A DNA stretch of 64,000 bases from Trichoplax sp. H2 (Eukaryota): the NCBI GenBank assembly GCA_003344405.1, contig NOWV01000013.1:372001-436000 (forward strand). The letters run 5' to 3'. Shown one piece after another: positions 1 to 64,000 of the stretch; the first letter of the stretch is position 1; each line of letters begins with the position of its first letter. Position numbers and translations under genes: made by a program. Below the pieces are notes generated by a model. The model had not been told where the DNA came from. It saw only the letters and a program-made list of their open reading frames with translations, and searched no databases.

Positions 1-1755
1 TTCAGACTACCCCCTGGTACTCTACTGAAATCCACTTGCAAGAGTACCGATTAATTTTCAATTTTTGATGGCAACTGTGGATTTTTTTCTGCTATCGTTA
101 TTGATTAAATGATAAATCCTTTTGACTACCCAATGCATTAAATAGTACAGTAGAGCACAGTTGCTATAGAGACCCAGAGTACGAATCTATGCCAAGGTAC
201 TGTAGTCGATGTACTGTGGAACTGCAATTGTTCTGAATACAGCATCCCCAAAAGACCTTGAGGATTTTAGGGCAATTTTGAGGGCTTCGCCTTTTTTCTG
301 AGAGTAAATACCGGTACATTCTCTCTTATCGGGTCTTTACACTAAGCTACTCACAAATTTATATCACTATACATACTTATATAGTAATAGACTTATTATT
401 ACTAGAGTGATATTGATTTCGGGTGATTTCAGTCTGATACCGTACAGTACTGTAGAGTACGCGTATATCCTCTGTAGTCATTATGACCGGCTTAATTATT
501 ATGCCGTGGTGGATGTTAGATATAGGATTTGGGATAGATTTTATGAGGAGGAGATCACTTATGCAAGGACAGATATTAATATAGTCTTGAAGAGCTCCAG
601 AAGATGGACTAAACTTATCTGATACTATAGATTCCCAGTATACTGTATATAGTATGAACTATATATATGAACTATATACAATGGAGCAGTTCACTGAGCT
701 CTCTGCTATGGAGTGGTTAGAATATATCACTAGTCAATTGGCGACTGCTTTGCTAGCCGTTTTAAAGACTATTTTTCTTTTTTAACTTTAGTCCCCACGC
801 ATTTGTATGGTTTCATAAATAGTTTAATTTATACCATATAATTAGTGTCGATTTTACTGGTCTCGACCGCACTATATACTACTATGATACCTGAAGCAAC
901 GAGACAGTCATACAGCAGATTTTTCCTCAATTTTGCGGTACTAGCTCATATATAAAGAATATGTCAGCTTAACAAATTCAGAGATAAGTTTATCCATTAA
1001 CAGAAAAATAATTATAATTAGCTTAGAGACGTCAAGAGAGTAATAATTGTTATAATACGTTAGGTATACACGTATACCAGACTAGAAAAAGAAAAGTAGA
1101 CAGACTTGCAGCAGAAAAATAATATAATTAATTAATTCATTAATAAGGATATAGTATATACAGTGAGTCGGTACCATGTCAAATCGTCATTTCACGAAGT
1201 TGCTAAAATTTAAGAAAATTATCTAAATTTGTAAACTATATGCTTGCCTGACTCTAAATGAAACATGCTCGTAAATTTAGTAACAGATAGTCCCTAATTC
1301 CCGTAATTACAGTATACGCATATTAGAATACAGTAGTTACGAGTATATGCCTATAGTACAGTATGATTGTTAAGGGACAACCATGAAGTGTGTTAACGAT
1401 GGTAGGAGGATAAGGAATAGGTTTATTTGGAGATCGACAAGAAGTAGATAGGTAGAAGGTTTACGGAGATGTAGGAAAAGTTTGCCGCAACCTGAAGGAA
1501 ACAGAATAATTTATCCTTGTTATTACATTGCCTCTACGGGTATATTGTAACTATAATATTAAACATACTGTATGACGATCAGTATATAATAAGGTGTTGA
1601 TACATACTGTACGTCCATCCCGTACGCCTGAAACTTGGCCTGCATGACATGACCAAGGACTACTGAAAGAGAGAGAGATGGACATTACTGTAAAGCACCA
1701 AGGATAGGAAGGAGACTGCAAGATCAGCCCTACTGCTAGACTGGGAAGCTTGCAA

Positions 1756-3550
1756 ATGGCAACGAACTTGCTGTCAAATATTCATCGAGGTTTATCTCAG
1801 CCCTATACAGATACACAACTTATTGGTGGAGACTATTTTTACTATCACTATGGTTGCGATGGTGTTCATGATCAGGTCATTTTTAATTCAGAAATTTTCC
1901 TACTTCATGCTCATGCTTCTTCTGTCGATGTACAAGTAATATAGCACAACTTGACAGCATGCAAACGAAATGTTTTGATATACAGTACAGTAGGCTGCTA
2001 TCTTGCAGGCCTATGACAATCGTATTTTAAGAAACCACCTACTGTACTAGATAGAACATGACTCCAGTTTTCATGGATAGAATTACCTTTCTATTATACT
2101 TTAGGCAACTTGTGATTAATTAATACAGAAAAAGTTCGAATAAATACAGAGATAAAGTGATTTAACTGATGGTAATAACTCCCAAGATTGGATTTACATT
2201 ACTTACATGTACTGTACTGTAATTCGGATGCACGAAAAGATACCTGGTGATAGGATAGTGTGAAATACTGTATAGACATAGAGATTTATGGACGCAACTC
2301 TACGATATTTTTACACTTGTATATTCTATTGGTTTAATATCAGTAGACAGGTATCATAATAATTAATGTAAAGAAAATTTCCAACTTACCATTAATTAAT
2401 CATTATACACGTACTAGTAACTAAATTGTCCTATCATGCTTAAGATCCCGGTAAGAAATGCTATACACCTATCTTTTGTATCTTATTCAAAGGGTTGGGG
2501 CTGTGGATACCGAAGCTTGCAGACAATTGCATCTTATATTGTCCATAATAAGAAGTCATTAGTATCATCCATAATACCAACCATTCGTCATATCCAACAA
2601 ACGTTAGTCGATATGAATGATAAACCGAGTACATTTGTTGATAGCAAAGAGTGGATTGGGTCGTTTGAGATTTGCTTGTGTCTCGAAGAATTATACGGTG
2701 TAGGTATTATGTATCTACGAAATTCTTACTACGTATAGCTTGGCTATTACCTTCCTACTATGTATAATAACATTTTAACCCTTAGTATCGGTCATATACT
2801 TTATCTACTAATTTCATTTTCTAACTCTGATAAATGTAAATATGCTATACAGTGATTGATGTCTTTCAGTCACGATTTACTAATAATTCGTATATGTTAT
2901 AAATTTGTAAATGATGGTTGTTTGTAGATTGAGCCACTACAATTGAATTTACTATAGTGTCGGTATGCAGTTCGTTATTAGGTGATGAATTAAATGAGAA
3001 CATCAGGTAATAAATATTGTTGCTACAATAATTTGATCGTACAGATTTATAGCAAAATCATACATGTAAACGACGGGAATGATCTAGAAAAAAATGTAGC
3101 AATGATTCACGACCATTTTATTCAAGTGGGTACGCCAATTATGATGGGTAAGTTAGGATCTTTAAACTAGCTACGACCGCAAATTTGAAGAATTGTGTTT
3201 TCGATTTATTAATACATCCAATTACTGTACTTTAGGTGGAAATATTGACAGTGCCGCTAAGACAATAATCGGAATTTCTACTGATAGCAAAGATGTCAAA
3301 AATTCTAAGCTTTTAGTCGTTGTAAGATGTATTTTTTGACGCTATCAGAATATTATGCTAATAATTATGGTTACTTTTTATTTTAATCTTGTGATCATGT
3401 CCTTCATAGGATCCTCATTTTAATGGCAAAGCTGAAATAGAAATCCTACAACGAGAGGGCTGGGTATCCTGGCGTTCTATCGATTCTTTTGTTTTTGAAT
3501 CGTTTTATAATTTCTGCTTGCCACAATGTAAACTAGTAGCTAACAAGTGA
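1756..3550 (+). CDS. UFSP1: UFM1-specific peptidase 1 (peptidase C78), 5 exons
   Basis: Exons 1756-1875, 2493-2699, 3045-3147, 3236-3321 and 3410-3550 join in frame via GT-AG introns. The protein has [21 protein letters not shown] (catalytic Cys), WIGSFE, PIMMGGNIDSAAKTIIG (UFSP1-type loop) and DPHF (catalytic Asp/His). It lacks the long N-terminal domain of UFSP2. Confidence 0.88.
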
Positions 3551-5147
3551 TACGTTACAACCCTAAAGTAACTGCTAGCTAATGTAAAATAAAATAATTA
3601 GCAATAAGAAAAAGATAATTCTAACAGTTAACTTCATCGTTTAGAGACTCTAATTTAACTATTACAGTCTAAAATTTCGAATAGTTAACATCTTACTTTC
3701 AATATTCATTGCGAATCTATTTGTTTGCTATAAAATTGAATTTCTATTGTGTATACTTTAAAGTATAATGTATAGTATAGAATTAAGAATAAATGACTAC
3801 TAGACTCTAATTACATGGTTTCTGAAATAATTTCAAGGATGTAATCTCAGATTTTTATCTCTACATTATTCTTCAAATATCTATCTACATGGTTGGAAAC
3901 TTTACTGGCTTACACATTTGCTGAAATAAACATTAGTAATTTATTTTATTTATTTAAAAAGATACGTTTATTCTAAAAACTGAAACGTTTATTGGTTTCT
4001 ATTGAAAGAGCGGAATATCAAAATTTTAAAAGACAACCACGACTAATGATCCCTAGGGCTAGAGGCAACTATGTAAACCCAAATCTTGTACTCACCATGT
4101 ATATCAATATACTCGTATAATGCTATTGTCATTTTAATCTAAAACGAACAATTATTATTACTGTTTACTATGTAAAAATATCGCCTTAGTAATGTTGTAT
4201 AAGGATTAAAAGTTGGATCTTACGTAAAGTCAGCCAAAATTCTTTATATCAAAAGCAAACAGTGGTTTACTTAAAAGTCGATCGCTCTTACGGTTATAAC
4301 TGAGATAGTATTCCGTAACCATACATATCCATGTTACGGCCATTCCTAAGAATGATTTTGTCCTTAAGATTAAAGTGATTTGAAAAGAGCGTAATAGCAC
4401 CTGATCTAAACACAATAGAAAGCAATCTCTATTTTCAGACCTTTTTATACTAGTTTTTATCGTACTGATAAATCTGTAATCTGACTACTGTTATTAAAGA
4501 TAAATTCCTGGGTAATATACAGAAGTACTAGTAATAGCTGTAAAACAAGATTATAATGATTTTGTATATTGCTAAATATGTAATCAAGCTTCAATTATTA
4601 ATTAATCCGAATTAAATATCAAGTAAAATATTATTATTAATTTCCAAAATAAAATCTGAAATTGTTTAAAAATAGCTTTATTATTAAATTACCAGGATCA
4701 TATAAACAAGTGCTGAAATTAGATTAAATAAAATTTGATATAATCAGTACAACGGTGCATAAACGTAACGTTCGTAAGATTACATAGATTGTCTAAATAC
4801 TTGAAGAATTTGAAAATATTGAAATCATATTTTTACAAAATTAATGAAGTCAACCCGTATTGCACAAGAGAAGGTGCCACCAAACTGAAGTTAGTATGTT
4901 ATACGTTCTTCAGTATTCACAGAAATTTTTAAATCTCATTCAAGGCTAGCACACCATTTTAAGGCTTTCATCCTAGTTACTTTTCCGTCTTTTCGTATAG
5001 TAGTGCTACATTGTCGATTTATAACAACCGCTATCAAGATAAATATTTACTTAATACACAGTTTGTAACTATAGATAATATGCGATTAATAAACGTAGAA
5101 GACCTAGCTCTAGCGTTAATCGAAATCGTAAAATAGTATTCGTGGTA

Positions 5148-8100
5148 CTAATCATCAGCAACTGGCATTGTCACCGTCAAAACCTAAATAAATACCAGTA
5201 ATCAATAAAAAGGCAAAAAACATTAATTTATCGCCTTATAGTTGAATTAAAGCTTAAATTACCTTCGTTTTCCGATGAAATTGAGCGCCTGTCTCTGCAG
5301 AGTTAACTTTGAATGGTAAGTTTGTATTCAAGAAGTAAACATTTGGATGAGCCAGGAGTATTAATTTATCACCACCAACGTCTAAATCGACTGTCTTAGC
5401 ACTTTTCTAGGGAGTAACATTGATCAAAAAAGAACAGGTTTATAACATTAAAGGCATACGCAAAGTTCTAGAATGACAGCACTATTAAAGAGAAAATGTA
5501 CCGTATGTGCCTCTAACCAACACAAGTTGCATTAAAGGTATTGTACGCTGATTGAAGTATCAAAACTAACAACATTATCAAAGAACGTTAACGTTTCAAT
5601 AAAACTACGTACAACTTTAGGTAAATCGATCTGCGCGACTAAAAAGTCAGGCCTTCCTTCAGGCGGTTCCCTAATTATTTGCAGGCTTGGTTCTTCACCT
5701 CTGTATAGTATTAGATTATGAATACTTTAACAGCTTCTAATATCGATGCATTAGCACGTAAATTAATTTTAATTTGAATTACACAAGAGTCTATTCACAA
5801 CTACCGCTTTTCCTCAATTTCGGTCACAAGTGTCTTTCCTTGCATATCATTAGTTGTATCGCTGCTAATATCTCTTCTGGAGTGAAAATAAAAACGCAAT
5901 TTTCATAAACATCTTTTAATTTAATTTAACCGACTCTTGATCTTAGAATTAGAGATTTATGTAATAAGTGCGTATCTTATAGTGCATGATTCAGCAAAAA
6001 GTGCAATAAACTACTTACGTTTCCATTTCCATAATTAAGGGTTTACTTTTCGTACGAATAGTCTGTTCGGCCATTTTGCCAAAGAATTTTCGATTTTTTA
6101 ATACTATCGTATCTGTATATTACAAAAATGTTAGTACAATAGTTACAAGCAGTATCAAAGAATAGAAATGGAATTTGCGAACCTCTTGAAAAGGTCACAT
6201 CATGGTAAGTGTAAAAGAAATAGAGTGAAAACTACAAACCTCTTGAAAATGTCATATCATACTTATTCTCAAGTCCATCAAACACAAGAGTTAAGAAAAA
6301 CAAATCAAAAGCTTGGCTCCTCTATGAATAAATTTCATTTTTTAAATTTAGAAAATTCGCTTCCAATTATTACTTATAATTAAAATATAAATATCTAGTG
6401 ATTCATACCTGTGTCTTGTCATAAAATTGTTTGTTAATAACCACATCAAATACTGTGCAACCTTTACCGCCTATATATTTACCGAATAATTATACGTAAA
6501 CAAGGCAATACTAAAATATTAAGAGAACTATTGACAAACCACGTATGAATCTTTTAGTAAAAAAGAACTTTAGCTTGTATAAATTAACCTTTATCCAATT
6601 CCGCATGGGGCACCCCTAAACTCATAGGGACCCTAAATTTGGTAGGATCTTCCGATTGTACAATTTTTTCCAGCTCATCTTCGCTAATATCACGCGGCGC
6701 CGGAATCTAACAAGTCAAGTAATAATTCTGTAGCTGTCAGCACCAAGTTTATTTGATTAGCAAATATAGCTACTCCAAGATTTCAGAGTTGTAATGAATG
6801 TTATTGTGTGACGTGACAATATATAATTTAATCTATATATTTGATTCGTTATCAAACCGTTGTCATACCTGATCAGACGTACAAATATTAATGAATACTT
6901 TCTCATCCGTGGAGGTTCGTGTTTTAATACAATGGCCTAAATTAAAGAAAATTTAAATCAGTTACTTAGCCCAAATATAAACAAGCCTATAGAATTATCA
7001 CTAGGATAATAGAGTCAGGTTGACAACAGTAATAAATTAATAGCAAAAATGAACTCGATAAAAATGATGTAACCTGGCTTAGGCAAAAGGGATTTCCTTT
7101 CAGGATCATGAGGTTCAGGTTGTTTATCCTAAAAGTAAATTAATTAAGTAGAAGTTTATATCAGCATACAGATCTATATCCTGCGAATGAATGAAATTCT
7201 TCGTATCTGAAAAGAGAATAGAGTACAGAAGAACGTTGGGTTACAATTATATTGTGATTGACAGAAAATACGAGTCGTAATAATAAACCAAGTAATAACT
7301 TTAATAATATTATCGACCGAGCTATATTTTTAAAAATAGTTCAATAAAGAAGAATTTTTAGAATTTTTAAAGAGTAACTAATTTCCAATATAATCAATCA
7401 TTGGAGTGGCTTAAATCATTACAGAACTAAGAAGACTGGCGTCAATTTATATACGAGTGTGATATTATATAAAATCTACACAACAGAAATTGACTTTAGT
7501 GCTTTCAATTGGTCCTACTATTACATCCTTTTATTATGAGGATGCCATTGTTGCCTATTACAGTAATCTAGTATGCAAAATGGGAGAAAATAGTATTTAC
7601 GATTTCGACTATACGGCTTATCAATAAAGTAATTACTGTACAGTGCTATAGATAAATATATACACGTTTAGAATGCCAACATACAGGGTAAAATAAATAC
7701 GGTCGTATGCCATAGAATATCTTTTGGCATTTTCTAGAAATAATTTTGATTAAAGAATTGCAGCGAATAAGGTATTAATGACGAGTGACACTCTAATCCA
7801 AAGATTAATAGGATGAGATTTGGAGCACCTCTTCTGTAGTTGCATGCGGTCTTGCAGATCGAATTTCGTATCTTGGTACAAGAATGTCGAAGAGTAAACT
7901 TACCCATTACGCAGGGGTATCTGGTCTATGGATAATGCTATACTAAGTAATGACATTGCTGATACTCAAAATGTGACAGACTTAAGATGGAGGTCTAAAG
8001 TAATCATTCATTCAGTGATTGAATACAGGTCTGTACAGTGTTGTCGATGGAATCAATCAGACTTGGACACGACAGTGTTGAACAGTTTACAGTATATACA

Positions 8101-8477
8101 GTACTGTTAGATTAAAGGTACCTTACCCATAGATAATAGTAATTTATTACTTTACAGATACTCTAATTAACAGATTTAAGGGTAGCATGCAGAGTAATCA
8201 TTCAGTCATTATTAAATATAGTACAGGTACAATCCTAAAAATTAGTTTAATAAACCTGGATACAACGTAAAGTTAATGTGGAAGAATACTCGTATAATTT
8301 CCTTTTCGATACTTGATGCTATCCATAATAAGTAATACTTTAATCAAAGCATTTAGGTTACTATTACTAACACTAATGATATTAATATGATATTCAATAG
8401 CTGAGCACGTTAAGAAAACATACATTCGAGCTTAACAACTGCCTAAGAAATTCTTCTTCGGTTACTGAAGGATCCAT
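5148..8477 (-). CDS. PIH1D1: PIH1 domain-containing protein 1 (R2TP co-chaperone subunit), about 11 exons
   Basis: Spliced translation: MDPSVTEEEFLRQLLSSN (8477-8424), ...KSLLPKPG-HCIKTRTSTDEKVFINICTSDQ-IPAPRDISEDEL...FRVPMSLGVPHAELDK-GGKGCTVFDVVIN...GLENKY...KNRKFFG..., ending in a CS-domain C-terminus ...AQFHRKTK-VLTVTMPVADD*. The first exon assignment is less certain than the rest. Confidence 0.88.
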
Positions 8478-8564
8478 CTTGAGCTGATGGCAGAGTTTTC
8501 CCACATACTCTCAGTCTGATGCCAGCAGGAATTGACAGCTCGAGATGGTTGCCGTAGTAATCTC

Positions 8565-8800
8565 TACAGTACCGTATTACTATTTACTATGCCGTTCTGT
8601 ACTGTAGAGTTAATACTAACACCTGTATTGGAAGTTCGTACTACAGCACGTACAGTGCACAGTACTGTAGTACAAAATACTGTACCGTACTGTACCGTAC
8701 AGTGTACAATGCACAGTACATACTGTACTGTACGGTACTGCCGTTTAGTACTGTAACTCATGATACTGTAATACCAAGTTCCGGTAAAGTAATGTACAGT
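8565..8800. repeat. TACAG/CTGTA/GTAC-rich low-complexity tract upstream of PIH1D1
   Basis: Dense tacagtac/gtactgta/tgtac words about 90-320 bp upstream of the PIH1D1 ATG. Confidence 0.8.
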
Positions 8801-9090
8801 ATAGAAAATAGTTTTGGCCAACGAAAATGCAACGGAATAGATTGAACACCTGAAATCCTACTTATCCTAGTCTAACAGCTATTAAAATATGGCACATCCT
8901 TTTTATTATCCATACGTCAATTTTAACGACGGAATCTTGTAATTGAACTCTTTCTCTATTCATTGATATAAAATTTGTTAAAGAAACAAAAACGATTGCG
9001 ATATACTACGCTAGTTATCGTCATAAGCGCTGAAAGACTATCCGCAGCCAACTAGCCAACTAGCCAACGAATCTCTGACAGGTCTATGTG

Positions 9091-9181
9091 CATTAGGCCC
9101 GTTCATAATAACCCCGATTACTCAGATACTTATTTACGCTGAGTATCTGACTAATCGGGGTTATTATGAACGGGCCTAATG
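9091..9181. repeat. 91-bp inverted repeat (40-bp arms, 1 mismatch, 11-nt loop); MITE-like hairpin
   Basis: cattaggcccgttcataataaccccgattactcagatact [tatttacgctg] agtatctgactaatcggggttattatgaacgggcctaatg. Confidence 0.93.
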
Positions 9182-12100
9182 TGTATTCATGGTTATAGAT
9201 AGGCACAAACAATCATCATAATCATCATAGGGCTTGTAAAATGGTTATGTGAATCTGTGTCACGGAATAGAAGACCTAGACCGCAGTAGCGGCTGAATGT
9301 GTTCGCTTTTTAGTCAAATTTATAGTCAGAGCAAAGATTCAGACGGTATCTTCCGCTTTGAAGTTATTTCCGTTTGAAATATTATCATTTTAATGCTAGA
9401 GCTGTACTACGTTGATTTTTGGCTAATACGGTAGCATCATAACTAGATCTGATATGCGAACTTTTGTGTACGAGTATATGCTTTAAGTAGAACCACAGCG
9501 TACAATATGAAATGCTACTGATGTCGACATATAAGGAGTTCGAAACCACTTCACATCATTGACCTTCTTGTAAACATGAACTATTGTAGATATAGTTAAT
9601 TCCGACACTAGAATTAAGTTAATATTTACTTTAAAGTATTGCGCTTTCAATTATCTTTATACCTGATAATAAACCAGACTAGGAACACGGTGAAAACTGC
9701 TAATGATCGCCGATTTTCATCGACGAATTATTACATATATACACTTACAGCATATTGATCTACTTGTTACGTCATATATGTAGAAGCATTATATATGATG
9801 CGTTGGTTTAAAGTATTTCATCAAAATACAGCTTAATGCCATAAAAAATTCCTCAACTTTGGCTATTGGATTTGTGACAGATTTTCTAGTTGCGGTATTC
9901 TATAATCGCTAGTTAATTAAATTAATTTATATCATAGTTACGGCAACAACAATTGTACATTTCTACGCCAAGGTAAATACACATTAAAAAAAATAGAATT
10001 ACCGCATGATATTCAGGATAGAGGCCATGAATACATATGCTGTATCTTGAAAGAATGATTGCAGTCTAGTAACATTATAGCGTTAAATAGCCCACATTCA
10101 TAATTTCGCTATCACAACGTTAATTCATTCGCAATAGCTTTGCTTACTTTGCTATTTTACAACCAGGGAAGTAGAGATATAATACAGCAAAGAATAAATA
10201 AAAGACTTAATAATCACTGCTATTGATTTAATCCTAAGAAAATTTTCGACTGTATTGAAATTCCTCTTGTAAACCACTCATACTATGCTCTAAATAATAT
10301 TTTATATTTAAATTTTAACATAATGGGCTGAACTGCGTTTACATTTTGACCTATGACTGATTCATACTGTATCTTCATCGAAAGAATCTATCTTAAATAT
10401 AATTTGCTAATTGCTATTCTGTAGACTTTACAGTATGAACTTTCGGTTGATTGCTCGTTTTTGATCACAATCCGATAACAGCCATCGAACAAGCTACTTA
10501 ACAGTCATAGTAAAATATGCTTTCTTTACGGTTACATCATATTTATTATCGTCATATAAACACAATAAATATACGTATACACGCATATATACACTTGAAG
10601 CAATGACTACTTCACACTGTTATTCTGGATAAAATAGGCTATCCTGGACATGAGAGCTGTCTAGTTAGCCTCGATATGGTAAACTTTTGAAAAGGACTAC
10701 GGTCGTTCATACGATCTTATTTCGTACTCAAATTGCGGTCTCAAGTACAGCGCTGTATAAATTGCACCTGAAAAACGATTTCATACTAAACTGCGTTATT
10801 TTGCGTAGTATAATACCGACCATATTTATTTTTCTCCGTTCCACTTCATTTTTCACCGCAGTGTTATCAACTCATCGTTTCCATTATGTCAAACTTTCAA
10901 CGTTAAAGACGACGTGGGCATATTAATCAATTGAGTCACTCATTATTATGACAGATTGATCACTTAAGATACGCTAGAATTAAATAGTCGGATGTACCGC
11001 AGTACTGATTGGAGTGGCATTTAGTCTCTAGGTAGGATGTTGCTAGATTTGAATGAATTATTAGCAGAGATGAAGTGATGATGGAATATCTTCTGTTTCA
11101 GATCTTATTGTTACTCTACATCTTAGCAGGCTTGTTACATAAAGAAATTTATCTGGTACGTCAATAACAGTGGTATTCAACATTTTGAGAGATGATGCTC
11201 AACAATCTGTTGTTGTCCATGTACAAGATGGATAAAATCTCTTATACCTTGCATACAGTATAATATTGAAAAAATCTGCTGTCTTTATTTATCAGTAACT
11301 GGATAACTAAGTTAGTAAATTGATTTTTACGAAGCTTGATACGTATACTGTACTTATAGTCTTATGCAATACCGCAGTGGTCAGTAATTTCAAACTAATT
11401 TGATGTCTTCAACACCTTTCTTCTTGCACGATTTGCCGGGCCATATTTTTGCAGTTGTAGATGTACAGTAGATCTCCGTAACGGAGCATTGTATTTTACT
11501 TACTATAAATATTGACTTGCATCGTCGCCGATAGCCATACTTATTATATGACTAGACCTGGTAATACGACAGGATCATCACAGCACTGATTAATTTGCAG
11601 ATTAATCAGTTGCAGATCAATCAGTGCAGGACTCTAGTGGGCGTCATGTTTTGTTCCGAGATTGTAGGAGAAACTTTACTGTTGATAGATAATTTCTGAG
11701 AATTCCTATACAAACCTGTTACATCATATTTGATCCGGAGAGTGAACGCAAATCTACTACTACACTGTACAGCACAGCACATTAGTATGATAACACCCAA
11801 AGCATCGCTCTACCGTATGGTATGCGTTTGTCAAAGATCTTTTAATTTTTAATCGTGATGGATTATATAATTATCATAGCCTATAATTCATTTATGGGCA
11901 ATGGACAGTGCTTCAAAATGAAAGTTACAGCCCATGAAAATGAGTTGGTGGATTTTATATTTTACTACACTAGTATTAGTATTCATATAGGGATTCCAAC
12001 TGGCGTAATTGGATTTTGATCTTTGTCTCCAACTACCAATAAATTAAAATAACTCATGGAGAATAAACAGTAACGTTTATTCTATCGCCACTGCTAAATA

Positions 12101-12744
12101 TTGAGCAGTGTCAATGAAGGAGAACTTGGTCAAAGATGCCATGCTCAACGTACGTTGTTGTATGCAAAGACGTTAGATTACAAGTTCGATTCTTTCAGGT
12201 TATTGTTTTAGTCATTCATACTAGTATACATCATCAATTTTCTAAACCAGCGATCGATCGGGTTAGTGGTCGATTCTCTTTTCAATAGTACTATTACTCA
12301 AGCCTGTAGAAGGTAAATTAGAGCTCAGTACGGAATTGTTTAGAGCTCTCGTTAAGAAAAAATCTTACCACATTAGGGATTTCGTAATTTATGATCGAGC
12401 TCACATATAATAGTCCAAGTTAAGCAGAGCTGCGTTTTTCTCGCTTCTTTATTTGACCAAATTTATCAGTAGCAATAGAACAGACGGAGCACAGAAGGAA
12501 TGTGTCATTCTGCACCTGGCCATCATGGTGCATAATATCTAGCCACAATCAGACCATCTAAATTATAGTAAAATTCGTCATTTATGTACAATTAGTTACA
12601 GAATGATCCTATAATCACAATAATCTTAAGCTAATTTGAGGCAGCACTACAGTATATTGTGCAAGTATATATTGAATACTCAGATGTCCTATTTGAGCTA
12701 ATATTATTAATATATCATCATTACGATGCACATAGTGTTATTAA

Positions 12745-13152
12745 TGGATTAATTTAAAAAATACAGACACAGGCATTGGCACTATTTTATACTATGATAC
12801 TAATATACTAATGGCTAATAAGGCTACGGAGGCATCGAAAAGTGGTTGAATACCGTACGAAGAAGTCATTAGTCACTATCATTAACTATTTGCGTACTTC
12901 ACAACGTAGAGTGGTGAGAAAAGTTTTCAAGGAGTATATTGAGAGTAACGACTACGCACGATACAAGATCATTAATTAGTTAAAAAATACAGTTGACAAG
13001 TATTACTGCTACATTACACTAATATACTGTCGGTTAATAAGGCTAAAAGTGGTTGAATATGGAGTCATTAATTATTTACGCAGTTCTCAGCGTAGAGTAG
13101 TGAAAAAGCTCTTGAGGAGGGATATCAAGAGTAAACCACTACACGCGGCAAG
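12745..13152. repeat. Diverged tandem duplication (two copies of about 180-225 bp)
   Basis: Shared blocks aaaaaatacag / ctaatatact / taataaggcta / aaaagtggttgaata / cgtagagt-gtga-aaaag / gagta-actac occur in the same order at about 12755-12965 and 12980-13150. Confidence 0.75.
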
Positions 13153-13627
13153 CAAAGCGGCCGATTAAAAGATTTTCCATACAGTAGACTGAGAGATAGA
13201 CAGTGGATCAAGAAGCATAATTCAATTTTCTATTGTAGTGTTATCTATGCTATACTATCATGATACTGATTAGCGCTTGTTTAGTACAATATTCTAATTG
13301 TCTCGGAGTAGAATAGATATGGTAACACTATTGTTATTTGATTGTCATCTTATCCAACATTAAATTAATCTCCTCCTACTGTTATTGTTCTACAATAGGA
13401 AGTTTTACATTATTGTGTGGTTTTCGATGAAAATGCGAAATAGTGCGGAAGAATAGACGATCATGTAGTGTATTAAAGAATCAACAAGATTCTAAGTAGG
13501 TCATTTGCATTAGGACTGTATGTCAAGCTATCAACTATGTAAACAAACATCCTGTGCTTAATGTTGATCACAGATCAATACAACATTTGTATTCAATTCT
13601 AAGTGGAGACGACGTCAAAGTGACAAG

Positions 13628-16600
13628 ATGGCCAAAGTCGAGGCTAATTTGAATTCAATTTATAACGATCGAAGGCAATCGCGGCCATTATCGACCGCTA
13701 CGGCACCATTTCGTCTACCACCAACAAATCAAGGACTATCATTTGAAGGCAATCGTGAATGGCGTAGGTATGTTATATTATTGACTGTCTCTAGTCTGGG
13801 ATAGCACGATGATCGATCATACTATATCAATCAACCGCTAACCTATCATAGTTTGGAATACGGTAGTGCAATGTACTTACTTCATGTAAGCAGAAATCTT
13901 GTTCAGACATCCAAATCTAAAAGATAAAATCATTCTTCATAAGTTGAAATTGCTTTTCTAAACACTATTCAATCGATTATTGAACCTAATCTTTCATTTC
14001 ATAATAACCATCCACTTGTAAATTTATTTTTTCTCACTAGTCAGGAGGATGATTTGTTTTAAAATCATTCCGTTGAAAGAATACTAATTATCGCCATCGC
14101 TTTTTCTTCCTTCTTTAAACATTCCTTTCTCACTAGTACAGTACTAAAGGACAACATTTTACTTTTATCATCTTGCACATAGAGACAAACCAGTACTGCA
14201 TAACCAATATGTACTTCTGTATGTTATTGATTATCGATCGTTAAATAATTATCTTCATTTTAATATAAAAAAATTTGATTGCAAAGAAGGCCAATTCAAT
14301 TGGACTTTTCCTACCGCAACAGGATAACGTGGGTAAGATGAAAGAAAAAGAAAATTGAGCAAAGAGTTATTCTCTAAAAACTTCAAAAATGTTGATCTGG
14401 CCATATGACAAGCTATCTCCACTTATGATTTCCTTTTAGTATTTTTTGCGCTTCTTTTTTTGCATGCTTACACTACCGAAGATGACTTCGCTTCCTTTTT
14501 TCTCCATACTTACAAGTGTATTACACTTATTGACGGTAAAAATGAAAACTATAACACTATCCACTGTCATTGCTGACTTACGTTCTTCATGGATGATTTT
14601 AAGACACGTAGCCATGATTTTTTATTCAACTATTATACTCGTATTCATAATCATTTGTGTAGATGATTAAGCACCGTTCGTCGTATTTGTAAAAGTAATT
14701 CTTCTCCTTTTTCTACCTCTCATGACAGTATTGTAGCGAGCATTACCACGTTATTTCAGAAACGTAGTAGCAGTTATATAAGCTTCGATCAAGTTCTGGA
14801 GAAAGTCAGGTAGGTGATTAATTCTACACTCTTAAAATAATTGATTACAACCACTATAATTAAGATATCTCGTTAAACTAGAACTATAGACTTTTGCTTT
14901 TTTGTTGTTGTTATCACTCCTAAGTAGTGATGTTCAGTTAAATTAATTACTTTGTCGATTTCCAATTTAATAGCAAGAAAGGAGAATCTTGATAAATTGA
15001 TTTCATTCTAATCTAATTTGAGTATATCTTTTGTTCGAGATATTTATTTGGATTATAAATCAGTCACTAAATTTACTCGAATAATTTATAATTCTTGTTA
15101 AATGATTAAAGATTGTCATCTGGCAGAAAGATCAATGCATTATTATGCTACTATTTCTTTAGTTGTAGTCAAACAATATTATTCGACTTTACCTAAAGTA
15201 GTTCAAATCATTCTTCTTGACACTATTAATAGATAGTGTAGGCGGTTTTTATTAAACCTTATCCTATTTCTACCTTCCAATATCTGGCTATGTATATACT
15301 TAATATCAAATCAAGTAGAAAGTCATCCTTTGATGTAATTCACGGCCTAGATAAGTTGAATTATCATCCAATATACCAATGGCATGATTATGCTTATAAA
15401 GTAAATAAAGATTAATCCTCCGCAATGCGAAAATATTAAAAAATTTATGGATGTTAGATTTTCTTTTTTTCTCAATTTAATTTTCGAGGACTCTTTCTGT
15501 TTGCACTTTACGATACAGCTATAACGTCACAATGAACTATAAATCTTGATTAAGCTGCTGATAATACGTTTAAAAAATTGCCCCTGTTAGAATGTAGAAC
15601 AGAATCGCCTTTTATTCAAGCGCCAATATGGGCAATGGTTGAAATACCATATACGAGTAGTGTTGTCGTGAAGTATACAAATTTTATGAACATTTATTAG
15701 AAATTTCTTTAACTTTTCTACAGTAATTTATATTTAGCATTAAGGTTAATGAGTCACAATAATCATTTTAACAACTGTATTCCCGGCTTGCGATTGAACA
15801 GTTGTTACTTTTCTCGCAAAGTATGCACGTACCTGTACAATTCAAGAGGCGGTTCATTTTATTAATTAATATTTTTTTCTGATTTCAACTTCTTTATTAA
15901 GAAAATAACTAGCCATTATTTTCCTTTTGACTAAAATGATGTCAATTTGATCAGTCATGTAGCAGATAAAATGTTTAAGATTATCATCTTTTAATGTGGA
16001 AACTGTAACTAACAACGACTTCCCGATAGCTGTTTTAGAATTGACACAATATATAGTAAAAGAATGCATAAAATAACAATGTTAGACAATATCTATTTTA
16101 CAATTTTATTACGCTACAATGCTTGCAGATGTAATAAAAAGACACGTAATATTAGTTTCATATTCTTTACTAACAATACTCATTTATATATCCTCTATTT
16201 ATTTCTAATAGATTAATCTTGAACTCAGAAACAGGAAATTTACTCTACGATTATTATCAGGTTGGTTATTGATTTGATGAAGACTTTTTGGGAGGGGGAA
16301 AGAACTGTATTCCATAGTAAGCTGTAATTCGATGCTATACCACTTTTTATAAAAGTATTTATTAGTATAAATAATTAGTAGCCATACTACAGTTCAAAAT
16401 TATGCCTATGTCGGATACGTAGTATATAGCTACGGTCCTTAGGCAGTTTGCTTGAAGACTCCAGCGAAAGAATTATTTTATTCGTAATTCTATGAGGCAA
16501 TTCTACTGTAAATCTCCTTGTACTCTTCTATTGTACATCAAATCAGACGTGATTAGGCTACCATCAGCCTCTTTTCTCCTATTTAAGCCTATATTCATTC

Positions 16601-18899
16601 TATTAGCGTACAATATCCTCAAGTTAAAATTATCTTAAAAATTTTTATTGTAATTGCAGCTATAAATAATGTTGACTAGATTGTAAAATAAATGAATTTT
16701 TCACTTCAAGATTCCTACGTGTTAATCATATAGATATTACTATCACTGAACTTCTCTTTGTATCATAATTATAAGTCTTACATATAATTGCATGTTAAAA
16801 ATATTAGCTATTACTTAACTTCGACTGTAATATACGGTAAATCGTTTCGCGGATGCAATTCAAATACCAATCTAGTTTTCTTTCTCGGTACGTCTTTGTG
16901 AAATGTAGTAGACGTATGCTATTACGAAATCTCATAGATTCATTCATTCTATCTATTTCAAAATATTAGGATCATTTACTAAAGAAAGGAATGATTATTT
17001 TACGAGAAGAAGTCAAAGATCTTACTGGTAAGAGCTACTTTGATAATGTATCTAGTGCCTGTTAAGCGATATTTAACCCAAACAAATTAACCCGCTCAAA
17101 GAGCATATGCCACTTTTATTACAGTATATTTATCCACTGTTAATCACAGCATATCAATAATATTAAATCTGTGATCTCTGCTCAACTTGAAGTTATAGGA
17201 TAGGTTATAAAAATAACGCATATACTTAGATAGGCAATCTAAGACCTAGAACTGTTGTAGTACAGAATAAACGGGATGTAGTAGCTACTATTCCACGATA
17301 TCCTAAAGTGGCGTAAATTTTCCCGTAGTTAAAGGATTAATTAGATTTGCATACACATAAATGATATAACGATAGTATCACTTTGATAAAAATATTAATC
17401 CAATAGTTTATGTGCAGGTGATGAATTATTAAAGAAATTGGTGATATTGTGGAATCAATTTTTCGTCGATATTTTGCCTGCCTTACAGATTTTATTTCAC
17501 CCTATTCAGGTAATTTTATATTATATTATTTTATTTTCTAAAGTGATTTATAATTATCTTTCATAACCCAATACACCATATATCGCATTCGTAAATAAAT
17601 ATGAACTACTAATCAAACCTCTACAATTTTGTAGACAAGGCATTTAAGCATCCGTCAGGTAGCTTTAGTGAGTTTTAGAGACATTCTTTTATTGAAAACA
17701 AAAATTGAAGGTTAGAATATGTAATCAAATTGTTTGGCAAAATGGAATTAAATGTAGAAACTGTTTTGTAATTGATCACGTAGGAGACTGATTTAAGATA
17801 CTTACTCTGTATTTCATAATGGTATATACTGTAGTATGGTAACTTTGCTATTTCAGGCTCTTAAATTTTGTTTTACTTTTTATCTTAGAAACAATTTTAC
17901 TCGAAATTGCGACTATAACACCATCTATCCAACAAATGCTGTTGGTTTTATTGGTAAGGCATATATGCTATCGCTATACATATTCACAATACTGTTTGTA
18001 CTATCCTTTTTATTCGTAGCATATATCTCTACTGTATCATCCGATGATATTAAAGTATTTCTAACGCCGTAATACATAATTTTAACATTATCGTACCAGT
18101 GTTTCTTCTATTTTCAATCAGCTTAAAATCATAATTATGACATCATTTCAATTTTCAATTTATTGTAATTCCGTAGTAAATTAATAATATGCAGCATCTA
18201 TGCTGATATTGATATACCTTTACATTTATGACATTAATGCCATATTTTCAAAGCTGATATTTCGTCACTATATCTATTATTAAATACTTTTAGAGCGTTC
18301 ATGATAAATCACCACCCAATGAAGAATATATACGCTTAGAAAAAATGGCAGCCAAAGTAGTTAAGCCTTACATGCCGGTTAGTTATCGAAGCAACAATCT
18401 TGATACAGTAACACCAGATAATCCATATCTAAGGAGAATCAGAGATAGTATCTTAGGTAAGGTTTGGAATAGTTCTCTTTCATATTTGGGTTATAAGTCC
18501 AAAGTATAAATTAGCATAATGTATTAATATGTAATGTACCTTAACTAGTGAGATAGCAAATATACTAATAGCCATTTTAAATCAGACGGAATTCGGCAAA
18601 TAATTAGAAAAGCAGCAGTTGTTCTATTTGGTAGTATCGTTAAAATCTTAGCACGGTCTATACTAATATTAATTTATTTAATCGTTTTACTTTTTTATAC
18701 AAATAAAGAAGATAAAGATATTGTCATGAAAGTGCCAATTGTACTCAGGTCCGAGTCTGCGTCATTTAGTAACAGTCGTGATACTAGTAATGATTTCAGA
18801 GCATCCTTAGTAAGTGGTGGAATAACCTTCGATGCAAGGCCGCATAGTTTCGCTGGAGATTTGCCGTTACGTCGGAAGCACAGGGTTACTGTATTATAA
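13628..18899 (+). CDS. PRR5: Proline-rich protein 5 / Protor (mTORC2 accessory subunit, HbrB-like domain), about 9 exons
   Basis: Exons 13628-13767, 14729-14809, 16212-16260, 16970-17027, 17418-17509, 17635-17710, ~17889-17952, 18294-18455 and ~18709-18899. They give ...EWRSIVASITTLFQKR...YYQDHLLKKGMIILREEV...WNQFFVDILPALQILFHPIQ...SIRQVALVSFRD...SIQQMLLVLLSVH...EYIRLEKMAAKVVKPY, matching the PRR5/PRR5L conserved core. The last exon and stop are uncertain. Confidence 0.85.
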
Positions 18900-20447
18900 T
18901 AGTTAAAGTGGTACACTCGTAGGTTGAAGTATTGCTCTGCAAGTTGAGCGGCAGCTTGCTATCCTGATTTATGATGGGATGACTGAAATTGCTTTGACTG
19001 GTTTTATAAAGAATTGGCTATTAGGTTTTCTTATACTGTCTATCAATGATTGTAATATTGTATAATAACATATTTATCCAACATAGCCGGTAATTCACGG
19101 TACATACTTAGGTAACCTTGAAAATCCATTAACCTGTGACATTTATGTAGCAGCTAGTAAACTCTTTAAACACTGTTTACAAATCTATACGAAGATCAGT
19201 CATTAAAAATGTTGATTTATGATATCATACTGTGAAATCTGTAAGCCTAACTATGGATCGACATGGCGAAACTGTCATATCGTATACATTTGATTTTAAC
19301 CACGCTACAAGGGTTATAACCTGTTTCGTCATATTTTATATAATTTATGTATAGGATACACGACAATTAATTCCATCTACGTCGGGTGGTCTACCGGCAC
19401 CGATAATAGAGAATTAGAGAAGGAATACGAATTAAATTACCTGAAGTAACCCATGTATTTCGTTGATTGTTCTTTCACAGTGACTAATAACAATTACTAT
19501 TTCATTAAATAGATTTTGACAAACAAAATAATCGGATTTATGACGCTTCATCCATTGTATACCGACTCAATAAAGCATTCAATTTTCGGAAATACATGAA
19601 TTTATTGAAAAGTGGTGATAATGATAGTTGTTTCATTTAAACTACAGTTCGTATAGACCTCGTACGTTGCCTAAGTATTGTAGAAGATTGTACGATCTAG
19701 TAAAACATCGGTAGTACTAACAGTTACTAATATGCTTGCAATATGAATGAAAGAATTGTTATCCTACAGAATTAGGCTGGATAAAGGAGCAATCGCAGGT
19801 ATTCAGGAGTCACAATAAAATTTAACCTACTTGAAATATAACATAAATGTATAGAGTGTATCCCATATCAAAGCGATTAAAGAATACTTGAAGCAGTTAG
19901 GTAGTAAGTATTGTACAATGACAAAGAGTAACCGAAGAAGGTCATTATACACAATATGTATACCTAACAAGGTACGTATTAACGAACAGCATGAATCATA
20001 CTACAGTATTAAACAGGTTATCAAATGTCAGTATCAAACATCATTTCGGTATCTGTCAGATTTTACAACCGTCGTAACTAGACTCAGCACATAAGTATAA
20101 AACTGCTCTTGGGCGATCGCATTTTTTATGTACCAAATAATGTAATTAATACTAGCATTCTAATATATCTTTTCAAATACTTGATACAATCAAATCGTGG
20201 CTATGGCACGAAGGTAATAAACCTCTTACCACACAATTAGATAAAAAGCTAACAAATATTCAAACCAACAGTTCATAACTAAATAGAGTGAGCTATAACA
20301 ACATTTTTGATCTCACTCTGATATTTAGTAATTAGTTAACATACAGAAATAGAAATCTCTCTTTCGAGATAGACATTAGCAAATAACATGTTGCGGCTTA
20401 TTGTCAGGGCCGTATATCGCCCACCACTAGGTCAATTTACTTAAAGT

Positions 20448-23400
20448 TTAGTTGTCACCATTTGCTATTTCCATAGAATTATCACCATCTACAATTGCAG
20501 AACTACATAAATATAGGTAGAATTAGCTTAAACTTTCTCCAATGTTCTCATAAGAATGTCTTTTAATTAATGTAAACTACTGTACTATGCTATACTATCA
20601 CAATTCGGCCAACATACCTCATTTGCGACGAATTTTCCGATTGAGATTTTTGATTATTTTCACTAACACTATTATCTATCTCCATAACTTTCGGTTCTTC
20701 CGTTTGATGTCTAAATAATATTACAATACTATAAATATGCAAAATGTGTCAAAGATGAACGCAATAGCAATACTCTACTTACGGGGATATCTCTATCGAG
20801 TTAGATTCCGATGAGGCTTGTCTATAAAATAATTTATGTGGTTACTTAAGGTACAAAAGGGTTTTTCAACAGTAGCATCTAAACATACTTTCCAAAATCT
20901 GCCCAATTCCCATCAGATATATTAGATCCTTCATCAGCAGGCTTAGACCATATCCCTTCATCTGATACTTGAGCGTTGAAATTTGCTGTCCAGGATGCTA
21001 TTATCGTAGGACACGAAATAAATGTCTTAATTATTAGTGCTTGTATTTAACAAAATACAGCCATTAAAATTAATTTATTGTTTACCGCTATTATTTTGAT
21101 CATTTTCACCCTGCTCTGATTGAGCAAAAGGATTCGAAAAAGAAATAAGTTGATCGCCATCTCCAGTACCATCGTCTGATGAATCACTATCGCTGCTACT
21201 CCTATTGTGCTCAGTATTATCTTCTTTTAGCGCTTGCCTATATCGAATAAGGCCATATAAAGTAAAGATCAGAATAATATAAACATATTAAGACAATTCA
21301 AGTAAGGAAATACTATACAATAGTAACAGTTGTCATAAATATCAATAGAAAGAAACTAACTCATGGGATTCGCTGGTAATTGAGAACTCGCGTTCTTCCC
21401 AGACATCTTCGGTGGTTTCGTCAAAAGCAGCCATTTTTTCGTTACAGCGTTCTTCGAAAATATTGGCTGAATTCTAAAGAAATATCATCGAATATACGAT
21501 ATGGTGTAAGTATATATTGTAATAATTATTCGTAAGTGTACATAGCTACAACTATGAAATGAATTTTCATCACCATGCTATCTTGTACATCAATTTTGAA
21601 TTTGACATCCTCTAATGCGTCATAGTGAGCCTTAAGGCATTCATCATCGTCTTGAAATTCATCTTCATCGTATGATAATTTATCTATCATACTAGGGCCA
21701 AGGTCAGACATTTGATAATGATTGTAAATCTAAAAAATTTCGAAAGAATCGTTAAAATTATATACAGATAGTGAGAACTAGTTTAAAAATTGTTATAGTA
21801 ATTACCTTCGGTAAATTGCCAGTAACAGCTCTAGGAAAGTCATCCTCATCAGATATGGAGGATGTCCCAGAATTGGTCGGCTTTACTAATTCGATAGCGT
21901 TCCTCTTATTTGTCTCCTTAAGAGAACCAGAAATGAACTGATCCCATCGCCCATGTATATCTTCGGCAAGATCTGTATAATCACAATAACTTAATTACTT
22001 TTATTACCCTCTTGATCATCGTTAACAATGATGTATAAATTGTGATGAAATGAAACTAGTACAGCATTCTTGCCTTTAAAATACGATTGAAGTATCTCTT
22101 TATTTGGACCTCTTTCTAATCTAGTAGCTACGGTATTAGCAATTCGAGTAAGATATCCCATATGGCCTCCGCGTTGACCATGAGGATTTGCCCTATCCAA
22201 AGTATATACAGCAGTTAGTAAGCTCTTCAATATTAGTCGTGAACCATGCTACATCTCAACAGAAATTTAAAATTTAGACTAACGTTTCTTTCTCGTTGTC
22301 TTCCCAATTATCCACTATTTTTTCTAATATCCGGCAGTTTTGGAACAGCTGTTTTGGTACAAATTAAGGTTCACCGTATTATTTAAATCAATAATTGGCA
22401 AAAAGCTATAAAAATTTATGTACTTACCGTATTTATCAGAGGAGATACTCTAGCACCATCCTCTTCATTTGGTGTATTGGTAAGGATTGTAACGATACAT
22501 TGCTCCACATGTAAATGAAGGAAATTATTCCAGGAATATTTGAAGAACAGATCCTACATGATGAATTATACACATGGCCGCATTGTTAAAAAATATAATG
22601 TCATTGACGGAAGATTTTTATTATAGCTTGGAAACTTACCCACAATAATTCTAAAGTTCCTAATTTAGCCAATTCAACGTTGACTGCATGAACATTTGTA
22701 AGTAGTAAAGCTGAAACTAATTTAGCGACATGCAATCTGACATTTCCTAATGGTGGTTGTAGTAAGCCAGCTGTAGTCCGCATAGCTTGCCTCTGAGAAT
22801 GGTTCAGTAACATCCTCATTAGTTGAATATTACAGTAATCCTTACAGCAATATACAATATTACACGTATAACACGAGCGAATTTAACTTACACGAGGAGG
22901 AGATTTTAAAAGGTCGGTTAAGTCCCTTAACCTAGGTATTATTCCTTGTATTTCATTATCAACTCCTGGAATTGTTGAAAATGTCTGAATTAGAAAGCTA
23001 CTTAAAATTCTTCGTAAGAATAGATTTGATAAGATCGTACCTTCAGCAAATTCCTTAGTGTCTATAATCACAGATGCGTCTTCTAATTGTTCACTGGTCC
23101 TTCGCAGATCTATCATCGCAAGTAATACCTGAATACCACTTACAATAGCAGAATCGCATCTTTCGCCATTTGTTTCTTGCAACATATTTTCTATCAATAG
23201 TTGAACAGTTTCTTGCCTGTGCATAGCCATAAGCAAAAAGATTTGATTACAATTGTGTCGGCAACAGCATAAGAGTAATTGCAGTAGACACAATTATAGC
23301 TTAGTAATATGCTCACCTTTCAATTGTACGAAGCAAAGGATCATGTAGCTCACTGTCAACCATAGTTGGTAAACGTTCACGTCCTTGTCTAATAATATCA

Positions 23401-26400
23401 CATAGTACTTGCGAAGCATAAGAATGCATCTACAGTGATATGAGTAGTATTTATTAAGAACAATCTTACAATTTCAATTTACATAAATACTGCCAATCTG
23501 TTTGAAACAATAGTATTTACTCCTCCTAAATTATTATCATAAGAATTCAGTAAAATGTGGTATACCTCGCTTTCGATTGCTGGATTAATAAGTAATATCA
23601 GTTTTGTTATTAGTGATTCTTCGTCCAACCACTTCAAAAATATAAGTATATTGGTCAGAAGATAATACAATTTAAAAAAAAATCTTATAGTTTTACTATT
23701 CAACTGAGTTAAAAGCCCATCGTGAAATATGTTTTTTTGCACCGATTGCATTTTATTGCTCGCTACATCTATTAGATAGTATAAGACATAGCTGGTTATC
23801 GTTGCGTTCATTTACCTCCAATTTAAGCCAGTATGATAATAGTAACATAATACTGGGGTAAGGTACTGGAGGATATATTCCAAACGATAATATTAAGTAC
23901 ACGGACAAGTACTCAATAAATGTCAAAATTTTAAGCAAGATAGCAAGTACTAGAATTCTTGAACAATCTATAATTATTCGATACGCACTTATACTTGGGT
24001 ATGGTGTAAACTGACCATATACGTGACAATCTTAAGTCGACGTGTATTTGTTTTATATCGCATTATTCCCCTACCCATATTAACTATATTATAAGATTTT
24101 TGCTAAGATAACTAATAATTGATTCCGCTGTAACTACTTATAAATTGCAGGATACAGCCTTTTGATATGTAAGTACAAAAATACTAAGAAATTTACTATA
24201 TTACCTATGCACTAAAAGCTATGTAAAATATACATTTAAGAAAGATGGCACAGCAAATAATGGGGAATGAAATCTTTAATATGTATAGCATCATTCAATT
24301 AAGATATTTGGCATTTATATAACATATTAACGTATTATAATAGTTTTGAGCGGTATTATTGAAAAAATTCATACGTTTCCTTAACTCTTATCAGCCATTG
24401 CAACATACAGTACTACTATTATCTTAATTTTCAATGGAATGCAATTAATTTCGTCTAATTGTGCTGTTGCTAGATATCTTGACTGCTATCTTAATTAAAT
24501 ATATTGAATCAAAATTGTTAATAAAGCAAAAATATTATCAATACCTCTCTGACACTACACTACAACTAACATTTGGGCAACGGGCGATATGGATATCATA
24601 GTACCTTCAACAAATTTTTAAAGTGATTTGAAATGTTGTAAGAATAGATTGTACTACATGTAGAAGATAGTTAGGTACATAGTTTTAACGTGAAATGTAC
24701 CACGGATAACTATGCACGAATAAAGCTTGGCATTGTAAATTTGAAAGAAATGTCGATAACAATCTTATGATAATATACATGTATACTGTTTATGATGTAC
24801 TGTTACAAAGGGATCGTGTGTATAACTATGAGGAGAGAATTTCTGAATGACAACGTACCTTTAAGATGGCAAATTTTAGCTGTGGATTTTCAGTACAGGT
24901 GACTAGGCGCATAAGTAAATCCATAATCGCTGATGTATTAAAATGTTTCAGAATAGTATTGACAACGCCATCATGGCCACACAAATAATGAAAGGTAGCT
25001 TCTGTATTCCTCTTTAATAATATACCAACAGTCTTGCTAAAAAAGCTAATCACCATTGTAAATAATTGCGTTAATACAGAACGATTTATAATACTATAGT
25101 TTACTGATGAAATGAGATTGCTACTCTATTTAAAAGCGATTACTATTCCGTTAATCTGCTATACAATTTTTTGGATGTCTAGCTACTGTACTCACACCGA
25201 TGAGAATTTAACATTGGGATACAAATCAGAAAATATAGAATTTTTAAATACAAGGTTATTGTCATTAACTATCTAGACGAAAATATGATTAATTTCTAAC
25301 TATCTAGAGCAATAGGTGAAGATAAATCAATTTATTAGATATTTTTTTGTAATTGGTTTGATTGTAAACGTACCTAGCTAATAAAGGATTTAAGGGAGAT
25401 TCATTATCTAGAAATGACCATAGCTTTTCAGTTAGTGCTGGTTCTTTAACTAAATTTTCAGTAATTGAGAAGACGTCGCAAGTTAAGATTTCGCAAGATG
25501 TACTTGGATACTTGAAGCGACTTTTTTCATCGACATCTTCTGAAGGTTCATTTACAATATAATTGACCATTGCTTCGATTGAAGTTGGCCTAGACAGACT
25601 GTACGAGTAATGACAATAGATAAATATTATAGTTAGGCAATTTATTATACACTGTACGTTGACGAAGATGATATCGAAAATAAAAGAGAGAAATTTTAAG
25701 ATGTATTCTATCTTCGTAGATATATACTAATACCATAGACGCCGGTAAAAAAAAATATATATGATAGTTTATTCCATATAAAAAAATAGCGTTCAATGGA
25801 AAAACGAAAATAATAAGGATCGATCGGTTCTTACGATAAGTTGTAGATGTATATATTTATGATAATAACAAGCATATAGTAGGCGACTGTTTCTAGAGTT
25901 AAATACGGACAGCGAAGTTATCCATGTATTCCGAGTTTGAAATTTGTCATTTTTTTTTATCAAATGGTCAAGATTTGGTAACTGGTTTTCAAAACAAGTA
26001 CGGTGGCGCACTTTTTTTGTACGAGTTATTCGCGATTACTTTTATCCCGTCAGGTAAAAAAATAGTCAAACTATTGGTTATCAATTGAGCAATAAGGCAA
26101 CAGTAGTTGTTCTTTTTTATTTCGCTACAACAGTATCTTAGAAAAAACAGGCGACGTTGAAAATAACTTACAACTCAATTAATTTAGTATTCTGTGCTTT
26201 ACATTCTTGTAAGACATCGTCTTCATCGAGAACTTCTTCAATGGTTACATTCTATAATTGATAATATTAGAAAATCAATTAACTTACTCTGTATCAGGTA
26301 GTTGCATTGACATTTTTAATCTCATAAATGATGATTAGCATTTAGCGCAATGCGTCATAGAATGAAACAGTGATGAAGAAAGCAATCTCCACATCAAGAT

Positions 26401-26644
26401 ATTTTTCTAAATTACGTCTAGTATAGTATAATTATTCATCTTTCAGTGATATCTGTCACGTAAATTATTCTTTACATGACCTATTTATTACAACTAGGAG
26501 AATGATACAAGTAACTTTAGGTATGATAAATACATGATCAATTTTTTAATCATATATAAACAAAATGATTGACTACGTTGTTACCTCTTTACATAAGATA
26601 GAGTCGATAGCAGACACTTGATGATAGTTAAATTTCCAAAACAT
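20448..26644 (-). CDS. PPP6R3: Protein phosphatase 6 regulatory subunit (SAPS / SIT4-associated protein family), about 20 exons
   Basis: MFWKF start; DEDDVLQECK; FKYPSTSCEILTCD; LNPLLASFFSK; TSAIMDLL; PPLGNVRL; YSWNNFLHLHV; GHMGYLTRIAN; acidic C-terminus ending ...MEIANGDN*. It is probably co-orthologous to vertebrate PPP6R1/2/3. Confidence 0.92.
21973..22073 (-). other. GC-AG intron in PPP6R
   Basis: Donor AAAG|GCAAGA and acceptor tatacag|AT join QSYFK-D-LAEDIHGRW in frame. The only in-phase GT donors downstream would leave an intron of about 35 nt or less. Confidence 0.8.
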
Positions 26645-27997
26645 GTTGTAGATTGTTATAACCAGCAGCAAGCGATTTCTAATTTAAAGATATCAATCCC
26701 AGTTAGAAATAAGAGTAGATAAATAAGGTATTTTTATCGAGGATAATGATTCATCATTGCTATGTTCATGATTAGAAATGATAATACTCTCATGGATAAT
26801 ATTGCTAACACGTTGTCATTCTATACTGTTGACTTGGCAGTTATAAAATAATACTTTGACAAGATTGATCTTAGAGTTATTCTTGCTATTTAATTCTCGT
26901 TACAAATTCATCATTGTCAACTTTAAGTAGAATAAATTGTACATTAGAGTTGTAAACAATATTGAAAAAGTCGAAATTAAAAGGGGGATTGAGTCTATCG
27001 ACAATCTTTTCTTTTCCGCTTGAACTGTGTAATTAAGCAAGTGAGGTAATTGATTTATATAGGAAATGAGTCATTAGTGGTATGGCGTAGGACAAACTCT
27101 ATACTACAGTATAGCTCGTGTAGTCTAGTCTAGTACAGTAGATAGTGGTAGGCTAAGCGAATCAACGACAGCCAAACTGGGATACAACTGTTGAAAGATG
27201 ACTGACATGATGATATTTTCCTCTATCCTTAATTGATTAATTTATATTTTAATAGAAAGAATACTTACTAAATCATCACATTGAACTAAGAAGATCTTTC
27301 TATGTTTCCTTTCTTAAATAGGATAACGATAGAGGTAGAGTAATCGATGAATTAATTTCTGGTAGACGTGTGTTGAAATTTTTTTCCCCAAGTCTTTCAA
27401 TATTGCAGTATACTTTGATGTCAATTTACCAAGTCTCTCTTCTTTTAGTCTCACCCCCAAAATATACTTGTGTGAATTAGTGCAACTTTTCTAGCTAATC
27501 AACTATCTTAATCTTGAAATCAACCAAAGGATAGAACCAGTTCAATTATCTTTGTCATAAGCTTTCAAATAATACACACATGGAATGTCTATTTTCCAAT
27601 TTTCCTGCTGACAAGAGAATGGTTGGATAATACAGAGGGGCAGATGGGCAAAACTATCGTTGGACAACGTTTTTCAACTAGTTTATGTTGACTGCGCAGG
27701 GTATTACAAAGTCGATTATAGTTCACTAGTTTATTTTACGACTGCATTCTAACAGTATAATGTACAAATCAAAGATACCAATGAAAGTAATCCTTGCTGA
27801 AGAGTTGGAATTGAATTTCAAAGAGGGTAAAGGGAACACGCTTGCCGCCGCTTTGACACTTTTTTTACAGAAATGTTGCCTGCCCTAGTCATCGGCAAGG
27901 CAATAACGACGAGAGTCGTATCAAAGCAATGTAGCCAGCTTGTAGTTATAACAGTATGGGCTGAATGAGTAGTTCGATTGCAATACGATCGATTCCC

Positions 27998-28385
27998 ACT
28001 GTACAGTACAGTACCGTACAGTGTAAGGTACGGTGATGTACAGTACAATACAATGCATGGTCAAGTACAGTGCAGTACTGTGCTTTACAGTACAGTACAC
28101 TGTACACAGTACTACAGTACGGTATCGTACTGTACACTGTACACTGTACACTGTAAAACTGCTGACAGAAATCTTCCGCGTCCAGTCCAGCACTATACAG
28201 TGTATTGTACTGTAGACTACAGTACAGTGTACTGTGGACCCCCCCCCTCTGTACTGTACAGTACAGTACCACTTTTACAGTATAATAATACAGTATTGTA
28301 CACTGTACACTGTACTGTACAGTATTTAATGCTAGTACTGTGTTTTCATCCGCAAAAATAAGATGAAAACCTTATACAGTACAGT
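27998..28385. repeat. TACAG/CTGTA/GTAC-rich tract in the PPP6R-HADHB divergent intergenic region
   Basis: About 390 bp dominated by tacagta/tactgta/tacactg words, with a C-tract at ~28239. This tract produces several spurious overlapping ORFs. Confidence 0.85.
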
Positions 28386-29542
28386 AATATTTGTAATTTA
28401 TCTGTAATTTAGCTGTATATTCAGTTCATTCAAATTTACTAACGAAATTTAGATGTCATATATATATATAGACAGGTAGTGAAAGATCTACCGGACTTTA
28501 GTGAGCGTTATTATGAAACTGTTCAAGAATAAGCCTTACTGGACAGCTCGGTGCAGTAGAATACTGTACTGTGTACACCTTGCTCAAAGCGTAGGACTAG
28601 TCCGTGGCTGAAATTGTACTGTACTACAGTACAAGGTGTATATCTCTTTTCTCTTTCAGGTGTACTTGAAGTTATACATTGTATTCTGCACCTTTTGTGG
28701 CATGTTTCATGTTTTGTTAGTACATTACTGCAATGGAATTTCAAGAGCTTAAGTGGACACCATCAGTCATCTATGATACTAAACTTACCCAAGTGTAATG
28801 TCATGGATTACTAAATTTAATTAAAGCGTACGACTACAAGACAATATAGTAATCCGATACAGTGAGAAATCGTAGCCGCTGGTGACATCATTGGCTTGAT
28901 TTCATATTACGTATATGATCGTTACGTAGTAATGTACAATAATATTATTGGAGCACTGTTTGAGACACAGATATGAGTCATAGCATTGTGAATAGAACAT
29001 CAACTAAACAGAATTCTTATTTGCACGGCATGGTTAACTAAATAGTCTTTAACAGTAAACAATACTATACTGTACTGTAGAGTATACCACTTTTGCTCTT
29101 CCTTTGCGATATCTTGGCAACAATTGACACTGATCTTCATATAGGTACTATTTAACTTGAATTCTCAACCACTATGATGATTTACAGATGAGCTTTTACC
29201 TCCACTAGTATGAACGTATCAACTACGGACTACTCAACAATCCGCATAGTCTACTGTATGTTCCAAACACTGGAGTCGTGACCTCGTTGCCCCTCACTTA
29301 GTGTAGAGTATAGAGTACAGTACCGAACCGCTGCCATGTGTACCTCTAGTGGAGTAGTGATGTGCAGTAGACCATGTTATTGAATGCATAATAATTGAGA
29401 GACATTTGTGCATACATAACCACTATTAATATTATTATTATTAAATGTTTGTTAGTTTTAGAGTCGGACGAGGACGGAAATAAGAAATTTCCATCAGGAG
29501 ATTTGAATTTCAGTAACTTTGCAAAATGCTATTTGACCGCGC

Positions 29543-29584
29543 ACTGTAGACTGTAGACTGTAGACTGTAGACTGTAGACTGTAC
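29543..29584. repeat. (ACTGTAG)5 + ACTGTAC heptamer microsatellite upstream of HADHB
   Basis: Read directly from the sequence. Confidence 0.9.
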
Positions 29585-30033
29585 ACAAGGACAGCTCAGA
29601 AGTTGTGTGACCCGCGGGTCACTCACTCACCCCGTATACAGTACTGTACAGCTGTTTCATGAACAACACACACTCATGTATGAAACTCACTGGTCCACTC
29701 AGCCCAGTACGGTACAACCACATGTGCTGTCAAGGACTACTACAAGAATGGCGATGAATGGCACTAGCGGTGGTTGGAGCGCTGCGACTTGGCCTGCCGT
29801 GCCGTGCCGGACCGTACCGCACCGCACGGTATCGTTCTACATACAGTTTGCAGTAACAGTACCGCAAAGTAGAAGTCACAGGCTGACAGCTAGAGTTCAG
29901 GGCAAGTTGAACTCCATCGTAAGGAGACGAAGAAGAGCATCTCGTTAGAACCTAGATAGCCGCATTGATATCAGCGTGTTGTTCCGTTATTTGGCAGTAA
30001 TTTTTGAAATAGGATACTGTATTGGTAGCAGAA

Positions 30034-31434
30034 ATGGCATCAAGGATACTTTCTCAACCAGCAACTATGACATTCCGAAGGCTAACAAAGCAAATTTCAC
30101 CTCTAGCTAATTTTCCATCTGTTAGGATGGCATCTAAAGTCGCCACTTCCAAGATGCCCAATATTGTTTTAGTCGATGCCGCAAGAACACCTTTTTGCAT
30201 GTCTGGGACTCATTACAAAAATTTAATGGCGTATGATCTCATGCGTGGGGCAATGATAGAATTAGTTTCTCGAACAAACCTCCCAAAAGATGCTTTAGAC
30301 CATGTTACTGTTGGCACTGTTGTACAAGAAGCACAAACTTCTAATATCGCTCGAGAAGCACTATTAACTGCCGGCTTTTCCGATAAAGTTCCGGCTCATA
30401 CGGTAACGATGGCCTGCATATCGGCCAATCAAGCAATAACATCGTGTATGGGTTTAATTGCTACCGGCCAAGCCGATACGACTATTGCTGGCGGTGTAGA
30501 ATTTCTTTCTGATGTTCCTATTAGATTATCACGCGGACTACGTCAAAAATTGATGGATATGGCCAAAATTAAATCCGCCGGCGGTAAAATTACCTCCCTT
30601 GCTTCTCTAAAATTAAAAGATATTGGTTTAGAGCCACTGGGTGTATCGGAATTTTCTTCCGGCGAGACGATGGGCCATAGCGCAGATCGTCTAACTTCAG
30701 CATTTAAAGTTAGTCGCAATGAGCAAGACAGCTATAGCATACGTTCTCATACACTAGCTGCAAAAGCGACTAAAGAAGGAAATCTGAGTGATCTCTTTCC
30801 TTTTCAAGTGCCAGGCACTACTAATGTTGTCAGTGCTGATAATGGAATTAGAGTGTCAACACCAGAACAAATGGCTAAGTTAAGGCCAGCTTTTGTTAGA
30901 CCCTATGGTACTGTCACTGCTGCAAACTCCTCATTTTTGACGGATGGTGCAAGTGCTGCTTTAATTATGTCGGAGGAAAAAGCACTAGAATTGGGTTACA
31001 AGCCTAAGGCATACCTACGCCAATTTGTATACGTATCGCAAGATCCAAGAGAACAGTTGCTGTTAGGCCCTGCTTACGCCACTCCTGCTGTATTAAAGAA
31101 AGCTGGTTTAAATTTATCAGATATTGATGTTTTTGAATTTCATGAAGCTTTCGCAGGTCAGATACTAGCCAACTTGAAAGCCCTAGATTCTGATTGGTTT
31201 GCTCAAAAGTATATGGGCAGGTCAACCAAGGTCGGTGTTCCACAATTAGAAAAATTCAACTTATGGGGTGGATCTTTATCTATTGGACACCCCTTTGGTG
31301 CGACTGGTACTCGATTGGTATACCATGCAGCTGAAAGACTACGCAAAGAAGATGGGAAATATGCTTTAGTTGCTGCGTGTGCAGCTGGTGGTCAAGGCCA
31401 TGGCATTATTGTAGAGCGTTATCCATCTAAATAA
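30034..31434 (+). CDS. HADHB: Mitochondrial trifunctional enzyme beta subunit (3-ketoacyl-CoA thiolase), single coding exon
   Basis: Uninterrupted ORF (ATG at 30034) with an Arg/Ser-rich presequence, [14 protein letters not shown] (catalytic Cys), [47 protein letters not shown] and ACAAGGQG. Confidence 0.96.
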
Positions 31435-32915
31435 ATAATGATTTTAATTTTAATCAATAGTAGTATTATTGCTAATTCATTCGCAATTAAAAATAATATG
31501 TAAAAGGCCGCAACAATTCACAATGTACAGCAATATTGTTTTTGATATACGTGTATACCTTGTTAAAATATAGGCTGGGCTGTATTTTGTATCAAAATGA
31601 AAAATGTTGCTTTTTTATTCGATAACAACTACACCATGTAACTTCATGATCTCAGTAAAACAATACAGGTCTTCATCAAGCGTTCCACTAACATAATGAC
31701 GGTATACAGAACCGTTAAAAGTTAACAAAATGTTATACTACCCGCATGCGGTACTGAGATATTTACATAGGTTTTGATTGTATCACAACATATTCATTTT
31801 GCTCACAAAAGAATTTACTGGTATAGTATACTGTATAGGTTTTATGTTATACAAATGTTATAGCATGACTGCAACGTTGTATGCGGAATGTTTTGCTTAG
31901 GCAATTTATGCATCTAACATACGTATAGTATTATTATTGAACTTAAATCTAATAAAATGTGTTGCTGCAAGTCTTTATATAACGGCATTTAAATAAATAA
32001 ACAGTTTTCTCTTGTGAGGTAAATTAATTTAAATCATCAGATTTTTTGTTATTGCTTCGTAATTCAGATAAAAAGATAAAATGCTTGTTAACTTTAATTA
32101 TGATGCATTTGTAAACTTTAAATTCTATCGTATACGAGTAGTGGAGCCCGTAATACCCTAGTCTAATGGCATGGGTGCTAGATTTTCAATACTTTACTAT
32201 CCTAAATTATTATACACTAGGACTACTGTATTAAGTTCGTATGCTATTCTTGAATCGCTGGACAGTAACTTGCAAGTAGTTAAATGCTTTCTTTGGAAAA
32301 ATAGATCAGAATTTTTAGACAAAATCTATTGTAAATTCAGTTTTAATGCTCTCATTGGGTTAATTTCATTTAAGAAGAGTCGTTGTACATGTCATCATTG
32401 AGAGACAGGCATGGACGTTAGCTCATGCATCAACATTGCTTGATAAAATTATAATTATATGCGCAAAATCCTAAATGCACAAGTAAAGAAGCTGTCTATG
32501 CAATATACTAGAACCATATGTACAGTACACATTCATAAATGGACATAATTTATATTTCTACGACCAAGAAGAATGTGTGAAGTCGTGAAATTAACTTCCA
32601 TATTATATTTTAGTGCAATACATAAAGTGTATAATGATCATAAGCAATATACATAGTATATACGCGTATATCTTGTAAGTCTTGAAAGAATTGAATGCCC
32701 AAAACTATGTAACTTTTGCGATAAATTAACCGTTAAAACATGAAAACAGTTTCACATTTTTTCAGTATAGATTATACTGTACAATAACATACAGTGCATA
32801 TAGCATAAGTATCCATATAATCCATAAATGGCGATGATAGTTGTTAATTATGATTATACAATCAGTGGTCTGCAAAGATCTTTACTTTTAATGTAACCCA
32901 AGTACCACGGTAATA

Positions 32916-35546
32916 TTAATTATTTTGGGGCCACCAAAGTGGTTTGCTGGCTGTAAGAGTTACTTCAGTGTTGTTTGTTGTTTTAACAGATAACAATCCA
33001 GACAAGCTGCAAAACAATTATTCAATCAACGTCTGGCTTATTAGATTGTAAATCATTAGTACGAACTATGACGATTATAATAATAATAATACTTATAATC
33101 TACTGCAAGAATTGTATCTTTACAAAACTTAAAAACACTATGTAGTAACGACCCATGGTTGATAGAATTTGTGTACGGTGTAGATTAGCATTTACTGACC
33201 TATCAGCAATTCTTAGTAATGCAACCCCATACTTTCCCGAAAGAGCTCGTAGCTTGCCACAATTCTTATTCTTATCATTTAATACAGTTGAGCCAAGGAA
33301 AGCAGCATTATCGTCGCTAAAACATTGAAGTGTGCATAGAATTATTCTTGCGCAAAATTATAAAGTTCTTCATCATAAAGTAAGCATAGCATTAATAACA
33401 GAATGGGGTACGAATAGGATTAATTGATTAATTAATGATTCATTAACACTGTGTAGAATATCCTTCATTCGGTCTAGCGTATGTTCATAGTACTTACATT
33501 GGATTTAAGAAAATGACCGGCATGAGGCGTTTTCTTATAACGCCAGTGTGATAAGTTCTAGCAGTCAGTTCTTGTCCCAGATAGCATCCTTTATCAAATT
33601 TTACTGTAATTGGTAATTGACATATTTGTTAAAAGAATTGGATAATACTTTACTGATGCATGTACTATTACAGAACATGGCATACACGTACCTCCGTCAA
33701 GATAATCTAGATTGTATTCTAATGGTAATGATTCCCCTGTAATTACTTCTGATACTCCTTCACAAATTCCTAATTTCATGCGATCATCCACATATTCTTG
33801 ATAATTTACATTGGTTAAATTTTGAGCGTATTCAGATACTGTGTGAGGAAATATAGTAAAATCTTTATAGTTAACGAGTATAAGTAAAATTGAATAAAAC
33901 ATATTGCCCTAAATTTAACATCACGTAAATGATAGGTTAACGCATTTCGTCGATACAACGTACAATTCTTGTGACGAGGTATTATTATCCTCTCTCCTAG
34001 TTTTCTATGTTGACGCAAAATAAATTACAGACACATATTAATAGACTATAAATATAACAAATATACGTTAATATGAAATCATCGTATCATCATGCACTAT
34101 TTTTTGTAACTTACTGCAGACGAGGATCTTTTGTTCTTAGAATTGGCTCATTTTTAAATGCTAGCGATTCTCTATCATTATATTTAGCCCACCATACTGC
34201 TAACTCCTGATCTACATTGACGATGTCAACCTAGATGAATGTAATATTAGCCTGTTAGCATTCCTATCTTATGCTAGCAATCATATTGGATGAAACATTC
34301 GTTTAATAATAATACATACGTATGCACTCATCATGATTTATTGCATTTAATAATTTGGCCTCGATTTATTTCATATACTCGCATACAGGTATTAGAAAAT
34401 TATGCCAATACCTACCTTCGATCTTAATTTGTAAAATTTGCAGTGATTCTCGATTGCTGTATTTACGCGAACGTCACATTCTAAAAGGTAATATTCTTCA
34501 TCGTCATTTCTATTTTTATATAATAGGATATCGTATAAGATTCGACCCTAAAAATATAATGAATATGAAGAAATATGTAACATTGCCCATAGTTATTATA
34601 ATTTCCCGAAATTACTATTTATAAGTACAAGAACATAGCGAAGTATAATTATCATAGTACTGTAATTAATAATAATATCTATTTTATATAAACGTAACAA
34701 TAAAGATAATACTACAGCTAACCAGGTATCGAACAGGTCTAGGACATTATACCCTCATACTGGTATCATCGACTTGATAGAACAGTATAACAAATTGAAT
34801 AACTTGGATCATTCGGTGAATTTATTCCGATGTTTACACTTTGCGGGTATATTAATATCGCTTACTGTTAAGGTAATACATCCAAGTTCGATACGGAGTA
34901 GCCGCTAATGACAGACTCCTTATGTCGAAAAAGCATAAAATTCATCCAGATATCGAAGAACATACTCATGCATATAAGATTTCTGGGAAAGATGTACGAG
35001 TTATTCATCATAAATACTTATCGTCGTATAACTTATGTGAAAAAAAGCTACGACTAACTGATCTAATTACAGTATAATTACTAAACCGAGAGGCGTAGAC
35101 TCTCATAGTACCAGCACATTCATGCGAATTTACAGTACAGTATAAAAACCGTGAGAGCACGCCTATTACATCACGTCCACTCGTACAGTAACCTTAATAG
35201 GTAATAATTATTTGTGGAATCGATACAACTATGATCCTCCAGTTTAGTTAGAATCTCTAGAAAGTTTCATTCTTTAAGAATTTGATAGTTAGGCAAATCA
35301 TCTTTCTTTAGAAATTACCTTCGGATTCAACAACATGGCATAAGATGCCGGTTCTGTGGTATTGATGTCATTTGTAATCAAACCTTGTAGGAAAGTGGCA
35401 GCATCCGGACCGGATATCCTCAATAAAGATCGTTCGAGGAGAGGTGCACATTCAATACATGCCTGTAATGTGCTCTTATTTGTATATAATCGGTAAAGAT
35501 TTTTATTTATTATATTCTGTCTGAAAATTCTTGGCAAAATTTGCAT
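32916..35546 (-). CDS. IBA57: IBA57 / CAF17 / YgfZ-like mitochondrial Fe-S assembly factor, about 8 exons
   Basis: [45 protein letters not shown]...[12 protein letters not shown]; signature [22 protein letters not shown]; ends ...KPLWWPQNN*. Confidence 0.93.
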
Positions 35547-35644
35547 CCTGGAGCCGAATGCTTTTCCTTTACTACCACACAAGATGAGCGAGCCACTTAC
35601 TGAATATTTTCTATTGGGCGCTTATACAAGTTATACCGGGTTCG

Positions 35645-35820
35645 GATGTACATACTGTATACTGTACAGTATGTTATATAACGCATGCGTTATTCATTAT
35701 CAATAATGGGATCGTATGGCGCACTGCTACTGGCCACTAGTTGTGAGTACTCAGTACAGTACTGTACTATGTACTGTAGTCTACAGTACTTACTGTACTG
35801 TACATTACTGTACTGTACAC
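35645..35820. repeat. TACAG/CTGTA-rich tract upstream of IBA57
   Basis: Dense tactgtac/tacagtac words about 100-270 bp upstream of the ATG. Confidence 0.8.
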
Positions 35821-36364
35821 TCCGTGCACGTCTGGACTCGTTTCAGCTTTCAGCTCACGATCAGGCTGCACAAATCGGATGCATGTTTAGCTAAATTCGG
35901 AACTCTCTATTTCTTCTAAATTCACAGTCAATTTGCAAACTGTTGTGTCATAGCTCTGTTCCTTTATTAGCTTTCTGCTTGCGCTTGCAGTACGTCTATC
36001 TTAAGGATTAGACGTAAGCTGTAGTAAAACTCTAACAAACATACAGGATAGTTGTTTGTAAGTCAATTATAACAAGTACTGTACGTGCATAATAAATTTT
36101 AGATCTGTTAGAAATGGAATAAATTAACAATAATTCGGCTTCGTCATTTGGACTAAGTAACAATCAGTAAGAAGTGCACTGTATTGCATGATTGAGCTAG
36201 CGGCTAGAGTTGAAAGCAGCATTTTGGCAATAACAAATGGTGGATCAATTCGATTAGACAAATGGCTTAATTAGCCTTAATAATATCTCGATTATTAGCA
36301 TCAGTAAAACATCGAAAATCAATATACGCCTTTATGCACAAACCAAAATATGTAGAAGTTGCAA

Positions 36365-37255
36365 TTAATCGCCTCTGCTACCCCGAGGTGCTGCCGCTGT
36401 AATTTCTTCCCAATCTGGCCAGAACTTTTCTTTCATTCTTTCAACATAGTCTACTAAATTGGTTAGCTCTGTTGTTAGTAGTTGATAACAGTAGCCCGAC
36501 TTAGGCGTTGCATACAGGATATTCGCCAGACAGCCAAACATGCATGCATCTACTGTAGTAGGAGTATCTGCTAAAAAGTAATCTTTGCTTCCAAGAATTA
36601 CTGAAAAAGCTCTCAAATCCTGCTTGCCAATATGGTGTATCTCTTCCGTAGAATGTCTTCCAATACCATGTCCATACATATACTCAGAAACAATTTGCGG
36701 GCCTTGATTCTTGAAAAATGATCTCCAGTTTGGCCGGACGTCGATCATGTCAAGCCATTCTTCCTTTGCGTCGAAAATTCGAGTTTGTTCAATCGTAGCC
36801 CAAAATGTGTTCTCCTCCATGGTTTTAGTCAGTAATTGAGCCAATGCTTTCTTCTCAGAGCTGAGCTCTCGATCTAAATCAACTGAAAACTCTTTACTTA
36901 AATGCTCAATACAAAATGAGGAATCTGCAACTTCTTTATCATTGACGATGATCCAAGGTACTTTCCCTTTACTGGACATGGTAAAACTGTAGTCATTCTC
37001 ATAGGGAATATTTGCCATCCTTAAATAAGTTTCCAACTTGAGTGCAAAAGCAGCTAAGCTGGGTACTAAGCAGTTGCGGTCCACTTGAAAGAGTAGTACC
37101 TTGCCATGAGGAATATCGTAGTGTTTCCTGCGAGGTGCAGTAGGTCTGTAGATGCTGCCATTTTTGAACATGAAATATGTTGCAGCTGTGGCCGCTGCTA
37201 CGCCACAAGTAACTGCGATTGGATGATCGGAAGCAAAGGATAATAAATTGGACAT
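36365..37255 (-). CDS. FAXC: Failed axon connections homolog / metaxin-like GST-fold protein, single coding exon
   Basis: 296-aa ORF with an N-terminal hydrophobic anchor, PSLAAFALKLETYLRMANIPYE, SSKGKVPWI, VADSSFCIEHL, GHGIGRHSTEEI, PTTVDACMFG and ERMKEKFWPDW. Confidence 0.88.
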   Translation of the reverse strand: MSNLLSFASDHPIAVTCGVAAATAATYFMFKNGSIYRPTAPRRKHYDIPHGKVLLFQVDRNCLVPSLAAFALKLETYLRMANIPYENDYSFTMSSKGKVPWIIVNDKEVADSSFCIEHLSKEFSVDLDRELSSEKKALAQLLTKTMEENTFWATIEQTRIFDAKEEWLDMIDVRPNWRSFFKNQGPQIVSEYMYGHGIGRHSTEEIHHIGKQDLRAFSVILGSKDYFLADTPTTVDACMFGCLANILYATPKSGYCYQLLTTELTNLVDYVERMKEKFWPDWEEITAAAPRGSRGD

Positions 37256-37337
37256 TGCAGAGGTATGTTGCTTAGAATAAGATGAGAAGAGAAGCTAAAG
37301 GCGAAGGCTCGGTTGTTAAATAATAACCGAAGCAAGC

Positions 37338-37640
37338 ACGTACAGTACAGTAAATAGCTCAGCTCAGCTCAGCTAAGCTCAATCGACCAATAAGGCGCTT
37401 TGTACAGTGTACAGTGTACAGTGTACAGATTACAGTGCATTACACCGATAGACTGTATACTGTACACTGTAGTACCTGGCCCCATGCTCGTACCATAAAA
37501 TTGTGCAGTACTCTACGGTACTGTACTGTATGGTGGACTACCAGAAATTCTATACAGTACAGTACTGTACTGTCTAGCACTTTGCGCATCTCAGAATACG
37601 TACCCTCGACGTCAGAAGTTGCCTTAGCCTAAACCCTCCT
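37338..37640. promoter_or_regulatory. Putative bidirectional promoter between FAXC (-) and YJU2 (+)
   Basis: The head-to-head ATGs are 615 bp apart. The region has a TACAG tract, an (AGCTC)n run, CCAAT at ~37387 and a CRE-like cgacgtca at ~37607. Confidence 0.55.
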
Positions 37641-37869
37641 CGTCAAGTAAAATTAGTCGACTGTCTACCTCTATTTTCTTGTTTAGTTCTGCTTCTCATC
37701 CCTGTGCGGAAGTCATTTCTAGCATTGGTTGACTGAAAATCGAATAAATTCACCATCAGAGCGTAGGTGGCCATCGAGATTTCTTCTCCATTATACTGCA
37801 CTGTGCAGTGTACACAGTATACAGTGCTACAAATTTGCGATCATCGAAATATTCAGTACGTAGAGAGTC

Positions 37870-40271
37870 ATGGGTGAAAGGAAAGTCTTAAATGTAAGTA
37901 GAATGTTCTCTGTTTAGATATCTTTCTAGATAGGTCTTAAATCATGTTGTTATAGGATAGAATCAGCTGTACTGATCTTTATATTCTTCATCTATAGAAA
38001 TATTATCCTCCAGATTTCGATCCAAGTAAAATACCCAGATTAAGATTACCTAGAGATCGTCAATATACTGTTCGTTTGATGGCTCCTTTCAATATGAGGT
38101 AAGCAATCAACAATGTTGTCCTCATACTGCATTAGTTAAAGATACTTTTGTGGGTAGATTTTGACTCTCGTACTTCTTCCCGGCATAAAGTAGCGTATAA
38201 CTCAATTTCTTTACTCGATAGGTGTACGACATGTGGTGAATATATCTATAAAGGCAAAAAATTCAATGCTAGGAAGGTAATGCTATAAAAAGTTTTCTGT
38301 GTTGTTGAATAAGTTAAGAACGCAACTGCTAGCATAATTTGCTAACTAGATTGATTAAATATAATTGTTAGTAAATTAACAAACTATAAATTTTACTGTC
38401 TGAACAGTTTACAGCTGCCATGCGTATACTTTATTTATCATACTATAGTGATGTTAAAACTTCGTCCCTGTACAGTAACGTTTTAATTGGATAAAAGTTT
38501 TAGGTCATCATAAATGAACGTAGTCGTAGCACATCAGTAGCCGGTGTACGTGTATTTTCTCATAATGCGTACATTTGAGCTAAAAAATGGACACCTAACT
38601 GATCTAAATTTACTCGTGGAATTATCTCTGTAGAATATTCAAGCATAATGTCTACTGTTTAAATAGGAAACTGTGCAAAATGAAGAGTACTTAGGGATTA
38701 AGATATTCCGATTTTATATAAAATGTACCCGATGCCTTGCCGAAATCACTTTTAAGGTAAATTTTTATTAAATATTTCAATGGAATACATCTGCCTACTG
38801 TAGAGTAGTTATTGGTAGTCCTTTTGATACTTGCATTACTCATTCAATCTTGCTATTAGTAAAATAGTGAGGGAGTGTAACTTAATAACCCATTATTGAT
38901 GCAATTAATAAATTCCGTGTTGATACCTGCGTTGTATTGTCTTCGGTGTAACGTACAGGTATTCATAACCGAATCATGCGATACAGTAGTTAAATTTTCA
39001 TCTACGATATACGAAAATCTAACGTTTCCTATTTAATATGCTAAAATTTCATCATTGATCTTAGCCTGTATCCTAGTTCACGTACCTTTATTATCGTATA
39101 GAAATATCTATCATGCAACAACATGATAAATTGATAATAAAATATCCCTTATAGACAGATCCACAGAATACCGACTACGAATGTGAACATGGAGCAACGC
39201 GCAATTTTCAAGCACAAAAATTTGCAGAAGAAGAGGAAGAACTTAAAAAGCAACAAAGAGAAGAAGAGGAAATGAATAATCCAATGAAGGTTATTTTACC
39301 TATCTTTGTTAAGAAGACTCAAACTTCGATATAATCTCATACCATGTACCATTGCTGTAACGGTTCATTGATATCTTCTTGTAGGCATTGGAAAATCGAA
39401 CCAAAGATTCTAAGGCAGAAATGGATATGCTAGATACACTAGAAGAAATTAAGGATCTAAACGCTCGTAATGCTAAAGGTAAATAATACATAGTTTTGAA
39501 CCGATGATTCAACTAATATCGAATAAAAAATCATTCTCATTGTGATATTAACATGATTTAATAAACTAGTTATTTTCTTAATCTCGAAATTATTATTGTT
39601 ATCACAATATGCAACAGTCGATATTCGAGAGTTACTAGAAACCTATCACGAAGATTTTGTACAGGAGCTAATTGAAAAGCAAAAAGACGAAGAAGCGATA
39701 ATTCAGTAAGTGATGGATAAGAATTACTTTTTTATAATCTATTAGGTCAGGTTGGATGATTGTTAAACTTTCGATATCAGGCGAATGGTTTAAATTTTAA
39801 CCGTTTGTTAATAGAACAGTATTTCAAGCCGAAGTTAACAAAATTAAACGTCTCGATGATTCTGATGAAGATAATGATGATGAAATAGGAACAATAAGAA
39901 CACAAAATACAAATTCTACACTTCCTTCGAAAAGGTGCACGGATATCATGTTGCCGGTGAGTACATTGTTGCACCGTCTTATACCGTATATTAAATTGAA
40001 TATAATGTGAATCACCTATTCCTTCAACTGTGTTTCTAAATCTTTTATTGCATAGGATGCAAATGAACCAAGTCAAAAACGCAGAAAAAATGTGGACAAG
40101 ATGTCCCTGCTATCATCTATGGTAAAAGTGAAAAAAAAGCCATCCAATGCTGAAAACTTGTCAGCAAATAAGGCAAATGAAAGTTCTAATACTCCAAAGC
40201 TGCCCTCATCACAAGGTGGTTTGGGTCTTATTTCTAACTATTCAGGAACAAGTTCTGAAGATGATTCATAA
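37870..40271 (+). CDS. YJU2: Splicing factor YJU2 (CCDC94 / Cwc16), 9 exons
   Basis: [22 protein letters not shown]...[29 protein letters not shown]...[41 protein letters not shown]; ends ...SEDDS*. Confidence 0.95.
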
Positions 40272-41347
40272 TATCAAGTAATAGGAATAGCTTTTCTTTC
40301 AATATTTCGTGGTGAATTTCTTTGCTATTATTGCACTATTTAAGATTTGTCCATATATTGTTTTTTACTCAATGTAAAAAATTTTTATAGCGTAAGATAG
40401 AATTATGTAGTATTGTAAATTTATTTACTTTCCTTTGATAAATGACTGCAATGGGAGTAACTTATAAGCAGCCATGACAATCATGTTACTTAGTTTACAT
40501 TTACTGCCTCATAAGAAAAGTTCAAACAAATGAAAACATGAACAGCTTTAGTATTGTATCTGTACATAGTTTTACGACATAAACAGGACGGCGATATTGG
40601 CCCATGAGGTATGCTTCTAGCGCACGATTAAATAATATTTGAGTCATGAACTTATAATAAATTTTGTCAAATGGGCCCTTCTTGTAGTTTTGTCGACAAA
40701 TCATGTGACATCGCCTTTAACTTCAATTAAAAATGATTACCATGTTTCTAAAAGACTTGTTATCGTCATCAGCTTATCAATAAGCTGCTGCCTTCACTTT
40801 ATTTCGAACAAACAGTAACAGTTGGCTATTATTATTTGGATATATGATAACTCTAGGTCTAATAAAGACATTCTCAGTTATAGTATTAGATATATTAGTG
40901 TAATACACGCAATTCAAAGGCCAAAAATTTGTTTAGTTATAAAGCATCAAAACCTACTAATGTTACATAAAATTTCTTGGTAATGAAATTGCATCGAACA
41001 AATATTTTAATTAAGTTAGGATCCACCGATCCGCAATTAAATCCAGCTATTATAACTTGCTTCGATGATCGATATATAATTAATCTTTAAATTTAATCTT
41101 AACCTGGCTATAAACATTAATTACAGGCGTATGAATATTTAAACATATAACATGACGTTACATTAATGCATGTACATATAAAATGTTGTACATAAGACAA
41201 AGTTTATCATGAACAAAGGTGATTCGACTATAGTTAGCCTTAGTTTTAGGAACTTCGACGTTTGGTGCAGTAGCACAAAATCGGAAAAAATGATAATGTA
41301 CCTGCAGCCCCGTTTGAGGGACCGTAATGAAAGTACACTTCTTTCGG

Positions 41348-44300
41348 TTACTTATCGGTAGCAATGGAAGGGATAGTTTTTGCTTTATTGTCTTCACCTT
41401 TCCAAAGTCCATAAGCCTTACCAGGAACAGTTTGCCATAAACGCACTGTTCCGTCCTCCGATCCAGACGAGTATAGTTCGGAATCGGGAGAAAAATTAAC
41501 ACAGTGAACTGGACCAAAGTGTCCTTTATAAGATTCTATATAAATAATTATAATAATCACTTTAAAACAAGTCATTTGCAATATCATTAAAGCATAAAGA
41601 TAACTTTGACATACCTAATTCTATTCCAGTTTCATAATCAATTTTATACAATTTAAAATCTTCACCTCCAGCAACAATGCAAGATTTATCTTTATGTAAA
41701 GATGCCGAATTGAGCGAAACAGGCCATTTAATATCTTTAACCAATTTTAAACTAAAGAAAAAAATACCGTGATATGTGTAATTACCCGTTATAGTGGTGT
41801 ATGCTAAACTCGATAGATTATTATTTTAGATGATATAAAAATTTATTGGATTAATATCTTGAACTCTATGCAAAAGATGAGATGCAATAAGCACGTTGGC
41901 CAGTTTAGATCCGTTAAAGTAAGCTACACAGTTACTGTACTTAGGGTAAAAGCCATAAAATGATAATTACCTCGTGGCATTATATATCGCTATCGTATTT
42001 CCATAGGTTGCTAACAGCAAATCATAGCTATGAGACAGCTCTAAACTAGTAATAGGAGAGTCTACCAAGACCTGTTTAAATTCTGCTCTATTTCTTGTAT
42101 CCCAGATTCTAATCCGAAATGATAACGATATAATCAATTAATTTTATGCGATAAAGTAATCAATCCCTCTGGAATATTGCATATTCACTGGCTTAAAATA
42201 GCACTTAATAACACCGAATAATTAAATATTTAAATATATCATCTGTGACAAAAGCCTAACTTTTTCGTTAGAAAGTTCGTCATAATTGTAATTAAGAAAT
42301 ATTAAACATCGTGAATAGTCATCATTTTTATTGGTGATCATATCTACCTTATTGTCTTATCCTCACTACCACTGATTATCATGTATTCATTAAGCCATAA
42401 AGAAGATTTGATGCTAGCGGTGTGTCCCTCTAAGGAGAAATAGTCTATTGACAGAAAATTATTGTGCAGTATTTAATAATAAGCGAGCGCAATGGTATAA
42501 TGAATGGCTAACTCTCCAATAGCGAAATAGAATTTTTTCTATACAGTTAAACCCTACCACTTTTACTTTATGAAATCATGATCTGTATAAAATGAATGAC
42601 TTTGATCAAGTATTTGATAACACTTGTGGACTGATCGAAAGAAGGATTCACGTGATACGACTTGATACTGTAGGAAAATAATAAATACTATTTGCAAATG
42701 AACTATAACAAGAAATACCTACCGTCATCATTAACCTTTAAATCAAATACTTTGAGCAATTTTTCATTGCTGGCAGTTAATAATTTCTTGCAATCCTAAG
42801 AGAGGGATACAATTATCTTATAGTAAGTATTCATTCATTTCACTGCATGTAAAAGTCATCATAAATAATAACACAGACAGTCTGTCAGTTGAGGCTTTTT
42901 TTTATCGCTACTTACGTATGAAAAATCGACACTTTTAACGATATGCTTATGTTCCAAAGTTTGAAGTAAATCACCAGTAACAGTGTCCCACACCTTCCTA
43001 ATTAACACACACATTTAACCGTGTAAGCATTTTTAATACTAAATTTTTTTGATTCTATGTCTAATTACAACTAGATTAATCTTGTAGTCGGTGCGGCATG
43101 CATTATTGCCGCTGCATTATTATAATAGTACTATATCCTTCTAGGTCTTTTATGTATAAACTACTGAATAAACTAGGATTGAATCCTAGCAAATGGGCAT
43201 ACTCTATGCATACGCGTATAATGAAAATAAAATTTAAGGTATGGTAATTTTGTATTTACGCGTATACAAGACTATATGTCATTGGGTTATAAATAAATTG
43301 CTAGGTATAATAAGGAAGCAGTTAAGTCAACCGTAATGAAGTATTGGCTGATATACTATATACAGCTCAGTGTATTAATCGCATCCTATCTATAATTGTC
43401 AATGTATTCTACTATTTGATAATACAATTTATCTACTGTACTTACGCTGTATAATCTGCAGAAGCCGAAGCAGCTCGAAAGCTATCTTTACTTAAGGTAA
43501 CACCCCAGACAGCTCCTTTATGTCCGTGAAATGTCCCAATCCAATCGCCTGTTTCGCCTTTTCTTAGCATTGGGTGGCCAGCTAATGAATGAAAGCATCA
43601 TCATCCTTTGTTAATGAATTGGTTGGTATCAGCAGCAAGTGCACCTACAGCATCAATCAATAACTACTCGCATACAACAAATTCATATACCGAAAGATGA
43701 AGCAGAAAAAATGATCATTCATTTTCAGAGTCATTACTGAGTCTATAAAACTCTAGACAAAAATATCCATATCAAGTATCATGCATACTCCTGCTCCTTC
43801 ACTATCAGCATAATATGCAAGCATTGCAGGCTGTAAATTTGCGTCAATCTACGGGCATGATCACCAATATTGGAAAAAGGAGTTTGATTGATGATCATTT
43901 TATTCTGTTCATTGTAATTCATCGAATGAAAGATGGCATGAAAAATTGCTATATAAGGTCCTGTATATTGTAACAAAAACTACTTGAATAGTCCCCTGAG
44001 ACTGTACTAAGTGTTACTCTAAATCAATCGTGTCATATCTTTCTTGCATGCTATTGCAAAATGGAAATATCTTTCAACAAATTTCAATCACGCGAATAAC
44101 TTGACTGATGATTGAAAAGAGTTCAATGATCGTAGCTGTACTGTACAGTATGTCAAATTGTCTATCCGGGTACAGTACAGTACTGCCTACTGTAACATCT
44201 ATACAGTTGTATATACTGTTCTACTGTACAATAGCACAGTATACTACTGACCTTTACATCCACTGATCATGAAATAACCTTCAGATGTTAAGCCACTGTG

Positions 44301-44366
44301 AGCCAAGCAAATTACAGGTCTAGTGTGTCCACTACAAGTTAGAGAAACTTGTTTAGAATAAGTCAT
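41348..44366 (-). CDS. STRAP: Serine/threonine kinase receptor-associated protein (Unrip), WD40, about 9 exons
   Basis: [10 protein letters not shown]...[35 protein letters not shown]...[62 protein letters not shown]. Confidence 0.95.
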
Positions 44367-44443
44367 CCTTGAATTTTGACGCTTTTTACTTAATAACTAA
44401 TATAATTCAATGTAGAATGGCCGACAAGAAGTCCAAAGAGGAA

Positions 44444-45173
44444 GGCAAAGACAGCGCTGGTGCATCCAATTCAACACCAGGTAGAATAGAGTCTGCGCAA
44501 TAGACTCCTTGGTGTCGGTTGTTTTGCATTGGTCACTCCAAGAGACCCTTTAGTTCGGTACCGTACCGGCAACGACAGCGCTGGTACATCCAATTCAACA
44601 CCAGGTAGAATAGAGTCTGCGCAATAGACTCCTTGGTGTCGGTTGTTTTGCATTGGTCACTCCAAGACCCTTTAGTTCGGTACCGTACCGGCAACGACAG
44701 CGCTGGTGCATCCAATTCAACACCAGGTAGAATAGAGTCTGCGCAATAGACTGCTTGGTGTCGGTTGTTTTGCATTGGTCACTCCAAGACCCTTTAGTTC
44801 GGTACCGTACCGGCAAAGACAGCGCTGGTACATCCAATTCAACACCAGGTAGAATAGAGTCTGCGCAATAGACTGTTTGGTGTCGGTTGTTTTGCATTGC
44901 TCACTCCAAGACCCTTTAGTTCGGTACCGTACCGGCAACGACAGCGCTGGTACATCCAATTCAACACCAGGTAGAATAGAGTCTGCGCAATAGACTGCTT
45001 GGTGTCGGTTGTTTTGCATTGGTCACTCCAAGACCCTTTAGTTCGGTACCGTACCGGCAACGACAGCGCTGGTACATCCAATTCAACACCAGGTAGAATA
45101 GAGTCTGCGCAATAGACTGCTTGGTGTCGGTTGTTTTGCATTGGTCACTCCGAGACCCTTTAGTTCGGTACCG
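44444..45173. repeat. Tandem array of six ~122-bp units (minisatellite) immediately upstream of STRAP
   Basis: The motif gacagcgctgg starts at 44450, 44574, 44696, 44818, 44940 and 45062 (periods 124, 122, 122, 122, 122). Copies differ by only a few bases. Confidence 0.97.
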
Positions 45174-45667
45174 GGTCTGGCCTATTGCTCATCTTGCAGT
45201 AACCAAGCGATAGTACAGCGTTCCGTACAGTAGAGTACAGCATAGTGATTTGGTAGTCAAGCTTGGATACGCTAAGTGTCAGGCTTGACAACCTGCACTA
45301 TCCAAGGGTGTCAAACTGGTCTAGAACTCGATATGAATGATACTGTATGGATTTTCTATTGCCTACTAGGTATGGTATGGCACAGTGGTGCGACACGTCA
45401 GGCAGTCAAGTTGTTACACCACCATATTGTGCAAAACCAACCTATACTGTACAGTGCACAGTAATAACAGTATACAGTATACAGTAGTGTATGTGTGTAT
45501 GACAAGAAGTAGAGGTGGTGATGCGGTAAGGTGGCAAATGTACTGCCTGAGTGCCTTCCAAGCCTTACTGGTCATGGCATAGGGGGTGCCACTCCGGTTG
45601 ATACCTGGCTCTAAAGGAATTTTATAATAGTTTATATAACTAAAGTTCCCCGCTAACATCATGTGAT

Positions 45668-45749
45668 GTAGTCGTGGCCGAGCGGTTAAGGCGATAGACT
45701 AGAAATCTATTGGGGTCTCCCCGCGCAGGTTCGAATCCTGCCGACTACG
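45668..45749 (+). tRNA. tRNA-Ser (anticodon AGA), intact, long variable arm
   Basis: GTAGTCG...CGACTAC acceptor stem, A-box TGGCCGAGCGG, anticodon loop CT-AGA-AA, variable arm GGGG-TCT-CCCC, B-box GGTTCGAATCC, followed by a T7 Pol III terminator. Confidence 0.97.
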
Positions 45750-45850
45750 TGTTTTTTTATTATTCTAACCGGTGTCGAAGTATAGTATAGTACCCATACC
45801 AGTCTAAAAGTCCTAGTCTCAACGCAGTAATAAGATTTTTTTTTTTTTTG

Positions 45851-45903
45851 GACTAGAAATCTATTGGGGTCTCCCCACGCGGGTTCGAATCCTGCCGACT
45901 ACG
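45851..45903 (+). pseudogene. 3'-half copy of tRNA-Ser(AGA) (no A-box or 5' acceptor strand)
   Basis: gactagaaatctattggggtctccccacgcgggttcgaatcctgccgactacg, with 2 substitutions; part of a 154-157-bp tandem unit. Confidence 0.9.
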
Positions 45904-46007
45904 TGCTTTTTTTTATTCTAACCAGTACTGTCTAAGCACAGTATAGTACCCATACCAGTCTGAAAGTCCTAGTCTCAACGCAGTAATAAGATTTCTTTTT
46001 CTTTTTT

Positions 46008-46061
46008 GACTAGAAATCTATTGGGGTCTCCCCGCGCAGGTTCGAATCCTGCGCGGGGAGA
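46008..46061 (+). pseudogene. Second 3'-half copy of tRNA-Ser with a rearranged palindromic end
   Basis: The acceptor strand is replaced by gcggggaga, giving a perfect 14-bp hairpin at 46027-46061. Confidence 0.88.
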
Positions 46062-46311
46062 TGCTTTTTTTTATTCTAACCAGTACTATCTAGGTATAGT
46101 ATAGTACCCATACCAGTCTGAAAATCCTAGTCTCAACGCAGTAATAAGATTTCTTTTTCTTTTTTAATTTTTGATAGCCCGGCTCGGTACGGTACGGTAC
46201 GGTACAATACTGCACTTCACAGTCGAATACTCCTTGGATAGACGCTTCTATTGTCCGTTCCATTATCCAGAGTACTGTGCGATACAAGAGTTGGAACCAG
46301 TCTTTCTGCTG

Positions 46312-46340
46312 TATTGGCGGCCATCTTGGTGTTACACGTG
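46312..46340. promoter_or_regulatory. Candidate SNRPE promoter motifs: inverted CCAAT, YY1-like site and E-box
   Basis: attgg, ggcggccatcttgg (reverse complement CCAAGATGGCCGCC) and cacgtg are clustered about 85-110 bp upstream of the ATG. Confidence 0.45.
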
Positions 46341-46423
46341 CTGCTAAGTAAGTGCAACCTTGGTAATCAAGTGAGAAAGAAGCGCCATTTATTCCTGACT
46401 GCAATATCCAATAAGAAATAAAC

Positions 46424-47988
46424 ATGGCTTATCATGGAAGGGTTAAGAAAGTAATGATCCAACCGATCGTATCCTTTTACACTGTTTCTCGTTGATAGCA
46501 ATGCTGCATTGGATACTTTGTAGTCAACGTTACCTTTTGATCTGTTGGAGAAGAAACGCTGCGCTCGCGCAATCTCCTGTACAAAGGCATCAATCAGTTT
46601 GAACATGTTAACTAGCCAAGCTAAGGTTTTAATAAATTTCTTCTTTCGATAGTGAGTGGATAATATGTATTGAATCGTGCATGGTAGCATGACGTAGAAT
46701 ACACACTGTACAATCGATAAAATGATGGAACGTACAATGGTACAAGCTAAGCTGATTTTGACTACTGTACTGCGTGATAGTTTACCACAGGCTGTTGTAA
46801 TAGCAACGTACTCCAATAGCCACCATGATCGATGTTAAGAGAGTATTGTCCATCCCCACTGTCTCATTTCTCTTTAGTCCAATCGTCGCTTAAAAGACCA
46901 GTTTCAAGTACTTGTACTATGCAAGCTTTTGGTTATCATCCTTCTTTCAGTAAGCAACGCTTCAATGACCTTACTTTTTGCTTGCTTGCTTGCTTTGGAC
47001 AAGAATTGCAGCTCACACGATGCTATATAGATACAGTAATTGTCTTAGGAGAACCATTCTTCATTCCCTAAATTGACTTGAAGATAAACTAGGATAAATG
47101 ATCAACTGGTAGTAAGAGATACGGTACAAAATAGAATTGTTCGATCCACGAGGCAAGTATCCTTTAATGAATACATAGAGAGGAGAGCATCATCGACTGT
47201 ATTTTATTGACGTACTGCATAAATCAATCTTGCATACCTACCTGTACATCGATCAAGCGTTCATTTGAATTACCATTGCCACATAAACAGTTACACTACA
47301 GTCTTCCAAGAATTGCCTAAAATGGCACTCTACTAATTATAGCAACTTTATAAATACACGTGTAATTTTTTCAAAATTAAATGTCATGATCATATCATTC
47401 CTTAACTCCATTCTAACTTGATTAAAAAAGAATGTGATCTTTCGGTTCCTCCAAAATGTAAGTGGAAAATATGTAATTGAGCTACAATATGAACTTGCAA
47501 TAGAAAAGAATGGTTAACGGAATGCTTGCTAATTTAAAAAATCATGTTGCCTATCTCTATATGAGATACAAACAGAAACGGTTAAGTGCATATTTGCTGT
47601 GGAGAGTCCAAACTTATTAACGGCAAATTCAATTATCTTGTGATTTATCTCAGAAAACTAGGGTTCAAATTTGGCTTTATGAACAAACTAATACGAGAAT
47701 AGAAGGATACATATTGGTTAGTTGAAACAATTAGCCTATTTTACCTCACTTTTGACCAAGAATACTAGTTTAAAAAATATTTTATTGTTAGGGATTTGAT
47801 GAGTACATGAATTTAGTATTGGACGATGCCGCTGAAGTTAGCATAAAAAATAATCAAAGAAGACCTATAGGTAAATACTAAGAGATGACTTATCAGCTTT
47901 TCTTTACTTTAATAATTTTCTTATATTGCTTTCAGGTCGTATTCTATTAAAAGGAGATAATATTTCTCTCATTACTGGCGCCCAATAA
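46424..47988 (+). CDS. SNRPE: Small nuclear ribonucleoprotein E (SmE), 5 exons
   Basis: Exons 46424-46468, 47431-47457, 47654-47716, 47792-47870 and 47936-47988 give [61 protein letters not shown]...G-RILLKGDNISLITGAQ*. Confidence 0.96.
46469..47430 (+). other. U12-type (minor spliceosome) GT-AG intron 1 of SNRPE
   Basis: 5' splice site GTATCCTTT, branch site TTCCTTAAC at 47398-47406, and no polypyrimidine tract before the AG at 47429-47430. Confidence 0.93.
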
Positions 47989-49484
47989 TATTCATGATTG
48001 TATACAACCAATTCCATGTTGTTTATAGACCATTATATAACTTAAACTACGTCAATTAAATACAATGTTAATAGCTTGATAAATTAGCCTCCTGCACACC
48101 CTGCGGCTTGAATGTAGGGCTACATGTATTTGTAGATTATAAAAATGTCCAAATGCAATAATCAAGTCCTGCCGGCACTTTAAGAAAGGATAGGGATCGT
48201 ATATGGCATTAACTGTTGAGTATCGTCGTCCCTAATCTATTTCGTTGAGTAATAAATTGTTATTATAACCCCGACCCATCCTTTTAATTGTTTAGTGTGG
48301 CAATTTTACTTGTACTGCATTTGCAATCAAATTGGTGTACGTTAATATTAACTAGATAGCACTGTCTTCCCATTTTTTCTCTTTTATATTGTATTAGCTG
48401 ACTGCTTTTTTGTAATTAGTTGTCAACTCTATTCATAAGAATAAAATATCAAAGATTGACAATGATGAAAAAGTTGATATAAAATGCTAATCGTACGAAT
48501 TTTTAACTTAAGGATAAGTACTGTACGTTATCATACAGTATGCACTTAAAATTACATACTGTATGTATTCACGATATTGAAACCGTCATATAATAACAAC
48601 TCATCGTTGTTTTAATGATATTATATAGCGAAAACGGTTGCCTGCTGATTAAGATTTTACAATGAAATTAACAAATTGATTGAATTCATCGCAATCACAA
48701 GACTACAAAATCGACAGTGCAATACTGCATACCCGTGTTTAGTGTAATCTACAGTATAGCTATGATGACACTTTTACACTAGGATTTCTACTAACACAAT
48801 GTAATGATGAAATACTTTAAGACTAAAATGGCGGAGAACTTAAATATAAATACCAGTTCATGCTTAAATACAGTAAATGACAGATACAAATACCCAGTAA
48901 GATGACAGCTAGCCACAGTGAGATTTCTCCTATATATGTATGAAATCCTTAAAATTAAATGACTTTCGATAGCACTGTTTACTATACGTTTACATTCACA
49001 TTTTAAGAAAAATTACTGAGTTCTCAAAATTGAAATCATTTTATTTTGACATAAATCGAATTATAAAAATGCGATTTACAGCTACAGTGCGTACTTTAAA
49101 AGTAATACAACCATCCAGTTGAGAGTACATTCTGATCATAACTAGTTATCGGGTACATGCAATTAATTAAATTATTATATTAAAAGATGCTAATGTTTGC
49201 GGACCAATTTTCATCATATCAACCACTGATTGTAGATTTCAAAATTTTTAACATAACTAAACAACGCAACAGTTACAGTACTGAGTAAATTTATCCATAA
49301 TAAAATAAAGAGCGACTCTAACCAGATTATGATTAAACGCTGTAAGAAAGCTTCAAATTCGCGATTTAACTACTTGCATGATACTATACAAAAATCAAAT
49401 AGTTGCGATATTCTATCAAAATATCGATAGCAAAAGCTTTGAGCGCCCTAGAAAAAGTAATGCAGTGGAATTTCTCTCGTTGCC

Positions 49485-52400
49485 TTATGATTGAATAAAT
49501 CTTCTAAAAAGGGTAGCACCCCGTCTAATCTGACCCTGCATAAGAAAAATTCTCAGCATTATTTTACTATTTATTATAAGGAGTTTACACGGAATATTTG
49601 TGAAGTTTACCTCGCTACGTAAAGATGCCATGCAGTCTTGCCAACTTGAATAGAATACCATATTAGGAGGAGCACCAGCTGCAAGGCTACAACGCAGGCA
49701 TGAAAATTCTCATATCATGACACGTAATAAAATGCAATTAGTTACTATAGAGCGCAGGGTCTTACCCACAGTTATTCACAGCCATAACGTTAGATACCAA
49801 ATTAAGTGGATAAGTTATGTAACCGGCAATATACTAATAAAGGTACAAAGCGATAGCTCAGTAATGAAAGTAAAAATAAGTTATATAGCGTAGTTTAAGT
49901 CTATCACTTACGTTAGAAACTGCTTGCAAATACAATTGATTTTCCTTCTTGCCTCCAATCTAATGATTAGAATAAATAGCATTAAAGCATACGATCCATT
50001 AATTTCTATCATAAGTATAAGCAAGTTCATTAATTATCATAATAAGGTGAATTTAGCGCTATCTTACGCTTGTAACAATATATTTCTGGGTCACGTATAG
50101 CACTATATTGTATAACCAAACTGACATAAATTCGGCTACAAGTCTTGGAACAAAACCCCTATAATGGTTGAATTAAAATTTTTAAGTACAATTATTTTTG
50201 CACGATAATTTTATGAAACTTATTCAATCTATATTGAAAATCGGGTGTTGAAGTATTAAATTTAGGTTCAACTTCAAGACTTACGAGAAAAAACCTTTAA
50301 AGCCTTCTTCCCTGTAAATTTCCGAAATTGAGGATATTACACCCCTATATTATGAAAGAACATAGAGCAACAACAGTCAAGTTTTTCTAACTAACCCTGC
50401 ATAACTCAGACGTCTGTGTCTTACCGGTATACGTTTTCTTGACCAACAAATTGTGCCATCATTCTAACACTTATAACTGTAATAAACAATATGTTAGCAT
50501 ATAAATAACTCGACAGTCTGCAAAAAATTTTCTTTAAAGTTTATATAAAAATATTCAGAATGTAAATTTCTTGTACTATTCAAAAAAAATACAACTAACC
50601 ATGGAGTGGATAAGATACAGTAACGGCAGCCATGCTTGCTAAGCATTGTTCTGAGGTCTGCAGTATTCAAAATTGTAATTAAAATGATATTGCATATAAT
50701 TTCTTACATCGGTGCATTCTTTGAATCACTATTACTGAATAAGTGTACCTTACATAGGTAGATATATTAATAATCGAATAAATCTACTAGTTAATTAATT
50801 AATTATTGATACATAGTAACAAATTATTTAACCTTGATAGCAAAAACTTTAATTTCTTCGGCGGCGGTCTGTGGAACCTGTAACAAAATCAAATAAATAT
50901 ACTACAAACGTACCATAATGACAGCTAAAAGGACAATAGTATAATTAATCTGAAGATACAATTCATCCTGTTGATGCGCATGGTTAAATAAACATAATAT
51001 TACGAACATTTTCTTCCTCTTCATCTTGAGATTTCTCTCCTCTAATAACCTAAAAATAATAAATATTCACATTTTACTATCACAGTAAACGAAAATATAT
51101 TTGGAACTGAAAACAGTATAGAGCTTCTAATCTTTCAAAATGTACAGTGCCTAACGACTGGACTGACTAAAGAATATTACTATTAACATACGGGTATACG
51201 CGTATATAGATATTGATAGATATAGGACTGAACCTAGAGACTTGAATGCTAAAAACAGTGACTAATCTAGATTGCAAATTATGAGCGGAATTTATAAATT
51301 ACCAATAAGTATTTTACCTTCAGAACTGAAGCATTGACGTTCGAGCTTATAATAGATTGAATTATCCTAAAATTTAATTCGGATAATAAATGATTCGGTT
51401 ACTCTCTATTTACACTATTTACATAATGTGTACAGCAATAAATTGCCAATGAAGAACATAAGATATGTAAATTACCTACTATTCACAAAAGATACATTAA
51501 GGTTAAAAATGAAATAGAAATTGTTTACATATCTTATTTTCATAATTTCATACATTAATACTATATTAAAGTGTCCAAAATAAGAATAATACTTTACTTT
51601 ACTAGCGCGAACTGATATCATTTCATATTACCTTGGCGCAAGTCCTTTATACATGCCAAAAAATCCATCTGTTTTTCTGATGTAAGCCGCTAATATCATA
51701 TAGAACAATTAAAATATAGTTAAAATTTGTTACGTGTGTACATATAAACAGACAAGTTAATAAATAAAGTAACTAATAAATGAGAGATGATTAATCGTTA
51801 TAAGATACCGATAGATATTACTAGTAATAAAACCCAGTAGTGCAATATACTTAGTGAATGATTAATTAATTATAACAATAACGGAATGACGCCGTCTATC
51901 AACAGTCTATAATCAACTATTCGTATTGATGAAATAATTGCAACTTAGTCAATTGGTAATAATGGGAATTTAATCTATACGACGTTTACCAGTTTAGCTG
52001 TAATTCATTAGTGTATTTGTACTATATAATGAATGTACGGATGTTAAACTAATACGATTCATTTTTGAGACAGAATTGCTTTTACCGTAGGTAAAAAAAC
52101 CAGGCAGTTTTTGAGCGTTACGTCCAAACAGTGTAACACCATCAACCGGCGCAATAGGCTCATGACCAAGCTACAGGTTAGAAGATAAAAATAGTTTAAA
52201 AACGCTTATCTCATTCATGCTAAGCCAGGATAACATGTTAACATGGCATTTAATTTGTGCACCGAAGTTACTTTGCTATTTTTGTAAAATTTAAATGAAT
52301 GCGTATAGTATATAGTATACTGCAATAAGGTAAGGTAGCTACTAAATAATACGCTTGTATTTTGCATTTTCTTTAAAGCTCCTTAAACTACAGTACCGTA

Positions 52401-54213
52401 TTGTTGCCCAGTTAATGATTTATAAATGATATTTGGCACCATCATTTCTTAAGAATTAGCGAGTTAGAATAATGATCTCTATTTGAAGTTTAACAGAATC
52501 CGAACAGTCTCTAGCGCAACGTTAGAGTTGAGAGTTGATGTTATGGAATAATAGCATGACCCCTTTGAATTCAGCAGTATAGTGTAGTATACGAATAAAA
52601 ATTTCAAATAGTCTATTACGGATCAAGAATGGACTATGAACCCGATTAGATTATAATATTTATTTATTATTATTCATGAATTGAAATAGCCCAAAATTCG
52701 TTATAGTAAGAGCGCCAATGCTCCAATACATACATTATCTATTTCATCCCATGTAAAAAGGTCAAGTAAAAGATTGTTCAGTCATACTGTAGTTCATAGC
52801 GTAAGGAAGACAATATCGAAAAGTAAATAGCTATCGTAATCATCAAGAATCGGAAATCGGATAGACTTTATGCGCAATTAGTGTAGGAAATACAGTTTTT
52901 ATAAAAGGAACAACTGTAGCATGTGTATTGCATATTTCTAGATCATTTAAAAAGAAATAATATAATACGTCTACACAGTATGTACAGTAGGACAGTTTCA
53001 GCTAAATACTTTAAGAATTTTATGTAAGGTGGCGGGGGCTAATGTACATGTCATACACTGTAATGTAATTCGATATGCATCAATCGAGCAAGTATTGTGT
53101 TTAGTCAGCATTTATCATCAGTAATCGTCGCTTAAGAATTTGACTGCACGCAGTTGCTCGATTAATTAATTGATGAAGGTAGCGACTGTGATGAGATGAT
53201 ACTGTATACTACACCGTGGCTGCATTGACTCCAGGATTATAAATATCGCAAGATATCTATCAATGATACTGTACGTGTATCATATGATGATGATACTATC
53301 ATACTCGTACATCGATTTCTCCTCATGTCAACTAAGTGATATTAATTACTATTCACACTGCTGTACTACAATAATGGATGCAGCTAAATTCACCAAACAT
53401 GGCGGACATCTAAACATTTTTATCGCATTAAGTGCTTAGCCAGAAAGAGTTGAAAGGCCTATGAGAATACGAACAGTACATAGTGGAGTGCTGCAGCGAC
53501 GAAAAGTTTACTCTAGAACATCAAATTAACATTTGCAATCAGTTGTAATACTCGTATAATTAATTAATTAATGAATTCATCAAGGCGTGCTCGTATGCAG
53601 AAGCCTAACTACACTGTGCGTCATTGACTGCATCCCTTATTTGAGTGATTAGCTAACTTACAGAGATATTAAAAGATGTGAATTAGGCGTAAGAATTGGA
53701 TAAAGCCTCGGAGCTATCAATCTATAACACTACATGTCTCGATATTCCGCTATTGGGAATCGATTTTGTTGTGTAAACCATAGTGATATGCGTACGCCAC
53801 CCAATGCAGTTGATGGCGTAGCAACAATCTGTTTTTCTTGGCATTTAAATGCATTATACCTACTAGTTTTTACAATCCTTTCAATGGAAAATTAAGCAAT
53901 AAGTGATATTTGGCGGAAGACTAAAGTAAAGTACAAGAGATGTTTCAATCATTGCTGTCATCATTTTTAATCACATCACTCGATTTAGTCTACCAGTCAA
54001 CTTGTCAGTCAACATCAACTTGTAGCAGACATTAACCCCATCAGCGGATATCTTCTAAACATGATGGAGTGCTGTTTCACAAGAGGTTGTAGCAACATTA
54101 TCCAGTCCATATCATGATGAAAAAAATTGATTTCATACCTGTATTAAAGTTTTGACGTAAATGAAAGGATGGCTAGCTAAATTAATAGCCACAGAGGACA
54201 AAATTGCCGTCAT
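49485..54213 (-). CDS. MTCH2: Mitochondrial carrier homolog (MTCH, outer-membrane insertase), 14 exons
   Basis: SHPFIYVKTLIQ-LGHEPIAP...FGRNAQKLPGFFTYA-AYIRKTDGFFGMYKGLAPR; SYPLHVISVRMMAQFVGQE; IYREEGFKGFFSGFVPRL; TYPLNLVSNVMAVNNCGLAAGAPP; ends ...GQIRRGATLFRRFIQS*. Confidence 0.93.
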
Positions 54214-54360
54214 ATTCTAGCTGAAATTTGGGTTCTACTCCAGTGAACAATTCCCGCACTGCCGCTTTCCTGCTCGACATCCAAAGCTGTAAGTCTGGTC
54301 CAATGGGAAATCTCTTGACCTCGGAGGATTGCACACTGTTCGGCGCCTGCATGCTGGCTA

Positions 54361-54532
54361 TTTACAGTACTGTACCGTACCGTGCCGTGCTGTGCCGTGC
54401 CGTTCTGTACTATAGCGGACCGGACTGCACCATAGCGTATCGGACTCAGACCGTACAGTATCAACTCCGAAACAGAAAACTGGTCTACGTACTGTACAGT
54501 ACGGTGTGGCTATGGTGTGGCCGTACAGTACA
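54361..54532. repeat. TACAG/GTAC and CCGTG-rich tract upstream of MTCH2
   Basis: tacagtactgtaccgtaccgtgccgtgctgtgccgtgccg..., about 150-320 bp upstream of the ATG. Confidence 0.75.
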
Positions 54533-55947
54533 GTCAACATTAACTTCTTCAACGGTGGACAGACAGACGGTCGTCAAGTATTATCCGTATTAATTTAAAT
54601 GAGCATACTGACTTTGGGTGAAAGAGGCTAGACTGATGTCATACCGCCTGGCACGTTATTACCCGGCTAAAAACCAGAGACTACTCAGCTAAAAATTCTC
54701 CCTCAAAAGCCGCAACTAAAACATTTTCCCCTATACTAAAGAATACACGTTCATTCTTTTAGTACATTTATTCCAATGGATTAAAGTTATAAAATAGAGT
54801 GCTTGATATCCGTATATAGAAAAAGATGATACAGCGAAAAATTCTCCTTCCAATATAAACTAGGTTACACCTAGTCTCAGCCCGGTGGATTGCATGTGTC
54901 AGAATACTCATAACTTAATTATCAGAGTTCGCATTATTACAAAATGTAAATCGAAATCTCAATTTATTTTGTTGAAGTTTCAAGATTTGGCGGTAGACGA
55001 TATTCTTAACTGTAGATGATAAAACTATTATTAAAGTGATCAGTGCTGCTTATATTAAAAGCCGTCAATAGCAATCTTAATTTATTTCTTTAAATATTGG
55101 ATGATAGAGATGATACTTGGTCGTATAATTGACTATAGTGAGTGATGTACAACAGGTAGACGTTTCTTTAAGTTAAGTGCTATACAATCTACAATCGAGC
55201 CAGATCTTGTGACTGACTATGCAATTTCTAGAAATTCGGAAAATATTCACCTTTCTATTCAATTGAACAATCGCTGTAGCAGATATTTTTAAGCCCTTTT
55301 AACATACACTTACAGTGACGGGTACTGAATATATGGTGATAATAGAGTACTGCAAATTGAATGAAATGCTTGTTGCTCACTTATGGATGGATACAAGCTT
55401 TGATTTCCTGTCAGATAATATCGTCATTCTATCAAGAACAATTCTTCATTTTATTCATCTTACTCGTACTTTCCAAATTGATATACAGTACGTATGTAAA
55501 TAAATATCAATGTGACACTCCTGTACAGGCTAATACCAATCTAATGTTAAATGTTGCGATTTGAGCATAACAGTATCTTTTGATTATGATCAAATAAAAT
55601 ACATCATACCGCTTGTACCTACTAACTGAGATATTTATAATTAATCAATAGTATCAATCTTATACCAAGTCACAAAAGTGTTGCAACCCTAAATTATATT
55701 ATTTATGTTATAGGCTCATGTATCATAACGCAGAGCATAGAACATATCATTTAGTTCTTACTAAGATATGCAAAGACACTAGTAGAAAGTACTAGCACAG
55801 TAACATCATGCAGTAATTTAATAACAGACAATAGTCGACAATTTATTATAATTATTTCAAACATAACCAATTCTACTTGTTTATACTTCATGTATAACAA
55901 ACTCGTAGAAGCGTATACGTTATGTATAAATATGCAGATGTATGTAT

Positions 55948-58004
55948 TTACCAATCTGATGACACAAGTGAATTTAGTGCTCTCATAAGACGAGGCAAAT
56001 CTCTCTTAAGAACTTTTCTATTTCCAAATTTTCTATGAATAGCCTAGAATGGGTAGTAAATCATATTCGCTATTCCTGATTGATTTGATATTGCCCTTTT
56101 AGCTATAACGTAAAGTCGGATAAACATTTAAACGATACATTTACGTACTTGATATTTGGAAGTCCAAGATTTCCAGGCAAGCTTAGCAATCTGACGAGCA
56201 ACAGGTTTTAAGCTGTCTTCAGAATAGCTGGAATAATATTGCAGAGTCGGTGTCCATGATTTATCAAATATCTTCAGCGATATCAGTGAAGCTGCTGCAG
56301 CAATTTGCGATGGCAGATATGATAGAAGACTATATTCTATCAAAGCAATCTCTGTGAGATACCGCGCGAAGGTATGCTGCTCGATATCAGCCTAAATACA
56401 AATTGTATAACAGACATTGCAAGCGTGTTCATTGAATTTTATAACATCGAATTTAAGATTATTTACTATTATTCCCAAAAGTAAAGCGCAAGATATTTTT
56501 ATACGAATACTTACCGATGCAGCCTTTGATATACGTCTTAGGAAATGTATGGAAGTAGGCCTACTCAGGCTAAAATCCAAAGCTTTAAGAATTTTAGCTT
56601 CCATTTGTATAAATTCATTAATTTCATAACTGTTTTCTGTAAGATATAGGAGGTCGTCGGTAGAAGCTAAGAATATTTCTTCGTATTTAATTGCGATATA
56701 GAATGCAGCGATACCAACCAACTGCAGTTTCTTTCGATTCACTTGGGTTGTCTGGAAATTAGCATGCATATGTACAAACAATTCAATTAGTTTTAAGTAC
56801 AAGGAGTATAGCGATAACCGCATTCAATATATCCAGGTACTTAGAAAATGAAATCAGTAATGTTTACATTATTTCAACTGTCATTTTATATCTTAAAATT
56901 TAGCTGTTATCATCTAAATATGTGAATTTTTAACCTTTTAACGGTCCTAAATCCGTACCTGAAGATATCGATCAATAATATAAGTAGTCAGATATAAGCT
57001 CTCCGGGTGGAAATTGTATCGTAAATGAACATCAACAAGCCAATCAAGCAGAATTGCTCTCATTCCCTTAGTAATCACGGGCTGTCCAGTCATGTAATCT
57101 GGATCGAGTGTACATCTCTTCTGTAACGTAACAATTTACAGTTAGCATTTGATGCGTTAAATTAAAGTAATGATGAGTACAGCTCATAATCGTTTGCTAC
57201 ACTCAAGAATGTCTGATCTAACTCTTGAATATGAAAGCTTGTTAATGCAGTGTAATCATTAAATATACGTATCTTAGGATTAGAATTATTTACTATAAAT
57301 AAGGATAGCTAGCAGTTTTTCATTTATTAAAACTTCTTTACGATGCAGGGGATAACTACTATTTTAGCCTGAAAACAATATAAGTGAATGTTAGGCAAAA
57401 AACTGTGTAATAATATTACCTCTTGCTTGAGCATATTTTTGTAAATATCACTAATATAATCGCTACACAACAAAGGGTCGTTATAATCCAAGGCATCGAT
57501 GTCGACGACATAAGCCGGCAAGTATTTATTGTTGCGAAATATGGTCGTCAATACTTCAGATTCTCGTGTAGCAGCGGTCTTCTTTTTTATTTCCTGATGA
57601 AAATTTTATATCGTCACATTTTATAATACTGTATTGATTAATCAAGTAAATATGAAAATAGCAATAGTATTCAATCTTAAGCAAAATTTGCATTTCTTCA
57701 CGATAAATACAATGTTAAAAGTACAAAGTCTGTTAAATATCGATAAATTTATGAAACGAGAATGTACTCGTACAGGTATATGAAAACGTACATCTGTCTA
57801 GCTACATTATTGTAAGTTGCGTCTAGTAGTAGTAGTTCATCATATTGACAGATCAATAAAACAAGCTTATTAATATTAAATTCATACGATTTTGCGATCG
57901 ATCTTCCCGTGAAAGACATGGTTACCAATATCTGAAAGGACTGTCCTATTCCCTTGCTGTACTTTATTCACATTAACACGAAAATTCTCATTGCTAGGCT
58001 TCAT
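55948..58004 (-). CDS. B-type cyclin (divergent), 6 coding exons
   Basis: D-box RTVLSDIGN; DIDALDYNDPLLCSDYISDIY; MRAILLDWLVDVH; IIDRYLQ; KLQLVGIAAFYIAIKYEE; FLRRISKA; PSQIAAAAS; WTPTLQYYSSY. The start ATG at 58004 is inferred. Confidence 0.88.
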
Positions 58005-60842
58005 TTTTGAAGGTTTATGCTATAAAGAAATTATTAATTACATCGAAAAAATACAATAAAGATTCAGAATCCATAATATATTTCAAGAAAATATATGTAA
58101 ATACAAAACTTCTATCGCCTATTGCTAGATTTAATCCAGCTACTTTAAAGATATGTATACCGCAAATGGACTACCGTAGCATTTAACTTTCAATATTTAA
58201 TACAACAGTCTATGAAGGATCGTACAAGATTTAATTTCAGTTTTGAATCCATCTTAGAGATTAATTTAAACAATAAATCGTATTGAATATTCCAGGGATT
58301 CTTTCTTAGTTACTACACAAATATCGATCTACGCCAATCTCTAGCCTTATAAAACGATTTACATATATGAAGATGTGGGAGAATACAGTAATTTTATTAA
58401 TATTCGTACAGTACTAGTATTGCATCTAACAACTCGGAAGCTAGCTGCAGATTAGAAACACTAAATGCATATACTGAATATGCTCTAATATCAGAAAAAA
58501 TGTTTTATTAATACCAGGATATTAAAAAAAAATGGAAATTCACGACTTTTTAAATTATTATAGTGGGATATCACAGCATTAAGGGTTTAATTGTACAAAA
58601 ATAATTAGTTAGGCAGATTATACATATTAATAGATTATACTAATATATTATCATGCAAGATCACTTCGAATTCTTAGGTAGCCATTCTGTAAAACTTACG
58701 AATTCCAATTAGCACGCTCTCCCCTTTTGGTAGGAATCGTAGAGTTAAACAGGGAAATCACTTTTCAGTTAACAGCAAATACTGTATAATTTATATCCGA
58801 TAAACAATTATATTATTACACTACGCCAGAAATTAGTTAGTGGGTATAATTAGATCGTAAGATAGATGACTAGCTATCGTAAATACAATACGGAAATTGC
58901 AATGGAATATCGAGCAATTTACACCTTTTATTACATGTGAAATCGTAAGTTAATCTAACGAATTGAAGGCAATTAATTTCGTGTAGAAATTATCGTCAAT
59001 ACAAGTACAATGCACCAAAGTCCGATGTTTACAGTGTACAAGTATACCTCCTAAAGGGTTAAGGAATCAAATCATTTTATTACGGAGTTATCTAATTCAA
59101 GAATGAGAATAAATGATACCAACTGCTGCTTCATCGCAGTACTACATGTACTGTACGGCTATAAAAGTGTTCAACTTCTGTTCGAGGGTTCTTAGAGCAC
59201 TTTTACTGAACGAATTCGAGTTCAATAACGCTACTGTTGCTATTTCAACATCTTAATCCAATAGTGATCTCCTAGTCAATAACCATCGATGATGATGATG
59301 ATGATTCTGTAATTTTCAAAGTTGTACTCGCTGTATGGCTGCAATATATCTCTTCCTTTCTTGATGATATATATTAAGTAAGTATGAAATATTCTTTTTA
59401 ACAGAAAAATTTTACAATGCCCAAACCAATTTACGCAGATAGTAGAGCAAATATCATACTGTGATAAGTAATACCGATTTTTGATCAGGGCAATCGTTTC
59501 CATTTGTAAATACGAGTAGTTTAGTAATCATGTTTATCATTACGACATTGGGAAATATAAACGTTATATATGAGAATAACATATGAAAATATACAATTTG
59601 ATAATTATTACAGCGATAACATTAAACAGAATGCCTTAATGAATTACTTTACGCCCCATTTTACATATAGCCATTTCAATGGCTTTATACTGATTGCACT
59701 ATCTCGTAATGTAACAGAATAATCTGGTAAAATTCAGGTTGTTAATTAGCAAGTTTTGCGATCATAGAATGTATGTAAGGGCGTGCTTAAGGAATGACAT
59801 CTTGATAATATGCATTTGGGAACTTGTAAAGTGTACAGTAGTAGAATACGATATATGAATCTATATCATCTAGCAACATGTGTTGTTGTATGGGTACATA
59901 TCGTCCAATAAACTTAGTGCGTTCCTGTCAGGACAAAGCATCCTAATAAATAAATTAAATTTTAAAAATTGCTTTAAAAAAATCTTGCTTTCATAAGCTA
60001 GACTGTGCAATGCTTACTTTCTCGATTAATGCAATGTATAATTTGAGCAATCGCAATTCACTCAATTATATTATTTATACATGGTTAAACCAGATCGTAT
60101 ACAGTACGGACAAACGTCATATTCTGTATTGTGTTGTACTATGAAGCACTGTACGCTCATGTTTTCAACAGTAGATATTTATATGTACGATCTTTGTTTT
60201 GTTCAGAAAACCAACTAAAGAATAAAGATACATAATGCTGGTACTTTACTATAATTTATAGACACATACTACGAAAAGCGATTGTAACCATGCCGACAAT
60301 TGTATATAGCAAAAAACGGTCTATAAGGCAGTGTTTATAATTTTAGAATACGGGTAAGCATATGCCGAATGGGATATACTCGTTGGTAGTAGCGACACTC
60401 AATGTGACAGGTGGCTACGTAAGTTTTTATTTCATTCACATGCAGATGTGCTCAGTGAGCAAATACTTTTTTATGTACTACTTAGTAATCAATGGTCCAT
60501 GGCTATTACTCTAAGCAGTAAAAAGAGAATTCCATAAATACAGATGCCAATTGTATTGACATAGACAGTTTTTAAACGTGAGTGTATGTGCACTGTATAA
60601 TAACGTTCTTGTCAAATAACTTCATTCAGTCAAGCTGTTGTACTCTATATACAACTCGTCCTGTAGCATAATAATGATCATCGTAGCTTACAAAGCTTTC
60701 ACGTCTTTTCTTGTCAAAAGTATTACTACTGAGCAATAGGCCGAATTGTTGATTTCTATTTTTCAATCAAAACGCTAAGCTGGTCTACAGACGATTTAAA
60801 ATTATATATTAATTACGAGCTCCAAGTATCAGATAGAATCAG

Positions 60843-61068
60843 ATACAGTATGTACAGTACTGTACAACATACGAACAACACTAAAGGGTGGATTACGTCA
60901 TTTTTGTGGTTGTGTACTGTACTGTACAGTACTGTACTTTTAGCCTTTTCACTTTCATCTTTGGTCTTCATACTGTACAGTACTGTAGTTTTTACTGTAT
61001 AGTACAGTACATTGTACTGTACGAACGATAAATGAGTACTGTACTGTACTGTGTACAGTGTACAGTAC
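60843..61068. repeat. TACAG/CTGTA-rich tract between cyclin B (-) and the next gene (+)
   Basis: Dense tactgtacagta words. Confidence 0.8.
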
Positions 61069-61583
61069 AGCAGTTGGACGACTCCAACAGTATATAAATG
61101 CGCTAGAATTTGTCCATATAACAAATTTGGATGCAATGTGTCATCATCGAAATCATTAAAGCTACCTGAAGTTGCTATTAATCCGTTTGCTTGTTTACAG
61201 CGTTTACAGGTATGGATGACAAATAGAAAAAGGATATACATGTGTCATTGACGAATATGAAGAGTTTATTGCAATGTGCTCTACTAAACGATGCTAACTT
61301 ACTTACTGTACACGTACTGTATCGATGATTTAACTTCTACCCACTACCAGTGCTACATTAAACTAACGGTACAAGAACGCAAAGTACTGTAGAACGAACG
61401 AGGGATCGATTAGTTGATCAAAATTCGCCTCTCTTCCGTTAGGGTTTTCTCCTTTCTATCCTCTGTACAAGTGGCTGCACGACGTTATCGTAAGTAGACA
61501 CAAGTTGCACAACAAACTGCTGCTAAGTTATATCAACATTGTCATATCCGTCATATACTGGCGATCCGTATGGTTTGCAAAAC

Positions 61584-61715
61584 ATGTCAACTCTTACGAA
61601 CCAAATTCAAAACGAAAATCTGAGTGACAATCCAAGCGACGAATTAATGGGAGATCAGAAATCCACCACTGCGCTAACTCTACTGGACGAACTTTTCGAT
61701 TCTCCAGACTTTCAG
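61584..61715 (+). CDS. Probable first coding exon of an unidentified gene continuing beyond the window
   Basis: Kozak-like aaacATG, a 44-codon acidic peptide MSTLTNQIQ...LLDELFDSPDFQ, a phase-0 CAG|GTATA donor, and a position downstream of a TACAG tract. Confidence 0.55.
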
Positions 61716-63289
61716 GTATACCATCTACTTACCATTCACTATTTTTCTATTTTTATAAGTTGTTAGCCAACTCTCGCACGCCCAGCAGTACATCTTTATT
61801 ATACAGTACTCCTTCAACACATTTAGTAATGTTATGATATGAACTGTACGAATAAAATGCATCAATTCTTAGGGAGTAGTATGAAGTACAATATTACGAA
61901 AGTTAGGACTTTGTAGTAGTTCGTTAGTGACAGCTAGTGGAGTGTAAATTAATTATAAATTGAGACTCATAAATGATATCGGGCCTTCATTCTTCAGATT
62001 TACAGTAGTATGTTGTGGTGAGTGCTGAGAATTCTAATAATGAGTCTAACTACAGTATGCAGTATACTTGTATGCGCGTTCGTAATGTAGCACGCTCGAT
62101 TGGTTAAAAAAGAAAAGCAACGTTGCTGTTAGAATATTGTTAGCTGCAGTGCTATGATTGCAATACACAGAGTATCCACTGTAAACGGTGTATAAATCGA
62201 CCTCGATAGACTTGTCTAAAGTATGACTTAACTGGTGGATTGGCATCGACCTGAGTGCGTTGGACTAAAAATAAATAAGTCTTAGCCAGAGACTTTCTTT
62301 TGAGGAGTGCGTATAATGTAGTACTGTATGACTCATAGCTAATTATTTTGATGAAATAGGGGAGCCAGCTACATATTCCTACTTATTCGTATATATATAT
62401 ATACTATTAGTACGTAAGTGTTACCATTAGAGTCAAATCAATTGTTGAATATCCCTTTCAGTTAATTATTATAACAGTTTAAGCATAAATATCTGAATCG
62501 GGCCTTTGTAGTGATCACTTTGCCAAGTTTGCAGCTTCTTTACATTCTTAAAAGACTGTTTTTCTTTCTACAGTACACTGGTATTTATTCGCCCTCAGAG
62601 ATGACAAGCGCATCTCTTAAATCTATGATTGCTATGAACTCTTTGATGTACATTTTGTGATTTAGCTTGCTATTTACTGTAATGGTATCGTCAATAGACG
62701 CCTGAGAATTGAATTTCATTAATTATAGATATTAAATCTTTCCATTTTTCATGAAGTACTTTTGGGCGGGATATTCAATCCTGTACACTACTATTAGTAT
62801 AAAGCTGAATACAGCCTAGAAACTTTCCATCTATTACAGTAATATGTCTAATATTGATGTACAGTACTGTACTGTATACTCATTTGTAAATGCTGTATTA
62901 AAAGACTTCATACATGTAAATGGCAGGAATAACTCTCATCGAGGTCCTTACAGTTTCTTATGTCTTTTGAGACATAGAAATCCAAATCACATGCTGTCAC
63001 TGCTGTACGTACTGCATTCAATTCTTGCTCTCTATTATACAGTAGTACTGCACATGCACCGTACATTTACAATTTTCAAGCTTATTCATCCTAAATTTGT
63101 TTTAAATTAGAGAAGTAAGGGCGGTAGAACAGTATTTTTATTTCTTAGCTTATCATTTTTTTTCATTAAATTGTATGGGAACTATAGAATACAATTTATT
63201 CGCTAGATGAACTCATCAAGTCGCGATACTATGCTGTAGTTCAAACTTTTTTAAAGGGAAAGGAAATATTGAGACCAAAAGAATTTTTT

Positions 63290-63470
63290 TGGGGGGGGGG
63301 GATACTTGACACGTCACCAACTGAGGATGGCGTGTAATTTCTATCTCTGCGCACGCGTATTCGGTGACTCACCATACAGTATTGTACTGTACTGTACTGT
63401 ATTATCTCATTTCGACGCACAGCACTGTACAGTGTACAGTGTACAGTATATATACTGTACTGTACTGTAA
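63290..63470. promoter_or_regulatory. Promoter-like island (G10 tract, CRE half-site, NRF1-like tgcgcacgcg, TACAG tract)
   Basis: Motifs are read directly. The promoter role is inferred by analogy with the other TACAG tracts. Confidence 0.35.
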
Positions 63471-64000
63471 TTGTAATAATCAGACTGTAGAAACTCTGGT
63501 GCAGACGGGTTAAGACAATCAAACACCTGTCTACTCGTTGCTACTGTTATACTGTACAGTACATTGCAATTCTTAAACAAAGCAGGTACAGTATAGTACT
63601 GCATGTGAGCAAGTTTATACTGGCGTTTCTTCATCTACACCAGTATGTGCTTGTATAAATTCAAACTTGATAATTGAAAACGAATTGAACATTTTTTGTA
63701 AACAAATTTTCGATTAACAGTAGTAGAAATCGAACTTGTTTACATTGTACTTTGGGCTAATGTGCAACCTAAAATCCTGTTTTACAAAATTTCAATTTCA
63801 ATTTTAAAGCTTTTTGCCAGCTCTGACAAACAATTGACTTGTCTAGCCATTAAATCAAATCGAGCTGAGATTCTATAATCCTATATTCTCAGGGTACGGT
63901 ATCGTAGCATCTTGTGCTACGATGCAAGATTTAATAACATTGCATATTGAATAACAACACGAACTGACAAAATTTGGTACAGATCAATGTAATTTGTTGC

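Follow-up and report, generated by a model that had tools for sequence, protein, structure and literature searches.

The Sm core gene SNRPB, which encodes SmB/B′, is autoregulated through a conserved cassette poison exon of the major type, and feedback by unproductive splicing has reportedly been found for this gene. Among genes of the minor spliceosome, the closest described systems are the USSE elements of U11-48K (SNRNP48) and U11/U12-65K (RNPC3). As outlined in PMC8329584 and PMC3584512, these consist of a tandem pair of U12 donor motifs a few nucleotides apart that bind U11 without serving as donors themselves; what they do is activate a U2-type acceptor upstream, and their conservation extends from plants to animals. 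At least in the account that PMC8329584 gives of them, the feedback loops known for minor-spliceosome genes employ U12 donor motifs in the role of enhancers and not of donors. A different arrangement is that of the nested U12/U2 introns of SRSF10 and prospero, where the minor and the major spliceosome use competing sites around a minor intron and the outcome settles whether a productive mRNA or an unproductive or alternative one is made (PMC8329584, in its section on these genes). For human SNRPE itself, stronger retention of the minor intron than of the major introns on either side is cited (in the relevant parts of PMC6717393 and PMC8034651). A 2012 review describes alternative splicing within U12-type introns as almost entirely absent (PMC3584512, in its treatment of the topic), and in the literature searched, subscription papers aside, we found no internal U12 donor or poison exon described in SNRPE.

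The locus examined here is the SmE (SNRPE) gene of Trichoplax sp. H2, located in a 64-kb stretch of DNA that was analysed as a whole and is called the window below. Intron 1 of this gene begins with a perfect U12-type donor, and an identical copy of it lies 688 nt inside the intron. Like the USSE of U11-48K and U11/U12-65K, the internal copy is a non-coding U12 donor motif in a gene for a spliceosome component, and in both cases recognition of such a motif leads to an unproductive mRNA (for the USSE, as described in PMC8329584 and PMC3584512). Unlike the USSE, however, the SmE copy at 47157 is single, the only other copy 688 nt upstream being the real donor; it is used as a donor, with no joint into 47084 or another internal acceptor among the RNA contigs; and it is found in 0 of 32 more distant orthologous loci, as opposed to the deep conservation of the USSE. 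The original prediction had drawn an analogy to USSE elements, which breaks down on these defining features (single copy, use as a donor, absence from all 32 orthologs). A USSE identity for the internal site was rejected, as the tandem, non-donor, upstream-acceptor and conservation features all fail.

The likeness to SNRPB is that an Sm core gene yields a premature-stop transcript by alternative splicing; the difference is that in SmE an alternative minor-type donor extends exon 1, and no cassette joint is present in the RNA contigs. SRSF10 and prospero share with SmE the competition around a minor intron, but there it pits the minor spliceosome against its major counterpart, whereas in SmE it involves two identical U12-type donors. 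What the SmE case has in common with unproductive-splicing control in spliceosome genes is the outcome alone, and the closest description of it is that of two equal U12-type donors competing for one branch site. What this adds is a perfect duplicate minor donor, used as a donor, in a core Sm gene needed by both spliceosomes. The explanation we favour, and consider probable while leaving real room for doubt, is that a lineage-specific competing minor donor sends part of the SmE transcripts to an early-stopping, dead-end isoform, in addition to heavy retention of the minor intron. The term lineage-specific is used here for a site that is absent from 26 non-redundant, more distant orthologs.

The SmE gene and its first intron

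The gene for the Sm core protein SmE (SNRPE) occupies 46424–47988 on the plus strand, with five exons and a normal mRNA of 88 codons (Table 1). It was identified from its junction-confirmed exons, from exon 1 and exon 2 peptides common to 32 orthologous loci and from the known sequence of SmE. An earlier call of SmE with a U12-type intron 1 proved right. Both the exon 1 end at 46468 and the exon 2 start at 47431 are confirmed by RNA. The 5′ UTR lies upstream of 46424, with RNA contig cover from at least 46300 (runs X7 and X10), and the 3′ UTR lies beyond 47988, where contigs extend to at least 48100.

Table 1. Coordinates of the SmE gene, its two donors and related features within the window.
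Feature	Positions	Strand	Details and basis
Exon 1, coding	46424–46468	+	15 codons, ATG at 46424; joint 46468^47431 in 3 of 3 RNA runs
Authentic U12-type 5′ splice site GTATCCTTT, intron 1	46469–46477	+	sequence and RNA joint
Intron 1, U12-type GT-AG, 962 nt	46469–47430	+	RNA joint skips 962 nt, GT..AG; orthologous U12-type introns at same position
First in-frame stop TGA after 46468	46493–46495	+	met by alternative donor or by retention
Degenerate U12 branch-like TTCCCTAAA with AG 47082–47083, candidate internal acceptor	47064–47083	+	AG 12 nt from middle A; no joint to 47084
Proposed 73-nt cassette	47084–47156	+	reads IN* after exon 1; in RNA only as end of extended exon 1
Internal second GTATCCTTT, alternative U12-type donor	47157–47165	+	joint 47156^47431, one contig, X10 only
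274-nt intron removed with internal donor	47157–47430	+	RNA joint, X10
U12 branch-site consensus TCCTTAAC	47399–47406	+	exact match; 25 nt from 3′ splice site
Exon 2, NVIFRFLQN	47431–47457	+	9 codons; sequence and RNA joints
Exon 3	47654–47716	+	21 codons; joints 47457^47654 and 47715^47791 (cut +1)
Exon 4	47792–47870	+	RNA joints (cut +1 and cut +2)
Exon 5, coding	47936–47988	+	stop TAA 47986–47988; RNA joints

Judged by its sequence, intron 1 appears to be a U12-type GT-AG intron, with GTATCCTTT at its start, an exact TCCTTAAC, though one farther from the acceptor than in the orthologs, and an A-rich stretch ahead of the AG. The donor, immediately after the exon, matches RTATCCTT, as GTATCCTTT at 46469 with the same again at 47157, and the stretch that precedes the acceptor AG (47429–47430) is A-rich and not pyrimidine-rich. 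The distance from TCCTTAAC to the acceptor is 25 nt, compared with 15–18 nt in the 11 orthologs that have an exact TCCTTRAY near the acceptor; the optimum for U12 branch sites is given as 11–13 nt from the 3′ splice site in the part of PMC3584512 that deals with it. A weaker TTCTAAC at 47411–47417, 13 nt from the AG, is a second branch-point candidate besides TCCTTAAC at 25 nt. A segment of 19 nt in the 5′ UTR (46364–46382) is 84% complementary to 47406–47424, between the branch site and the acceptor; this complementarity could loop intron 1, or it may be chance.

Orthologous introns came from a scan of contigs from metagenomes, in which a degenerate pattern covering the last part of exon 1 was combined with RTATCCTT; it returned 50 loci. 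SmE orthologs (MAY...KVQKVMVQPI and then GTATCCTT) account for 32 of these, and the remaining 18 were dropped, their upstream frame not being SmE. The 32 loci fall into 26 non-redundant groups with 24,095 nt of intron 1, and 19 of the 32 include exon 2. All 32 keep a U12-type donor at the same codon position, with exon 1 ending in ...KVMVQPI and then GTATCCTT, and the intron is therefore an old minor intron; the search pattern itself required RTATCCTT, so this count shows the presence and not the frequency of the U12-type donor. Most of the 19 orthologs with exon 2 have TCCTTRAY-like branch sites, and their introns range from 113 to 2586 nt, with 3 of the 19 under 140 nt. It is important to note that the loci compared are more distant orthologs (KVMVQPI), as exon 1 of this organism reads ...KKVMIQPI.

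Use of the internal donor in RNA

Public runs found for the locus number 22, of which three (X6, X7 and X10) are on record as RNA; these are random-primed metatranscriptomes from one study. They were compared with run X1, the one that carries the locus best, over 46300–48100 as assembled contigs rather than raw reads, in which depths are rough and rare forms may drop out. In run X1 the whole of 46300–48100 is present in one contig with no joints, the behaviour of genomic DNA, which it likely is. Each of the three RNA runs has the four canonical joints (46468^47431, 47457^47654 and two downstream), all with GT..AG ends. Run X10 has an extra contig that joins 47156 to 47431, skipping 274 nt with GT..AG ends, and this shows that the normal acceptor is, at least sometimes, spliced from the internal site, which then serves as an alternative U12-type donor. 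The original prediction had held in reserve that 47157 could be a plain alternative donor adding stops, and it is this fallback that the X10 joint, together with the TGA at 46493–46495, bears out.

The joint 47156^47431 is carried by one 60-letter contig of depth 6.4, in X10, where the canonical joint 46468^47431 has a depth of 13.8 and the unspliced contig 47127–47457 a depth of 9.04. Both X10 junction contigs are 60 letters long (30 + 27 + 3), the unspliced contig extends for 3 letters beyond exon 2, and the downstream contig begins with 27 letters ahead of exon 3; to judge from these lengths, all three X10 paths would flow into the same exon 2–exon 3 spliced contig. By contig depths in this one run, the internal donor accounts for roughly a third of the use of the exon 2 acceptor in splicing. 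Neither the joint nor a branch at 47156 is present in the contigs of X6 or X7, which may miss rare forms. The evidence for the alternative joint is thus one short contig, found in one of three RNA runs that all belong to a single study.

Given a single 60-letter contig in one run, the internal copy could be an unused chance motif and the X10 joint a chimeric contig, a product of reverse-transcriptase template switching or a DNA variant; in an unrestricted search, moreover, 15 of 100 shuffles of the window held at least two copies. Against this, the two ends of the joint coincide exactly with the GT of a perfect U12 donor and with the authentic exon 2 acceptor, and a depth of 6.4 corresponds to several reads. 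No letters fit both sides of the joint, and there is thus no microhomology to point to template switching. A single contig of X1, likely a genomic run, also crosses the region with no deletion in it. We consider an artefact of this kind the least probable of the alternatives, and take the internal site as a donor in what follows.

The depth of the X10 contig upstream of the internal donor (46439–47156) is 41, while the two paths that leave it sum to about 15 (9.0 + 6.4). This could be due to uneven coverage, to the stability of an intron fragment or to a third path not seen in the contigs. A small RNA in 46469–47430 was considered as a source of the depth of 41, and an Rfam search (E up to 1) found nothing inside the intron.

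The proposed 73-nt cassette

The main claim of the original prediction was a cassette of 73 nt between two U12-type introns, and as a description of the letters it is accurate throughout: TTCCCTAAA lies at 47064–47072, the AG at 47082–47083 and the 73 nt at 47084–47156, reading ATA AAC TAG in the frame of exon 1. In such a poison exon, TTCCCTAAA and the AG ending at 47083 would serve as acceptor and 47157 as donor. The branch-like site is 12 nt from its AG, within the 11–13 nt optimum given in that part of PMC3584512, an in-frame TAG is present, and the downstream half of the arrangement, the donor at 47157 spliced onto 47431, is what was observed in X10. In addition, the internal branch-like region matches the flanks of the real branch site, with TCATTCCCTAA at 47061 and TCATTCCTTAA at 47395 identical in 10 of 11 letters, a match that is within the range of other short repeats there.

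The two joints that would bound the cassette fared differently when the contigs were checked: 47156^47431 is present, in X10 only (one of three runs), and 46468^47084 is present in none of the three, with the reservation that rare forms may be lost from contigs. The X10 contig 46439–47156 is furthermore unbranched across 47084, though joints of depth 6.4 and 13.8 were kept in the same assembly. As a branch site, TCCCTAAA differs from TCCTTAAC at two positions, and its T-to-C change is seen in 0 of the 19 ortholog branch regions. The cassette as claimed therefore finds no counterpart in the RNA contigs, and we regard it as very improbable; an alternative donor that extends exon 1 remains our preferred reading of the X10 joint.

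Predicted fate of the alternative product

The product of the internal donor keeps 688 nt of intron (46469–47156) on exon 1 and meets a stop 8 codons past exon 1. This TGA lies about 660 nt before the next junction (47156), and under the rule as stated in PMC13187750 a premature stop is subject to nonsense-mediated decay (NMD) when an exon-exon junction follows it at a distance of more than about 50 nt. With a stop this far ahead of the next junction, the alternative isoform is predicted to be unproductive and should be a substrate of NMD. It is also possible to ask whether a shortened or altered protein could be made from the far side of the junction, but the frame entering exon 2 across 47156^47431 is open only from 47088 and contains no ATG, and therefore no N-terminally altered SmE is expected. 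Lastly, splicing from 47157 would remove the only branch site, so a later rescue splice from 46469 would no longer be available and the route would be a dead end.

Taken as a mechanism, our favoured explanation would have the donor at 47157 compete with the identical donor at 46469 for the single branch site TCCTTAAC (47399) and the AG at 47429–47430. Splicing from 46469 would give the normal 88-codon SmE mRNA, while splicing from 47157 would remove only the last 274 nt and give the unproductive isoform with its early stop. The internal donor probably arose by chance and would be tolerated or mildly used, lowering the productive output of SmE. This explanation is built on the two sites, the RNA junction, the stop and the heavy representation of intron 1 in RNA, and from these we infer that splicing of SmE intron 1 depends on the minor spliceosome, that NMD acts on the alternative product and how the site originated.

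Probable retention of intron 1

All three RNA runs have contigs over the full length of intron 1, at depths of 33 (X6), 13.8 (X7) and 41 then 9.0 (X10), which are comparable to the depths of the spliced form (21.2, 17 and 13.8, respectively). Introns 3 and 4, which are spanned by contig joints, have no cover in the three RNA runs, the bin depths there being exon overhang alone. This pattern fits retained minor-intron RNA better than DNA carry-over, and some DNA carry-over may be present in the RNA libraries although introns 3 and 4 are empty. The behaviour is similar to that of human SNRPE, as it concerns the same gene and an orthologous U12-type intron, with intron 1 covered in three of three runs here and introns 3 and 4 not. 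Retention as in human SNRPE needs no second donor, however, and Trichoplax SmE adds to it a second, dead-end splice route. The 25-nt spacing of the branch site is one possible contributor to retention.

Origin of the internal donor

A motif search of the window confirmed the positions claimed for the two perfect copies, 46469 and 47157: GTATCCTTT occurs at 46469–46477 and 47157–47165, both on the plus strand, and neither strand of the 64 kb holds a further copy. Shuffles of the window lead to an expectation of 0.76 copies against the 2 found, with at least two copies anywhere in 15 of 100 shuffles. From base composition, the numbers expected in sense inside the 962-nt intron are 0.0065 for the GTATCCTTT 9-mer, 0.020 for GTATCCTT and 0.058 for RTATCCTT. 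An internal GTATCCTTT by chance is unlikely for one intron and not negligible across a scan of many minor introns, and the expectation of 0.0065 agrees with the earlier remark that a 9-nt match by chance would be unlikely yet possible. As a repeat, the 9-nt identity is not unusual, the surrounding 1.3 kb having two further exact direct repeats of 9–10 nt. Nothing notable emerged for local RNA structure around the two donors and the proposed cassette (z-scores of −0.63, −1.29 and +0.56). Other RTATCCTT motifs in the window are located at 33458 and 43133 on the plus strand and at 61237, 30049 and 1152 on the minus strand, some of which might mark minor introns of neighbouring genes.

The orthologous introns bear on the age of the site. 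An internal RTATCCT is found in 0 of the 32 loci where 3.8 would be expected (Poisson P of zero about 0.02, 26 groups), the full RTATCCTT is seen 0 times against 1.2 expected in the 26 non-redundant groups, and the shorter RTATCC is seen 8 times against 12 expected. An internal minor donor thus does not appear to be general in SmE intron 1 and may even be avoided. The original prediction had named conservation of the internal motif in relatives as a check; its absence from all 32 orthologous loci, which are more distant, speaks against an old conserved element, and the internal site reads as something other than an old conserved switch.

Another possible origin is insertion, in which case the two 9-mers would be the target-site duplication of a 679-nt element (46478–47156) that entered a once 274-nt intron at its original donor. 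The repeat measures 9 bp exactly, with a discrete segment between its copies, and complete ortholog introns do vary in length (113–2586 nt, 3 of 19 under 140 nt). However, the segment ends without terminal inverted repeats and without an A or T tail, and the rest of the 64 kb has nothing similar to it (best E 0.12). Run X1, which is likely DNA, has the whole segment within a single contig, which sets it apart from young multi-copy repeats, and neither Rfam within the intron nor a Pfam scan of its longest ORF gave a match (for Pfam, nothing above cut-off). An insertion is unsupported and we think it very unlikely, if marginally less so than the cassette; it concerns the origin only, and would be compatible with the competing donors that we favour.

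Antisense to exon 1 and the first part of intron 1 is a frame of 155 codons without a stop (46367–46834, minus strand), which is long for DNA of 34% G+C. As a gene it was rejected and treated as chance, no Pfam family reaching the cut-off (best E 0.078, 12.6 bits against 25).

Possible feedback on SmE expression

Unproductive-splicing feedback is established for the U11-48K and U11/U12-65K genes, as recounted in PMC8329584 and PMC3584512, and the duplicated donor of SmE could likewise be a homeostatic switch under selection that senses the abundance of the minor spliceosome or of the Sm core. With U11/U12 scarce, one of the two donors would be occupied and about half of the splicing would be productive; with U11 abundant, both would be occupied and the donor nearer the branch site (47157) would win, giving the dead-end isoform and lowering SmE in a negative feedback. 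The occupancy rule for paired donors on which this is modelled comes from work on the major spliceosome. The alternative joint makes up about a third of acceptor use in one run and is not seen in its two sister runs, which could reflect condition dependence, but the difference between runs may equally be an assembly effect. A match of 9 of 9 letters where 0.0065 is expected would suit a site under selection, as would its being an outlier, the orthologous introns being without even 7-mer donor-like motifs (0 against 3.8 expected). On the other hand, such a site is carried by 0 of the 32 orthologous loci, all more distant; both donors are U12-type, leaving no obvious sensor; and nothing links the level of SmE protein to donor choice. 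We therefore consider a selected switch unlikely, and with it the autoregulation of SmE that the original prediction had suggested, and continue to prefer a competing donor of chance origin.

A narrower form of the idea, which we hold to be slightly less likely again, is that two identical U12-type donors on one branch site would act as an occupancy sensor for the minor spliceosome and throttle SmE irreversibly. If true, this would be feedback on a core Sm gene wholly within the minor pathway, unlike the USSE or major/minor competition. If donor choice responds to snRNP levels, SmE would present a new and very simple feedback design, as well as a natural setting in which to study the choice that the U11/U12 di-snRNP makes between equal donors. 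If it does not respond, a chance-born consensus minor donor would suffice to divert about a third of the splicing in one sample, which would fit the lack of RTATCCT motifs in orthologous SmE introns (0 against 3.8 expected).

Upstream neighbourhood

Upstream of SmE lies a gene for tRNA-Ser (anticodon AGA, 45667–45750), which scores 62.6 bits against the Rfam tRNA model; Rfam (E up to 1) found this upstream tRNA and otherwise only weak noise. After the tRNA gene comes a tandem array of 158-bp units (3.0 copies, 91% matches), just upstream of the SmE promoter region; the two lie within 45667–46165. Each unit repeats the 3′ half of the tRNA-Ser together with a T-run and flank, and the array may be a tRNA-derived repeat or a budding SINE-like unit. 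Further upstream, at 44444–45173, there is a 122-bp tandem repeat (6.0 copies, 97% identity). Its three overlapping minus-strand frames of 101 codons have the look of artefacts created by the repetition.
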